Source of the DNA: Octopus bimaculoides
Lineage: Eukaryota
DNA: 64,000 nucleotides
Direction of reading: 5' to 3'
Assembly (NCBI RefSeq): GCF_001194135.2
Contig: NC_068985.1
Coordinates: forward strand, 19,233,215-19,297,214
The translations under genes and the position numbers were made by a program. The notes under the pieces were generated by a model. The model made no database searches, was not told the DNA's origin, and worked only from the letters and a program-made list of their open reading frames with translations. Of the stretch, positions 1-64,000 are shown one piece after another. Position 1 is the first letter of the stretch, and each line of letters begins with the position of its first letter.

Positions 1-17
1 ACGCACGCACACACACA

Positions 18-49
<32 letters not shown>
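1..49. repeat. (CA)n microsatellite
   Basis: Directly visible CA run. Confidence 0.95.
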
Positions 50-51
<2 letters not shown>

Positions 52-170
52 GCCATCGTAAAAAGTATCCGAAAATCTATTAAAATACAAAAACTTTTAA
101 ATTGAGTTACGAAAGTAAAATTAGTACCAGTGATAAATCGGGGCACGAGATATAATAAAGGCGAATATGA

Positions 171-467
171 ACAAACTTGTTACCAGTTCAAATATGCTTA
201 AGGCGTATTCGAACTCGTAAGTTTTTTTGTATTCACTCTATTTTGTCATGGAGAAAAATTTCTCGCTATAGACAAATAGGTGTGAATACCACGAGTCAGC
301 TCACAGCAGCACCTAACCGGACTGTGGGATGCATGCATTTCGGAGAGGTTATCTCCGCTTCAACGAATTTACTTCTATTTGTTTACCGCGAGAAATTTTC
401 TCCACAACAAACGCAACTTATAGGTTGGAATATGCCTGAAGCATATTTGGACTGGTAACAAGTTTGT
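171..467. mobile_element. MITE-like element with 29-bp terminal inverted repeats
   Basis: acaaacttgttaccagttcaaatatgctt (171-199) is the reverse complement of 439-467 with 1 mismatch; a second internal IR at 250-266/388-403. Confidence 0.7.
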
Positions 468-865
468 ATAAACATTACTGTTTAGCGTTGTTACTTTATA
501 TTAAGGAAAAATCGTATTAGGTCTTACTAGTTGACCCTGAGTCAACACAAATAATCCTGCTAGATAAAGGTCTACATTTTATTCGCGGTACTTTCAAATA
601 AATAACATAATTCACACAGTAAACTGTCTGCAGAACTCCCACAACACACATTTCACAGAACCGCAGCCCAATAAAATAACATAGTACATACGTATTTTGC
701 AGAGTTGACATCAGATACCTTAATACACTCAACACCTGAATACAACCCACACAGCACATAAACACCACCATCGCCGCCCAATAAAATAACACATCTCACA
801 CAACACGTGTGGTCTAGAAGAATATTTATTGACACATGATATTATAACACATCTTACATGAGCCA

Positions 866-1025
866 ACGAGAGAGCTTCTACGTAATCGTTCGACCTACTA
901 GAAATAGCAGCTAAATCTCCTTCAAATCACAATTACCGTCTCAAATAAATGATATAGTTGACAAAACAGTTCACGATATTTACAAAGGTGGAATGGTCAT
1001 GACTAGAACGTGTTTTAATCATAAG
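866..1025 (+). mobile_element. SINE-like interspersed repeat, family D
   Basis: Motif ctagaaatagcagctaaatctccttcaaatcac recurs at ~21.5, 46.3, 53.7, 57.1 and 63.3 kb. Confidence 0.6.
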
Positions 1026-1317
1026 TAAGTGTTATTTGCAGGAGACAAATAACAACAGCAAACAACTCACCTCACACAGCACATGTGTAGGTAATGCGAT
1101 CATAAGCCAATAATGATACAACTTACACTCTACATATTCTGCACAATAGACAAACGAGATACTGAAGTAAGACCACAACAAAACAGCGCAGATTTAACAT
1201 AGAGACGCCACCCAACAATCTTATAAGAAAAAGCTACACGCAGAACAGGAACACACCAAGTGGGGCAATAGATACTCGCATGAAACTGTTGAAAATATTA
1301 ATAACAACAACAACTAC

Positions 1318-1360
<43 letters not shown>

Positions 1361-1735
1361 GTAATAATAATTTCTTTATTAACCACAAAGGTGTACATTA
1401 AGAAAAACATTATGGATAATACAGGACAAAACAAAGAATGTGTATGTGTGTGAGTTTGTGTTGTTGTGAGGGTTTTGCATGTAAACAAGACTAACAAATT
1501 TTTTTTTAAATTTAAAAAAGATTAATTACACAATGTGTAATCCTCAATAGGGAGGAGACGCTCCAAGGCTGCTCATGGAAAAACCCCCATAAAAAACCAT
1601 GGGGACCCTGACTTTTGGGGCAGGTGCCTTTTTTCCTTTCCTTTTTCCCAACTACAGGCGTATACTCAGGGCAGGCTCATTCACTCGTACCATTCTTGCC
1701 ACTTTCATCCACCTTTCAGCAAACTGGAAGGAAGA
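1318..1735 (-). mobile_element. L1/Tx1-like LINE 3' end (ORF2 C-terminus, 3' UTR, (TTA)n tail)
   Basis: Minus strand reads ERWMKVARMVRVNEPALSIRL*, similar to the C-terminus at ~32.4 kb; AATAAA followed by a trinucleotide tail. Confidence 0.5.
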
Positions 1736-1853
1736 AAATACTTTCTACCCTTATTTTCTTTTTCAAGTGAAACTTGAAGAAGATCATCAAGGATTGACCA
1801 AAGAGAAAAGTGTTTGTCTTCAGCCCCTTCAATCTCGTCCACTATACAACCTC

Positions 1854-2071
1854 AATCCTTTCTACTATAGGCACAAGGTTTGAAAGTTTTGGTGGAGAAG
1901 GAGCTAGTCGATTACATCGATTCCAGGGCTCACCTGGTACTTATTTTATAGACCCCGAAAGGATGAAAAGCAAAATCGACCTCGGTGGAAGTTAAACTCA
2001 GAACATGAAGACGGACAGAATGCCACTAAGTGTTTTCTCCGGCGTGCTAATGATTCTGCCAATCCACCGCC
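1854..2071 (-). mobile_element. tRNA-derived SINE, family A (Deu/Nin-like central domain)
   Basis: Reverse complement of gccgaggtcgactttgcctttcatcctttcggggtcgataaa..agtaccag core, shared with about 15 copies in the window. Confidence 0.85.
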
Positions 2072-2439
2072 TTAATAATTTAATAATAATTCGTTAATCC
2101 TATCGCCAAAGTTAATGGACCAGGAGCGGCGCATTCAGCTTTCCATAACCATCTCTGCTTTCTGTTTAGGTCGACTGTATTAGTGACAAATTATTGGCCT
2201 TAAAGTTGAGAGGTGAAAATAGTGTACATCCAACACAGCCTTTATCCATTGACATAAAAAATATGTTATGAAGGAAGCATATTTGTTCACCGTTAACAGT
2301 AGTACATTCGAGAAAACATTTAGGTATATGTCAGAAAGTTGCAATTGTCTGAACAGATTTTCGAAGCTTTTATACTGCCCTCTTCTATCTGCCAACCATG
2401 CTGCCAAAACACTTTTAAACGCCTGAAAAAAATCTGTTA

Positions 2440-3586
2440 GAGTTACCCCAGTTTAAGCATAAACTATCCCAATATGAAGGTAGCACCCTAGATACAGCTA
2501 ACATCCAGTTCCCTAAGCATATCGCTTGGGTCCAGGAAGATGGTCTATGCCTCGAAATCCGAGCCTTTTTAAAACAACACTGCTATCAGCCACCATTACT
2601 GGTCCAGCACGAGATACGTATGCCTTGTAGTTCTCGTAGTACGCATCTTGTGATATTGCTTGTTGCTACTGCATCTATTTCTAGTGATATGAGAGCGTTG
2701 AGTACGTGACCTTCCCTCTAGCCGACTTTTGACACATACATATATACAACATTCTTCTGAATATGGTGGTCGTGTTGGTCGTAGAATAGAAAGTGAGAGG
2801 CGGTTATTCACCTTGGTCTTGGGAGAAGGACGGATGATCCAATTTTCTTGGCATATAAGGACTTCTTGAAAGGTCTTTTAAAATGGTTTTGTCTGATCTA
2901 TTCCGGAACATTTTTACCTTAGGTTTAAATAAACCACTCTTGATGCTCTCAACAAAAATTTATTTAGCGATGATTTGGAAATGATCATCTTAATTCCTTC
3001 CATCTCAGTGTTTTGTGTGCATTTCCTTCCATGAAATTCACAAACTGTTTTTATTCACAACAGTGATGTTGATAAACAGTGGTTTTTGTGTGTTAGACTG
3101 TTAGCGTTGCTGAATTTTATTGCTGTAATTCTAGTTGTGTTTGTATGGTTCCCCGCTGTTGCTTTTGTTAGTGGAGTGGTTGCAAGTTTAGCTGTTGTTG
3201 ATGTTGTAGTGATGATGGTGGAGTGAGTATACGTGGCTAGTTGACAAGTTCTCTACGGGCTTGTCGAACTGTTTGGCTTTCAGCCTGAGGCAGCTAATTT
3301 CTGCCCCGATCTTTCTTTTTACACCAACACAAAATTCTTCCGATGGTTTTTCGCCTTGACCTTGTCGATCAAGGAAATGTCTGAATCTGAGAGGTTTGGG
3401 GTCCTTGCAAAGGTAAGAGTAAATTTGCGTTATGCAGAGAGAGGACACTGCTGGGAGGCTTCTTTTCTTTGTGTTGGTAGGTTTGTGGGTCTCTATCGCT
3501 GTAATTCTGTTGTTGCTTCTGCTGTTGTAATAGGAGCTATCGGCGTTACTTTTGATTCTGTTGCCGCAAAAGTAGCGAAAGGTCCC
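2440..3586 (-). pseudogene. Degenerate L1/Tx1-like LINE: ORF1 C-terminal part and start of ORF2 APE endonuclease
   Basis: Minus frame with many stops reads GHVLNALISLEIDAVATSN.., resembling an APE N-terminus; Thr/Ala-rich low-complexity region upstream. Confidence 0.45.
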
Positions 3587-4952
3587 GCCTAAAAACAACA
3601 CTGATGGAGATTGAAAAAAGCCTGCAACAATCCTATGTGAGGAAAAGAGCAGACAAAGAAACCTGGGTTATAAAAAAAACATTTCGTCAAACCCAAAGGC
3701 CTTCTTTCACTACGCGAAAGAAACAGCATCAGTACGCTGCAAGATAGAACCCCTCTTCCAAAAGGATGGCTCCCTCACAGATAGTCCAACCAGGATCAGT
3801 GAGGTACTAAATGACCAGTTCAAAAGTGTCTTTACCACCCCGTTGGAACACAGACAAGTGAATGAACCAGTGGACTTCATTGCCGCCTCACCTATAACCA
3901 GCGAGGCAGTTACGATGGAATACATCAACATTAGCGAAGAAGATGTACTACTAGCCATAGATGAGGTGGCCGCAAACTCAACTGCTGATCCTGATGGTTT
4001 CCCAGAAATCCTCCTCAAAACCCCTCCAGATTCTCTTCCCCCGTAAAAGGGGAAGCAGAGCAGATGCCAAAAACTATAGGCCTATCTCTCTGACTTCACA
4101 CATCAGCAAAGTCATGGAACGGATAGTCAGAGTGAAACTAATCGCATTCCTTGAAGAAAATAACTTGATAAGTGATACACAGCATGGCTTTCGACCAGGT
4201 AGGAGCTGCCTGACCCAGCTCTTACAACATTATGACTGAGTGTTGAGGCAGTTACTCAACAACTCAAATGTGGACGTAATATGCTTTGATTTTGTAAAAG
4301 CTTTTGACAAAGTGGATCATGGTATGATATGCCACAAACTGCGTGATCTCGGCATAGCTGGAAAACTTGGAGAGTGGTGACATGACTTTCTGAAAGATAG
4401 AAGTCAGGCAGTAGTGGCCAATGGAATCACCTCAATGAAAACACAAATAGTGAGCAGTGTTCCACAGAGCACTGTCTTGGAACCACTGCTTTTCATAGTG
4501 GCCTCCTCAGATATGGCCTCAACAGCCCGGATAGCCACCCTTGCTAGCTACGCAGACGATACGAAAGTCTTGCAGAAAATACAAAACCCCAGCGATGTTG
4601 CTTATCTGCAGCAGGAGTTGCACTCAATTTACAGATGGGCTGAGGATAGTAATATGCAGTTTAATGCTGAAAAATTCCAAGCCCTGCACTACCAGCGTCC
4701 AAAACTGAATATGAAACTTACGGGGTCCACTGGTCCACAGGGAATTACAATCCCAGAGCCTAAATCAGCGAGGAACCTGGGTATCGACATGAGTGATGAT
4801 ACCTCTTTCCAAGCGCACATCACCAGGATGGTGACAAAGTCCAGACGATTGGTTGGGTGGATCCTGAGAACATACAGAACCAGAGGTAAAGAAACCATGA
4901 TGGTCCTCTGGAGGACATTCATCCTCAGTCACCTGGATTACTGCTCCCAGCT
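3587..4952 (+). pseudogene. CR1/L2/Jockey-group LINE reverse transcriptase fragment (frameshifted, stops)
   Basis: NYRPISLTSHISKVMERIVR, QHGFRPGRSCLTQLL, FDFVKAFDKVDH, VPQSTVLEPLLF, YADDTK and LDYCSQL motifs across ORFs 3843-4046, 3961-4239, 4414-4965. Confidence 0.92.
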
Positions 4953-5023
4953 GTATTATATATGATATATATACATATATATATTACATATATATAATAT
5001 ATAATATACATGCATACATACAT

Positions 5024-5106
<83 letters not shown>

Positions 5107-5350
5107 NNNNNNNNNNNNNNNNNNNNNNNNNNNNNNNNNNNNNNNNNNNNNNNNNNNNNNNNNNNNNNNNNNNNNNNNNNNNNNNNNNNNNNNNNNNNNN
5201 NNNNNNNNNNNNNNNNNNNNNNNNNNNNNNNNNNNNNNNNNNNNNNNNNNNNNNNNNNNNNNNNNNNNNNNNNNNNNNNNNNNNNNNNNNNNNNNNNNNN
5301 NNNNNNNNNNNNNNNNNNNNNNNNNTATATATATATATATATATATGTAA
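4953..5350. repeat. (TA)n/(TACA)n/(CA)n microsatellites around an assembly gap
   Basis: Visible repeats and N run. Confidence 0.9.
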
Positions 5351-5379
5351 TACAATATTATAGTCTCATAACAGCCATT

Positions 5380-6015
5380 TGAGCAATCGGTTTCATATTG
5401 GGAGTTGCGAAAAATCCCGGAAATCATTCGAAAAGGCTGAAAGAAATGGCATAGGGTGAGATCCTTGCAACTAAAAGCCTTTTAGATCCCCTGTGGAAAA
5501 GAGCGTATTCAACACCAAATTCAGTTACTTAGGTGTGACATAGAATGTTTAAGAAGCCTTAAGTTTGACAAGAATATCAAACCAATAAAAATCCGAAAAT
5601 TAAAGAAAAAGTATATGAAAATCATATTTGACATCGTTACTACCATAGAAGCTATCAAGCAAAAGGTATCTGTTAAAGATGCCCACATAGCACAGTTTGA
5701 ACAGTGCGTTGGGTTCTTCAAGGACGACATGTTAAAAAATAATCAAAAAAAGTTTTACAGAAAGATAGGGAAAATACCAGTTACAGTGAAGTCTGTCCCA
5801 TCAAAAGAAAAGTGCAGGAATTTTGGAATAAAATTTGGGCCGAAGAAAAAACGCACAATTAAAAGACCCCCTGGACTGATAGAATATCTACGGACTTGGA
5901 CTCCTTAGAAGAGCAATAATGGGAGGGTATCAAGGTAGAGAATGTAAGATCTGCTCTCAGGAAATCAAGCAAATGGGAGTCTCAGGAAAAGATAAATTTC
6001 TTAACTTCTGGTTGA
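5380..6015 (+). pseudogene. Dong/R4-clade non-LTR retrotransposon fragment (pre-RT region)
   Basis: IEAIKQKVSVK..NNQKKFYRKIGK..SVPSKE, then after a frameshift QEFWNKIWAEEKTHN..RSALRKSSKW..NFW. Confidence 0.7.
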
Positions 6016-6023
6016 ATGCGACG

Positions 6024-6148
6024 GGCTTCTTTCAGTTTCTGTCTATTAAATCCACTCACAAGGCTTTGGTCGGCTCGAGGCTATAGTAGAATATACTTGC
6101 CCAAGGTGCCACGCAGTGGGACTGAACTTGGAACCATGTGGTTGGTAA
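6024..6148 (-). mobile_element. tRNA-derived SINE, family B (CORE-like ccttgggcaag motif)
   Basis: Reverse complement of the 14999-15160 copy. Confidence 0.85.
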
Positions 6149-7725
6149 CACAATATGCAATTTATATAAGTTATTCCCTACGTACGTTTTGCCATTGTGG
6201 CGATTTGCATCCTGTGCGGTGGGTGTTCATAACATTTGATCAGTGTAAACATAATCTAATAAAGTGTTCTACTGAAGAACTGTTGTGGAACAGCATCCAA
6301 TTTCCTTATGAACACCCACTACAGAGAATGCAAATAACCACAATGGAAAAAGTATAAACTACATATTATGTTTATCATATTTACATCATATNNNNNNNNN
6401 NNNNNNNNNNNNNNNNNNNNNNNNNNNNNNNNNNNNNNNNNNNNNNNNNNNNNNNNNNNNNNNNNNNNNNNNNNNNNNNNNNNNNNNNNNNNNNNNNNNN
6501 NNNNNNNNNNNNNNNNNNNNNNNNNNNNNNNNNNNNNNNNNNNNNNNNNNNNNNNNNNNNNNNNNNNNNNNNNNNNNNNNNNNNNNNNNNNNNNNNNNNN
6601 NNNNNNNNNNNNNNNNNNNNNNNNNNNNNNNNNNNNNNNNNNNNNNNNNNNNNNNNNNNNNNNNNNNNNNNNNNNNNNNNNNNNNNNNNNNNNNNNNNNN
6701 NNNNNNNNNNNNNNNNNNNNNNNNNNNNNNNNNNNNNNNNNNNNNNNNNNNNNNNNNNNNNNNNNNNNNNNNNNNNNNNNNNNNNNNNNNNNNNNNNNNN
6801 NNNNNNNNNNNNNNNNNNNNNNNNNNNNNNNNNNNNATATATATATATACGTTTATATATATATATATGTGTGAATGTATATACATATACACATATATAT
6901 ATACATATATAAAATCGTTATCGATGACGCATGAGATTTACAACAACTAGAAAGCACTCGAACTTAACTTGGCGCCCTTGTTTCTGGAATATATTTCTAG
7001 AGAAATCAGTTAAGACAAAGAGAAAAATTCAAAACACAAACTAGCTGACATTCAACAAAGATTACGTCAGAATAACCCGATGGAGTCAACACTCTCTCTG
7101 TAGCTTAAGTTTCTGAAGAACCAGTAATACCAGAATCCCTGAAGAGCCTCTCATATCAAACTTCTTACTTTACATGTCATCCAATAAAGTAAACATCGTT
7201 GCTTAGATATAATCATTCTTTGCAATCTTTTTTTTTCTTCGTATATCTTAACATTCGTACTTCCCCTGATAATTTCTGTTACAAAAGTTAACTATTAAAC
7301 GATCTAGTACAGTATACATACGTGAGTATCTATTTATCTTCCTAAATTACGAGTCACCTCACTCCTACAGTGCTGACGACGGTATTAAGTACTTTCAATG
7401 ATTATCATGTATTCAATATCACTATAAAGCTTACAGTAGAAAGTTTCTTCTTCAAAGAAGAGCCTGTACAAAACATTAGATTTTACCCTCTTCGTTGCAC
7501 ATAAGCTTATCCTATTTTTACGAATGTCATTAGTTAAAGGTTTTTGCTAACTAGTAGACATTTGACACCTTCCAGCATTAAATGACCTGATTTGGGACGT
7601 CAATTCATGCATTTACACTCCAGCTTCGCACCGGTTCACTGTTTCTTATAGAGATAATTTACATTTATAGATATTGACATAGATAAGCTCTACATGATTG
7701 TAATTAGGTGCTGGTGATGCTGCTT

Positions 7726-7792
<67 letters not shown>

Positions 7793-7832
7793 TACATACA
7801 CACACACATATACATACGTGCGCGCGCGCGCG

Positions 7833-8040
7833 CGCCGGGTGAAATGCTTAGCGGTATTTCGTCTGCCGTTACGTTCTGAGTTCAAATTCCGCCGAGGTCG
7901 ACTTTATCTTTCATCTTTTCGGGATCGATAAATTAAGTACCAGTTACGCACTGAGGTCGATGCAATCGACTTAATCCCTTTGTCTATCCTTGTTTGTCCC
8001 CTCTATGTTTAGCCCCTTGTGGGCTATAAAGAAATAAGAA
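7833..8040 (+). mobile_element. SINE family A
   Basis: gaaatgcttagcggtatttcg..gagttcaaattccgccgaggtcgac..aagtaccag. Confidence 0.9.
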
Positions 8041-8536
8041 ATCACCCGATTTCGACTCGAAAAATTGATCCAACCAAGCTCTCAATTCTGCATCAGAACG
8101 AAACTCCGCGCATAGCATTTGAAAGAGATCGAAATATGCGGAAATCCATTGGTGCCAAATCAGGAGAGTACGGCGGGTGTGGTAACACTTCTCAGCCATG
8201 CATTTGAATGGCTTCCTTGGTCATATTAGTGATATGAGGGCGGGCGTTGTCGTGCAGCAGAAGAACTCCATGCTGTCAATTAGGTCTTTTCGCTTGAATA
8301 ACCATGTTGAGTCGTTCCATCTGTTGAACATAGAGTTCTGCGTTGACCATTTGGTTCCGTTCAAGCAATTCGTAATGGATAATCTCTTCCCAGTCCCACC
8401 ATACGCATAACCTCGTTTTACGCGGATTAAGATCTTGTTTCACTCGCAGTGTCGCTTGTTTATCGGGGCTAAGTCATTCCTTACGCTGCTTCATATTGAT
8501 GTACTGGCACCATTTTTCGTCGTCAGTAACGATTCG
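8041..8536 (-). pseudogene. Mariner (DD34D) transposase fragment
   Basis: Minus strand RIVTDDEKW..LCVWWDW..LLHDNARPH..HPPYSPDLAPMDF with in-frame stops; cut off by a gap. Confidence 0.93.
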
Positions 8537-9251
8537 NNNNNNNNNNNNNNNNNNNNNNNNNNNNNNNNNNNNNNNNNNNNNNNNNNNNNNNNNNNNNNNN
8601 NNNNNNNNNNNNNNNNNNNNNNNNNNNNNNNNNNNNNNNNNNNNNNNNNNNNNNNNNNNNNNNNNNNNNNNNNNNNNNNNNNNNNNNNNNNNNNNNNNNN
8701 NNNNNNNNNNNNNNNNNNNNNNNNNNNNNNNNNNNNNNNNNNNNNNNNNNNNNNNNNNNNNNNNNNNNNNNNNNNNNNNNNNNNNNNNNNNNNNNNNNNN
8801 NNNNNNNNNNNNNNNNNNNNNNNNNNNNNNNNNNNNNNNNNNNNNNNNNNNNNNNNNNNNNNNNNNNNNNNNNNNNNNNNNNNNNNNNNNNNNNNNNNNN
8901 NNNNNNNNNNNNNNNNNNNNNNNNNNNNNNNNNNNNNNNNNNNNNNNNNNNNNNNNNNNNNNNNNNNNNNNNNNNNNNNNNNNNNNNNNNNNNNNNNNNN
9001 NNNNNNNNNNNNNNNNNNNNNNNNNNNNNNNNNNNNNNNNNNNNNNNNNNNNNNNNNNNNNNNNNNNNNNNNNNNNNNNNNNNNNNNNNNNNNNNNNNNN
9101 NNNNNNNNNNNNNNNNNNNNNNNNNNNNNNNNNNNNNNNNNNNNNNNNNNNNNNNNNNNNNNGTTTCGCACCTATAGAGTTCTTAGCGGTGTAGGTACGC
9201 AACCTCTCCCGATGGTCACTCTCTGACCGGCCATAATCATCAACCTATTAA

Positions 9252-9297
<46 letters not shown>

Positions 9298-9302
<5 letters not shown>

Positions 9303-9360
9303 CGCATGGCTCAGTGGTTAGAGCATTGGGATTACAATTGTAATTTCGATTCCCGGACAG
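9298..9360 (+). mobile_element. Truncated tRNA-like SINE head (family C)
   Basis: A-box tggctcagtgg and B-box-like ttcgattcc; similar head in reverse at 48.35-48.46 kb. Confidence 0.55.
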
Positions 9361-10199
9361 TGATCTTTCGTCAATAAATAAATAAATAGAATAGAGTAGC
9401 ACAGAAGAAGAAAAAACATAAGGAAAAGTTTTGTGACTGTTGTGTTTACGATAAAAGACGCAAAGAGAAATGAAATGAGTAAGGGAAGTGAGTAGAATGG
9501 AATGGCATTTTTACAGCGAAAAGAGTGTTTTCAGATAAGGAAAATAAGTAGGAGAGATTGGAGAAGAAAACAAGAATAAAAGAAAGAGCTTTTGTTAGCA
9601 TTTTCCAGAAAGCAAAGGTCTCATCTTTTCAGTTTTCGACAAGTTAAAACCAGTGGAATGAAGTAAAATGCCTTCCATGGAAAACAAGTTATAGTTCGCG
9701 ACATGAAGAGTATCCGGCCGTAAAAGAAGTATCTCAACAAGAGTCGTCCAACCCATGTCAGCAGAGAAAATGGACGCAAAACCGATTGAACAAATGAACG
9801 AACATCATGTATGCACGTGTTATAGAGCCAAGAGCTAAGGTAAGGGAATATGTTTTATATGTGTGCGAAGGTGAATGCGTATCTAGGGCAGTGTATATGA
9901 GCATGCATGCGTATAAATATGTGCTTTCTGCTACGGCAAAATGGAATGTATGTGATGGATGGGTAGTGTGTTTGTGTGTCTGTGTGTGTGTGGAGATGGG
10001 GAAGGTGACGTGAAAAGAAGGGTGTTTAATATTGTAGGATGATTAAGGATGCAGAATAACAAAGCGATTATTAATACTAGCTGAGTAGTGTGTCAACAGA
10101 AGATTGACTGTTGCTCGCTGTGTCAGCATGATATTGCTGGTTCATAGTGTAAAGAAAAAACAAAAAAAAAAAACAACTGCAGACAGATTAACGTATATA

Positions 10200-10450
10200 G
10201 ATGTTTCTAGGAGAACTGAAGCCGAACTACAAGTCGGAGCGATCCAGTGCGGCTACGTCGGACGTCTAAAAGGTGTTCCCTAAAATGGTGTACAAATTTC
10301 AGATGGGGTTTTTTACCGAAAAACAGCAAGTTCCAGAACCGGTATGTGGTACAGTAATCAATGCTATCGAGGGTACAGTTGAAAAAGCCAAGGGCTGTGT
10401 AGGTTGGAGATGTTTTAGACGAAGGAGCAGATGTTACAGCGGTAGGATAC
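10200..10450 (-). pseudogene. Penelope-like GIY-YIG endonuclease relic
   Basis: Minus frame FNCTLDSIDYCTT..HFREHLLDVRRSRTGSL, resembling the PLE endonuclease motif FxC..IYCI..FxEHL. Confidence 0.55.
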
Positions 10451-10504
10451 TAAATAAATATGCGACAATGCAATAGCACACACTCACACAGACACACACA
10501 CACA

Positions 10505-10505
<1 letters not shown>

Positions 10506-10573
<68 letters not shown>
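10506..10573. repeat. (TATC)n microsatellite
   Basis: Visible. Confidence 0.95.
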
Positions 10574-10852
10574 NNNNNNNNNNNNNNNNNNNNNNNNNNN
10601 NNNNNNNNNNNNNNNNNNNNNNNNNNNNNNNNNNNNNNNNNNNNNNNNNNNNNNNNNNNNNNNNTATATATATATATATATATTGTGACATTGCTGTTTC
10701 ACTTGTAGGTTTCTTTGTACTACTTATGTAGCTAGGTCTTTCTATGAGTAACTGGGTTTGATGTATGATTAATAATGAAATATAAGAATTACGGTTGATA
10801 TGAACGATTGACAATGGGTCTGTAGATAGGAATATATAAAAAGTTAAATGAG

Positions 10853-10919
10853 GAAGAAGAAGAAGAAGAAGAAGAAGAAGAAGAAGAAGAAGAAGAAGAA
10901 GAAGAAGAAGAAGAAGAAG

Positions 10920-10948
<29 letters not shown>
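10853..10948. repeat. (GAA)n microsatellite
   Basis: Visible pure GAA run. Confidence 0.97.
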
Positions 10949-10951
<3 letters not shown>

Positions 10952-10989
10952 GAGGGAGCACATTAAGGTTGCAAATAGGAGAGGAGGGT

Positions 10990-12270
10990 TATTAATTTGT
11001 GTATGTAAGAGTAGTGTCTAGACCAGAAAATATTCCTACAGAGATGATTGTGATACTAGACAACTTTGGAATTGATAAAATTACAAACCCGTTCAATGAC
11101 ATGGACGAAACAGGAGATTCCAGAAGAAATGTCCAAATTAATCTTTGTTGCACTCCCCTTCCAAAACCTGGAGCAATAGAATGTGAGCTACACAGAGCTA
11201 CCAGACGTATGAGTCATATTACAAAAATATAGTTGTGAGCCATAATACTCAGATCCAGAAATAGAATCAGGCTTGAGATATCAAAGTCATAACGTGAATT
11301 TGTTGAGGGGAAAAAGAACAGCTAATTCTGTGTACATTCTGAGATACACCATTGACAGAGCAATTAAAGTACAATAAGACCTGTACCAATGTTTCATTGA
11401 TTATACAAAAAGCGTTTGAGACAGTAAACTTTGAAGAAATTAAAATGTTGAAAATATGAATTTACAGGGTGTCCAAAAAGTCTGGGTACATGGAGTAAAG
11501 AAAATCATAATATAAACAATTAAATATAAGAATTAATAATTTATTAAAGTATGTGTTAATCCCCATGTAGGTACATGAAGTAAATAAAATCATGACATAA
11601 ACAATTAAATATAAGAAATAATAATTTCTTAAAGTATGTGTTAATCCCTTGTACCCAAACTTTGTGGACACCCTGTAGATGGAAAGAACTTACGAATAAT
11701 AAAGAGTGTAGAATTGGCGAAGAAAGACAACAAAAAAAAAAACACAGCAGTAATCAGAAATAAAAATGAAGGGCAGTCTGAGAAAAATCAAGAAAGGAGT
11801 ACAAAAGAGGTGTGCTTTATAATGGTATACGGTGTAATCAAAGACACTGTCAGTAAGACTGAGAAAACGAATACTATTACTTATGCTTGTGGGACCTGAA
11901 ATATTAAAGAAATACAAAAACTTTTCAACGCTGCAGAGATGATGTTTGTTAGAAAGAATACTAAAAGTATAATAGGCAGATAAAGTGACAAATATCGAGA
12001 TCCTAAGACAAAAAAAAAAAAAATCTGTTAGACAGCTTCTCATCAACACAAGGAGACAACAAACGCAATTCATTCAACAATATTTGAGAAGAAAAAAAAA
12101 AACCTTAAGTATTTGGTGAAAACTATGAATCTGAAAGGAAGAAGCCAGAGGAAAGACAATCGATGGTTTTGCCAGCTTGCATCAGAAATACTTACTTGCC
12201 CAATAATGCGTTAAGTTGTGGGAAGGGAAGACATGAAGATCCATGGTCATCGGAGTCTGTAGGCATGACA
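10990..12270 (+). pseudogene. RTE-clade LINE RT fragment interrupted by a MITE
   Basis: PLPKPGAIECELHR..MSHITKI, CFIDY.K.F.., then after the insertion DGKNLRII..TAVIR..IKKGV, and YAC.TW..AAEM..W.DKVTN.EIL..GRS.GRQ-like segments. Confidence 0.75.
11465..11675. mobile_element. Tc1/mariner-type MITE with TA target duplication
   Basis: TA|cagggtgtccaaaaagtctgggtaca ... tgtacccaaactttgtggacaccctg|TA. Confidence 0.85.
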
Positions 12271-12429
12271 TATAAAAAGACAATTATGATAGAGAATTGA
12301 GAATTATGACAGTAGTTGATCAGGACCAATAAATATGGAAGTCATTTAGAAATGTGTTAGATAGACAATTCTAAAAAAATAGTAGAAGTCAGTCTGGCAT
12401 GACAAAGAATTATCTTGAATGGAAGGGGA

Positions 12430-12610
12430 AGGTGAATGCGGCATTTCTTCCGATTTTACGTTCTGTGTTCAAATGTCATCGGGGTCGACTTTGCCTTTCA
12501 TCCTTTCTGGGTCGATAGAATAAGTACCGGTTGAGCTATGTGGTTGATCTAATCAACTTACAGCCTTCCCCAAATTGTTGGCTTTGTACCAAAATTTACA
12601 CCAATATTTG
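12430..12610 (+). mobile_element. SINE family A (degenerate)
   Basis: ggggtcgactttgcctttcatcctttctgggtcgatagaataagtacc. Confidence 0.8.
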
Positions 12611-13256
12611 AAGTTATGAGAAGCTCTCTATATATGAAAGAGAACGTGCCTCTTTTCCAAAGTGCACGCGCTAAAACTCTCCATCATTTAGTAACACCCA
12701 ACAACTTTTTGTCCATTGAATCATATTGTGTACAAGCATACATTCGCAGAAATGCACAGACATACCCATCATGCAACTATATATCGATATATTTATGTAT
12801 ACAACAAAATAAAAGTATAAACAAGCAAGTAACTGGCATCAAGTCAGATTACAACATTTATATATTCAAACGTTGAGGGTGGAATTGAATGTTATAGTAA
12901 TCTAGATCACAAGAGATCGATATGAGATCAGTTGAGGAATGTTCATGGTGGTTATGGAATACACTAGTATTCTCCCGGAACAGATACGCGATAAGTCCGA
13001 AATATTCGCATTAGCTAAAGTTGGTCATCATAGAGACAATCCAAAGCTAGAAGAGGAGAAAGGAAGAAAAAAAATGCGCACATAATCTCTTACAGTTGCT
13101 ATAAGGATAGATGGCGTATTTCCTTGCATGATAATGCACAGATGGTGCATTTCCCTGCAAATGATCGGCGACCATCATAAGGGTTGTGATGTATTCCATC
13201 GTCTAAGAAAATATGCAAGCAAATATATATATATATATATATATACATATATATAT

Positions 13257-13299
<43 letters not shown>

Positions 13300-14218
13300 C
13301 ATACATACATATATATATATATATGCACAAACATTTATATACACACACACACACNNNNNNNNNNNNNNNNNNNNNNNNNNNNNNNNNNNNNNNNNNNNNN
13401 NNNNNNNNNNNNNNNNNNNNNNNNNNNNNNNNNNNNNNNNNNNNNNNNNNNNNNNNNNNNNNNNNNNNNNNNNNNNNNNNNNNNNNNNNNNNNNNNNNNN
13501 NNNNNNNNNNNNNNNNNNNNNNNNNNNNNNNNNNNNNNNNNNNNNNNNNNNNNNNNNNNNNNNNNNNNNNNNNNNNNNNNNNNNNNNNNNNNNNNNNNNN
13601 NNNNNNNNNNNNNNNNNNNNNNNNNNNNNNNNNNNNNNNNNNNNNNNNNNNNNNNNNNNNNNNNNNNNNNNNNNNNNNNNNNNNNNNNNNNNNNNNNNNN
13701 NNNNNNNNNNNNNNNNNNNNNNNNNNNNNNNNNNNNNNNNNNNNNNNNNNNNNNNNNNNNNNNNNNNNNNNNNNNNNNNNNNNNNNNNNNNNNNNNNNNN
13801 NNNNNNNNNNNNNNNNNNNNNNNNNNNNNNNNNNNNNNNNNNNNNNNNNNNNNNNNNNNNNNNNNNNNNNNNNNNNNNNNNNNNNNNNNNNNNNNNNNNN
13901 NNNNNNNNNNNNNNNNNNNNNNNNNNNNNNNNNNNNNNNNNNNNNNNNNNNNNNNNNNNNNNNNNNNNNNNNNNNNNNNNNNNNNNNNNNNNNNNNNNNN
14001 NNNNNNNNNNNNNNNNNNNNNNNNNNNNNNNNNNNNNNNNNNNNNNNNNNNNNNNNNNNNNNNNNNNNNNNNNNNNNNNNNNNNNNNNNNNNNNNNNNNN
14101 NNNNNNNNNNNNNNNNNNNNNNNNNNNNNNNNNNNNNNNNNNNNNNNNNNNNNNNNNNNNNNNNNNNNNNNNNNNNNNNNNNNNNNNNNNNNNNNNNNNN
14201 NNNNNNNNNNNNNNNNNN

Positions 14219-14258
<40 letters not shown>

Positions 14259-14998
14259 GCATACGCACATACATCTATATATACATGTATGTATACCTCT
14301 GTGTGTGTGAGAGAGAGTATGTATGTGTATGTATAAACATACGTGTGTGTCTGTGTGTGTTATTACAGCTGGAACATCTCCCTTTCACCGGCTGCCATGA
14401 CGACGAAGTCATACATCCGTATAACAAGACCAAGATTTTCCTTCCACCTGCTTGACACACCAACTCTAATAATTAGAACGAAGGGCGCGGAAAGATGATA
14501 ATTATAGGTCTAATAATGGATTTTATGACTATCTTACGAAAAAGAGAGGAACAAGGTAAATATTTTATGTAAAATCGCATGTCCTATAAAAGTGTTGGCA
14601 AGTTAGCATTCATCAACAGCAGTAATTCAATACATAGAGATATCTTAGCAGATAATTTATCTCAGTGGACGAGGAAGTTTAAATTTCGGTTCTTAAATTC
14701 CAACAAATAAATGACCCAAATCGCACTTTCACATATGTTCAGGATCACTTTAATCTCGAACAGATAAATATATTGACGAAACTTTCCTTGATTCGAATTC
14801 ATTGGAAGGAGAGTTTTTTTTTTTTTTTTAAGTGAAAGGGAAAAAAAGTTTAAAAGAGTATTTCGAATAAATACATACGTGATTAATAATATATAGGAGG
14901 AAATAAATGAAGAAACGTGTGAAATGTTAGTAGTAACGTTAACAAAATACATAAATGCTGTTCTGTAGAGCTAAAGGAATTCACATTTACTTTTTTAA

Positions 14999-15165
14999 GG
15001 AGTGGCTGTGTGGTAAGTAGCTTGCTTACGAACCACATGGTTCCGGGTTCAGTCCCACTGCGTGGCACCTTGGGCAAGTGTCTTCTACTAATAGCCTCAG
15101 GTCGACCAAAGCCTTATGAGTGGATTTGGTAGACGGAAACTGAAAGAAGTCCGTCGTATATATGT
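14999..15165 (+). mobile_element. tRNA-derived SINE, family B, near full length
   Basis: ggagtggctgtgtggtaag (A box)..ggttcagtccc (B-box-like)..ccttgggcaagtgtcttctact..gtagacggaaactgaaagaag, (TA)-rich tail. Confidence 0.9.
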
Positions 15166-16115
15166 ATATGTATATATATATATACATATATATATAGTTT
15201 TAGGGAAAATAACCAATTTTCAAGAACTCATCGATGAAAATCCACTAATTGGTTATTTTCCCTAAAACTATATATTTTATATATACTTTATCTATAAGGC
15301 TCAATTTAATTTTAATTTTTTATAAATTGATTTTAATTGAGTTTTTTNNNNNNNNNNNNNNNNNNNNNNNNNNNNNNNNNNNNNNNNNNNNNNNNNNNNN
15401 NNNNNNNNNNNNNNNNNNNNNNNNNNNNNNNNNNNNNNNNNNNNNNNNNNNNNNNNNNNNNNNNNNNNNNNNNNNNNNNNNNNNNNNNNNNNNNNNNNNN
15501 NNNNNNNNNNNNNNNNNNNNNNNNNNNNNNNNNNNNNNNNNNNNNNNNNNNNNNNNNNNNNNNNNNNNNNNNNNNNNNNNNNNNNNNNNNNNNNNNNNNN
15601 NNNNNNNNNNNNNNNNNNNNNNNNNNNNNNNNNNNNNNNNNNNNNNNNNNNNNNNNNNNNNNNNNNNNNNNNNNNNNNNNNNNNNNNNNNNNNNNNNNNN
15701 NNNNNNNNNNNNNNNNNNNNNNNNNNNNNNNNNNNNNNNNNNNNNNNNNNNNNNNNNNNNNNNNNNNNNNNNNNNNNNNNNNNNNNNNNNNNNNNNNNNN
15801 NNNNNNNNNNNNNNNNNNNNNNNNNNNNNNNNNNNNNNNNNNNNNNNNNNNNNNNNNNNNNNNNNNNNNNNNNNNNNNNNNNNNNNNNNNNNNNNNNNNN
15901 NNNNNNNNNNNNNNNNNNNNNNNNNNNNNNNNNNNNNNNNNNNNNNNNNNNNNNNNNNNNNNNNNNNNNNNNNNNNNNNNNNNNNNNNNNNNNNNNNNNN
16001 NNNNNNNNNNNNNNNNNNCTATTATTTATAGCTTTATCTACTTCGAGTTTCACCGTTAAAAACAATTTATTTCATTTACTTATTTATTCAAAAATTTATC
16101 TCAAAAAACAATATT

Positions 16116-16235
16116 CTATCTATCTATCTATCTATCTGTCTGTCTGTCTGTCTGTCTGTCTGCCTGTCTGTCTGTCTGTCTGTCTGCCTGCCTGCCTGTC
16201 TGTCTGTCTGTCTGCCTGTCTGTCTGTCTGTATGT
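16116..16235. repeat. (TCTA)/(TCTG)/(CCTG) compound tetranucleotide repeat
   Basis: Visible. Confidence 0.9.
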
Positions 16236-16239
16236 ATAT

Positions 16240-16590
16240 CACCATAATCGTCATCATGATCATTTGGTCGAGGTTGCTCGGACATTTTTAACCTGCGGAA
16301 ATCGTCCATCTTGGTACTGCATTAGCTGAAGGAGGTCTTCGAGGAGGCATCCAATGTTTCTGGTGAGTTGATTTATATAAATTGTGTTCGGACGACTTGT
16401 TCGAGTACAACCATTCTTTGGCATCCATAGCAGTGGATCACTTACATACAGAACTCAAATGACTGTAAATGAATTAGAGGGTGCTAAGTACCCCAAAATT
16501 CCAAGTTTAGTTTGGTTGAAACGTTTACAGTTATATTTTGCAGCATTCACTCTTTTGCTGGCTTCAATCATTGGACTGCGGTTACGCTGA
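16240..16590 (-). pseudogene. RTE-clade LINE 3' end
   Basis: Minus frame PLLWMPKNG.RTSRPNTIYINQLTRNIGCLLEDLLQLMQYQDG..VRATSTK* followed by a (GAT)-like tail. Confidence 0.7.
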
Positions 16591-16789
16591 GACACCAAAT
16601 TGAAGGGTTTTAGTCAATTACATCACCCTTAGCACTTACATTTTAAAGTCTGGTACTTATTCTATCGGTCTATTTTTGCCGAATCACTAACTTAGGGGGA
16701 CAAAACAAACCAACACCGGTTATCAAGTAATGAAACAAACGTAAGCATACACGCAAATATACATCGCACACGCACCTGCGCGCTACGGG

Positions 16790-16940
16790 CTTCTGCACAG
16801 TTTCTATCTACTAAATTCACTTGTAATACATTATTCGTTCTCTGGTTTTTAATAGTAGATACTTGCCCTAAATGTCGCGCAATGAGGTTGATCCCGAAAC
16901 CAAGTATTTGTGAACTAAACTTGTTAGCCACACAGCCATG
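16790..16940 (-). mobile_element. SINE family B (degenerate)
   Basis: Reverse-complement similarity to 14999-15160 (tacttgccc, ccacacagcca). Confidence 0.65.
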
Positions 16941-18362
16941 TCTGTGTCTGCATTTAGACTTTATATTTAGAATTTCAGTTTATATTTTTCCCGTTTACTA
17001 AGTATAGTTGATTTATTTTCCTGACACACCTAGCTACATCCCGCAGTACACCGAAACGCCAGGGGCGCACCGTTTGACCAGCAGCGTTTTAAAATCACAC
17101 AATATAGAGAGACATTCATACTAAGAGTTATTACAAGAGACATAAAAAAATGCTGTATTAATCATATACGAATGGCTGCAAACAAAAAAGAAAAAAAAAA
17201 GAAAAATACCACATGCAGATTAAGATTGTCGTAAACAAAGTGTCAGTGGTTGACTCACAGATGAGACGCATAACTTTCTTTTGGATGTTGCCCAACGCTC
17301 GAAAGCAATGGTGCCAAACTAAATAAACTGTCTTCACGGTTACTTTGTTTGATTCGCGCACTGTACATCAGTGTCTTCTCCAGTTACTGTAATAGCATAT
17401 CACTCAATGTAAAACAGCTCCTGTTGAGATTAAAGTCTTGCAAGTTCGTGTATATCTAAAAGTGTTAGAGATTATTCCCGAAGTGAAATGATAAAAGGAA
17501 AATAAATATTCTAAGCAAAAAGAAAGTAATATGATTTTCAATAATTAGCAGCATTCTGAAATTTTCGTCAAAGTTCAAAGATAATTGCCTAATAGGTTCC
17601 AGCAACAAACAGTTAGTAAACATTTGGATATATCACATCACAGTAGCTACGAACGGGTAGATTGATGTAAATAAATAAATCCACAGAATTTGATATATCA
17701 AACTAATATATTGTACGCACACACATGCACACGTAACTATGATACACGTGTATAGGAATCTATCAACGTCATCGCAGATTCACATATTTGACTACAAATG
17801 TTTGCCGTAATATGTATATAGATATGTACAAATACCACTACGCGTTTTAATATAACAATGGTTGGCAAAATGTTACATATTTGCTTGCAAACGATCAGTT
17901 AATAAGTGCAAACAAGAATATTTGCTTTATTTACAAACATGAAAAGATTAAAAAGAAACACACCTTTGAGTAATTGTTTTATTCCCTTCATTCCATTCTG
18001 CGATCACATAGACCAGATGCATGTTTCAGATCATTTCTGTTATTTCTTATTCCAGTTTGCCCGGTGTTGTAACTACCAGCTGTATATTGCTTATGTCAGA
18101 TTAGATCCGTGGGGAGTGAGGAACCTCGCTTGAGGGTCAAATTTCGACTGTACTCCAATTTGAAACCGCTCACTAAAAAAAAAAAAAAAAAAATTCAGTA
18201 TGAAAAATAAATAAAATAAAATCATTTTCGGTGGTAAGGAATTCAATGCCCCCTCATACATGCGCACATACTCGAAATCACACCCGACAAAATTTGAAAA
18301 CCTGAAAGCTTAATTTTACCCAGTAGTCATAGGCACCATTCGAAAACGACTATGACCTAGCA

Positions 18363-18600
18363 CAGTGGTTCTCAACTATTTTTTGCTTATGGACTCTTTT
18401 GATTCCAATTTTACTCAGATGGACTCTCATAGTCATTTGATGCTAAAAATTCCCATTATATTTTTATAATTAAATATTATTAGGTATTGTATAAAAAAAA
18501 ATTGTTAAAATATTTTGTGTATTGTAAAAGTTATAACCAGTTAATTGCACCTAAATTTTAACCACAATATCTTATGCGGAGCCCAGTTGAAAACAAATAG
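18363..18600. mobile_element. hAT/Charlie-like MITE (degenerate right end)
   Basis: Starts cagtggttctcaac; ends with degenerate gttgaaaacaaatag. Confidence 0.45.
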
Positions 18601-19129
18601 CTAATGCCACGTTTTGTTTAATTGTTTTAGGCATTCTATGTAGTTGTGAGCAGACGTAAAATATTGTCTTTCTTCTCACCATTGAGCTAGTGGAACATCG
18701 AAGATGTGACAGCTGGGGAGAGAGAGAGAGAGAGAGATAGAGAGAGATGCATTAGTAGATCGGTTGGTATCCATTTTTCAGCTGTGCAAACTGGGGCAAG
18801 GTGAAATGAAGTACCTGCGCTGCCCAATCCAGAAATCAAAGCGACCACCTTACGATCACGAGCCCAAAATCCTAACCACAAGTTCACGTGCCTTCTGTAC
18901 ATTTTATCCACCCACAATAACGTAAAATTTAAGGAAAATAACTCAGAACCAATCCAGTACCGGGGTTGATGATTTCGACTAACCGCTCCCTTTAAAAATT
19001 GCTAGCCCTTTCCCCTTATTAAAATCCACAATTAACGTCGTAGTTATTAATTTATTTTACTTAAAGTTCACGCACTCATCCCAAACCTGTCTGTAACTTT
19101 AATGTAGTTTTGAAATTTAAAAGTTTTAC

Positions 19130-19500
19130 GTTTGAGTGGTTACGAAGCTCCCTATGTAACATCGAGTTTCGGATTCAGCTCCACACTGCGCAGCACTTTG
19201 GGCAATTGTCTTCTACTATAGCCGCGTACAGACCAATGTCTTGTGAATGAATCTGAAGATGGAAACTGTGTGGAAGACCGTCCTATATGTGTAGTGTGTA
19301 TGTGTGCGTCCCCTCCCAACTGCATGACAACGGGTGTTATTTTATTTACGTTCCCGCAAAGTAGCGGTTCGTAAAAAAAAGATCAATAGTCCAAGTACCA
19401 GAGATTAAAATAAATATTGTGGGTTGATCTGCTCGACTAAAATCCTTCGAGGCGGAGTCTCCGTATAGCTGCAGTCTAATGACTGAAACAAGTAGAAGAT
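19130..19500 (+). mobile_element. SINE family B, long form with 3' tail module
   Basis: ctttgggcaattgtcttctactatagcc..ggaaactg, then tgacaacgg..gtagcggttcg..aatgactgaaacaagt. Confidence 0.7.
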
Positions 19501-19544
19501 AGAAGATATGTATTTCTATCGCTGGAATCTTCATTTACATACAG

Positions 19545-21270
19545 AATTTCCCGCGAAGGTAGGTAGCCACTCTGTTATGTGTTTCGATATATTCTGAAGT
19601 GGTGGCCTGATGAGACAGTCAGCCAGGGTGTGAGTAAGATCTCATTAAACTGACAACGCTTGAAGCATTTAGGATTGACATTTTTGTCCTGAGCATAATT
19701 ACCAGGTCTTCAGTTTCTCCTTTTATTCGAGAGTTTTGGGACCATATCGAGTTCTGTTGATTTAACTCCAATATTCTGTTCATTTCTTCAGGGTTTTTAT
19801 TTTTGTTTTCTTCTTACCTTTTTTGTTCAACATTTGTTTTTGTCTATAACATCTGGTGTGTTTTGTGTGTTTAAAACTGTGTTTGTGATTTTTGAAGGGT
19901 GTGTTGTTAGAGTACCCTATTTCTGCTAAATATTTCTCTGCTTTGTTGTGTATTAAACCCGCTTTATTTGTTCTGTGCTACCATGTTTGTAATAAGGTCC
20001 CTCACTTTTTATGGAGGTCAGTTCCAGTTCAACTGCAGACTAATTATAGACCATATCTATTTCCACAAACTCGCAATCTGATTCGGGATGTAAATGCGCT
20101 AACGGCTTTTGTGTTTTGTAATCTAAATTTTAGAACAGTTTTAAATATTTTCATGTCAATTTCTTTTATTTCCTACAGACTGTGCTAGATTAATCATTAA
20201 TTAAAATAAGCACACGCTCAGGGCATCAAATGAAGAGGGGAGAACACAGAAATGGCAAATGATTTACGGCACAAAAGAAATCGCTTTAAACATGCTAAAA
20301 TAAAATTCAGGATGCCTTTATCTCTACTAAGTATAGAAGCAGATGTGTTAGTAAGATTAATTTTGAGGATCCGATCAAAGACTTGGTAATTAAAAATAAG
20401 TAGGAGAAAGCTTTTCGAATGTAAATGAAGTGGAAGTAGGCAAAAATTATTTTCAGTCTTACTGTTAGTTTTGTTTCATTTTGAAAAACAAATATATTTT
20501 ATGGTTTATTGTTGTTTATATTTTGAATTACATATATATAAAGGTACCAAAATCTTTTAAGTGCTTAGAACTCAGTATAAAGCTATATCCATACCACATA
20601 AATGTTACTTTATTTATTAATGGCTGTTTTTACATCCATAAGAGCCTCATCTATAATAAGGTTATTCGGATTTAGATATTGATAGAGCCATTTACTTTTA
20701 GTGTTACTGTTAGGGTTTCGCAAAAGCTAGGAAGAAATGATTGACCGAGTTGCGAGCTACTCATTTCTCTATATTTTTAAAGAAAGGATTGTTTATTTTT
20801 GTGCCAGTTATTCCGGTGTTTGAGATGGGCATCTTACTTTATTTAAATATTGTCATATGTGTGTGCAAGACATCCAGATGCTTAATTCAGAAATGTTGAA
20901 CTTTATGTAATGCAGACGACTTCCAGATGGCTCTCCCTTGCATGTCTTCTATAACATATTTTTTCCTGAAATACCTGTCTATTACTGCAGTAGTATATGG
21001 TTCAATTTTTTTGTTCCATGGATTACTTTATTTCTTATAATAATTTTTTACTTTCCATAGATTTTATATTTAAAAAAAATATGTTTGTCTGAATATTCTC
21101 CACATTTGTGATGTGTTCTTTATTAATATAAAAGGTATTTTTAGTTTATTTTCTTATAAGATTTTCACTTCACTGAATAGTTTGAATATCTCAAAATCAA
21201 AACAAAAAGAAAGAAGGAAAGAAATATGTTTTCTCCGTATTTTGGCTTCCTTCTCTTGAATTAATCTTTT
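19545..21270 (-). pseudogene. Highly degraded Dong/R4-clade retrotransposon (RT to zinc knuckle)
   Basis: Minus-strand remnants AIWKSS.LHKVQHF*IKHL, MVWI-like, EIKEIDMK, KGETEDL and SEYIETHNRVATYL in the expected order. Confidence 0.55.
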
Positions 21271-21494
21271 GTAACAAGTCAACAGTTAATCTGCAACGCG
21301 ATCACATGAGCGGTGCAAACGTAATTTTGCAATGGCCGTTTTCAAAATAAAATTGAACAATCCTTATCTTTTTTCTGTATTTCTCCATTCTTAACAATGA
21401 AAATTCTCCCAAATTTTTGTTAAGTACATGTAAAAAACAAAAGATGCTATACTTTGAAAAGTCATTTAAATTTTAAAATGGAAAGTAAATTTTG

Positions 21495-21680
21495 CGTCAC
21501 TCTGTAGAAATAACGGCTAAATCTCCTTCAAATCACGTTATCTTAAAGAAGGACGTATTCGATAACGTATTTCTATATTATGTCTATGTCTGATAAAATT
21601 GATAGAGTGACCAGTGCTAGAATACTTCTGAATTAAAATATGATCTACCATGATTGATCTGTAACTAAAAGACTAGGGCC
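21495..21680 (+). mobile_element. SINE-like repeat, family D
   Basis: tagaaataacggctaaatctccttcaaatcac. Confidence 0.55.
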
Positions 21681-22149
21681 GGGTAAAACCCAGTAATGGA
21701 TTTTCAGGTACGCCATGCTATTATTCTTTCTCTCCTTAAAAAAACAACAAAAAACAAAAAAAACTGTCTTCATTATGGTACCCATGACCTTATTAAAGTA
21801 AGTAGGAGAAAAATCGTTTTAACTGACAATATACAGTATACTTATATATAAACCGTTGTAAAATAATGCGGTAACTTTTCGGAGAACTTTTGTTTTTCTT
21901 TACATATGTGGATAAAGAAGAGTCATTCGACAGAAAAATCAGAGGAAATAAAAAAAAGGTATTATCGACAAAAGATACCGAAAGGAAGGTAAGAAATTAA
22001 AACTAGAAGACAAAGAGGGGACAATTCTAGAGTCTCAGTATTAACGAAAGCAACTGAAAAAAAAAAGAAGATATATTGCAGTTCTACTGCGAAGTTTAAG
22101 AGATTTAAATAAGAGATTTGAAGTGGATTAAATATTCCAATGCGAAACA

Positions 22150-22510
22150 AGCATTGTTGTAAGGTTAGCGAGCTGGCTTTGCAGCCTTGTGGTTTCGGAT
22201 TCAGTTCCACTGCGTGGTACCTTGGGCAAGTGTCTTCTATCATAACCCCGAGCTGTATGAGTGTTTTTGAGTTTGTGTTTGTCTCTCTCCCCACCATCAC
22301 CACCACCCCTACCACCACCACCACCACCACCATCACTTGACAACAGTTGTTCTTTTTCACGTTTCCGTAGCATAACAGTTCGGCAAAAAAAAAGCGATGT
22401 AAGTGTAAGACTTCAATAAAATAAGTACTGGGGTCGATTTCTTCGACTAAACCCTTCAAAGTGGTGCCCCAGCATGATCGTACTCCAATGGCTGAAACAT
22501 ATAAAAGATA
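22150..22510 (+). mobile_element. SINE family B, long form with (CCA)n insertion
   Basis: ttcagttccactgcgtggtaccttgggcaagtgtcttc..aataagtactggggtcgatt..aatggctgaaac. Confidence 0.75.
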
Positions 22511-22554
22511 AAAAGTATAACCACTTTATATGACTGCGTAATTGGTTTCGATTT

Positions 22555-22757
22555 TTTAGAAAAGGGCCAGCAATGTTTAGGAGTGGAATATGTTGATTAC
22601 ATCGACTTCAGTGTTCAACTGGTACTTATTTTATTGACCCCGAAAGAATGAAAGGAAAAGTCGACTTCGGCATAATTTGAACTCAGAACATAAAGACGTT
22701 CGAAATTCCGCTAAGCATTTTGTCCGACACGCTAACGAATCTGCCAGCTGCCGCCAT
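22555..22757 (-). mobile_element. SINE family A
   Basis: Reverse complement of the family A core. Confidence 0.85.
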
Positions 22758-24270
22758 ATATGACTGCGTAATTGCATGTAACGTTGTTACAAATGTGAAC
22801 ACTATAGAAAACATGTCATTATGTTAAGAATCACCTTCAGTTTGGTACCACTCTGTCAATCCGTTTTGTGCGCTTACAGTTTCCAAAATCAAATGGCTTT
22901 CACTGTAACGACCACTAAATCTCAATGTTAACTATTAAATAGAATAGGACTATTCTTCCCAGATTATATATTTATTCATGAACAGTTGTACGTTGCTCTG
23001 TCAAGAACTACACGATATGTTGCATAGATGATAACAATGTCGGAGGTCAAAAAAAAAAGACCATCAACAGTAAGTGTACCGAAATTTTCAAATATCAAAA
23101 TTTTCTCCTTAACTTTTACATCATCTGGATACTCGCTTCAGATAAATTTACACATGCTCGCGCTCACTTATAACAAAGTAAGGGTATCATGTTTATTCTT
23201 TGATTACATTCGTTTCAATAACATATGGGGTAAAAAATAATTTAATAACCAACCTGGAAAACATGAAAGTAAGCAATGATTATATAATATTGTATATAAC
23301 ATAAAACTTAATCATTTTATAAAGATCGCATGAAAGAAAATTTCATTCATCTCTGCTTCTACTGAAACATTGTCCCTTTCTATTCGTTCTGTTAGCGGGG
23401 AGCGAACCACATGGATTCGCGGATTCCTTTTTATTTACACACTCACACACGCATGAATATATATATATATATAAACATACACGCATATGTATATTTTATA
23501 TATATATATATGAAGAAATAGAAGAAATATTTCCTTTAAAATTATTAACTACTGAAAAAATAAAATCTTAGAAAACCAGAATGACACGTGTCAAACAATA
23601 TATCTCGGAATATTTCAGGCATAGGATTCTTCCTTTGGTTTTCTTTAGGGCGGAATCCATGGTGAGGGAGTGAATGTTAATATAATTTTTAAATTGAAAT
23701 TTACTCAAGTAAAATAATTGCTTTAATATTTGTGTATTTTTTTTTTAAATTTAGGATTACTTTATAACATATTTCAACCTTAATCTACCCAGGAAACGAG
23801 AACATTTTATTTTGTTTCTATAAACTTATAATGCTATTTTGGTGTTTTTGTCTTAGATTTTCGCTATTATCGCTGTATCTGTTCCCCAGATTAGTTTTTC
23901 TTGTTTTCTCAGGGATTTCGTTTCTCTTAAGAGTTTATTTACTGCACATACTTTGGCATACATTAGTTATTTCTCACTGTAATTTATTATAAGGTTATTT
24001 TTAATGCTTGATTAAGATACTTGATAAGGTCTATTTTTTAAAATGCTATCTTGATGATTTCTGTGATGCGTCTTTAATTTGCTTTAATTTGTTTATTTAA
24101 CGTTTTGTTTTATTTTCTCTAGTAAGCATCTAGCCTCGTTTACCACGAGGGTTGATTAAAAGAATTTGATAAGTGAATCATCCCCATGCACTTTATAGAT
24201 GGAATGCATGGTAGATTCATTGACACCAAAATTGCAACTCACAGCATATCTATATGTACATATATCTATA

Positions 24271-24327
<57 letters not shown>

Positions 24328-25162
24328 NNNNNNNNNNNNNNNNNNNNNNNNNNNNNNNNNNNNNNNNNNNNNNNNNNNNNNNNNNNNNNNNNNNNNNNNN
24401 NNNNNNNNNNNNNNNNNNNNNNNNNNNNNNNNNNNNNNNNNNNNNNNNNNNNNNNNNNNNNNNNNNNNNNNNNNNNNNNNNNNNNNNNNNNNNNNNNNNN
24501 NNNNNNNNNNNNNNNNNNNNNNNNNNNNNNNNNNNNNNNNNNNNNNNNNNNNNNNNNNNNNNNNNNNNNNNNNNNNNNNNNNNNNNNNNNNNNNNNNNNN
24601 NNNNNNNNNNNNNNNNNNNNNNNNNNNNNNNNNNNNNNNNNNNNNNNNNNNNNNNNNNNNNNNNNNNNNNNNNNNNNNNNNNNNNNNNNNNNNNNNNNNN
24701 NNNNNNNNNNNNNNNNNNNNNNNNNNNNNNNNNNNNNNNNNNNNNNNNNNNNNNNNNNNNNNNNNNNNNNNNNNNNNNNNNNNNNNNNNNNNNNNNNNNN
24801 NNNNNNNNNNNNNNNNNNNNNNNNNNNNNNNNNNNNNNNNNNNNNNNNNNNNNNNNNNNNNNNNNNNNNNNNNNNNNGAAAAGGAACACTCGAGTTGATA
24901 CGTATAAGGAAAATTAGTCAAGGTTGAAAATGCTAAATTAATTTTATCATAAAAAACATTTTGGTACCGGTTTCAGTCATTGAGACTTTTTCAATTGTAA
25001 GTATGGAAAACAATTAAATTTTGGAAAAATTAAATGAAAAGTTTTTAAAAAGAATATTTGCATAGTATTCAAATACAAGGGGCATCTTCCTTGTTTCTGC
25101 CTGTCTCTGCCTCTCTTTTTTACTATTGTGGGTTCGAGGTCGTTGTGAATTCTTGGCAGAGA

Positions 25163-25241
25163 GGAAGAAGAAGAAGAAGAAGAAGAAGAAGAAGAAGAAG
25201 AAGAAGAAGAAGAAGAAGAAGAAGAAGAAGAAGAAGAAGAA
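25163..25241. repeat. (GAA)n microsatellite
   Basis: Visible. Confidence 0.97.
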
Positions 25242-25249
25242 AAGAATAC

Positions 25250-25640
25250 GGGAGTGGTATGATAGTAGCAGGATGTTAACTGGTCAAGTGCCCTGAAAGT
25301 GACTTGTTGTGGATGGTAGTAGCGATTGAATTTTTGGTGTATCTCTTTTGAATGTATTGTTTTTAATATTTGTGTGGGTGTTATTCTAAGCAGCAGTAGT
25401 AGTAAAGGAAGGAGGTGGCGGAGAGGAAGAAGAAGACGAAGAAGGAGAAGAAGAGAAAGAATAATAAAAGAATGCCGGAGTCGTATGATAGTAGTAGGGT
25501 GTTAAATGGTCAAGTGACCTAAAAGTGGCTCGTTGTGGATTATAGTAGTGATGGGACTATTTTTAACGAATTCTTGGGTATCTCTTTTGAGTGAATCATT
25601 TTTAATATTTGTGTGTGTGCTATTCTAAGGCCGTGGTGGA
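25250..25640 (-). repeat. Two degenerate ~150-bp direct repeats downstream of the Penelope endonuclease (pLTR-like)
   Basis: ggagtggtatgatagtagcaggatgttaactggtcaagtg..tattctaag (25250-25390) vs ggagtcgtatgatagtagtagggtgttaaatggtcaagtg..tattctaag (25477-25630). Confidence 0.65.
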
Positions 25641-25990
25641 TATGTCATTTGTTGTAGATGTGTTCAAAAGGGGTCTGTATTTTATGATAAAGAACGACTC
25701 TACTAATTCGTTGGCTACAGGTTGTATCGTCCCTGAATTGATAGAGAGGAACAATTCTGAAACTTGGATTTTTGTTATTGGCGCAAATGTCGATGTATTG
25801 GCTGAATGCTGTTCTTCTGTTTTTCGGGATTTTGATCTGGGATCTGTGCAGAGACATCCTTTGACGTAGACTGTTTTTGTTTGGCTTATGTATTGCTTTT
25901 GACACCCAGAGCAGGTTAGTGCGTATATCAGGTTCCCCGAAGCACGTGTGAAGCTTCTTTTCATTGTGAAACGTTGTCCCTGCTTGAAGG
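25620..25990 (-). pseudogene. Penelope-like GIY-YIG endonuclease fragment
   Basis: FKQGQRFTMKRSFTRASGNLIYALTCSGCQKQYISQT, frameshift, SLRQRMSLHRSQI..FFIIKYRPLLN. Confidence 0.85.
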
Positions 25991-26890
25991 GCCTTTCAAG
26001 CCTCATTCATAACACCGCGGAATCCTTCCTTCCACTCTGACTTTCAATGTTGTCTCTCCTACTGTGATAGTCTCGACCATTTTTTCTATATTTTCTTCCG
26101 CAACTTGCACCACCATATCAAGGGTTTGTCCCTGCCAGTTCCTATGGGGTGTTCTGGTGGCCTGGAGGACCACTACCCTCTCCTCCATGCCTAGCAGTAT
26201 GGCAGCCACCAACCAGGCTACATCCACTTCTGGGGGTATTTCCTCCACCCTAACCCTGGAAGCACATCTCCTAGGGTATACGGGTAGAAGAACCACTTCA
26301 TCCGTTTTTAGCGGTGTTGCTGAGTTCAGCCTGGCGGTAGCTACCTTTCTGAACTGCACCTCCACCGTTCCAAACTTTTGTCCTCTGGCAAGGTAGGAAA
26401 TTTCTTGCCAGATTGGTCTCAGTGTCTTTTCTATTTGAACCGTTGACATGATTTCGATTTTCCTGGCTGTCTCTGAGTATGTTCGGTAAATTATTGTTCT
26501 TTCTGTTGCTTCCTTTTAAACGTTTTTTGGTGGGGACACCTTCGCTTCGTTCCCCTCCCTTTTAAGCATTCCCTTGAACTTGCTCTCATCCTCCAGCCTC
26601 ACATCTTCGCTTTTTTCTTTTGTCGCTGCAGCATAATTCCTTGCTTCCATTGCTTCGTCTATCTTCTTTATACGCCTCACCATTTTTTCCTCAGACGACA
26701 CAAAGTCCGAAGAAGGGCAGTTTACAACGTCTGAAACAGAACAATTCAAACTTTCGTAATTCCTCACTCGACGCCCCTCCATTAAACAAGAGGAAAAACG
26801 TCGGACCGCCAAGACAGTAAAAAAAAAAACAAAAACAAAAAAAACACCTGTGTAACAAACAAAACCAACAATCCAACTGACAAACGCTAT
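25991..26890 (-). pseudogene. L1/Tx1-like LINE 5' UTR and ORF1 (truncated at the zinc knuckle)
   Basis: ORFs 26516-26812 and 26003-26449 join by a frameshift; ends VRVEGRIPRCYE*GLKG, a CCHC knuckle start with a Cys-to-stop change. Confidence 0.65.
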
Positions 26891-27111
26891 GCCGGAGGCA
26901 AACTTCTTACCACACAGCCACTCATATATATATTTAGTGTTGACTGTCGGAAAAAAGTTAATTCGATATAATAGAAATAATTAATATTTTATTTCGATTG
27001 AGACCTCTTACTACTCTGAGTTTTGCCTATGGGTAGGCAGGATCTTCAATCAAATTACGAAGACCCACAAGCGAAAATCAGGGTAACAAGAAACTGACTC
27101 GACCAAAATAA

Positions 27112-27312
27112 TCCTTTCTACTATAAGCACAAGGTCTGAAATGTGGGGGAGGGGGATAGTCGATTATAACGACCCCAGTGTTTCACTGGTACTTAATTTA
27201 TCGACCTCGAGAGAATGAAAAGTAAAGTCGACCTCGGCGGAATTTGAACTTAGAATTAGCACCGGCGAAATACTGCTAAGCATTTCGCCCGCCCGGCATG
27301 CTAACGATTCTT
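27112..27312 (-). mobile_element. SINE family A
   Basis: aaagtcgacctcggcggaatttgaac core. Confidence 0.9.
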
Positions 27313-27317
27313 TTCTT

Positions 27318-27497
27318 TTTCACTCAAGGAACAAGACCCAACATTTTGAGGAGTGGGGGCTAGTCCATTAGATTGACCCCAGCACGCAACTGATATTTAA
27401 TTTATCGATCCCGAAAGGATGAAAGGCAAAGTCGACCTCGGCGGAATTTGAACTCAGAGCGTAAAGGCAGACGAAATACCGCTAAGCATTTTGCCTG
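27318..27497 (-). mobile_element. SINE family A (tandem with the previous copy)
   Basis: cccgaaaggatgaaaggcaaagtcgacctcggcggaatttgaactcag. Confidence 0.9.
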
Positions 27498-27504
27498 ACG
27501 ACAC

Positions 27505-27750
27505 ATTGAGTCCTTGAACAAGACAATTTATTTACCGTTGCTCCATTCTTGCCAGCCAGCTGGCAAAAATGAACAGTGCCTGTAATTCAAAGAGCCAGCC
27601 TTATCACTTCCTGTGTCGCGCTGAATCTCTCTGAGAACTTCCTTAAGGGAACGCGTGTCTGTGGAGCCACTTACACGTTAATTTCACGAGCAGTTTTCCG
27701 TTGATTGGATCAACTGGAGCCCTTGTCGTCGTAACCGAAGGAGTGCCAGT
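27505..27750 (+). mobile_element. SINE body/tail, family C type
   Basis: tccttgaacaagaca..ctggcaaaaatga..gctgaatctc..cacgttaatttcacgagc..gtcgtcgtaaccga..gagtgcc. Confidence 0.6.
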
Positions 27751-29189
27751 TCATATTTAGCCCGACCGCAACTTGAATGTCTATACCGCTGAACTGGTGA
27801 TCGTTGTTATATTTACCCTTAAACAGTGTGATTTTTTGAAGTTGTCTTTCCGTTTGAAAAAAAAAAACAAAAAACCCTCAGATTTCATTCTTTCTCTCTC
27901 TTTCTTTCTCTCCCTCTTAATTTTGCCGCTCTGTTCCCGAATAAGAAATGCGCTCTTGTCTACTGGCTGCTTAGATAAAAATCAGTAGCGCGAAATCGTT
28001 CCACCCACGGTATTACAGGTGTGTGACCCTATCGTAAGTGGAACAAACAAGTCTTTCATGACCGTGGAGTTAATAGATATACTAATGTATGTATGTATGT
28101 ATGTATGTATGTATGTATGTGTATCTATACGCACACACACATATTTGAATGTATATAGAGTGATCTTGTCCTTATCTGTTGCTTGTATACAAAACGCCCC
28201 GTTGAGGTATTTTCCCTAAGATATTAAATTGTTGCAATTTCCAACTAAATATATATTATAAAAATTTCAGAATAACAGTGTATGTGTGTGAGTGTGTGTG
28301 CGTGTGTATGTGTGTGTGTGTACGCGCATATATGTATACATGTCTGTGCATGTATACTTGTGTGTATATGTGTATAAAACCTTTGTGAAACTAAGAGCGT
28401 TCTTTAGAGTCGTGTGTTAGACAAAGGATATCACCCAGCAGACGTCACAAATTTGGTGAAACTTTCGTTAACACCGCCTTCATTCCTTGTTCAAAATAAC
28501 ATTCATATTGCTTGGATAATAAATGAGCAAAAGAGGTAACAAAGAGTACATTCTGCACTAATCTTGAAAAATATGGCGCCCAGAAAAGAAACAAACGAGT
28601 CTTTCATTGCGGTGAAGTTAATAGATATTGTGATCTTGCTTTTATCTATTAACGCCTGCGATTATTGCCTGTACAAATATACTTTCTTCTTTCTTATAAA
28701 TTCTCTCTTATTTTTTTGACTGTATTAAAGCAGCAATTACCTCTTATTTTTGTCTACCAGAGTGCCGTACAGTGCAGATTAAATGGTGGCTTGCTTTACT
28801 GCTATTTATCAGCTAGTTACAGGCGTCTGGACTGCTTAACTTTTAGAAACTGTCACCGACTCATACTTCTGAAACGTTTCAATGTATATTACTGAATTCG
28901 TGCGAACTAATTTCCCTACAAACGTAAATTTCAACACATTCGTGGACATCTGCTGGTACTCCCCCCTCTCTCTCTCTTTCTCTCTCACACACGTCTGCAT
29001 ATGTATAGCGATTGCTTTGTAAATTTTAACATATTATCTACTCAGGTGCCCAGTATTAATGAAATGTAATTTTGCAATGGGTTGTAATTAAATTGTGAAG
29101 GTGCGTGGTCTATTTTTTGTGCAGTCAATCTCTGTTAATTTAGTTGGTTGCAAGCTGTAAGGTTTTTCATACTGAATTTTAAATATTGG

Positions 29190-29388
29190 CAAAAGGTCAT
29201 CAATTTCAAAGGAAAGGGATAAGTCGATTACATCGAACCCAGTGTTCAACTGGTATTTATGTTATCGACCCCGAAAGGAAGAAAAGAAAAGTCGACCCCG
29301 GCGGCATTTGAACCCAGAACGTAAAGTCGAAAGAAATGCCGTTAAGAATTTTTCCCGACGCGGTAACGATTTTGCCAGCTCGCCGCCT
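29190..29388 (-). mobile_element. SINE family A
   Basis: Reverse-complement core and gccagctcgccgcc head. Confidence 0.88.
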
Positions 29389-29407
29389 TATGTAAGACTT
29401 TTCATAT

Positions 29408-29613
29408 TGGTTTCAGATTTTGGCACAAGGACAGTAGTTCGAGGAAGGGGCTAACTCAGGTACATCGACCCCCAGTGGTACTTATTTGATGGACTCCGAA
29501 AGGATGAAAGGCAAAGTCGACCTCGGTGTAATATGAACTCAGAACGTGAAAACGGACGAAATGCAGCTAAGCATTTTGCTCTGAATGCTAACGACTCAGC
29601 CAGCTCACCGCCT
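29408..29613 (-). mobile_element. SINE family A (tandem)
   Basis: Reverse-complement core and gccagctcaccgcc head. Confidence 0.88.
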
Positions 29614-30099
29614 TACTTTTCACATTGTAAGTGCAAATGTTTCGTTCATGGCTGTTTCTAGTAAACAATTTTTTGGCAACCAGTAAAAGTAAAGAGTGGT
29701 TAGTTTGGAAATGCTTATCTGTTAAAGATAGGAACTCGGTTGACAGACGAAAAAAAAAAAAAAAACTTTTTTATCTCAGTAAAAGATTTTTTTTCTTATT
29801 AAATAACGTTTTAATAAATGTTGAGTAATCGATTTTCGAATCAAAACCCTTCTACTTGTGAGACTTATTCGCATTCCGGAGCCCCTAACTTCAGACAAAT
29901 GTCTAGTTACTAGTTTCTTGTACAGAGAATGTGAAATTAGACATTGCGAGCCTGATAAGGGGGTGTGTCAAAATTTCAATTTTGAAAAGTGTGCTAACTC
30001 GTTGGAGTTGGTTGCAGGGGTCCTGGTTAATGAGAAACCCTTTGGTAAACATCTAACTGTGGTAAAATAAGATGTATTCAATAATTTTAGTCGCGATAT

Positions 30100-30316
30100 T
30101 GGTTTCAAAACTGTGGCACAAAGCCAGGAATTTCAGGGGAGCCGGGTAAGTCGATTACATAGACCTCAATGATCAACTGGTACTTACTCTATCAACACCT
30201 AACCGTTGAAAGGCAGAGTCTACCTCGGCGGAATTTGAAATCAGAACATGAGGATGGACGAAATGCTGCTAAGCCTTTTGCCCGGCGTGCAAACGATTCA
30301 GCCAGCTCGCCACCTT
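30100..30316 (-). mobile_element. SINE family A
   Basis: Reverse-complement core and head. Confidence 0.85.
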
Positions 30317-31133
30317 AATTTTGGACACAATATTAACAAAAATTTTGGGATCTAGCGTCCGATCTGCTCGGACTTGAATTATTTTGTGAAGAAATATTCC
30401 GACAAGCGCCACTTCTTTAGATAATCACTGATAGCTTTTATATGTAACTAGTATCAATAGAGCACTGATCAGTTTTTAAAAAAGTGAAAATATTCAGTGT
30501 TCGAACATCGATATTTGGAAGAGGTTATATTTGAAGCTAGTTGCAATAGAATTTATCTTCAAATAGTGCAGTGGCAATGGTTCGGTAAGTCAGTTTATGC
30601 ATTCTGTTAGACGAAATGGTTTCTCTCACTGTTTCTGCACACGTTGGTTCGGGAGGTTTTCCTTCAGAATTTGAGTGCCATTCAATATCTTCCTTGAGAT
30701 TGAGCACATAGGAAGTGCTGTCTGCTTTTGACAAGGAATAATTCAACGCCAGCAATTTTTAGGAGGTATGAACCAAATTGTATGAATACAAACCTGTACA
30801 CAACATTGACACTTCGGGGATCAGATATAAGCAACCTTTCACTTTTTTCTCCAAAGGGCTTTTTAGAAATAAATATTTACACGTTATCATTTATAATTTC
30901 TCTACTTCAAGTTCAACCATTAAAAACGAATTGTTTCATATTTTACTACAACAAAAGCAGAGAGCTGACAGAGTCGTTAGCACAGCAGCAGTTCACCCGT
31001 CCTCACGCTCTAAGTTCCAATTCCTTTGCCTTTCGTACTTTCGAGGTCTGGGATCGATGTAACTTCTCCCCCAAACTTCTTTACGTCCTGTGTCAAAATT
31101 TGAAGCCAATACACAACTCTTGCAATACTATAT

Positions 31134-31192
<59 letters not shown>

Positions 31193-31195
<3 letters not shown>

Positions 31196-31245
31196 GAGGG
31201 GTGCTGAGAAGTTCCTGGCTTTAAGGATATCGCAAAAGGCCTGGC
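31193..31245. mobile_element. Isolated left end (TIR) of the mariner-type MITE at 32.5-32.7 kb
   Basis: gaggaggggtgctgagaagttcctggct is the inverse of gccaggaacttttcagcaccccctcc at 32721-32746. Confidence 0.7.
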
Positions 31246-31699
31246 AAAAGAGAGGGAAGCAGAAAAAAGAAAAGAAGAAAGAAAGAAGGGAGGAAAGAAA
31301 GAGGGAGGGATGGAGGGAGAAAGAGTGAATTTACTGAAAAGCGAGTGAAATTGACAAGAATGACCCTCTTGAATTGAATGCTCCCACTCTTAGCTTGTAG
31401 GCAGGAGAACACAGCTGGGATAAAGCACTTCTTGAGAGTCAGAGCTTTCCCAGTATTTATGGCTTCCTTGAATGGCGTTTGGTAGCTTTCCTCCTCCTGG
31501 TGCATCTCATTTGATGTTTTTGTATACTGTTGCTTTTCATGCCTGTTCTTTCTGGTAACGATTCTACGAAAACTCCTACCGTTTCTGTAATTTATCTTTG
31601 TAATGTGTCTTTGGTTTTGTTATAAGGTTGCTTGAAGTCAGGTTCAGACCAGACGCTCAGGTGGATAGAAACTGAGACGAGGTTACGAGCAGGGTGGCC

Positions 31700-32512
31700 A
31701 GTTACTTCCAGAAATAGGCTAAGGGTCAGTTATCCCTGAAACATCGAGCAGAAATAGCAAATGTGTAGGACACCTCTGTCTTTCCTTGACCCAGTTTTTA
31801 TTTGACCAAACTTGAATGTCTGCTCCAGTCTGATCAAACGTAACTTGGCCAGATACGACCCATTCATCAGGAAGTTCATCATCTGCTTCTGAGTGACCAA
31901 TTCAGTAAGCCAGGACTGACGATGTATAGATGTGTATCGAGATTGAGGTATCTGCACAGATACTTGAACAGTGAAGAGATGGATTCGCCATTTGTGATGC
32001 ACGCCTTTCCAAAGCTTGTCCGCTTAACAGGTCTGCAGTTTGGGGCAAGCGAAAAGTCACGACTTGGCGTTTGGTATTTGGAATGTTGTTTTGCTCTCAG
32101 AGCTTTCTACTAGCCGGAAAATGCAATCATTGGAAATTCTACGTTAGCATTCTATAGAGAACTTTTGAGTAGTAAGAACGACAATGTTCTCAGAGAATCC
32201 TTAGGCGTCAACTCCTGGAAGAATCACGTAGTTGGTTTGTTCCGGATAATTTTTCAGCCCGGAGACTATGAGTAACTTCCAGAAACCTCGTTTGTGGCTT
32301 TGGTTGAAGGCTGAGTACGACTGAAAGGACTGAGGACGGACGCTCTCCTCTTAGGTTAAGCCCTCGTTGAGTTCTTAAAGTTCCATATGTAGAGGAATAT
32401 GAAGGTATAGAGAAAGATGTGGTCTTCCGGTAAATTTGTTGAATGGTGGGTTAGAGCGATGAACGTGACCCAAGTGAGTGGGCTAACTCTCTGCATGCAT
32501 CTGCCGGCTGGA
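31700..32512 (+). pseudogene. L1/Tx1-like ORF2 C-terminal fragment
   Basis: RLRYLHRYL..SPFVMHAFPKL..GNSTLAFYRELL..ETMSNFQK..LVEFLKFHM..GKFVEWWV, broken by stops and frameshifts. Confidence 0.6.
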
Positions 32513-32515
32513 GAA

Positions 32516-32746
32516 TACGAGTGGGGGCGGGGGAAGGACTGAAAAGTTCCTGGTTCTAAGGGTGTCGTGAAAGATCTGGTTGGAGGCCCAACCCTCCTAG
32601 TTCTTTTACAAGGCTTTAGAAAATCTGAAGGACCGCTGCAATAAGTGTGTGAATCTGAGAAGGGAATATGTTGCATAAAATCATAATTAACTGATCCTCC
32701 TGTATTTTCTTTTACCCAAGGCCAGGAACTTTTCAGCACCCCCTCC
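32516..32746. mobile_element. Tc1/mariner-type MITE
   Basis: ctgaaaagttcctgg ... ccaggaacttttcagcaccccctcc|TA inverted ends. Confidence 0.75.
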
Positions 32747-35244
32747 TATGACTGAAAGAGAGCACTTGCAATCGGTTGTTAAAGCAATACTGACTCTGTG
32801 GGGGTTCTTAGTAGATGCCAGTAGGTGGTCCTCCTCTTGGAACTTTCTCATATAGGTATATTTTGTTGATGTTGCTCTTCATTTCATTCAATTTCTATCT
32901 AACCTCCACCCCAGAGTTTCTATAATTTTTCCTTGTAATATCCCTTCTCCTGCCACCTTTGTTATATGATAGAGAAAACAGCCAAATAAATAAATACATG
33001 AGCTTGATATTCAAATAAATTGAATATTTGATTACCATTTCGCATAACTGCCACAAATTACATCTGAATAACTAGTTTTAGTTCTCCAGTGTTATTACAC
33101 CACATGGATATCAACGTCACAGCTCTTTCGATATGAAATTACAAGTAAAATAATTTTATGTGAAATGTTTATGATGACTTAGAAGTGTGCCAAAATGTAC
33201 AGATGCATTTGATGTTTGTGTTTTCTTTTCTCTTGCCTGCCTGTAATCCGTGCTCGTTTCTTAACTAGGTGTATGTGTATTTGGAAAACGCCTTTAAATT
33301 AATTTTAGAGCCATTAACTATCGGAAGAGAAGTGAAGAAAAACATTTTTTTTTTTTTGAAACGTAGAGTAAGATTTGGGGGGTTTTTTTTCTGCTTTAAA
33401 AAAGAAAAAAATTTAAATATGAAGGAAACGAAAATATCTGAAGTAAGAAAAAAAAACTTGGTCTGATGTGGTGCAAATGAGTGATAACGCATAAATAAAG
33501 AAAGAATGAAAGGAAGGAAGGAAGGAAGGAAAAGAGGATGAGAAGGGGAAGGAAGGAAGGAAAAATGGAAGAGAGAATAAAAGAAAGGAAGGATGAAAGA
33601 AGGAAAGAAAGAGAGAAACACAAATAAAATATAATAAAAAAAAAAGAAAAGAAAGCAAAAGAAAATAAGAAAACGTCTGTGCAAATTGAAGCTTAACTTG
33701 GTGGAAGTCGGAAATGAAGACAGCGTAGAAAGTGTAGTCGCTTGGTGGCAGAGGTGAGGGGAGATAGAGAAATGTGTGCGATTGAGATGAAAACTTATTC
33801 CGATATAGAACTAAGAAGATAGCGGTGCCAAACAGTTTAGAGAATGTAAATAAATAAATAAGAAAATAAATAAACAAACAAAATAAATATACAAAATAAA
33901 GACAGAAAGTTGGCAAATCCTGTAGTACCTAGCTTTTTCCACAGTGATATCTTCAGTGTGTACCCACCTTCTTTTGTGATTAGTTTCCTTCCTTGTTCTT
34001 CTATATCTGCTATTGGTTGTAAACGATTTCAACACTCCACCCATCATATATGCTACCCTACTCCGACCCGAATCCAATAAAGTCATGCTATACACACAGA
34101 CAGATAGATGCACTGAATACGTAGGTAAACCTACGCAAACACATTTATCTGTCCGTTGAGACGAAATCGCAAATAAGCACACACTTTCACTAAAAATGGT
34201 AATCTACTATAAAACAGCCCAAACCCACTCACACAGATGTAAACACACATACACGTGCATACACACACACAGACACACACACATGCCCACAAACACATAC
34301 TGAACATTACATAGAAACGCACAAGACATCACCTCATACATATAAACTATCAACAGAAACCCATCTATTTCACCAACAGACATACATGTCTGTTTCTTCG
34401 CTCCCACCACTTCTTACGTGTTTTCCCATTTCTTTATTTCCTTTCATCTACCACCCTCACCTCCATATATATATATATTCTTATAAAGACAAAAGAAACA
34501 AAATAAAAAATTTAAAAAAAAAAAAAACATCTATGCAAATACAAATCAACTGATATAAGACATCAATCACAAATACCTCTCCACCCTCCACTGCTTCATC
34601 AGAATATGCCCCAGCCCCCACGGATTGCCGCCAAAAATAGTCGTACAAAAAGCTAAAAAGCGCTGAAAGTTTATGTCTCGCGCCTATCACGGAGCACCAT
34701 CGCAGCAAAACTACCTTAATATTATCTTCTCTCAGTTCCAATTTGCATCTCTAAGTTTCTGCATTCAGCAGGTAAGATCTTTTACAAAATAATTCTTTCT
34801 CCTCTGAACCGCCCAGATAACATCACCATTATCAATTATCTTATAGTAGAGTCGAAGGCGTTCAATGCATTTTAATCAATAATTTCTCTAGTTAATTATA
34901 GTCTGTTGTTTTATAGAAACTTGTAAACAGTCAACTGTTGCATTGAACGCTTCCTACTCATTTGCTATTTTTGACAACTTAAACTCTACGATTTCTATAA
35001 GCTGTCTGCATGTGATTGAAGTTATAATTATTTCTGATTATTGTCATTTCTAATAAGTTGAGTTCATCTTTACAACTTTTAGGTACATAAAGAATTTATT
35101 TTCACATACACACACAAACTTTGTTGCAAGAAGTTAAACTTAAATAGCAACATTTAATCTTCTCAACCTATTTAAAAGAGACAAGTCTAGCCTTAGCTTT
35201 ACTTAGAAATAGCTTATGTGATGATGATCTTTCAAAAATCGGTT

Positions 35245-35455
35245 TCAAATTTTGGCACAAGGCCAGCAATTTCTGGGAAAGGGTGTAAGTCAAATACAGC
35301 GACCTCAGTACTCAACTGGTACTTATTTTAACGACTCTGAAGGCGATGAAAGGCAAAGTGGACCTCGGTGAAATTTGAACTCTGAACATAAAGACGGACG
35401 AAATGGCGCTAAGCATTTTGATCGGCGTGCTAACGATTCTGCCTGTTCGCCGACT
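35245..35455 (-). mobile_element. SINE family A
   Basis: Reverse-complement core. Confidence 0.85.
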
Positions 35456-35585
35456 TTGATCTTCCATCTATCAAACTATTTTTTGATAGTTTAATTAATC
35501 AAAGCATGCACATTGTTTATATTGATTCTAGAAACAAAACAAAATTATTTAAAGTTGCTTTCGTGCTTTTTACATTTTGCTTCAG

Positions 35586-35749
35586 CCCTGTCACACCGTA
35601 TTCCCGCTATTGCGGGAATTCGTGAAATGTCACCTCTGCTGGATTCGCGGTAAAACGGGAATGAGCAACACATGTAGAAAAAGAAGATGCAGGCAATTCG
35701 GTCCATTAGTTTGCCTGCAATCGTTACTCCTGGGCTGTATATGCAACTG

Positions 35750-35827
<78 letters not shown>

Positions 35828-36258
35828 NNNNNNNNNNNNNNNNNNNNNNNNNNNNNNNNNNNNNNNNNNNNNNNNNNNNNNNNNNNNNNNNNNNNNNNNN
35901 NNNNNNNNNNNNNNNNNNNNNNNNNNNNNNNNNNNNNNNNNNNNNNNNNNNNNNNNNNNNNNNNNNNNNNNNNNNNNNNNNNNNNNNNNNNNNNNNNNNN
36001 NNNNNNNNNNNNNNNNNNNNNNNNNNNNNNNNNNNNNNNNNNNNNNNNNNNNNNNNNNNNNNNNNNNNNNNNNNNNNNNNNNNNNNNNNNNNNNNNNNNN
36101 NNNNNNNNNNNNNNNNNNNNNNNNNNNNNNNNNNNNNNNNNNNNNNNNNNNNNNNNNNNNNNNNNNNNNNNNNNNNNNNNNNNNNNNNNNNNNNNNNNNN
36201 NNNNNNNNNNNNATTATTATTATTATTATTATTATCATCATCATCATCATCATCATCA

Positions 36259-36302
<44 letters not shown>

Positions 36303-36375
36303 ATCGTCATCATTATTTTGCACAGAAGCCTAGATGGAGGGTAAAGTTAAACACAGGGATCCCGGTCTGAGAGGG
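35586..36375 (-). mobile_element. piggyBac-like MITE with internal (TAA)n expansion and gap
   Basis: Both flanks of the repeat and gap are the reverse complement of 52254-52486; ends gagaggg|TTAA. Confidence 0.7.
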
Positions 36376-36769
36376 TTAAAACGATATGGTGTTTGTAGAT
36401 GTTGGGATTTTTAACTTACATCGATATGTTTACATTTAACTGGAGTAAATTTACATGACAAAAGGATTATATTGACTAATAATAACTTTTCAGTGCAATT
36501 CAAATCCCATTGATTTATAATGTTATCAGTAAAGTGATATCAGACATTACATGACCAATCTGAAGAAGGAAAGAAAAACAGTTCTCTATCTCAAACTGGT
36601 GCTTCTAATGTCTTATGTTGCTTTATGTTGGAAGCCTTAACAGTTAATTCATTTATGATGTTTTTGATATTTTTACGGCAATAAACACCTCTGGATTTGT
36701 TTCAGCGCCAAACATTTATATAGCACAAACTGAACTGCTTCCTTGTAATGTGGTTATTCATTGTAACGG

Positions 36770-36985
36770 TTTCAATTTTGGCACAAGGCTAACAGTTTTT
36801 GAGGGAGTAGGGTTTAGTTGATTATATCGACCTCAGTGCTTAACTGGTACTTTATCTTGCCGAACCCGAGAGAATGAAAGGCAAAGTCGGACTCGGCAGC
36901 ATTTGAAACCAGAATGTAAACAGCCGGAAGAAATTCTGTTTAACACTGTGGCTGAAGCGCTGACGATTCTGCCAGCTCGCTGCCT
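36770..36985 (-). mobile_element. SINE family A
   Basis: Reverse-complement core and gccagctcgctgcc head. Confidence 0.82.
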
Positions 36986-37041
36986 CGATTATTCATAATA
37001 ATAGCGTGGATATGAGGAACATTCATCAATATCTATAATGG

Positions 37042-37099
<58 letters not shown>

Positions 37100-37523
37100 N
37101 NNNNNNNNNNNNNNNNNNNNNNNNNNNNNNNNNNNNNNNNNNNNNNNNNNNNNNNNNNNNNNNNNNNNNNNNNNNNNNNNNNNNNNNNNNNNNNNNNNNN
37201 NNNNNNNNNNNNNNNNNNNNNNNNNNNNNNNNNNNNNNNNNNNNNNNNNNNNNNNNNNNNNNNNNNNNNNNNNNNNNNNNNNNNNNNNNNNNNNNNNNNN
37301 NNNNNNNNNNNNNNNNNNNNNNNNNNNNNNNNNNNNNNNNNNNNNNNNNNNNNNNNNNNNNNNNNNNNNNNNNNNNNNNNNNNNNNNNNNNNNNNNNNNN
37401 NNNNNNNNNNNNNNNNNNNNNNNNNNNNNNNNNNNNNNNNNNNNNNNNNNNNNNNNNNNNNNNNNNNNNNNNNNNNNNNNNNNNNNNNNNNNATTATTAT
37501 TGTTATTATTATTATTATTATTA

Positions 37524-37723
37524 AGGTGGCAGAATCGTCAGCAAGCCGGGCGAAATGCTTAGCAGTTTTTCGCCTACCGTTACGTTCTGAGTTCAAATTC
37601 CGCCGAGGTCGACTTTGCCTTTCATCTTTTCGGGATCGATAAGTACCAGTGAAAGACTGGGGTCAATGTGATCGACTAATCCTCCCCTCCCAAATTCCAG
37701 GTTTTGTGCCTTCAGTAGAAAGG

Positions 37724-37724
<1 letters not shown>
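37524..37724 (+). mobile_element. SINE family A flanked by (TTA)n on both sides
   Basis: ggcagaatcgtcagc..gccgaggtcgactttgcc..gtagaaagg(att)n. Confidence 0.9.
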
Positions 37725-37769
<45 letters not shown>

Positions 37770-37770
37770 G

Positions 37771-38696
37771 CATCTTCTTTCAATTCTATTTCCATTTCTT
37801 ACCGAGTGCCTTCCTGACACCTAGGGCAGAGAAACTTACCGTATACTTTGGTAGGCCATTAAAATAAACACACCAGATTGTTCATTTACAAAGTCATGTG
37901 ATATAGAAAAAGCGGAAGACAGAGAGAAGAAAGAAAAAAATGTTTAAAGTAACATAAAATAAAGGGGGAAAAAGAAAAGAAAATTCACAGCGACACTGCT
38001 CTTCTAAATACGTGTGAGGTACCTTTTAAGACAATCTTTTGCGCTTCCTGCATGGATGGTAAACCATGGATCATACTTAAATAATTTTCAGTTCCTTTTT
38101 TCATCATTCCAAGTGCTCCTACATTTACTGATATTGTAACCGTCTTGAGATGCCACATCTTTTCGATTTCGATTAGCAAATCTTTATATTTTCTGAGCTT
38201 ATCAAATTCTTTTGCCAAGATATTATGGTCACAGGGTATGCTCATGTCAATCAAGAAACAGACTTTATTGTTTTGGTCTTTTACAACAATATCTGGTTTA
38301 TTTGCTTTGATGGTCCGTTCTGTACATACTAGGAAGTCCCAAAATAGTTACATTTTCTTCCTCAGTTACAGCCTCAGGGTGGTGCTTGTACCATTTGTCA
38401 GCAGTTTTGTTTTCATAATGCCGACACATTATCCAATGTAGATATTGGCCAACTCTGTCATGTCTTGATTTATAACCTACAGGTGCTAAAACCTTACATC
38501 CAGAGATTAGGTGGTTCACTGTTTCTATCCCATTGTTGCAGTATCGGCACTTTGGGTCTACACCATGCTTCATCACATTGGCTTGATAGTTCCGGGTCAA
38601 TAAGCTCTGATCTTGAGCAGCCAAGATAAAACCTCCACTCTCTGCCTTTAGCCACGAGCTCCGTAGCCACTGATGGGTCTACATCAGCTTGTTTGT
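37771..38696 (-). pseudogene. Dong/R4 retrotransposon 3' fragment: CCHC knuckle, REL endonuclease, 3' UTR
   Basis: AAQDQSLLTRNY..CRYC..ETVNHLISGC..RHDRV; KPDIVVKD..LIDMSIP..KYKDL..VGALG. Confidence 0.9.
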
Positions 38697-38698
38697 AC

Positions 38699-38750
<52 letters not shown>

Positions 38751-38752
38751 TT

Positions 38753-39230
38753 ATGTTTGACTTTTGTTTTGCATTTGTACAAGTTGGATCCAAGTCTCAC
38801 CCAGAGACTTCAAGAGACAACAAGTTAGAAGTTCATGTAGGTGTTATGCCTAGGGTACCATATATTTGGATTTGTACAGTTTTGTTCAAGTGAATGTTTA
38901 AGAAACCATAAGAAAATTATGTGTTTGCTTTAAAATTTGAGATCACATAGACAGTATTTTACGTAGGATATGGGCAGTTCCCATGGGCACTATCTTTTGA
39001 ACTTCAGCCATTTTGGGGTTTCCTGGAATCTGATCTAGGTAGTAATCAGCCCGTTTCGCTGTCATTCCCAGGGCACCTATGACAATAGGTATTGTTTTCG
39101 TCTTCAGATTCCACATTTTGCTAATTTCTATTTCAAGATCTTTATATTTGCTCAGTTTTTGGTAGGTCTTGACAGATACGTTTATATCGATTGGGACAGT
39201 CATATCAATGAGGAGGCATGATTTTTGTCT
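38753..39230 (-). pseudogene. Second Dong/R4 3' fragment (REL endonuclease and 3' UTR)
   Basis: CLLIDMTVPIDINVSVKTYQKLSKYKDLEIEISKMWNLKTKTIPIVIGALG..TAHILRKILSM*. Confidence 0.88.
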
Positions 39231-39265
<35 letters not shown>

Positions 39266-40439
39266 TGTATTATTATTATTATTATTAATCACACTTCTGC
39301 TGTCTTTCCTTTCCACACACTGTGTTTTGTAAGCAGATGTGATACAAACATTGGACTTGTGTATAGTGAAAGCACATTAACAGTACTTAATCTCTGCTAA
39401 TGCTGCAGATCCTCTACCTCTACCCTTCATTATCAGCTGTTACAGAAAAAAAAAACCTGAAACTTATTGCATTTTATAGTTATGCACAATAATATGAACT
39501 TGGGACGCGGATGAACGAATGGGTTATGTAGCGAGCAGATTATCTTTTCCGACACAAGTAAAAAGTTGCAGTTGATAGAAGACGGCGATGATAAATTAGA
39601 AGAGAATTAGAATAAACTTAACTAGTTTCTACATAATTTTGATGATATTTACTTAGTTATCTTATAATATGCATAATGAGCCCAAAAACATTGCACTTAA
39701 GTAAATCAAGGTGGTATTTCAAAGATTCTAAAGCTTAGCGATGTTAATTAGAGCCAGTTTGCCGGGATAGGAAATATGAGATCTTTCATTATTTTTTTCG
39801 CCACTTGACTTCCGCAGTCAGGTGAATTCAGCTCTGATAACAGGAATATACTTCCGTGTTGTTATCAAGTGTTATCGACAATATGGAAGCCGTCTAGAAT
39901 ATTTGTGTATGATATTGTAAAGCATGTTTATGGCATCTTGGAATATTAAATGAAGCATTTTTAGTTTGGGTTATTGTTGTATGAAAGGACAATACTTAGA
40001 GCTGTACTATGGTGGGCGAATAGACGACTTATAAGTCATGACCAAGGATAGGGCGAATGCATTCCTTTCGGACTCGACACAACCCCCTCCTCTTAACGAC
40101 TGTCTCTACAAACTCTTTAAAAAAAGCAACTTTATTATTTTATTTTATTTTAGTTCATCTTATTTTACCCTCTCTTACATCCATGTACTTTTTTTTTACA
40201 CTGTTACCCTTTTCTCGATTTTTTTTAATCGTTTTCTTTCCGTCGAACTGCTTAACTTTTTAATTGCTTTATTTTTTTTTATAATTGTATTAATTTCTGT
40301 TTTATCCCTTTAATTTTTATTATTTAATTTTTTAATTTTTTATCGTGCATCTGTTAATTTTTGTAATTTTTTTACATCTTGTATCCTTTCTCCCCACCCC
40401 TTTATTTATCGATCTTCTTTTATTATACTTTATTTTATT

Positions 40440-40915
40440 TCTGTATACACGCACACATACATACACACACGTACATATATGCACACACACACACGCAAAA
40501 ATACACGCACCTGCGAACACACATGAATGCACATGTACCTCCCCCACACACACCACACACATGCACGTACATACACACACTTACATGCACACACACACAC
40601 ACATACATACACGTACATACACACGTACACACGTGCATACACGCTCACACACACACACACACATACCTCCACATAACCCCACGCACACACTCGCATACAC
40701 ACACGCTCATACACAAACACATGCACACACACATACATACGCACACACGCACACATGGACGCACACGCACACACGCGTACACACACGCACACACATACAC
40801 ACACATGCACACACACACGCATGCGCACACACGCATGCTCACACACGCACAGGCATGCACACATACCTAACACACAACCCCACGCACACACATATACACA
40901 CACCTACATACACGC
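40440..40915. repeat. Cryptic (CA)/(CACG)-rich low-complexity tract
   Basis: Visible; source of the HT/CV pseudo-ORFs. Confidence 0.9.
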
Positions 40916-40999
40916 ACCTCTAACACTTTCCTGTTTTAGAAAGAACTTTTTCTTCACCCATTCCCTTCCGGTCATTTCAAAATGTAACCACATGTGAAT

Positions 41000-41170
41000 C
41001 GTTAGCGATTTTCTTCCTCCGTCTTCCTTTCTATTGGACTTTCCTCTGTTTCTGAAGAAGAGTGTTTGCTCGAAACGTTAGACCGTCTTTCTTTCCTTCC
41101 CTGAGCGTCTGCTAATACTTTGCATGTACCACGTCCTCTCGTTGTTGTTCTTTTTGTGTTTGTTCTGCTT
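41000..41170 (+). mobile_element. Penelope-type terminal repeat remnant with hammerhead-like motif
   Basis: ctgaagaagagtgtttgctcgaaacgtta at 41052-41080. Confidence 0.5.
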
Positions 41171-41185
41171 CTTTTGGAGGATTTA

Positions 41186-41218
<33 letters not shown>

Positions 41219-44200
41219 TACTTTACATTTAACACGCACACGCGTGCTTTCTTTCTCTCTCTCTCTCGAACACACACTACACATATACATGTACACAATT
41301 GTGAATTAATGTGCATCAGTGAGCACACTTGAACGTGTTACAGATGCACACTTTCTCTTTCACTCACTCACTCATATATATATATATATATGAAAATCCT
41401 GCACATACCCACACATACTCGCTCACACACATGCTCACATCATATACATACATATACACACATTTTTTACGTATCTCACATATATGAGCAGATGCACACC
41501 AGTACGTGTACGAATGCACGCCCTCTTTCTCCCCCCCCCCACATACGCACTCACATACTCACATCATACACATATATGCTTACGTATCATATTTATACAT
41601 CAGATGCACATACATAAGCAAATTCACGCTAACTTGGCACACCTGAACGTATAAAAGTGCCCCCATCTCTTCCCGCCTCTCTCTCTCATACGAACACATA
41701 CACAGACACACATACACGCACAGACACACACACAGGCACGCACAGACACACACACTGTTTCAAGTATGATTGAGTGCTTAAGAAGTTCATTGATTAAAAA
41801 GTTTTCGGTTCTATCCTGCTTTTCCGGAACGAAGTCTTGTGAGTGAAATTTGCTTGATTATGACTATATGGGGACCTATGGCAGGGAGGACTGTTCATGT
41901 TTGAATCCATCGCCCAGTTTAACCACCACTACCTGACCCTTGGGTGTATTTAGCGAGGTCCATTCTGTTGTAAGCATTCAGACAAGGTCTCTGGTTTGAG
42001 GAGACCTGTGGTTTCCACCCTTGCTCGCACCCATCACCGAAGCCTTCAACGGGGTTGTTGTTGGTGCCCTCCTTCTGATTAACCCATTCAAAATGTATTA
42101 GAACGTATATACAGACACATTAAAAACACACCAGCAGAAAATCCACGCACGCATACATGTCCATGCATACACACACGTGCACATACACACATATAAAGTT
42201 AGTCATTATATACAAATAGCGTATAACCTATCCACACATATATACACACTCACATAAAATGTATTTTAACATTTTCCCACCTTCCTTATAAGTGCACCGT
42301 TGTTGCTACTGTTGTTGCTGAGAAGATGGGGGTGGTCGTAGCAGTGGTAGTGATGGCTGTTGTCGTCATAGTAATGGGGTGTGGTGATGTCGGTGATGAC
42401 GGCGGTGGCGGTTGTTTATCGTACGGTTGAAAGAGAAAGATCTGAACATAGGAAATCTAATTCTGTCAGCGACTAATCTGAATATGTTGAATATGCACTG
42501 ATATAAACAGAATGAATCATTACTCATACAAAAACCACTTAACTCACATAGATTATAAGAGGTGAATATTCGGAAATGAAAAGCAACGAAGCGTTTTGTT
42601 TTATTGCAAGTGTTTCTTGTCTGTCATGTGTTAATCTGCTTAGTTTTAAAAATCAAGACAATATAAAGTTACACTCACAATCTGAAACATGTCTTGCTTG
42701 CCGTCCTTGCAAAATCTTGTTATATGTTTCCTTATCTTCCCCCCATTCATTTTAATTTGATTATACAAACATTATTCAAGCATATCAAAACGAAGCAACT
42801 CAGTTTTTTTAGGTATATATCTTGTCCTGTTTTCTTTGCTATGACCATTAAATAATGTCTACGACTCTGATATTGTCAGTATATTCTCTTAATTTGAAAT
42901 GAATGCAACACTGCGATAGCTTCATATTTAGGATACACGCACCACTTACCTTTTTCAGTCGGCTTCCCTTTGTCTTCTACAATCTCTTCCTTGAAGAAAG
43001 CATATCAATGAACATTTTGCAGTATGAGCCAATGAAACAAGAATTTTTAAATAGTTTAAACCAATATTTCTCAAATAGCAAAATTTCCATCACCTCCCTC
43101 TTTATTAATGAGAAGGCCAAAAAATTTGCACCCACATAATTCATCTTTCTTAACTATAATGTCGGACAGGTTTAAAAAGCTTGAATCTGTCTTAATTTTA
43201 TCAAACATGACAATTTTCCGTCACCTTCTCAATCTTCACAGCCACCATACAAAGAGTCTGCCTCATTCTTTTATTAGAAACACCGGATTAGGCTGCGAAG
43301 GAACAACACACATGACGCTTTTCAGAGCACCCGAGACTGATAGGTACAAAAAAATATTTTGGTCTGAACCCTGATCAAAAGTAGATACTCTTACGAGAGC
43401 CCAAAGCAGTGACGTAGCGTGGGTTGCCAAGCAAAGAGGGCTCAATCTCTTTTATTCTTTTATTATTGATGCGTTATTCTTTTTTCGTTTGAAAGTTTAC
43501 AGGCGTAAGAATTTTGCGCCCGGATAACTGCCTCTGTGGCTCCTCCCTCTCCCCACAAAAGAACAATCCCTCTGGTGGTCTCCTGCACAGTTTCCGTCAT
43601 CCGAATTTCATTGACGATGTTTTGGTCGACCCAAGATTGTGGTAGAAGATTCATGCCGATGATGCAGTGTAGAGAATAGAACTCGAAATCATCGATACTG
43701 TCGCAAGTGAGCTTCTTAGCCATACTGCCAACTCTACTTGTTTGATCAGCCAGAAATAACAATCAAATCTATCTCAAACGAAACAGGACAGTCTTAAGAG
43801 TGGAAGAACACCTTGAATTGTGTAGTCCTTAAGACTGAAGAAAAGACAGAGTAGTCATGGCCGTAACACTTTTGATCGTACATGCTCGACAACTGTGTTA
43901 AGGTAACTGCCATGTCGAAGGATACACCATTAAGTGCAACAAATCTCCAAACTTCGAGCCCTCTAAAAATGCCGTATTTTCAACAGTGAATTCCATGTAG
44001 CGCTGCGATCCCCCAACTGTGTGTGCGCGTGTGTGAAAGGAGTAGATTATTTGGGGGACATAGCTGAAACATAACATGGTAAAATAAGAGCTGGCATACA
44101 TAATGTAGTGAGCTAAGAATGTAGTGAATCTGATCTTTGTACAAAGGCTATTTGATTTTCTGACGTTTTTGTACAAAACCTTTCTTTTTGCGACGTTAAT

Positions 44201-44402
44201 TATTATTGACTTTACCAAGTCCATTAGAAAGTTCCAGTCTTGTAATGTTATTGTTACTACATCGAAACATTTTATGCCCCATGCCTTCCTTGTCTTTGAC
44301 TAAGATTTATAATTTCATTTTGCTTTTTATCAAAAAAAAGTCTTGAGGAATTTCCCTTGGATAGTATGTTTGTCCAACGTAGCATTGAGATTGACAATGT
44401 TC

Positions 44403-44609
44403 TTTTCTACTCTAGGCACAAGGCCCGAAATTTTGGGGGAGGTGGCCAGTCGATTAGATCGACTCCAGTGCGCAACTGGTATTTAAGTTATCGATCCCGA
44501 AAGGATGAAAGTCGACCTCGGCGGAATTTGAACGCAGAACGTAAATACAGACGAAATACCGCTAAGCATTTTGTCCGGCGTGCTAACGTCTCTGCCAGCT
44601 CGCCGCCTT
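44403..44609 (-). mobile_element. SINE family A, well conserved
   Basis: cccgaaaggatgaaagtcgacctcggcggaatttgaac..gccagctcgccgcc. Confidence 0.92.
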
Positions 44610-45429
44610 TGAGATTGACAATGTTGGCTAACAAAACAACTGTACGCTATCACTCACAGCAATGAGCAAACTCTTTTCATGATATCGATTTACAATTAGG
44701 TAAACTGAGACTGAGAGAAGGAAGTATCATTGCTAGTGACAAAACATAACACTAGTCTCAAGATAAAAAAATGTTAGCTGGTTATATTGTTTATGATTAG
44801 ACGACAGAGTTCTACAATCGTTAACTAGTCGAGTAAGTGTTAACATATTTAGTGCACGGAATATTTAAAAAGCTAGAAAGAAGTAATTATGTAGTAAGAA
44901 AGATAGAAACGATATTAATCAACGACTAATACTAATGTAATTATTTCGGTAAATTCCAGACATATTTCGGTATTATTTTGACTGCATCAATAAAGCACTG
45001 CCTTTATGCTTTACTGAACAGGTCAAAATAGTGATGGACGAATGTAGTGAGAGAAGAATTACGAGAGGAATGTACAGATTTGTATACTAATTGGCGTAAA
45101 AAAAGAGAGAGGATTGTTTAGAAAATGCTTCCGAACTGTTTATCATTGACTGCAGCTATCAATAGTTATCTCAACAACTTCGTAGATAAGAAAGAAAGGC
45201 CAGTAGTGTTAAGTTACAACAACAGACAGATGCCAGAATTCCCCATTGCATTTCACTTAGCTAAAATCAAAATAACATATCTTAAAGTCATACCGCGCTT
45301 TTCTAAATGAAACTTTAAATACTGATAAATATTTACTATGAAACTCTTGTCATAAATAACTGGTTAAATGTAAACCTAAACAATCTAAGTGTATACTCGG
45401 TGCTGGTATGATTTTATGATTGAGAAATT

Positions 45430-46025
45430 CTGTTCGTAATCACATGGTTCCGAGTTCGATTCCACTGCGCGTCTCTTTAGCAAAGTGTCTTCTAGATATT
45501 GGCGCGACTCCTTGGCAAAGTGTCTTCAAGATACTGATCTATCCGAATCTATAGCCTCGGATTAATCAATATTTTGTGAGTGAAAGCTGGTAAATGGAAA
45601 CTGCAAAGAATCCAGCAGTATATATGCTTATATGTGTGCTTATATCCAAGTCTGTACTTAAATTTACACCAGCAGCATAACTGGAGGGGGAAACGAGGGA
45701 CGGTCGGCCCCGAACGACGCTTTTATGGGGTCGCCTTGGTGCCTGCGGTATAAGCCTGTATAGGTTTGTGGGAGCTTAGGTGGAGTTAAGCAAACTCGAA
45801 GGCTGTCTCGGGCAGCACACATTCTTGCTAACTTATGCTTTATACTGTTCTAAAGTCAGAGGATTCTGTTTGTGCTGTATGCCGCTTTATGTACAGTAAC
45901 TTAGCAGTTCGACAAATAGTGTTCGATAAAATAAGTACCAGACTGGCATAGGTAATGGGGTCAGTATGATCAACTGAAATAAGTGAAGTCAGTATGATCC
46001 ATGATGGCATGGTTACACTCCAATG
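45430..46025 (+). mobile_element. SINE family B, long form, degenerate, with a short internal duplication
   Basis: cacatggttccgagttcgattccactgcg..gcaaagtgtcttc twice..taacttagcagttcg..aataagtaccag..caatgactga. Confidence 0.6.
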
Positions 46026-46031
46026 ACTGAG

Positions 46032-46165
46032 AGTACCAGTTAAGCACTGGGGTCAATGTAATCGACTAGCCCCCGCGCCCAAATTTCAGCCCTTGTGCTT
46101 ATAGTAGAAAGGATCATTTCTAATAAAATGGCGGCGAGCTGGCAGAGTCGTTACCGTGCCGGAAA
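46032..46165 (+). mobile_element. SINE family A 3' half followed by a separate family A head
   Basis: agtaccagttaagcactggggtcaatgtaatcgac..gtagaaagg; ggcggcgagctggcagagtcgtta. Confidence 0.75.
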
Positions 46166-46259
46166 AGTGCAAAAATTTGAAGCCATTATTATTACTAATA
46201 AAATACTTCACGTCTTCCGACATTTCCCCAGTTGTGACTTTCCTGTCATTTTTCAAGTT

Positions 46260-46385
46260 TAGTGTATCTTGGATTACATTATCAAAATGTCCTTCCTTTC
46301 TTAAGACAGTGGGGAGCGATTTTAAAAGAGATTTGACTATTATTTCTAGCAGGTCGAGCGACCGCGTGGAGGCTCCTTGGTTAGC
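46260..46385 (-). mobile_element. SINE-like repeat, family D
   Basis: gagatttgactattatttctagcaggtcgagcgacc. Confidence 0.6.
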
Positions 46386-46567
46386 CTTCAAAATACAGGT
46401 TGATTACAGCAGTTAGACTATGTCACTGGGAGTTAAATTCCTCGAACACAGCACAAAACTAGTGTCAATAACAACATTTATCTCCTGGGCAGGACAAACT
46501 GTGTGTTTGCGTAAATATATAATTAAATAAACAAATAAATAAACACGTACATTGAGAGAGAGAGAGA

Positions 46568-46630
<63 letters not shown>

Positions 46631-47039
46631 TGAGAAACCACTAGACTAATCAGTATCAAGTGTTTTATCTTATGACACGAGCCACGAATGGGAGGTCAGG
46701 TTTCTTGTTTTCTCAACAATTATGTCATAACCATATAAGAATAATGCCTTTTATTTTTATAGGAACGAAGTTTTTGCATTTGATAGAAGATCAGATATTA
46801 TATCACGCTCATAACTTATTCAGAGCAATTAAAACGGGAAAGTGTATTCGGTAATGTTAAGTACATTATATAATGATGGATCGCAGGTGGAAGAAGGTTG
46901 AAAGAGAAAATTGCACCGAATTTCGATGAAGATAGTGCACAGAAGTAAACACTGTTACTGACACGATATAAAAAACAGGAAGAAGGTTGATTGTTGGCCA
47001 GTGGTTGTATGATGTTGATGCTTTCATTTTTGGCAGCCT

Positions 47040-47160
47040 ATACCAGCGAACCGATCTTCACGAAACTTTGCATACATGTTAAACTGACATCCAATTCAAT
47101 TATAGGATAATTAAATTTCAATAAAATTCGATAATGAGCCCCCTACGGGGGTTGGGATAT
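47040..47160. mobile_element. Possible Helitron/Helentron-associated (DINE-like) fragment
   Basis: accgatcttcacgaaactttg motif and a short GC hairpin ccccctacggggg; weak. Confidence 0.25.
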
Positions 47161-47293
47161 TATATGATAAAATGCGAAGGGTTCTAAGAGTATTAGGTTG
47201 AGAGAAATGTGGTGGCATAATGAGGGTGGCTGATATCACAGAAGGGGAGGAGACAGGAAGAGATAGAGAGACGGGGAATGTGAGAGACCGAGA

Positions 47294-47348
<55 letters not shown>

Positions 47349-48344
47349 NNNNNNNNNNNNNNNNNNNNNNNNNNNNNNNNNNNNNNNNNNNNNNNNNNNN
47401 NNNNNNNNNNNNNNNNNNNNNNNNNNNNNNNNNNNNNNNNNNNNNNNNNNNNNNNNNNNNNNNNNNNNNNNNNNNNNNNNNNNNNNNNNNNNNNNNNNNN
47501 NNNNNNNNNNNNNNNNNNNNNNNNNNNNNNNNNNNNNNNNNNNNNNNNNNNNNNNNNNNNNNNNNNNNNNNNNNNNNNNNNNNNNNNNNNNNNNNNNNNN
47601 NNNNNNNNNNNNNNNNNNNNNNNNNNNNNNNNNNNNNNNNNNNNNNNNNNNNNNNNNNNNNNNNNNNNNNNNNNNNNNNNNNNNNNNNNNNNNNNNNNNN
47701 NNNNNNNNNNNNNNNNNNNNNNNNNNNNNNNNNNNNNNNNNNNNNNNNNNNNNNNNNNNNNNNNNNNNNNNNNNNNNNNNNNNNNNNNNNNNNNNNNNNN
47801 NNNNNNNNNNNNNNNNNNNNNNNNNNNNNNNNNNNNNNNNNNNNNNNNNNNNNNNNNNNNNNNNNNNNNNNNNNNNNNNNNNNNNNNNNNNNNNNNNNNN
47901 NNNNNNNNNNNNNNNNNNNNNNNNNNNNNNNNNNNNNNNNNNNNNNNNNNNNNNNNNNNNNNNNNNNNNNNNNNNNNNNNNNNNNNNNNNNNNNNNNNNN
48001 NNNNNNNNNNNNNNNNNNNNNNNNNNNNNNNNNNNNNNNNNNNNNNNNNNNNNNNNNNNNNNNNNNNNNNNNNNNNNNNNNNNNNNNNNNNNNNNNNNNN
48101 NNNNNNNNNNNNNNNNNNNNNNNNNNNNNNNNNNNNNNNNNNNNNNNNNNNNNNNNNNNNNNNNNNNNNNNNNNNNNNNNNNNNNNNNNNNNNNNNNNNN
48201 NNNNNNNNNNNNNNNNNNNNNNNNNNNNNNNNNNNNNNNNNNNNNNNNNNNNNNNNNNNNNNNNNNNNNNNNNNNNNNNNNNNNNNNNNNNNNNNNNNNN
48301 NNNNNNNNNNNNNNNNNNNNNNNNNNNNNNNNNNNNNNNNAAAT

Positions 48345-48458
48345 ATTCTGCTCAAGAATATAACGCACCACCTGGTCTAGGAATTGAAACCACGATCTCT
48401 GACCACGATCACTCACGATTGTGAGTGTAACACCTTAACCACTAGGCCATGCGCCCGC
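48345..48458 (-). mobile_element. tRNA-like SINE head (family C)
   Basis: Reverse of gggcgcatggcctagtggttaag..ggtttcaattcc..ttcttgagcag. Confidence 0.65.
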
Positions 48459-50719
48459 ACACACATATGTTAGTATATTCAGAATATGTGTGTAATAAAA
48501 CTTTTTTTTTTTACAATATGCCTTCAATATGCCTGCAAGAAGTTAAGACAAAGGCTCCACTGCATTGACAGCAACTATCTTAACCAGACAGGCGTTGCCT
48601 TCTCGTATAATTTGTTTTCAGATCAAATCCCGCTCGTGTTGATGTAACTGAAATCAAATATTGAACGATTCAATCGACATTATCCTACCCAGGACCTATT
48701 GAAAAAATTACTCAGCCCTTTATCTATGTTAGGAACCATTAGTCTGTTTAAAATCTACAGAAACAAATAATAATAGTTAAGTTACTTTGCATTTAGAATA
48801 CAAGTTCCCCTCAGTTGAACTTAGACTATTATTCTTCTGAGCTTCCATAAAATGAATACTAGTTAAGTACTGCGGGTGGGGGTCGAATTAACTCATTATA
48901 ACCCTCTCAAAAACCTATGATCTTCTGCCAGTGTTAGAAATACATATTTCCAGTTATAATGATCGCAGGATGTGCACACCTGTAAATTTGTGAGCGAAGG
49001 TGTTTTAACTGAAGCATGCAGTTGCGCTGTGACACTGGATTTTTAACTGATGAGCGTAACTCTTTGAAGATGTTTTCTTTTAAGATCAAAAGTAGTCGCA
49101 TGTTTATTCCAACATAGCATATTAATTTATACATTGTTTCTTTTTAATACATTGCATATAATCTGGCGGAAATTATTATTTCTGCTTGCTAAATGCATAT
49201 AAATACTTTCAGTTGTCCACCTTTTATCGACAAGCAGCGATATCATTTGACATACACTTAATAGCATATGTCTTGCTGCTAATACTTGCTTACTTTAAAT
49301 TTGATGCTTGTTTTGTTGTTTACGCTAACAGCTGGTTGTATGAGGTATTCTATGTCCCGACTGGCAAGAGAGTCTGACATTATACTGTTCAGAGTCAACT
49401 GACAAAACAACGAAGTCGTTTGTTTGTTTTGTTGTAAGCTGCCAGTTCTAGTTACAACTTTGCTTTTTAACTTCTGCTCTCTGTCAATATGGCATCGTAA
49501 GCGTGTTCTCAAGATGTGCTTCATGTTGCAGACAGATAAATAATTATAAATAGATGCTGCAAATTTCGTGCTCATTCTCCGTATACCACATTTTATCATG
49601 AACGTAATTCGTGCGAAGGTGTTTCAATATCTGCTTTCTATTTATTATGCATGACCTTACAGCGTCATTTAATATATTTTTTTTAATGAATTGCAGAATA
49701 AAGATGGTTTGATTATTTTATAATCAGAAAACTAGTAAATATATTTACTACTCACCGATAAGTTGATTTGATTGCGACAAATTCAAGCTTCAATTTTGAC
49801 GTCATGAAATTTTACACAAAATATGGTGAAATATTGCCAAAAACAGGAATGAACGCAACGTGTGTGTGTGTGTGTGTGTAGTTGAGTCTGCAATAAACGC
49901 GTATGTACAAAGTATACATACAAGTGGGATTCACGATCCTGTTAACGCATGTTTTCAATGAAAACAAGCAAGAAAGTAAATGTAATACTGTTTTCTTTGT
50001 AGAAAGTTCTGTACTGTTCTGTTAATGCAATGGATGTCAAAGGATGTAAAACTGTGAGAGATACTTGACTACAAAGACTACGAACTGTAAGTTGGTGCAC
50101 CTTTTGACTGTAAAAGCTGCTGGCTGCAAAGGGCTTTCTTGCTGTTGTTCCGCTGCAGAACTGTGCGAGTTGTTTGACTACTGGAAAATAGTCTCTGGTA
50201 CTATTGTTGTTGTACCAGCTATTGTCGCCTTCTATAATTAGACGTGCCAGTTAACATAACATCACGCTAATCGCTGATTGACTGAGGAGAGTTAACTCAA
50301 ATTAATGGGACACGAGTTCATTCCTCTGGCACACCACTAATATAATCTTTATTCTTGTTTCAGGAGAGATTCTCGACAAATTCTTTTAAATTTGAAATAC
50401 ATTTTGACTGTTAATAACTATAACTGTTAATAATTATAACGGGAGCTTCGTAACAGAATATATAATCATGTTTATAATGTATTAAGTTACATGACGATAA
50501 TTGATTAAAAAAATAATAAATTACATATCAGCATTTCTTTAGCATGTCTTTAGACGAAATGAATGGCCATTCATTAGAAAACCTCGGTTGATTTGCCAAG
50601 GAAGCGAATCATCAACACATTAATTAGTTAATTTTAAGTAACTGGACAACATGCAGGATCTTAAGGGCTCTTAAAAGATATCTCTGACCTACCTGTGAGA
50701 TTGCATTACGCGACAAGTA

Positions 50720-51290
50720 CTGATGGATATTTTGTCTGTCTGTCCGTCTCTCTCACCTACACTATCAATTCTGGTGTGTCTCAAGATTCACTTTTGTCTC
50801 CTATACACACTATACACACTCTTCCTATATAAGCTACTTGCCGTCATCTCCAACCACGCCCACTCCCATGCAGATAATACCACCCTTCACTCTTAACTAA
50901 CCTTCAATACTCAAGCGTTATCAACATACAAACTAGATATTCCCGCTAAACTTGAACTGCGTTCATGAAAAGAGATCTCGAAAAACCTCCGTTTGGATCA
51001 AATTCAATCTTTCCTCCTTCAAAAGTAGGAATACACACTCACTGCACAGATCATTAAAAAAGGTGGGGTTGAATTCATCCTAAACAGGAACAATATTCAA
51101 TTAGAACTCTTAAAATGGCCTTCACTATAACGGATAGTCTTTTCTTGTGATTTCCTTAAAATTAATGATTACTAGTTAACTCGAAATCTAAGAAAGACTT
51201 AACAATTTAGCTGATTAACCCTCTTCTCAAAACTAACACTATACAAAGCTGAAGTAAGATCCACAACAAAACTGACGATGAGAAATCTGT
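50720..51290 (+). pseudogene. L2/CR1-type RT relic
   Basis: INSGVSQDSLLSP..VISNHAHSHADNTTLHS (decayed YADD)..LTLYKAEVRST. Confidence 0.6.
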
Positions 51291-51959
51291 GGCGAAGTAT
51301 GTGAAGAGAATATTCCAAAACAATTCATTTCCTGTTGATTGTATAAGCAGCTAATTACACATTACGGATCACTCAGTCTCCGACACTCTTCATTTTCATT
51401 CCATTAATTCAATCGTCTTCCATGACTACTCACATGTCTCAAGGGATTTTCTTTCTTTTCAATTACTGGATCTTCCAGCTATTCCAAATTTTATGCATTC
51501 CACATTTTCCACTCACTCCATGCCAACCTTGATATATTTCCTGCCATGTAACTATTTCTTCTGTATTTCCAATATCCTCTAGAATATAGTTACATTTAAA
51601 GAATACTAATTCAAAAACAAATTACTTTTGAACAACTCCCAAATACTATACCTAACTCTCTTTTCTTATAACCAGAACCTACTGTTAGCCTGATCCCACT
51701 AGCGTATTGTCCTCAAATCTAAAATAATGTATCTTGCTGACTCAAAATTCCGTTTTCGGGTTTCACTGATCGTCAAACTGTATCCTGGTTACATTTTGTT
51801 ACTTCCTCTCAATACTTTAAACTTACAAACATATTTTTGCCAATAGTATTCTATCTATATTCCATTATTGACTGTAGTATCGAAACACCTATATCGATAC
51901 ATTGAAACACCTACAACAGGACTGACTGAACCATTGGTGTGTCAGACAAATATATGTAG

Positions 51960-52070
51960 TATTTAGTCATGGTCCTTTAGGTTCTGATTTCAACACCCGC
52001 CGAGGTCAACTTCGCCTTTCGTCCTTCCTGGATTGATTAAAATTAAGTACAAGTCAAGTACTGAGATTGA
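51960..52070 (+). mobile_element. SINE family A (partial)
   Basis: gccgaggtcaacttcgcctttcgtccttcc..aaattaagtac. Confidence 0.75.
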
Positions 52071-52253
52071 ACGCTTCCTAGATGTGAATGGAATTATAAT
52101 ACAATGTATTTCGTTTGAAGAATGTTGGGTAAATAGGTTTATTTTCAACAGCACTCATCATGAATGCCATAGATGTGGATAACAAATGACTATCGACTAC
52201 AACCTTGCGGGGTCGACAAGATAAAGCCGTAGTCACGTTGGTGGCTGATTTAA

Positions 52254-52486
52254 CCCTCTCAGACCTGGGCCCCTGTATCTAACTTTACCCTCTATCTGGG
52301 CGCCTGAGTAAAAATTAAATAAATAGTTGCATTTACAGCTCAAGGTGACGATTGCAGGCAAACTAATGGACAGAATCATCTGCATCTTCTTTTCCTATGT
52401 TTATTGTTCATTACCACTTTACTGGGAATCCAGGAGAGATGACATTTAACCTATTCCCGCTATAGCGGGAATACGGCGTAGCAGGA
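52254..52486 (+). mobile_element. piggyBac-like MITE with TTAA target duplication
   Basis: TTAA|ccctctc...gtagcagga|TTAA; second copy at 35586-36375. Confidence 0.7.
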
Positions 52487-53679
52487 TTAATATTTTTGTA
52501 AAGCACCGTAAATGTGAATAGGTTTATAAAAGAAGGTCCCTTCTTTTTATGTATGTCTAATCTTCATCTTCCAATTTAACATTAGCTATTTTAATGTCAT
52601 ACATAGTCTCCAGTCTGTCACTCCAAACAGGTCTAAACTGTCTATGAGTAAAAAGCTTTCTCTTCTGATCACTAAAGAACTTCTGACAATAAGCATAGCA
52701 CCGAGAGAATAAAAATGTACTCATGACAGAAAAATGATAGAAAGAATATGAAAAAAAGGAAAAAAAAAACCGCACCTTACTGTAAATTGTTACGCCCAGT
52801 AAAAGTATGTTTAATTACATTGATAAAATATACTAGAACAATTTTGACGTTAGCGTCTCTAGAATGTTATAATGAAAAGAAACGGTGAAAGGAAAAGAAA
52901 AAAATGCGAGAAAAAATATAATATAACAGAGAAGATAAATAGAGATGTATATCTGGATTTTGGAAGTAAATCATTGTAATTAACTAAGGAAAACACAGAC
53001 TGCATGTTGAATATATGTGTTTATAACTATATCTTGTGTATACATTCTCCAGAAATTTTGCAATAATATATAGACGGAAGAAATATTTTCGTTATTGTCT
53101 CGTGAGCGCTTGTGGTATGTGAGGGGGTTAACGAAGCGAATAAAAGCAAACAAGATAAATTACTCGTTTGAAGTGTATCAGCCATAGCTGTCAACATGCA
53201 AAATTAATCTGAGATTAATCATACGAAAAACTTAGTAGGAGAATATAAAGACTTTAAGGAGAGAAAAAAGTGGAAGAAAGAAATAACGATTCTATCTCGT
53301 CTTGAACTATTTTTGTTACGATTTCGGAAGATAACGTGCCAAGGCTAAAAATATATCATTCTTACAAGAGTTGCGTTAAGTAACCCAATTTTTGTGCTTA
53401 ACAAAACTTCACAATTTTTATCAGACGGCTTGAATCCATTATATTTCTTTCTGATATATTATATAAGTCTACGAAAACTAAAACTTTAAAAAAAAAAAAA
53501 AAAAAAAGTTCTTAGTTTCAGGACAAAGCTATAAATTTGGAAGGAGGTTTTATGGTCATCGATCCGGAAGGCTGAGCTGACCTCTGTGATATTTGAATTC
53601 GGAACGTAAAATAACAACTAAATATCAGTTTCCCACAAACTCCCTTGAAATACGATAAACTATCGACGAGACTTCTACG

Positions 53680-53855
53680 TGATTGTCACTCATACAGGAA
53701 ATAGCAGCTAAATTTTCCTGAACCTACTGTCTTTAAAAAGGGAGGATACGTCGTATAAATAGTCTGAGATACACGAAGTCAGAAAAGTCGAAATGGTCAA
53801 GGATAACATCTTTTGATCATAGGTCTACACGATCTGAGTTGACATGGGGGCTACA
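53680..53855 (+). mobile_element. SINE-like repeat, family D
   Basis: gaaatagcagctaaat..gatcataggtct..ggggctacaac. Confidence 0.6.
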
Positions 53856-54179
53856 ACCACATTGTAAATATAATAATGCCTAAAACAATATAAATATAAT
53901 AAAAGAGTGCCTAGTGGCAAGAATTTGGACACAAAGATGGAAAAAGATTTACTAAATGTTATACAAAATAGATTTTTGTTTAAGGGAAATCATAATCATG
54001 TCGAGAAAAAATAAACAAACATTTGGCAGTTATTGCACCCGACTCCAAATGATAAGGCATCAACAACCAATCTTTGAATTAATATGCCATTAAGGGTAAA
54101 AACGATCTTTTGTTTTTGTATGAAAAGGGTAGTGCAGTGTTATCCTACTTTGACTTCAGCTAGACGTAGGACTTAAACA

Positions 54180-54214
<35 letters not shown>

Positions 54215-54535
54215 GAGTACACCTACTTTGGAAATGTGGCGGACTATAGTTCAATGAGTACATAGTACGTGTCTTGGGTTAGGTGTAAATATTTACTAGT
54301 TAGAAAACGGCCATACAGAGGCCATACAGATTCAGTGACGATGATCGGATTCACATCGTCAGGGGCAAATAACTTCTATGAGTACTGAGTATGCATACAT
54401 ATATGTTCAAGATACACCGAATAACCTGGTGTAACCGCTGTCACATATGACTAGCGTGTTTATAATCACACACGTGTGTGCTAACAAATCCATGCAGATT
54501 AACACCATAATGCTACACTAACCGTACACAAATAA

Positions 54536-54651
<116 letters not shown>

Positions 54652-55186
54652 CACACACATGCACACACACATGCACATTTGTGGAGTAAAATACGGAGTC
54701 ATAGAATCATGTGTCTATCATGGAAAGCTCCTCTAGCGGACTCGGCTAGCAGACCGCATAGTAATCCAATACGGAAGAATATAATGCAAGATTTTATGCA
54801 GCTGAAAACCAGGAGATCCGACCTATGGAAATTATTTCATGAGAAGTAAATGAACTATAAAAGGTGTGAAAGATGAATATATTTATTTAAACACCGGTCA
54901 TCTTGTGTTTAAATATATTCACCCTTCACACCTCCTGGTTTGTTTGTTTATATATATATATATATATNNNNNNNNNNNNNNNNNNNNNNNNNNNNNNNNN
55001 NNNNNNNNNNNNNNNNNNNNNNNNNNNNNNNNNNNNNNNNNNNNNNNNNNNNNNNNNNNNNNNNNNNNNNNNNNNNNNNNNNNNNNNNNNNNNNNNNNNN
55101 NNNNNNNNNNNNNNNNNNNNNNNNNNNNNNNNNNNNNNNNNNNNNNNNNNNNNNNNNNNNNNNNNNNNNNNNNNNNNNNNNNNNNN

Positions 55187-55225
<39 letters not shown>

Positions 55226-56957
55226 TCTGTCGAAGATTAACAATTTCCCTTCAGCTTGAATGCGTTGTTTTGCATAATATACTGACAAAGTTTAATAAAC
55301 AGGTTATGTTGCTTTAGACGGAACGTTCTCTATCGAGCCGAAATAAAAATATTGACGTCATCCACAGGCCATCTTGTGTTTTCACACGTTGATCTTTCCC
55401 CATAGGGACTATGTCCGCAGCGGAAAGTTTTTGTCACGTCTGAGTGCACTCAAACGAGTTGATTATGGCATTACACAAATATATTTTATTCAACGCTGCT
55501 TCGTGCAACATTATTTCATTCTAGCATGTCCAAACTCGGCGCACATCAGCTAAAGTACCGCATACTGTTGTAATAAGAATAATTATCTGGCTGTGAACGA
55601 CAGGTCTTTGTGTTCGTAGCTAACGAAGTGAAACGACACAGAAACGCGCGCGTCTTACTATCCAACGACGTCATTTATAGCTCATCTTGTGTTTATACAC
55701 GTATCTAGAGTGATAATTTTATCCCGGGATTATCTCTGCAGAGGAAGGTCTTCTCGTCTCCGTGTGAACTCTAACCTGTTGAATATGACTTTAAGCGAAT
55801 ATATTATATTCAATGTTGTTAAGAAAAGTAAGATCTCTCTTTTTTGAGGGAAGATTTACTTTTGGCATTCTTTCGATTAATTTCTCAACACAAAAAACAT
55901 AAATACGGTCGATTTGATTAATTATTGGATGTAACAGGTGCATATCGATTCCGAAGGAAAGAGACAAATTCGTTTATATATGTAATTTAAATCACCTCTA
56001 TAAGACGTATATAATTAAGTCTTATTCCACAGTTAGACATTTTCACTGATTATATTTCAGAGTTGATCACAATTTAGGCAGCTCAGTGAGGTATTCTTAG
56101 GTTTAGCTCACTGAGCTACTATTATACTGAAAGCATCTTTTATTAGGCGCCGAGAGTTCTGTTACCAAACATTCCAACCAGCTTTCCGATCTAAGGCTAA
56201 CTCTCTCCCTTTCACCACCTATATTGGAAACCTTGAGAAAAGAAATAGGCTTCATCCCTTCTCATCTATGCCAGTAATAAATAAATAAAGACTAGTGATA
56301 CACTTCGTGTAATCATCCATACTTGTATGATGCGCGAAGCTAAGATTTTAAACGAGGAAGATCTCAGTTACTAAAATGGGTCCTCCATTATCCGTCTAGT
56401 TTGTATGTTTATGTAAATATATATTATATACACAGACGTAGACCGAACTGAAAGGGCTCGTCCGAAACCATGGACCCTTCCCCACCACCGCCGCCGCAAG
56501 CGTGTATAAGTAGTGACTGTGCGTATGTTGTGTATATTGGGCTCTAACATAGAAGGTATATTTCAATAAATGTCACTATAAATGTTAGACATAAACTTAA
56601 AGTGAATACATTCCAAAATGGCACCCCTTGTTTAAGTGGCTTTACTTCCTGAGGAAACAAGTCTTTTATTAAGAAACAATTTTGTAACGTATGAAAAGAA
56701 TTACTATCTTTGACTATCTGTTTATTTTTATTTTTACTTCTCTTTAGTGAATCCCGAATTCCTATCAGTAATTGGCAATCTAAAGAGAAAATGTTTCTTT
56801 ATTCACTCAGTGTGAAATATAGAAACTCTGCTGTAGGAATGAGTGCAGAAGGAGAATAGAAACCTTATCTCTTAATTTATAACTTACGTTTGGCAATATA
56901 CCATAAGCTTAGCCTTTGATGTAACTATATCAGTACAGCTATCAAAAATAGGTGCTT

Positions 56958-57145
56958 GTTGTTGTTGTTTAGCCCCAGGTCAGCTCTGATCGAGCAGACC
57001 TATGTCAATGCCGTCTGCTTTTTATGCACAGTGCATCTAAGAGTATATTATACAATACGTCCTTCGTTTCTAAAACAGCTGGGTGTGATAAGAAGGAGAT
57101 TTGACTTTATTTCTAGCAGTCTGAGTGGTTGCGTAGAGCTTTCTC
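56958..57145 (-). mobile_element. SINE-like repeat, family D, with (CAA)n tail
   Basis: ttgttgttgtttagccccaggtcagctctgatcgagcagacctatg..atttctagcag. Confidence 0.65.
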
Positions 57146-57554
57146 TGTTGATTCGACAGGTGTTTTTTTTTTTTATATTTGAGATGTCAGGTAAGATTTA
57201 TAACAAATCTCTTCCTACTCCGCGCCATTCTTTGGTAGTGACGCACTCACGTATTCTAAGCCCTGTGATCCATTTCCCTTTCCTGGTATAAGAAGCTATA
57301 CTCATTTCAAGACGATTTTCGAAACCACTTTAATATTTGGTGACCAAATGGCAAAGCATATCCTTAGCATAACTAGAGTCTGCATCCCAAAACTGGTACT
57401 TCTTCTTGGGGACCAAAAATATTTCAACTCTTAACAGCTGCTGACGTATTACAGGGTTCAATGGAGTGTTGATCCCACATCTAGGACGGTGCTGCTGTTA
57501 CAAACACACAGACTTCCTGGACTGAGATAGGTCACTCGACTAACTGGTATTCAA

Positions 57555-57845
57555 TCACTATTGGATACGTTCCAACCTCTGACCCACGAACGTGCTGTCT
57601 CTTCTCTCTCCCTCTCTTTACTCTTGTTACAACAATGGCCACTGTTTCTCGGGGGGTGGCTGCTCTCGTACCTCCACAACTCAAGCATCCTCGACCCATT
57701 CTTTTCTACCACTTCTTGTGACTCTAGGTGCATTCAAACCTCTTGGCTCTGCACTAACCATATACCAAGACCGTCTCGCTGAGAAAATAAGTCCTCTGGA
57801 ATCTTTTCCTCAGAACATGTCGTTTCTGCAGATGTTCACATGCAA
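57555..57845 (+). pseudogene. L2/CR1-type LINE 3' fragment
   Basis: FQPLTHERAVSSLSL..YNNGHC, resembling the LQPLSHRRxVxSLxLxYxYYNGxC motif. Confidence 0.55.
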
Positions 57846-57855
57846 CAGTTTAAAC

Positions 57856-58005
57856 CAAGCATGGGTAATCTTTTTCGATAAGCAGGCCGCATGACACATG
57901 GTTCATCATCAGACGAGCCGCACTACTAAAAAAAAGAATTCAAGGTAAATTTCCCTTACGCGTGACATTCAGAAAGTTCTGCGAACCGCAGTTTGCCCAT
58001 GACGG
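57856..58005. mobile_element. hAT-type MITE with 8-bp TSD
   Basis: gtttaaac|caagcatggg..cccatgacgg|atttaaac (TSD 7/8 identical); right end gcagtttgcccat. Confidence 0.7.
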
Positions 58006-58038
58006 ATTTAAACAGAACATTAATGACATGAAACTAAC

Positions 58039-58339
58039 TGCTCTCAAACCAGCTGCAATCATCATAATCAATGAACCCTCCGCCAGACTCAACAATTAAA
58101 TAAAAAAAAAAAGATTAGTCGAGCACTTTTTAAAGAACTAAATCTTGATTAAAACGAAATAGATAAAAAAAAAAAGAAGAAAATGAAAAATGAAGTTGAA
58201 AATGAAATGAAATAGTACTCAATTATATCTTAGCCTGTAATCTTGTGGAAAGCAGACAAAACAGAGAAAAGTAAAGCCTAAGTTGAAAACAATTTTTTTC
58301 TAAATTCCTTTTTGTTGTTGAGAATCGCAACTGTTTGAG
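58039..58339 (+). repeat. Left arm of ~300-bp inverted repeat
   Basis: Reverse complement of 59454-59761, high identity with a few indels. Confidence 0.95.
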
Positions 58340-58752
58340 TGGATAGAAATTCATCCAAACCTTCCGCACAGAAGCTTCCATGGACTATATCCAGTTACCT
58401 ACATTGTATTCTCTTCCTGACAAATATACGTTTTGTCTGACTCAACGTAGTTATAAATAGAAATAGTGGAAGATAATGTTCGTCGTTATAGAGATACTAA
58501 TGACGTGTTCTGCGTTTACTTGCGGTTCTGAGCTCAAAACCTCCCACAAATATAGAATGGCGATATTTATAGAATGTAATTAAAGTGAAAGCAAGGGGAG
58601 AAATTAGTGTAATTCATTTGGTGTGAATATTGCTTGACAGCTGATTGAAGACTATTCAAACAATCACAACTAGTAACACACACACACACACACAGTAAAT
58701 TGATTTGCGTAAAAAGGTCAACAAGAAGAGCACTCCATCTAATGAGAGTTCA

Positions 58753-58889
58753 ATATTAATGGATGTGTTTCACTCCACATGCATTACACGCGCTACTAAT
58801 AGTTTCACGCTGATGAACGTACTTGTCATGCACGTGAAACTATTAGTAGCGCGTGTAATGCATGTGGAGTGAAACACATCCATTAATAT
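58753..58889. repeat. Perfect 57-bp inverted repeat with 23-nt loop
   Basis: 58753-58809 is the exact reverse complement of 58833-58889. Confidence 0.97.
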
Positions 58890-59147
58890 ATATATATATA
58901 TATATATAATTATGTGTATTTCTTCTATCTTAATGAATAAAAATTCTTCTGATAGAATAAATGGGTTAATAGAAACCAATGTAGCAAAGAACACAAAATA
59001 ACTGTGGTTAGCTCATGCTTTCCCTGATGAGAAGGTTACAATTTTAATATCAAAGATCCCTATGGATCACACAGGTTGTAATCCTTTGAAACATATGTAG
59101 GAATAAAGTATGCAATTTCAACATGCGTTTTCTCCAATCCTTAAATT

Positions 59148-59182
<35 letters not shown>

Positions 59183-59453
59183 CAACTGCACACCAAACAC
59201 TAACCTTCTTCATGAAGATTGAGACTGCCGTTTTCCCTTCTCCATTTCTTATTACAATTGCTACATTAAACAAAATCTTATCACTTAACAATGTTAGACA
59301 ATATGATAACCAACGCGTGGAAACTAAACAGCAGTTTTAAATCTCTCTTCTCAGTAACGTAGAATTTCAATGTGCTAATCATTCTAATGCATTAATCATA
59401 CGAATACATTGTTGAATATATCGATGAAAATCACAAAATTGCGAAGCTAAAAT

Positions 59454-59761
59454 CTCAAACTGTTGCGATTCTGAACAACAAAAAGGAATTTAGAAAAAAA
59501 TTGTTTTCAACTTAGGCTTTACTTTTCTCTGTTTTGTCTGCTTTTCACATTAGATTTCTTAACACAAGATTACAGATTAAAATATAATTGAGTACTATTT
59601 TATTTCATTTTCAACTTAAGATTTCTTTTTTTTTTTATCTATTTCGTTTTAATCAAGATTTTGTTCTTTAAAAAGTGCTCGACTAATCTTTTTTATATAT
59701 TTAATTGTTGAATCTGGCGGAGGGGTCATTGACTACGATGATTGCAGCTGGTTTGAGAGCA
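59454..59761 (-). repeat. Right arm of ~300-bp inverted repeat
   Basis: Reverse complement of 58039-58339. Confidence 0.95.
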
Positions 59762-62184
59762 TATTGCTCCAGAGCAAAGGAGTTTACATATACTGTAGTT
59801 AATAATTCGTATGAATCATGGTAGCTTCTATTTTCGTTGAAGCCTTTTTTAAGAAGACTGCAGCAGCATCAACTTCAAAGCTAGATGTCTATGATGTTAC
59901 GATTCGGTCTTCACGCAAAGAAATATTACAACTCACGAGTGTTCATCGACACGGCAAAAAATAAAGATCAAAGTCACGATAGTGCGATTGTTAATTTCAT
60001 GATTTCTTTATGCTAAACTTTTAGCATAAGAATTCCTATTCATGTATATTCAATTCATTCTATATAACTTTCCCACCGTTTTTCAAAGGGCATAAATCTC
60101 GATAATTACATGAAGATGAAACAGAGACAGCCAAGCAACTAAGCTAAATTAGGTTACAGCGTTTCAGACGATTTCAGAATGTACAACTACGTCATGTATG
60201 AATCTTCCTCGGATATTTTGTTACTGGATGTGTGCATAGTACCAAACTGGATTAAGGGATTTATTTTTGATACACTAAGCCTCTGATCCATGTACAATTT
60301 ATGCTGTAATTTTAGGTTTTTCTAGTAACGGGAGCCGTATTCAGCTCATCCCAGTGAGCTCAAGATAGTTGATCAAGAATAGATAAAACATAAAAATTGC
60401 ATCTATAACAACTCTTTTATATGTGTAAGATTTCATAAGGGAGAAATTGGGAATCCTTAAAAGAAACATCGAAAAGATTTAATGAGAGGGCCAACATCTA
60501 ATTCGGGAATGGCTGGACTTATGTCCATAGAGGGAACATGTATACCACTACATAATGAAATCTCTATGACTGGTATAGAACTAACTACAGTGGAAAAACA
60601 AAACAGCTTTAGATAAAGTATTTGATAGCAAGCCAGTTAGTGAAATAAGCGCTAATCTCAGTTGAATATGGCTTCCACTACTGAGAGGTAAATATAAATA
60701 ACCTAAAATTGCAACGGTGATTCATGTACACATGAATCAATGGCTTAATGAATATCGTCACCGCTACTTTCGAAATAAAGATTCCTAATTCAACAACAGT
60801 CTGATACTATGTAGCACCGCAAAATGAAAACACGTAAAGGATATTGGAAATCGAAGATTAGAATTTACGGTCGATCTATGATAACCACCCTCTTATTTTG
60901 ATTATTGTCTACTTATTTTTGTTAGGGGTGGAAAAAGAAAGATATCTTTCCTAAAGATATTAGCAGCGTGAATGAAATATAATGGCATCAACAGAAAATT
61001 GAAACTGCCTCGTAGTTTATGTAAGCGATGAACTTACCTATTAGTCTGTAGCTCTTGCCAACGCATCTCAATATTTATCGTCAAATTATGGTGAGGAAGT
61101 GTTTTCTTAAGTTTAGCTCAAATAGTTATCAAAACAACTATTTAGCTTCATATTACACGGATTGTTTGAGACGCGAGAAAAAAATGACTTCATATCTTCT
61201 CTTAATTATTTTTGTATTCTCCACACATGCTTTATATATATATATATATNNNNNNNNNNNNNNNNNNNNNNNNNNNNNNNNNNNNNNNNNNNNNNNNNNN
61301 NNNNNNNNNNNNNNNNNNNNNNNNNNNNNNNNNNNNNNNNNNNNNNNNNNNNNNNNNNNNNNNNNNNNNNNNNNNNNNNNNNNNNNNNNNNNNNNNNNNN
61401 NNNNNNNNNNNNNNNNNNNNNNNNNNNNNNNNNNNNNNNNNNNNNNNNNNNNNNNNNNNNNNNNNNNNNNNNNNNNNNNNNNNNNNNNNNNNNNTGTGTG
61501 TGTGTGTGTGTATAACACCGTTTCCTTTTTTTTTTCGTGTTGTGCATCTCAATATAGGTTTTACCAGAATGTTATTACTTTGGGAAATTTAGTAAAAAAG
61601 TAAATAATAATTTTTCAAGCTTGGAAGTCTTGTAGCTCTGAAGCATCAGTTTGTGTCAGGTAAAAAATGAACGAATCAATTGTACCTCAATATTTATCTT
61701 GGAATAATAAGTCTAGATAATAATAAAATAAAAAGTACTAGTGCATAAACTTTAGCTATTCACATCTGCTTCGTTTAACCAATGTGGTTAAAAATATTTT
61801 TGAAACATCGAGTTAAGTATTTCTCTATCCATTTTTTTTTAGAATCCAATGACGTAACGCCATGTTCTTTCTTTTCACGTTAATTTTCCAAATCTATCTT
61901 TCCACTTCACAAATATAACTAATGACCAAATTGAAAATCTGGTTAATTTTCTCTATATTTTATAGCGTTACTCTTTCTTCATTCTAACAATAAAAAGTAA
62001 ACCACAAGTAAAAGAATGCTGCAAATGTATTTTACATGAGTGTCAGAAAGAACAATAAGATAAGAAGGTTCAAATTGCCTGAAGCCATCAACAAGATTTG
62101 ATAAATGTTTTGCCTCGATGTCATAAGTTCACATCTGAATTACAAGAAAGTTTGAATTACTAAATTCATTAGTGCGTCGAACAA

Positions 62185-62300
62185 AATTCCACGTGTTATT
62201 TAGTTACGGACCTTTACGTTCTGAATTCAAATCCTGCCGTGATTCAACTTTGCATTTCATCCTTCTATCGTTAATAAAATAAAATACCAGTCTAGTACAT
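62185..62300 (+). mobile_element. SINE family A (degenerate)
   Basis: tacgttctgaattcaaatcctgccg..tttcatcctt..aataccag. Confidence 0.6.
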
Positions 62301-62400
62301 GAATCGCGTTATGTTCTCACAACGCGTCCTACATATGAATAGGATTATATCAAAAGAGCTTATTCCCTTAGAAGATCTTTTCCTTTTCATCGGCAGATCG

Positions 62401-62674
62401 AGAAATTAATTTTTTGTAACTAAACACTTTCAAACTTTGGACACTGGTAGAATGGGTTATACACCGCCGGAAGTTGTTGTTGACAAGCAACAGCAGTAAT
62501 TTTATTCAGCTGAATACACGTCATTGATTGGTTGAAATTACCGAAATACGACAAATTTAACACGAAATAACTTCGTAAATAGAAACTTTTCTCAAAAACG
62601 CTAAGAGTAAAAGATGTTTTATATGACACATTCGACCAGTGTCCGAAAGTGTTTAGTTACAAAATATAATTTCT
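62401..62674. mobile_element. MITE-like element with ~40-bp imperfect TIRs
   Basis: ttttgtaactaaacactttc..ggacactgg vs ccagtgtccgaaagtgtttagttacaaaa. Confidence 0.7.
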
Positions 62675-63289
62675 TGATCTGCCGATGAAAAGGAAAAGAT
62701 CCAAGAATCGTAGTCGTTGTCGTTGTCACCGCCGTCGTCGTCGTTGTCATGTTTCGCACGTTTTTTACAGTGCGGCGATGACTACAATGAAAGCTTTCCC
62801 GATTAAGCACGAGTTCTCCCATAGGAAGAAATCGTAACGTTACTTCGTTCTGACTACCTCACCGTATTTTTGTGGCAGAGATATATGAGGGTGGTTTGCC
62901 ATTGCCTTCCCCAACTGGTTGACCGTTGGCCCACAGGGAGCTCATCCGTTCATCGGGAGGACTTTTTTTTAGTCCTGCACAGTATCCAGGCATCCTCCTT
63001 ACCTACTACTCGTACCATATAAGCCAATACTACATGATCGAGTGGTTGGTGACTAAACCGGCTCTTCCACTTGAATAACTCTGAAGAGTGTTTGATGAAT
63101 AATTTATTTTCAAAAATGCTCATCTTAAATACCATAGACGTGGTTTGCAAATGGCTATCGATTGCAGTTTGCACTTGTATCGGCCACAATCCAAGAAGTC
63201 TATTCTATCATCTGAGCCCTAAATGTTTAAGGTTTAGCTAAACACTTCGCGGAAGTATTCAACGCTAACAAGTCAATGAGGGAGCCCAT

Positions 63290-63385
63290 ATGAGATGGCT
63301 CTGTTAGAAATAGCAACCAAATCTCCCTCAACTCATACCCTACTGTCTTTAGAAAAGAAGGATGCATTGGATAATTGTTTGATGG
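63290..63385 (+). mobile_element. SINE-like repeat, family D
   Basis: tagaaatagcaaccaaatctccctcaactcataccctactgtc. Confidence 0.6.
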
Positions 63386-63589
63386 ATTTCCATCGTTCGG
63401 CGATAAGGATTCAGGTGTTCGATTATCTGAATTAAATCTTCATTGAATTAACGTATCGGTGGCTGAATATTCCACAGACATATGTAATATAATTCTCAAG
63501 GAGAATCAGCATAACGCAGTGTGAGTAGGGTGTTGAGTAGGTTGTATCTTTCAATTATAAATATAAGCCATCTGATAGGCTTTTAGACA

Positions 63590-63730
63590 GTTTTTGTCTC
63601 CCCAATTTCATCCACGAGGTATGAGACTATCTGAGGCTAAAGAAAATTGTCCAAGGTGTCACGTAGTGGGATCGAAACTGGGATTTCATGGTTGTGAAGA
63701 GAATTTCTTAACCATTCGGCAATACTGTGC
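63590..63730 (-). mobile_element. SINE family B (degenerate)
   Basis: tgtccaaggtgtcacgtagtgggatcgaaact..cttaacca. Confidence 0.65.
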
Positions 63731-64000
63731 GTATGCTGGCTAATACGTATCCCTCAAAAGATAGGATGGTCTTTAATTCGTTTTTAACGTTGTAACTGGA
63801 AGTAGATAAAGCTACAAATAATAGCTTGTAGAATATTTGGTTTAAAAAAACCCTGGATGGAAAAAAAATTGAAGGCTTCCCATGGAACACGAACTCAAAT
63901 CTTCTGTAAACATGAAAGACTTTGATCACAGATCTGCTTTAACAGGTCTGGCCTAGGGCTAAAAAGCAATATTAACGAATTAATTGTTAATAGAAAACTG

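What the first reader, a model, noticed from the sequence alone, without database searches (positions are those of the whole stretch)
58039..59761. 1.7-kb foldback locus: ~300-bp inverted arms around a central perfect hairpin
58039-58339 and 59454-59761 are reverse complements over their full length, with scattered substitutions and a few indels, including a 17-nt indel between gtg microhomologies. They are 1.1 kb apart, with a perfect 57-bp hairpin near the middle. If transcribed, the RNA would form a long duplex plus an inner hairpin. Long duplexes are established ADAR and Dicer substrates, and coleoids edit RNA extensively, so this could be a hyper-editing site or hairpin-RNA/endo-siRNA source. 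It could instead be a foldback or composite transposon; I see no TSD at the outer ends.
Basis: partly seen in the sequence, partly recalled or inferred. Interest (0 to 1): 0.7.

Follow-up and report, generated by a model that had tools for sequence, protein, structure and literature searches.

The report
Transposon-derived inverted repeat with inner hairpin
The 1.7-kb foldback is real, but it looks like two decayed copies of a small non-coding mobile element lying head-to-head, with a separate small palindrome between them; this kind of locus is common in repeat-rich genomes and nothing here shows it has a function.

Summary
Arms 58039-58339 and 59454-59761 are inverted copies: 274/318 aligned positions identical, 17 substitutions, indels of 1, 9 and 17 nt, 1114 nt apart. 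A perfect 57-bp-stem hairpin (58753-58889) lies in the spacer.

New points:
- Homology stops abruptly at all four arm ends.
- Every arm end carries the same 16/17-nt motif (CTCAAAC[C]WGYTGCRAT), found nowhere else in the window. Each arm is therefore a discrete ~300-bp unit with its own short terminal inverted repeats, like a MITE.
- The locus has no coding capacity and no Rfam family above threshold.
- The arm differences look neutral.
- No target-site duplication fits any boundary model.
- No other copy could be found in the window or in any searchable collection, so genome copy number is untested.

Best reading: a transposon-derived inverted pair plus an independent, younger palindromic mini-element.

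If transcribed, it would form a ~300-bp duplex with helices up to 76 bp, a plausible ADAR substrate. Such loci are reported as abundant in octopus. Endo-siRNA production is disfavoured, because molluscs are reported to lack that pathway. The organism was not verified.

Interest is low.

The parts
58039..58339 (.). Left arm, 301 nt: one copy of a ~300-bp AT-rich (29% GC) non-coding unit
   Evidence: Inverted match to 59454-59761, 86% with gaps, E=4e-112. Homology ends abruptly on both sides. GC.
59454..59761 (.). Right arm, 308 nt: the inverted second copy of the same unit
58043..58059 (+). Outer terminal motif of the left arm, CTCAAACCAGCTGCAAT. It is preceded by TGCT, which both outer ends share.
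   Evidence: Pattern CTCAAACN{0,1}WGYTGCRAT: 4 hits in the window against 0.01 expected, all at arm ends.
58324..58339 (-). Inner terminal motif of the left arm, CTCAAACAGTTGCGAT (read on the - strand), ending exactly at the arm boundary
   Evidence: Anchored inverted-end test against 4000 random ~300-bp segments: P=0.0013.
59454..59469 (+). Inner terminal motif of the right arm, CTCAAACTGTTGCGAT, starting exactly at the arm boundary
   Evidence: Anchored test P=0.012.
59741..59757 (-). Outer terminal motif of the right arm, CTCAAACCAGCTGCAAT (read on the - strand), followed by AGCA
58340..59453 (.). 1114-nt spacer: unique, non-coding, with no internal symmetry apart from the palindrome. It holds (AC)n at 58676-58694, (AT)n at 58886-58908 and (TA)n at 59150-59182.
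   Evidence: Single-copy in the window by nhmmer. No Pfam family. Microsatellites. No residual inverted similarity next to the arms.
58753..58889 (.). 137-nt palindrome: perfect 57-bp stem (58753-58809 / 58833-58889) and 23-nt loop. It is flanked by TA / TTAA and abuts (TA)n. GC is 39% and CpG is not depleted.
   Evidence: MFE -105.9 kcal/mol, z=-21.3. Unique in the window. Rfam hits only below gathering scores. Composition.
59550..59566 (.). 17 nt present only in the right arm, between CACA direct repeats (59546-59549 and 59563-59566). This is the signature of a microhomology-mediated deletion in the left arm, or a slippage event.
   Evidence: Alignments; sequence.
58176..58184 (.). 9 nt (GAAGAAAAT) present only in the left arm, inside an A-rich low-complexity stretch

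Best explanation
The locus is transposon-derived inverted-repeat DNA, not a dedicated gene. Each arm is one copy of a ~300-bp, AT-rich, non-coding element bounded by its own imperfect 16-21-nt terminal inverted repeats, which is the architecture of a MITE. The two copies lie head-to-head, 1.1 kb apart. The 137-nt perfect palindrome in the spacer is a separate and younger feature, most simply a palindromic mini-element inserted at a TA or TTAA site next to a (TA)n tract. Shown: the anatomy, the sharp boundaries, the shared end motif, the lack of coding capacity, the neutral-looking divergence and the predicted RNA fold. Inferred: that the unit is or was mobile. Also inferred: that the two copies are not independent chance insertions but arose by a local hop, by aberrant transposition, or as an old pair later homogenised by gene conversion. 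The four like-oriented ends could in principle let a matching transposase move either arm or the whole 1.7-kb block, as in a composite transposon, but nothing shows that this happened. As RNA, the locus acts only if read through by a host transcript. It would then fold into a ~300-bp imperfect duplex and be a by-product substrate for ADAR hyper-editing, not a source of siRNAs.
For: Inverted homology of 318 aligned nt, E=4e-112. It stops dead at all four boundaries: z about 0 just outside, z=15 just inside. The motif CTCAAAC[C]WGYTGCRAT sits at all four arm ends and nowhere else: 4 found, 0.01 expected. An equally good inverted match anchored within 4 nt of both ends occurs in 0.13% (left) and 1.2% (right) of random ~300-bp segments of the window. 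No Pfam domain in any frame of arms, spacer or flanks, and no protein relatives among 5.8 and 1.84 billion proteins. 17 substitutions, 8 transitions and 9 transversions, no excess of G.U-preserving changes on either strand, no clustering (P=0.13), plus three indels that would bulge a duplex. This pattern fits neutral decay and does not fit a maintained helix. A 57-bp stem as old as the arm pair would stay perfect with P=0.03, so the palindrome is probably younger. The window is transposon-rich: a mariner-type transposase fragment (PF01359, E=2.4e-16), RT fragments, 16 SINE copies and another, unrelated foldback-style element with 88-bp inverted ends at 62374-62701. TIR elements and MITEs are abundant in octopus genomes (PMC13282606).
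Against: No target-site duplication fits either arm, the whole unit or the spacer. At about 3% divergence per copy, a TSD should mostly survive, so this is the main weakness. Explaining it needs an older pair homogenised by gene conversion, a very short TSD, or a non-canonical insertion. Both outer ends share 4 extra bases (TGCT) that the inner ends lack, so the terminal repeats are asymmetric. Mobility and family membership are unproven: no third copy was found in the window, and the source genome is not in any searchable collection. The terminal-repeat statistic is good but not overwhelming, and the two arms are not independent tests. The only strong palindrome in 58 kb lies inside the only strong inverted pair, roughly a 2% coincidence, which hints that the parts may be linked.
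Confidence: 0.55

Rival explanations
1. Non-transposon inverted segmental duplication. A ~300-bp segment was copied in reverse orientation 1.1 kb away by replication template switching or fold-back repair. The shared end motif served as the short inverted microhomology that guided the switches.
For: No TSD anywhere. The copies are adjacent and inverted with no third copy in 58 kb. The end motifs contain small palindromes (CAGCTG; CAAC-N-GTTG) of the kind that promote template switching. The 17-nt indel shows that microhomology-mediated events occurred here.
Against: A duplication has no reason to start and stop exactly at an inverted 16-nt motif at both ends of the copied segment. Fold-back models predict microhomology only at the inner junction. 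The arms are markedly more AT-rich than their flanks (29% against 35-42% GC), as expected of inserted foreign units.
Confidence: 0.18
2. A single non-autonomous long-TIR (foldback-type or composite) transposon that inserted here as one 1.7-kb unit. The arms are its terminal inverted repeats, and the spacer with its hairpin is its middle domain.
For: The architecture matches foldback elements: long inverted arms and a non-coding middle domain (PMC4079207). The outer ends are identical over 25 nt including TGCT. The only perfect palindrome in the window lies in the middle domain. Foldback termini can be shared with a companion MITE.
Against: No TSD at the outer ends, whereas foldback-type elements show 7-10 bp. 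No tandem sub-repeats in the arms. The perfect hairpin implies little time since it formed, but then an insertion TSD should be intact. The inner ends carry a full terminal motif, which a simple long TIR does not need.
Confidence: 0.12
3. Two unrelated chance insertions of a high-copy repeat that happen to lie close together in opposite orientation.
For: The window is repeat-dense, and diverged inverted SINE pairs within 4 kb occur four times. Each arm has the form of a discrete element.
Against: With the same nhmmer settings, a truly high-copy repeat (the SINE) is found 16 times in 58.3 kb, while the arm is found exactly twice. Two randomly placed copies would lie within 1.4 kb and inverted only about 2.4% of the time (arithmetic figures). 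No TSDs.
Confidence: 0.1
4. A selected structured-RNA gene: a hairpin-RNA or endo-siRNA precursor, a dedicated ADAR-binding RNA, or a miRNA-like or shRNA-like precursor made from the inner hairpin.
For: Extremely stable predicted folds on both strands. The inner hairpin resembles miRNA-precursor models in shape (MIR5565 65 bits, mir-507 35 bits). The perfect stem could reflect purifying selection rather than youth.
Against: All Rfam scores are below gathering, occur on both strands, and the best is to a plant family, so the match is to a generic perfect hairpin. A 57-bp perfect stem is not the usual animal pre-miRNA geometry (established knowledge). The arm differences show no pairing-preserving bias and include bulging indels. 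Molluscs are reported to lack siRNA-class Dicer and Argonaute and to lack endo-siRNAs (PMC12479628). No transcription evidence is available.
Confidence: 0.04
5. Assembly artefact: a false inversion or a chimeric palindrome in a gap-rich short-read draft.
For: The window has 12 N-gaps. Perfect palindromes can be library or assembly chimeras, and the hairpin abuts a (TA)n tract.
Against: The arms differ by 17 substitutions and 3 indels, which an artefactual duplication would not produce. The whole unit lies inside one contig with unique sequence on both sides. The 137-nt palindrome is short enough to be spanned by single reads.
Confidence: 0.02

Closest known systems
Inverted pairs of short interspersed repeats as ADAR substrates (e.g. 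inverted Alu pairs in primates; repeat pairs in octopus, Porath et al. 2017, PMC5625713)
   Same: Two diverged copies of one short non-coding element in opposite orientation within 2 kb. The predicted duplex is long and near-perfect: three blocks per arm (40, 76 and 97 nt, 213 nt in all) meet a criterion of at least 95% over 40 nt. This is the class of locus where most hyper-editing is found.
   Different: The unit looks like a DNA-type element with terminal inverted repeats, not a retroposed SINE. Transcription and editing are untested here. Copy number is unknown.
Foldback-type transposons (Drosophila FB, Tetris, Galileo; PMC4079207, PMC3573991)
   Same: Long inverted arms around a non-coding middle domain. 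Foldback termini can be shared with a companion MITE. The structure can arise independently in several superfamilies.
   Different: No tandem sub-repeat domain in the arms. No 7-10-bp TSD. The arms are only ~300 nt, and each has a terminal motif at its inner end too. No other copies are known.
MITEs (miniature inverted-repeat transposable elements)
   Same: Each arm is ~300 bp, AT-rich and non-coding, with sharp boundaries and short imperfect terminal inverted repeats.
   Different: No TSD and no demonstrated multi-copy family. The superfamily cannot be assigned.
Composite transposons (bacterial Tn5/Tn10 type) and C. elegans Tc7 (a 921-bp element with 345-bp inverted ends mobilised by Tc1 transposase; from my own knowledge, not checked here)
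   Same: Two inverted copies of an element with functional-looking ends bracket unrelated DNA, so the outer pair of ends could be used together. This is what the locus could work like.
   Different: There is no evidence that the block ever moved: no TSD, no second copy of the block, no TA target and no Tc1-like ends.
Drosophila hairpin-RNA (hpRNA) endo-siRNA loci
   Same: A long inverted repeat able to form a several-hundred-bp intramolecular duplex.
   Different: Those depend on Dicer-2/AGO2, a pathway reported absent in molluscs (PMC12479628). Their arms derive from target genes (established knowledge). Here the arms are AT-rich with no detectable gene relationship.
Palindromic mariner-derived MITEs that double as miRNA-like hairpins (human MADE1 / mir-548; from my own knowledge)
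   Same: The inner 137-nt element is a near-perfect palindrome flanked by TA. A mariner-type transposase remnant exists in the window.
   Different: Its ends do not resemble the mariner remnant or any other sequence in the window. TA cannot be told from TTAA as the target. The stem is longer than usual pre-miRNAs, and Rfam scores are below threshold.

Membership tests
MITE (each arm) | Short (under ~800 bp) and without coding capacity | tested here: met
   Arms are 301 and 308 nt. No Pfam family in any frame. No protein relatives.
MITE (each arm) | Terminal inverted repeats at the element's own ends | tested here: met
   The motif CTCAAAC[C]WGYTGCRAT sits at all four ends and nowhere else. Anchored test P=0.0013 and 0.012. 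The repeat is imperfect, and the outer ends carry 4 extra shared bases.
MITE (each arm) | Target-site duplication flanking each copy | tested here: not met
   No direct repeat of 2-12 nt fits either arm, even with +/-6 nt of boundary slop.
MITE (each arm) | Multi-copy dispersed family in the genome | not testable with these tools
   Only the two adjacent copies exist in the window. The source genome is absent from all searchable collections.
Foldback-type transposon (whole unit) | Long terminal inverted repeats separated by a non-coding middle domain | tested here: met
   Definition from PMC4079207.
Foldback-type transposon (whole unit) | Internally repetitive arms (tandem sub-repeat domain) | tested here: not met
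   TRF finds only short A-rich low-complexity arrays in the arms.
Foldback-type transposon (whole unit) | TSD of about 7-10 bp at the outer ends | tested here: not met
   The best candidate, ACTGCTC/ATTGCTC, is asymmetric to the ends. Perfect 5-mers arise by chance in 17% of random pairs.
ADAR hyper-editing substrate (inverted-repeat dsRNA) | A reverse-oriented similar sequence within 2 kb able to form a long, strong duplex | tested here: met
   86% over 318 nt, with helices up to 76 bp. 550 nt of the locus meet a criterion of at least 95% over 40 nt, modelled on PMC5625713.
ADAR hyper-editing substrate (inverted-repeat dsRNA) | Both arms in one transcript, with clustered A-to-G mismatches in RNA-seq | not testable with these tools
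   No expression data are reachable. No exon or gene was recognised within the window.
hpRNA / endo-siRNA locus | Dicer-dependent 21-22-nt duplex reads from the arms, loaded into an siRNA-class Argonaute | not testable with these tools
   No small-RNA data are reachable. The literature reports no siRNA-class Ago or Dicer and no endo-siRNAs in 32 molluscs, including O. bimaculoides (PMC12479628). This applies only if the window is molluscan, which was not verified.
hpRNA / endo-siRNA locus | Arms derived from, and complementary to, a target gene | tested here: inconclusive
   No protein-level similarity of any arm frame to anything and no match in the window. The rest of the genome could not be searched.
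miRNA precursor (inner hairpin) | Match to a curated family at or above its gathering score, or canonical pre-miRNA geometry | tested here: not met
   MIR5565 65.3 bits (gathering 80), mir-507 34.8 (79), mir-275 20.2 (56). MIR5565 matches on both strands. No hit at gathering thresholds. The stem is 57 bp and perfect.

The most novel reading that the evidence does not exclude
The nested design, a ~300-bp imperfect duplex enclosing a perfect 57-bp hairpin, is a transcribed and selected structured-RNA locus. It could be a dedicated ADAR-recruiting or dsRNA-sensor-modulating RNA. Alternatively, the perfect inner hairpin could be an shRNA-like Dicer substrate in a lineage otherwise reported to lack endo-siRNAs. 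The perfection of the inner stem would then reflect selection rather than youth.
Probability: 0.03. Interest if true: 0.55.

Novelty: new member of a known kind. Interest (0 to 1): 0.15.

Why it matters
As it stands, very little. It is one more transposon-derived inverted repeat in a genome where such structures are reported to cover about 0.4% of sequence. Its practical value is as a clean, well-delimited example. It has sharp boundaries, a defined end motif and helices up to 76 bp. It could serve as a test locus for hyper-editing or dsRNA-sensing studies if it proves to be transcribed. It could also seed the definition of an unclassified MITE family and its 137-nt palindromic companion once the whole genome is searched.

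Tried and rejected
1. Finding other copies through spurious ORFs. Exact look-up of two ORFs spanning the hairpin and a junction found nothing on record. A 2005-aa six-frame composite of the locus against 5.8 billion proteins gave 0 hits. A 530-aa composite of arm and hairpin frames against 1.84 billion representatives with full HMMER gave 0 hits.
2. Exact-word DNA scans gave 0 hits: an arm 22-mer and a hairpin 21-mer in metagenome contigs, and a terminal 21-mer in viral contigs.
3. Identifying the organism. An RT fragment gave two unnamed ~1-kb contigs. A gag-like ORF gave seven unnamed Logan contigs at 58-66% identity from runs SRR11869385/90/91. Neither the runs nor the SINE sequence could be traced in the literature. 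The SINE at 7826-8040 resembles, from memory only, the abundant octopus SINE.
4. A larger degraded palindrome: rejected. There is no inverted similarity beyond the arm boundaries and none between the spacer halves.
5. A transposase remnant in the spacer: none found.
6. tRNA-derived SINE head or known RNA family: none found.
7. Gene-conversion tracts: mismatches are not significantly clustered (P=0.13).
8. Sharing of either end motif with other elements in the window, allowing up to 3 mismatches: none found.
10. Superfamily assignment from the terminal sequence or TSD was not possible.

Full report
**Observation**

The finding is accurate. The repeat finder and a gapped BLAST show that 58039-58339 and 59454-59761 are reverse complements over their whole length. 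They share 274 of 318 aligned positions (94% of the 291 ungapped columns), E=4e-112.
- There are 17 substitutions and three indels.
- The indels are 1 nt, 9 nt extra in the left arm (58176-58184) and 17 nt extra in the right arm (59550-59566).
- The arms are 1114 nt apart.

The inner hairpin has a perfect 57-bp stem (58753-58809 / 58833-58889) and a 23-nt partly paired loop. Its centre is 79 nt left of the unit's centre. None of this can be chance. Against dinucleotide shuffles, the hairpin folds with z=-21. The two arms joined by a linker fold with z=-43 (+ strand) and -49 (- strand).

The unit lies within one gap-free contig (55187-61249) of a draft that has 12 N-gaps. Because the arms have diverged, the large repeat is not an assembly artefact. 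The small perfect palindrome cannot be verified independently here.

Three things were not in the finding.
1. The inverted homology stops dead at all four boundaries. The 30-200 nt just outside the arms, on either side, are no more complementary than shuffled sequence (z between -1.2 and +1.5). The last 60 nt inside score z=15. The arms are therefore discrete units, not the best-preserved core of a larger fading palindrome. The two halves of the spacer are also unrelated.
2. Every arm end carries the same motif:
   - outer ends: (TGCT)CTCAAACCAGCTGCAAT
   - inner ends: CTCAAAC(A/T)GTTGCGAT, starting exactly at the boundary.
   The pattern CTCAAACN{0,1}WGYTGCRAT occurs four times in the 64-kb window, all at arm ends, against 0.01 expected. 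An equally good inverted match anchored within 4 nt of both ends is found in 0.13% (left arm) and 1.2% (right arm) of 4000 random ~300-bp segments of the window. Each arm therefore has its own short, imperfect terminal inverted repeats.
3. The arms are markedly AT-rich (28-29% GC) compared with their flanks (35-42%). The hairpin has 39% GC with no CpG depletion.

**What it is not**

- No frame of the arms, spacer or flanks matches any Pfam family or any protein in the two large collections.
- There is no tRNA.
- No Rfam family reaches its gathering score. In permissive mode the hairpin hits miRNA-precursor models below threshold: MIR5565, a plant family, at 65 bits against 80 on both strands; mir-507 at 35 against 79. 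That is what any perfect hairpin does.
- The arms contain no organised tandem sub-repeats.

**Target-site duplications**

No direct repeat of 2-12 nt fits the whole unit, either arm or the spacer, even with +/-6 nt of slop. The best candidate, ACTGCTC/ATTGCTC, is asymmetric to the ends, and perfect 5-mers arise in 17% of random pairs. The hairpin is flanked by TA and by TTAA. Because both are palindromic and it abuts a (TA)n tract, this is uninformative.

**Copies elsewhere**

In the window the arm, hairpin, spacer pieces and flanks are all single-copy by BLAST and by nhmmer at maximum sensitivity. As a positive control, the same search finds 16 copies of a SINE in the 58.3 kb of non-N sequence. 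The arm is therefore not a very-high-copy repeat. Two randomly placed copies would be this close and inverted only about 2.4% of the time.

Outside the window nothing could be found. ORF look-ups, two protein-space searches with six-frame composites and three exact-word DNA scans all returned zero. TE proteins from the window have only a handful of ~60%-identical relatives on ~1-2-kb unnamed contigs. The source genome is thus effectively absent from the collections, and genome-wide copy number remains untested.

The organism could not be verified.

**Evolutionary signature**

The arms differ at 17 of 291 sites (JC 0.061), with 8 transitions and 9 transversions. In a transcript, these would give 3 G.U and 5 A.C mismatches on one strand and the reverse on the other. 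There is no pairing-preserving bias, and three indels would bulge a duplex. The mismatches are not significantly clustered (P=0.13). This is what neutral decay looks like.

If the octopus repeat clock applies (JC 0.09 is about 25 My; PMC13282606), each arm is roughly 8 My from their common ancestor. That figure is an inference conditional on the organism. A 57-bp stem of the same age would remain perfect with P=0.03, so the palindrome is probably younger and independent.

**How it most likely arose and works**

The sharp boundaries, the end motif, the AT-rich foreign composition, the lack of coding capacity and the neutral decay point to two copies of a ~300-bp MITE-like non-autonomous DNA element lying head-to-head. 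A separate palindromic mini-element lies in between. The window shows such things are common locally:
- an unrelated ~330-bp element with 88-bp inverted ends at 62374-62701
- four diverged inverted SINE pairs
- several imperfect self-palindromes
- a mariner-type transposase fragment (PF01359, E=2.4e-16).

Adjacency without other copies suggests the two arms are not independent. They could reflect a local hop, aberrant transposition, or an old pair homogenised by gene conversion.

The missing TSDs are the main difficulty. They keep a non-transposon inverted duplication (template switching at the small palindromes inside the motif) as a serious rival. That model does not explain why the copied segment begins and ends at the same inverted motif.

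A single foldback or composite element that moved as a unit fits the gross architecture (PMC4079207). It fails on TSD and on tandem sub-repeats, and a recent insertion, implied by the perfect hairpin, should have kept its TSD.

**RNA consequences**

Either strand would fold so that 269-275 of the 301 left-arm bases pair with the right arm, with uninterrupted helices up to 71-76 bp. Porath et al. (PMC5625713) show three relevant things:
- hyper-editing is concentrated in repeats that pair with nearby inverted copies
- octopus has the strongest signal among the species they studied
- 4.4e-3 of random 50-bp octopus sites have a reverse match of more than 95% over at least 40 bp within 2 kb.

Applying a similar criterion here, the foldback supplies all 550 non-microsatellite positions that qualify, 0.94% of the window. 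At the published density, loci of this size would occur about once per 125 kb. That would be of the order of 10^4 per genome, taking a genome of about 2.7 Gb from my own knowledge. So, if transcribed, it is a plausible ADAR substrate, but an ordinary one.

The siRNA reading is disfavoured. A 32-species survey including O. bimaculoides found no siRNA-class Argonaute or Dicer and no endo-siRNA signature in molluscs, and suggested editing as the fate of long dsRNA (PMC12479628).

**Verdict**

- The locus is a new, unclassified member of a known kind of thing.
- Interest is low.
- The one reading that would change this is a transcribed, selected nested-hairpin RNA. I put it at about 3%.

Noticed in passing
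window 62374-62701: A compact ~330-bp element with 88-bp terminal inverted repeats (85% complementary, 161-nt loop). It is unrelated in sequence to the focal arms and is a second foldback-style MITE candidate in the same window.
   Followed up: partly
window 7826-8040 (+) and 15 further sites (e.g. 22566-22732, 27324-27500, 37541-37683, 44445-44583): A SINE family present 16 times in 58.3 kb. Four pairs lie in inverted orientation within 4 kb at 69-81% identity (e.g. 35254-35443 / 37528-37710) and could also form weaker dsRNA. From memory only, it resembles the abundant octopus SINE.
   Followed up: partly
window 8279-8473 (-), abutting the N-gap at 8537: A mariner-type transposase fragment (Pfam PF01359 Transposase_1, E=2.4e-16). 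The neighbouring frame at 7987-8220 (-) looks like its C-terminus by eye but has no Pfam hit and overlaps a SINE copy.
   Followed up: partly
window 3961-4962 (+) and 38301-38678 (-): Frame-shifted reverse-transcriptase fragments of non-LTR retrotransposons (RVT_1 E=3e-8 and 1e-6; zf-RVT E=1.5e-4).
   Followed up: partly
window 25623-26515 (-): A 170-aa gag-like ORF followed by a 128-aa ORF with a GIY-YIG-like motif (LIYALTCSGCQKQYISQT), suggestive of a Penelope-like element. There is no Pfam hit. Seven unnamed Logan relatives at 58-66% identity come from runs SRR11869385/90/91.
   Followed up: partly
window 171-467, 11460-11680, 15177-15285, 54862-54933: Imperfect self-palindromes (65-77% complementary, 70-320 nt), possibly old palindromic elements.
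   Followed up: no
window gaps at 5107, 6392, 13355, 24328, 54968, 61250 and others: Most of the 12 N-gaps are flanked directly by (TA)n, (CA)n or similar microsatellites, so the draft assembly breaks at simple repeats. The (TA)n tracts inside the foldback did not break it.
   Followed up: no
window 58753-58889 within 58340-59453: The only near-perfect palindrome in the window lies inside the spacer of the only strong inverted pair. By uniform placement this is roughly a 2% coincidence, judged post hoc. It remains unexplained and could mean the parts are linked.
   Followed up: partly
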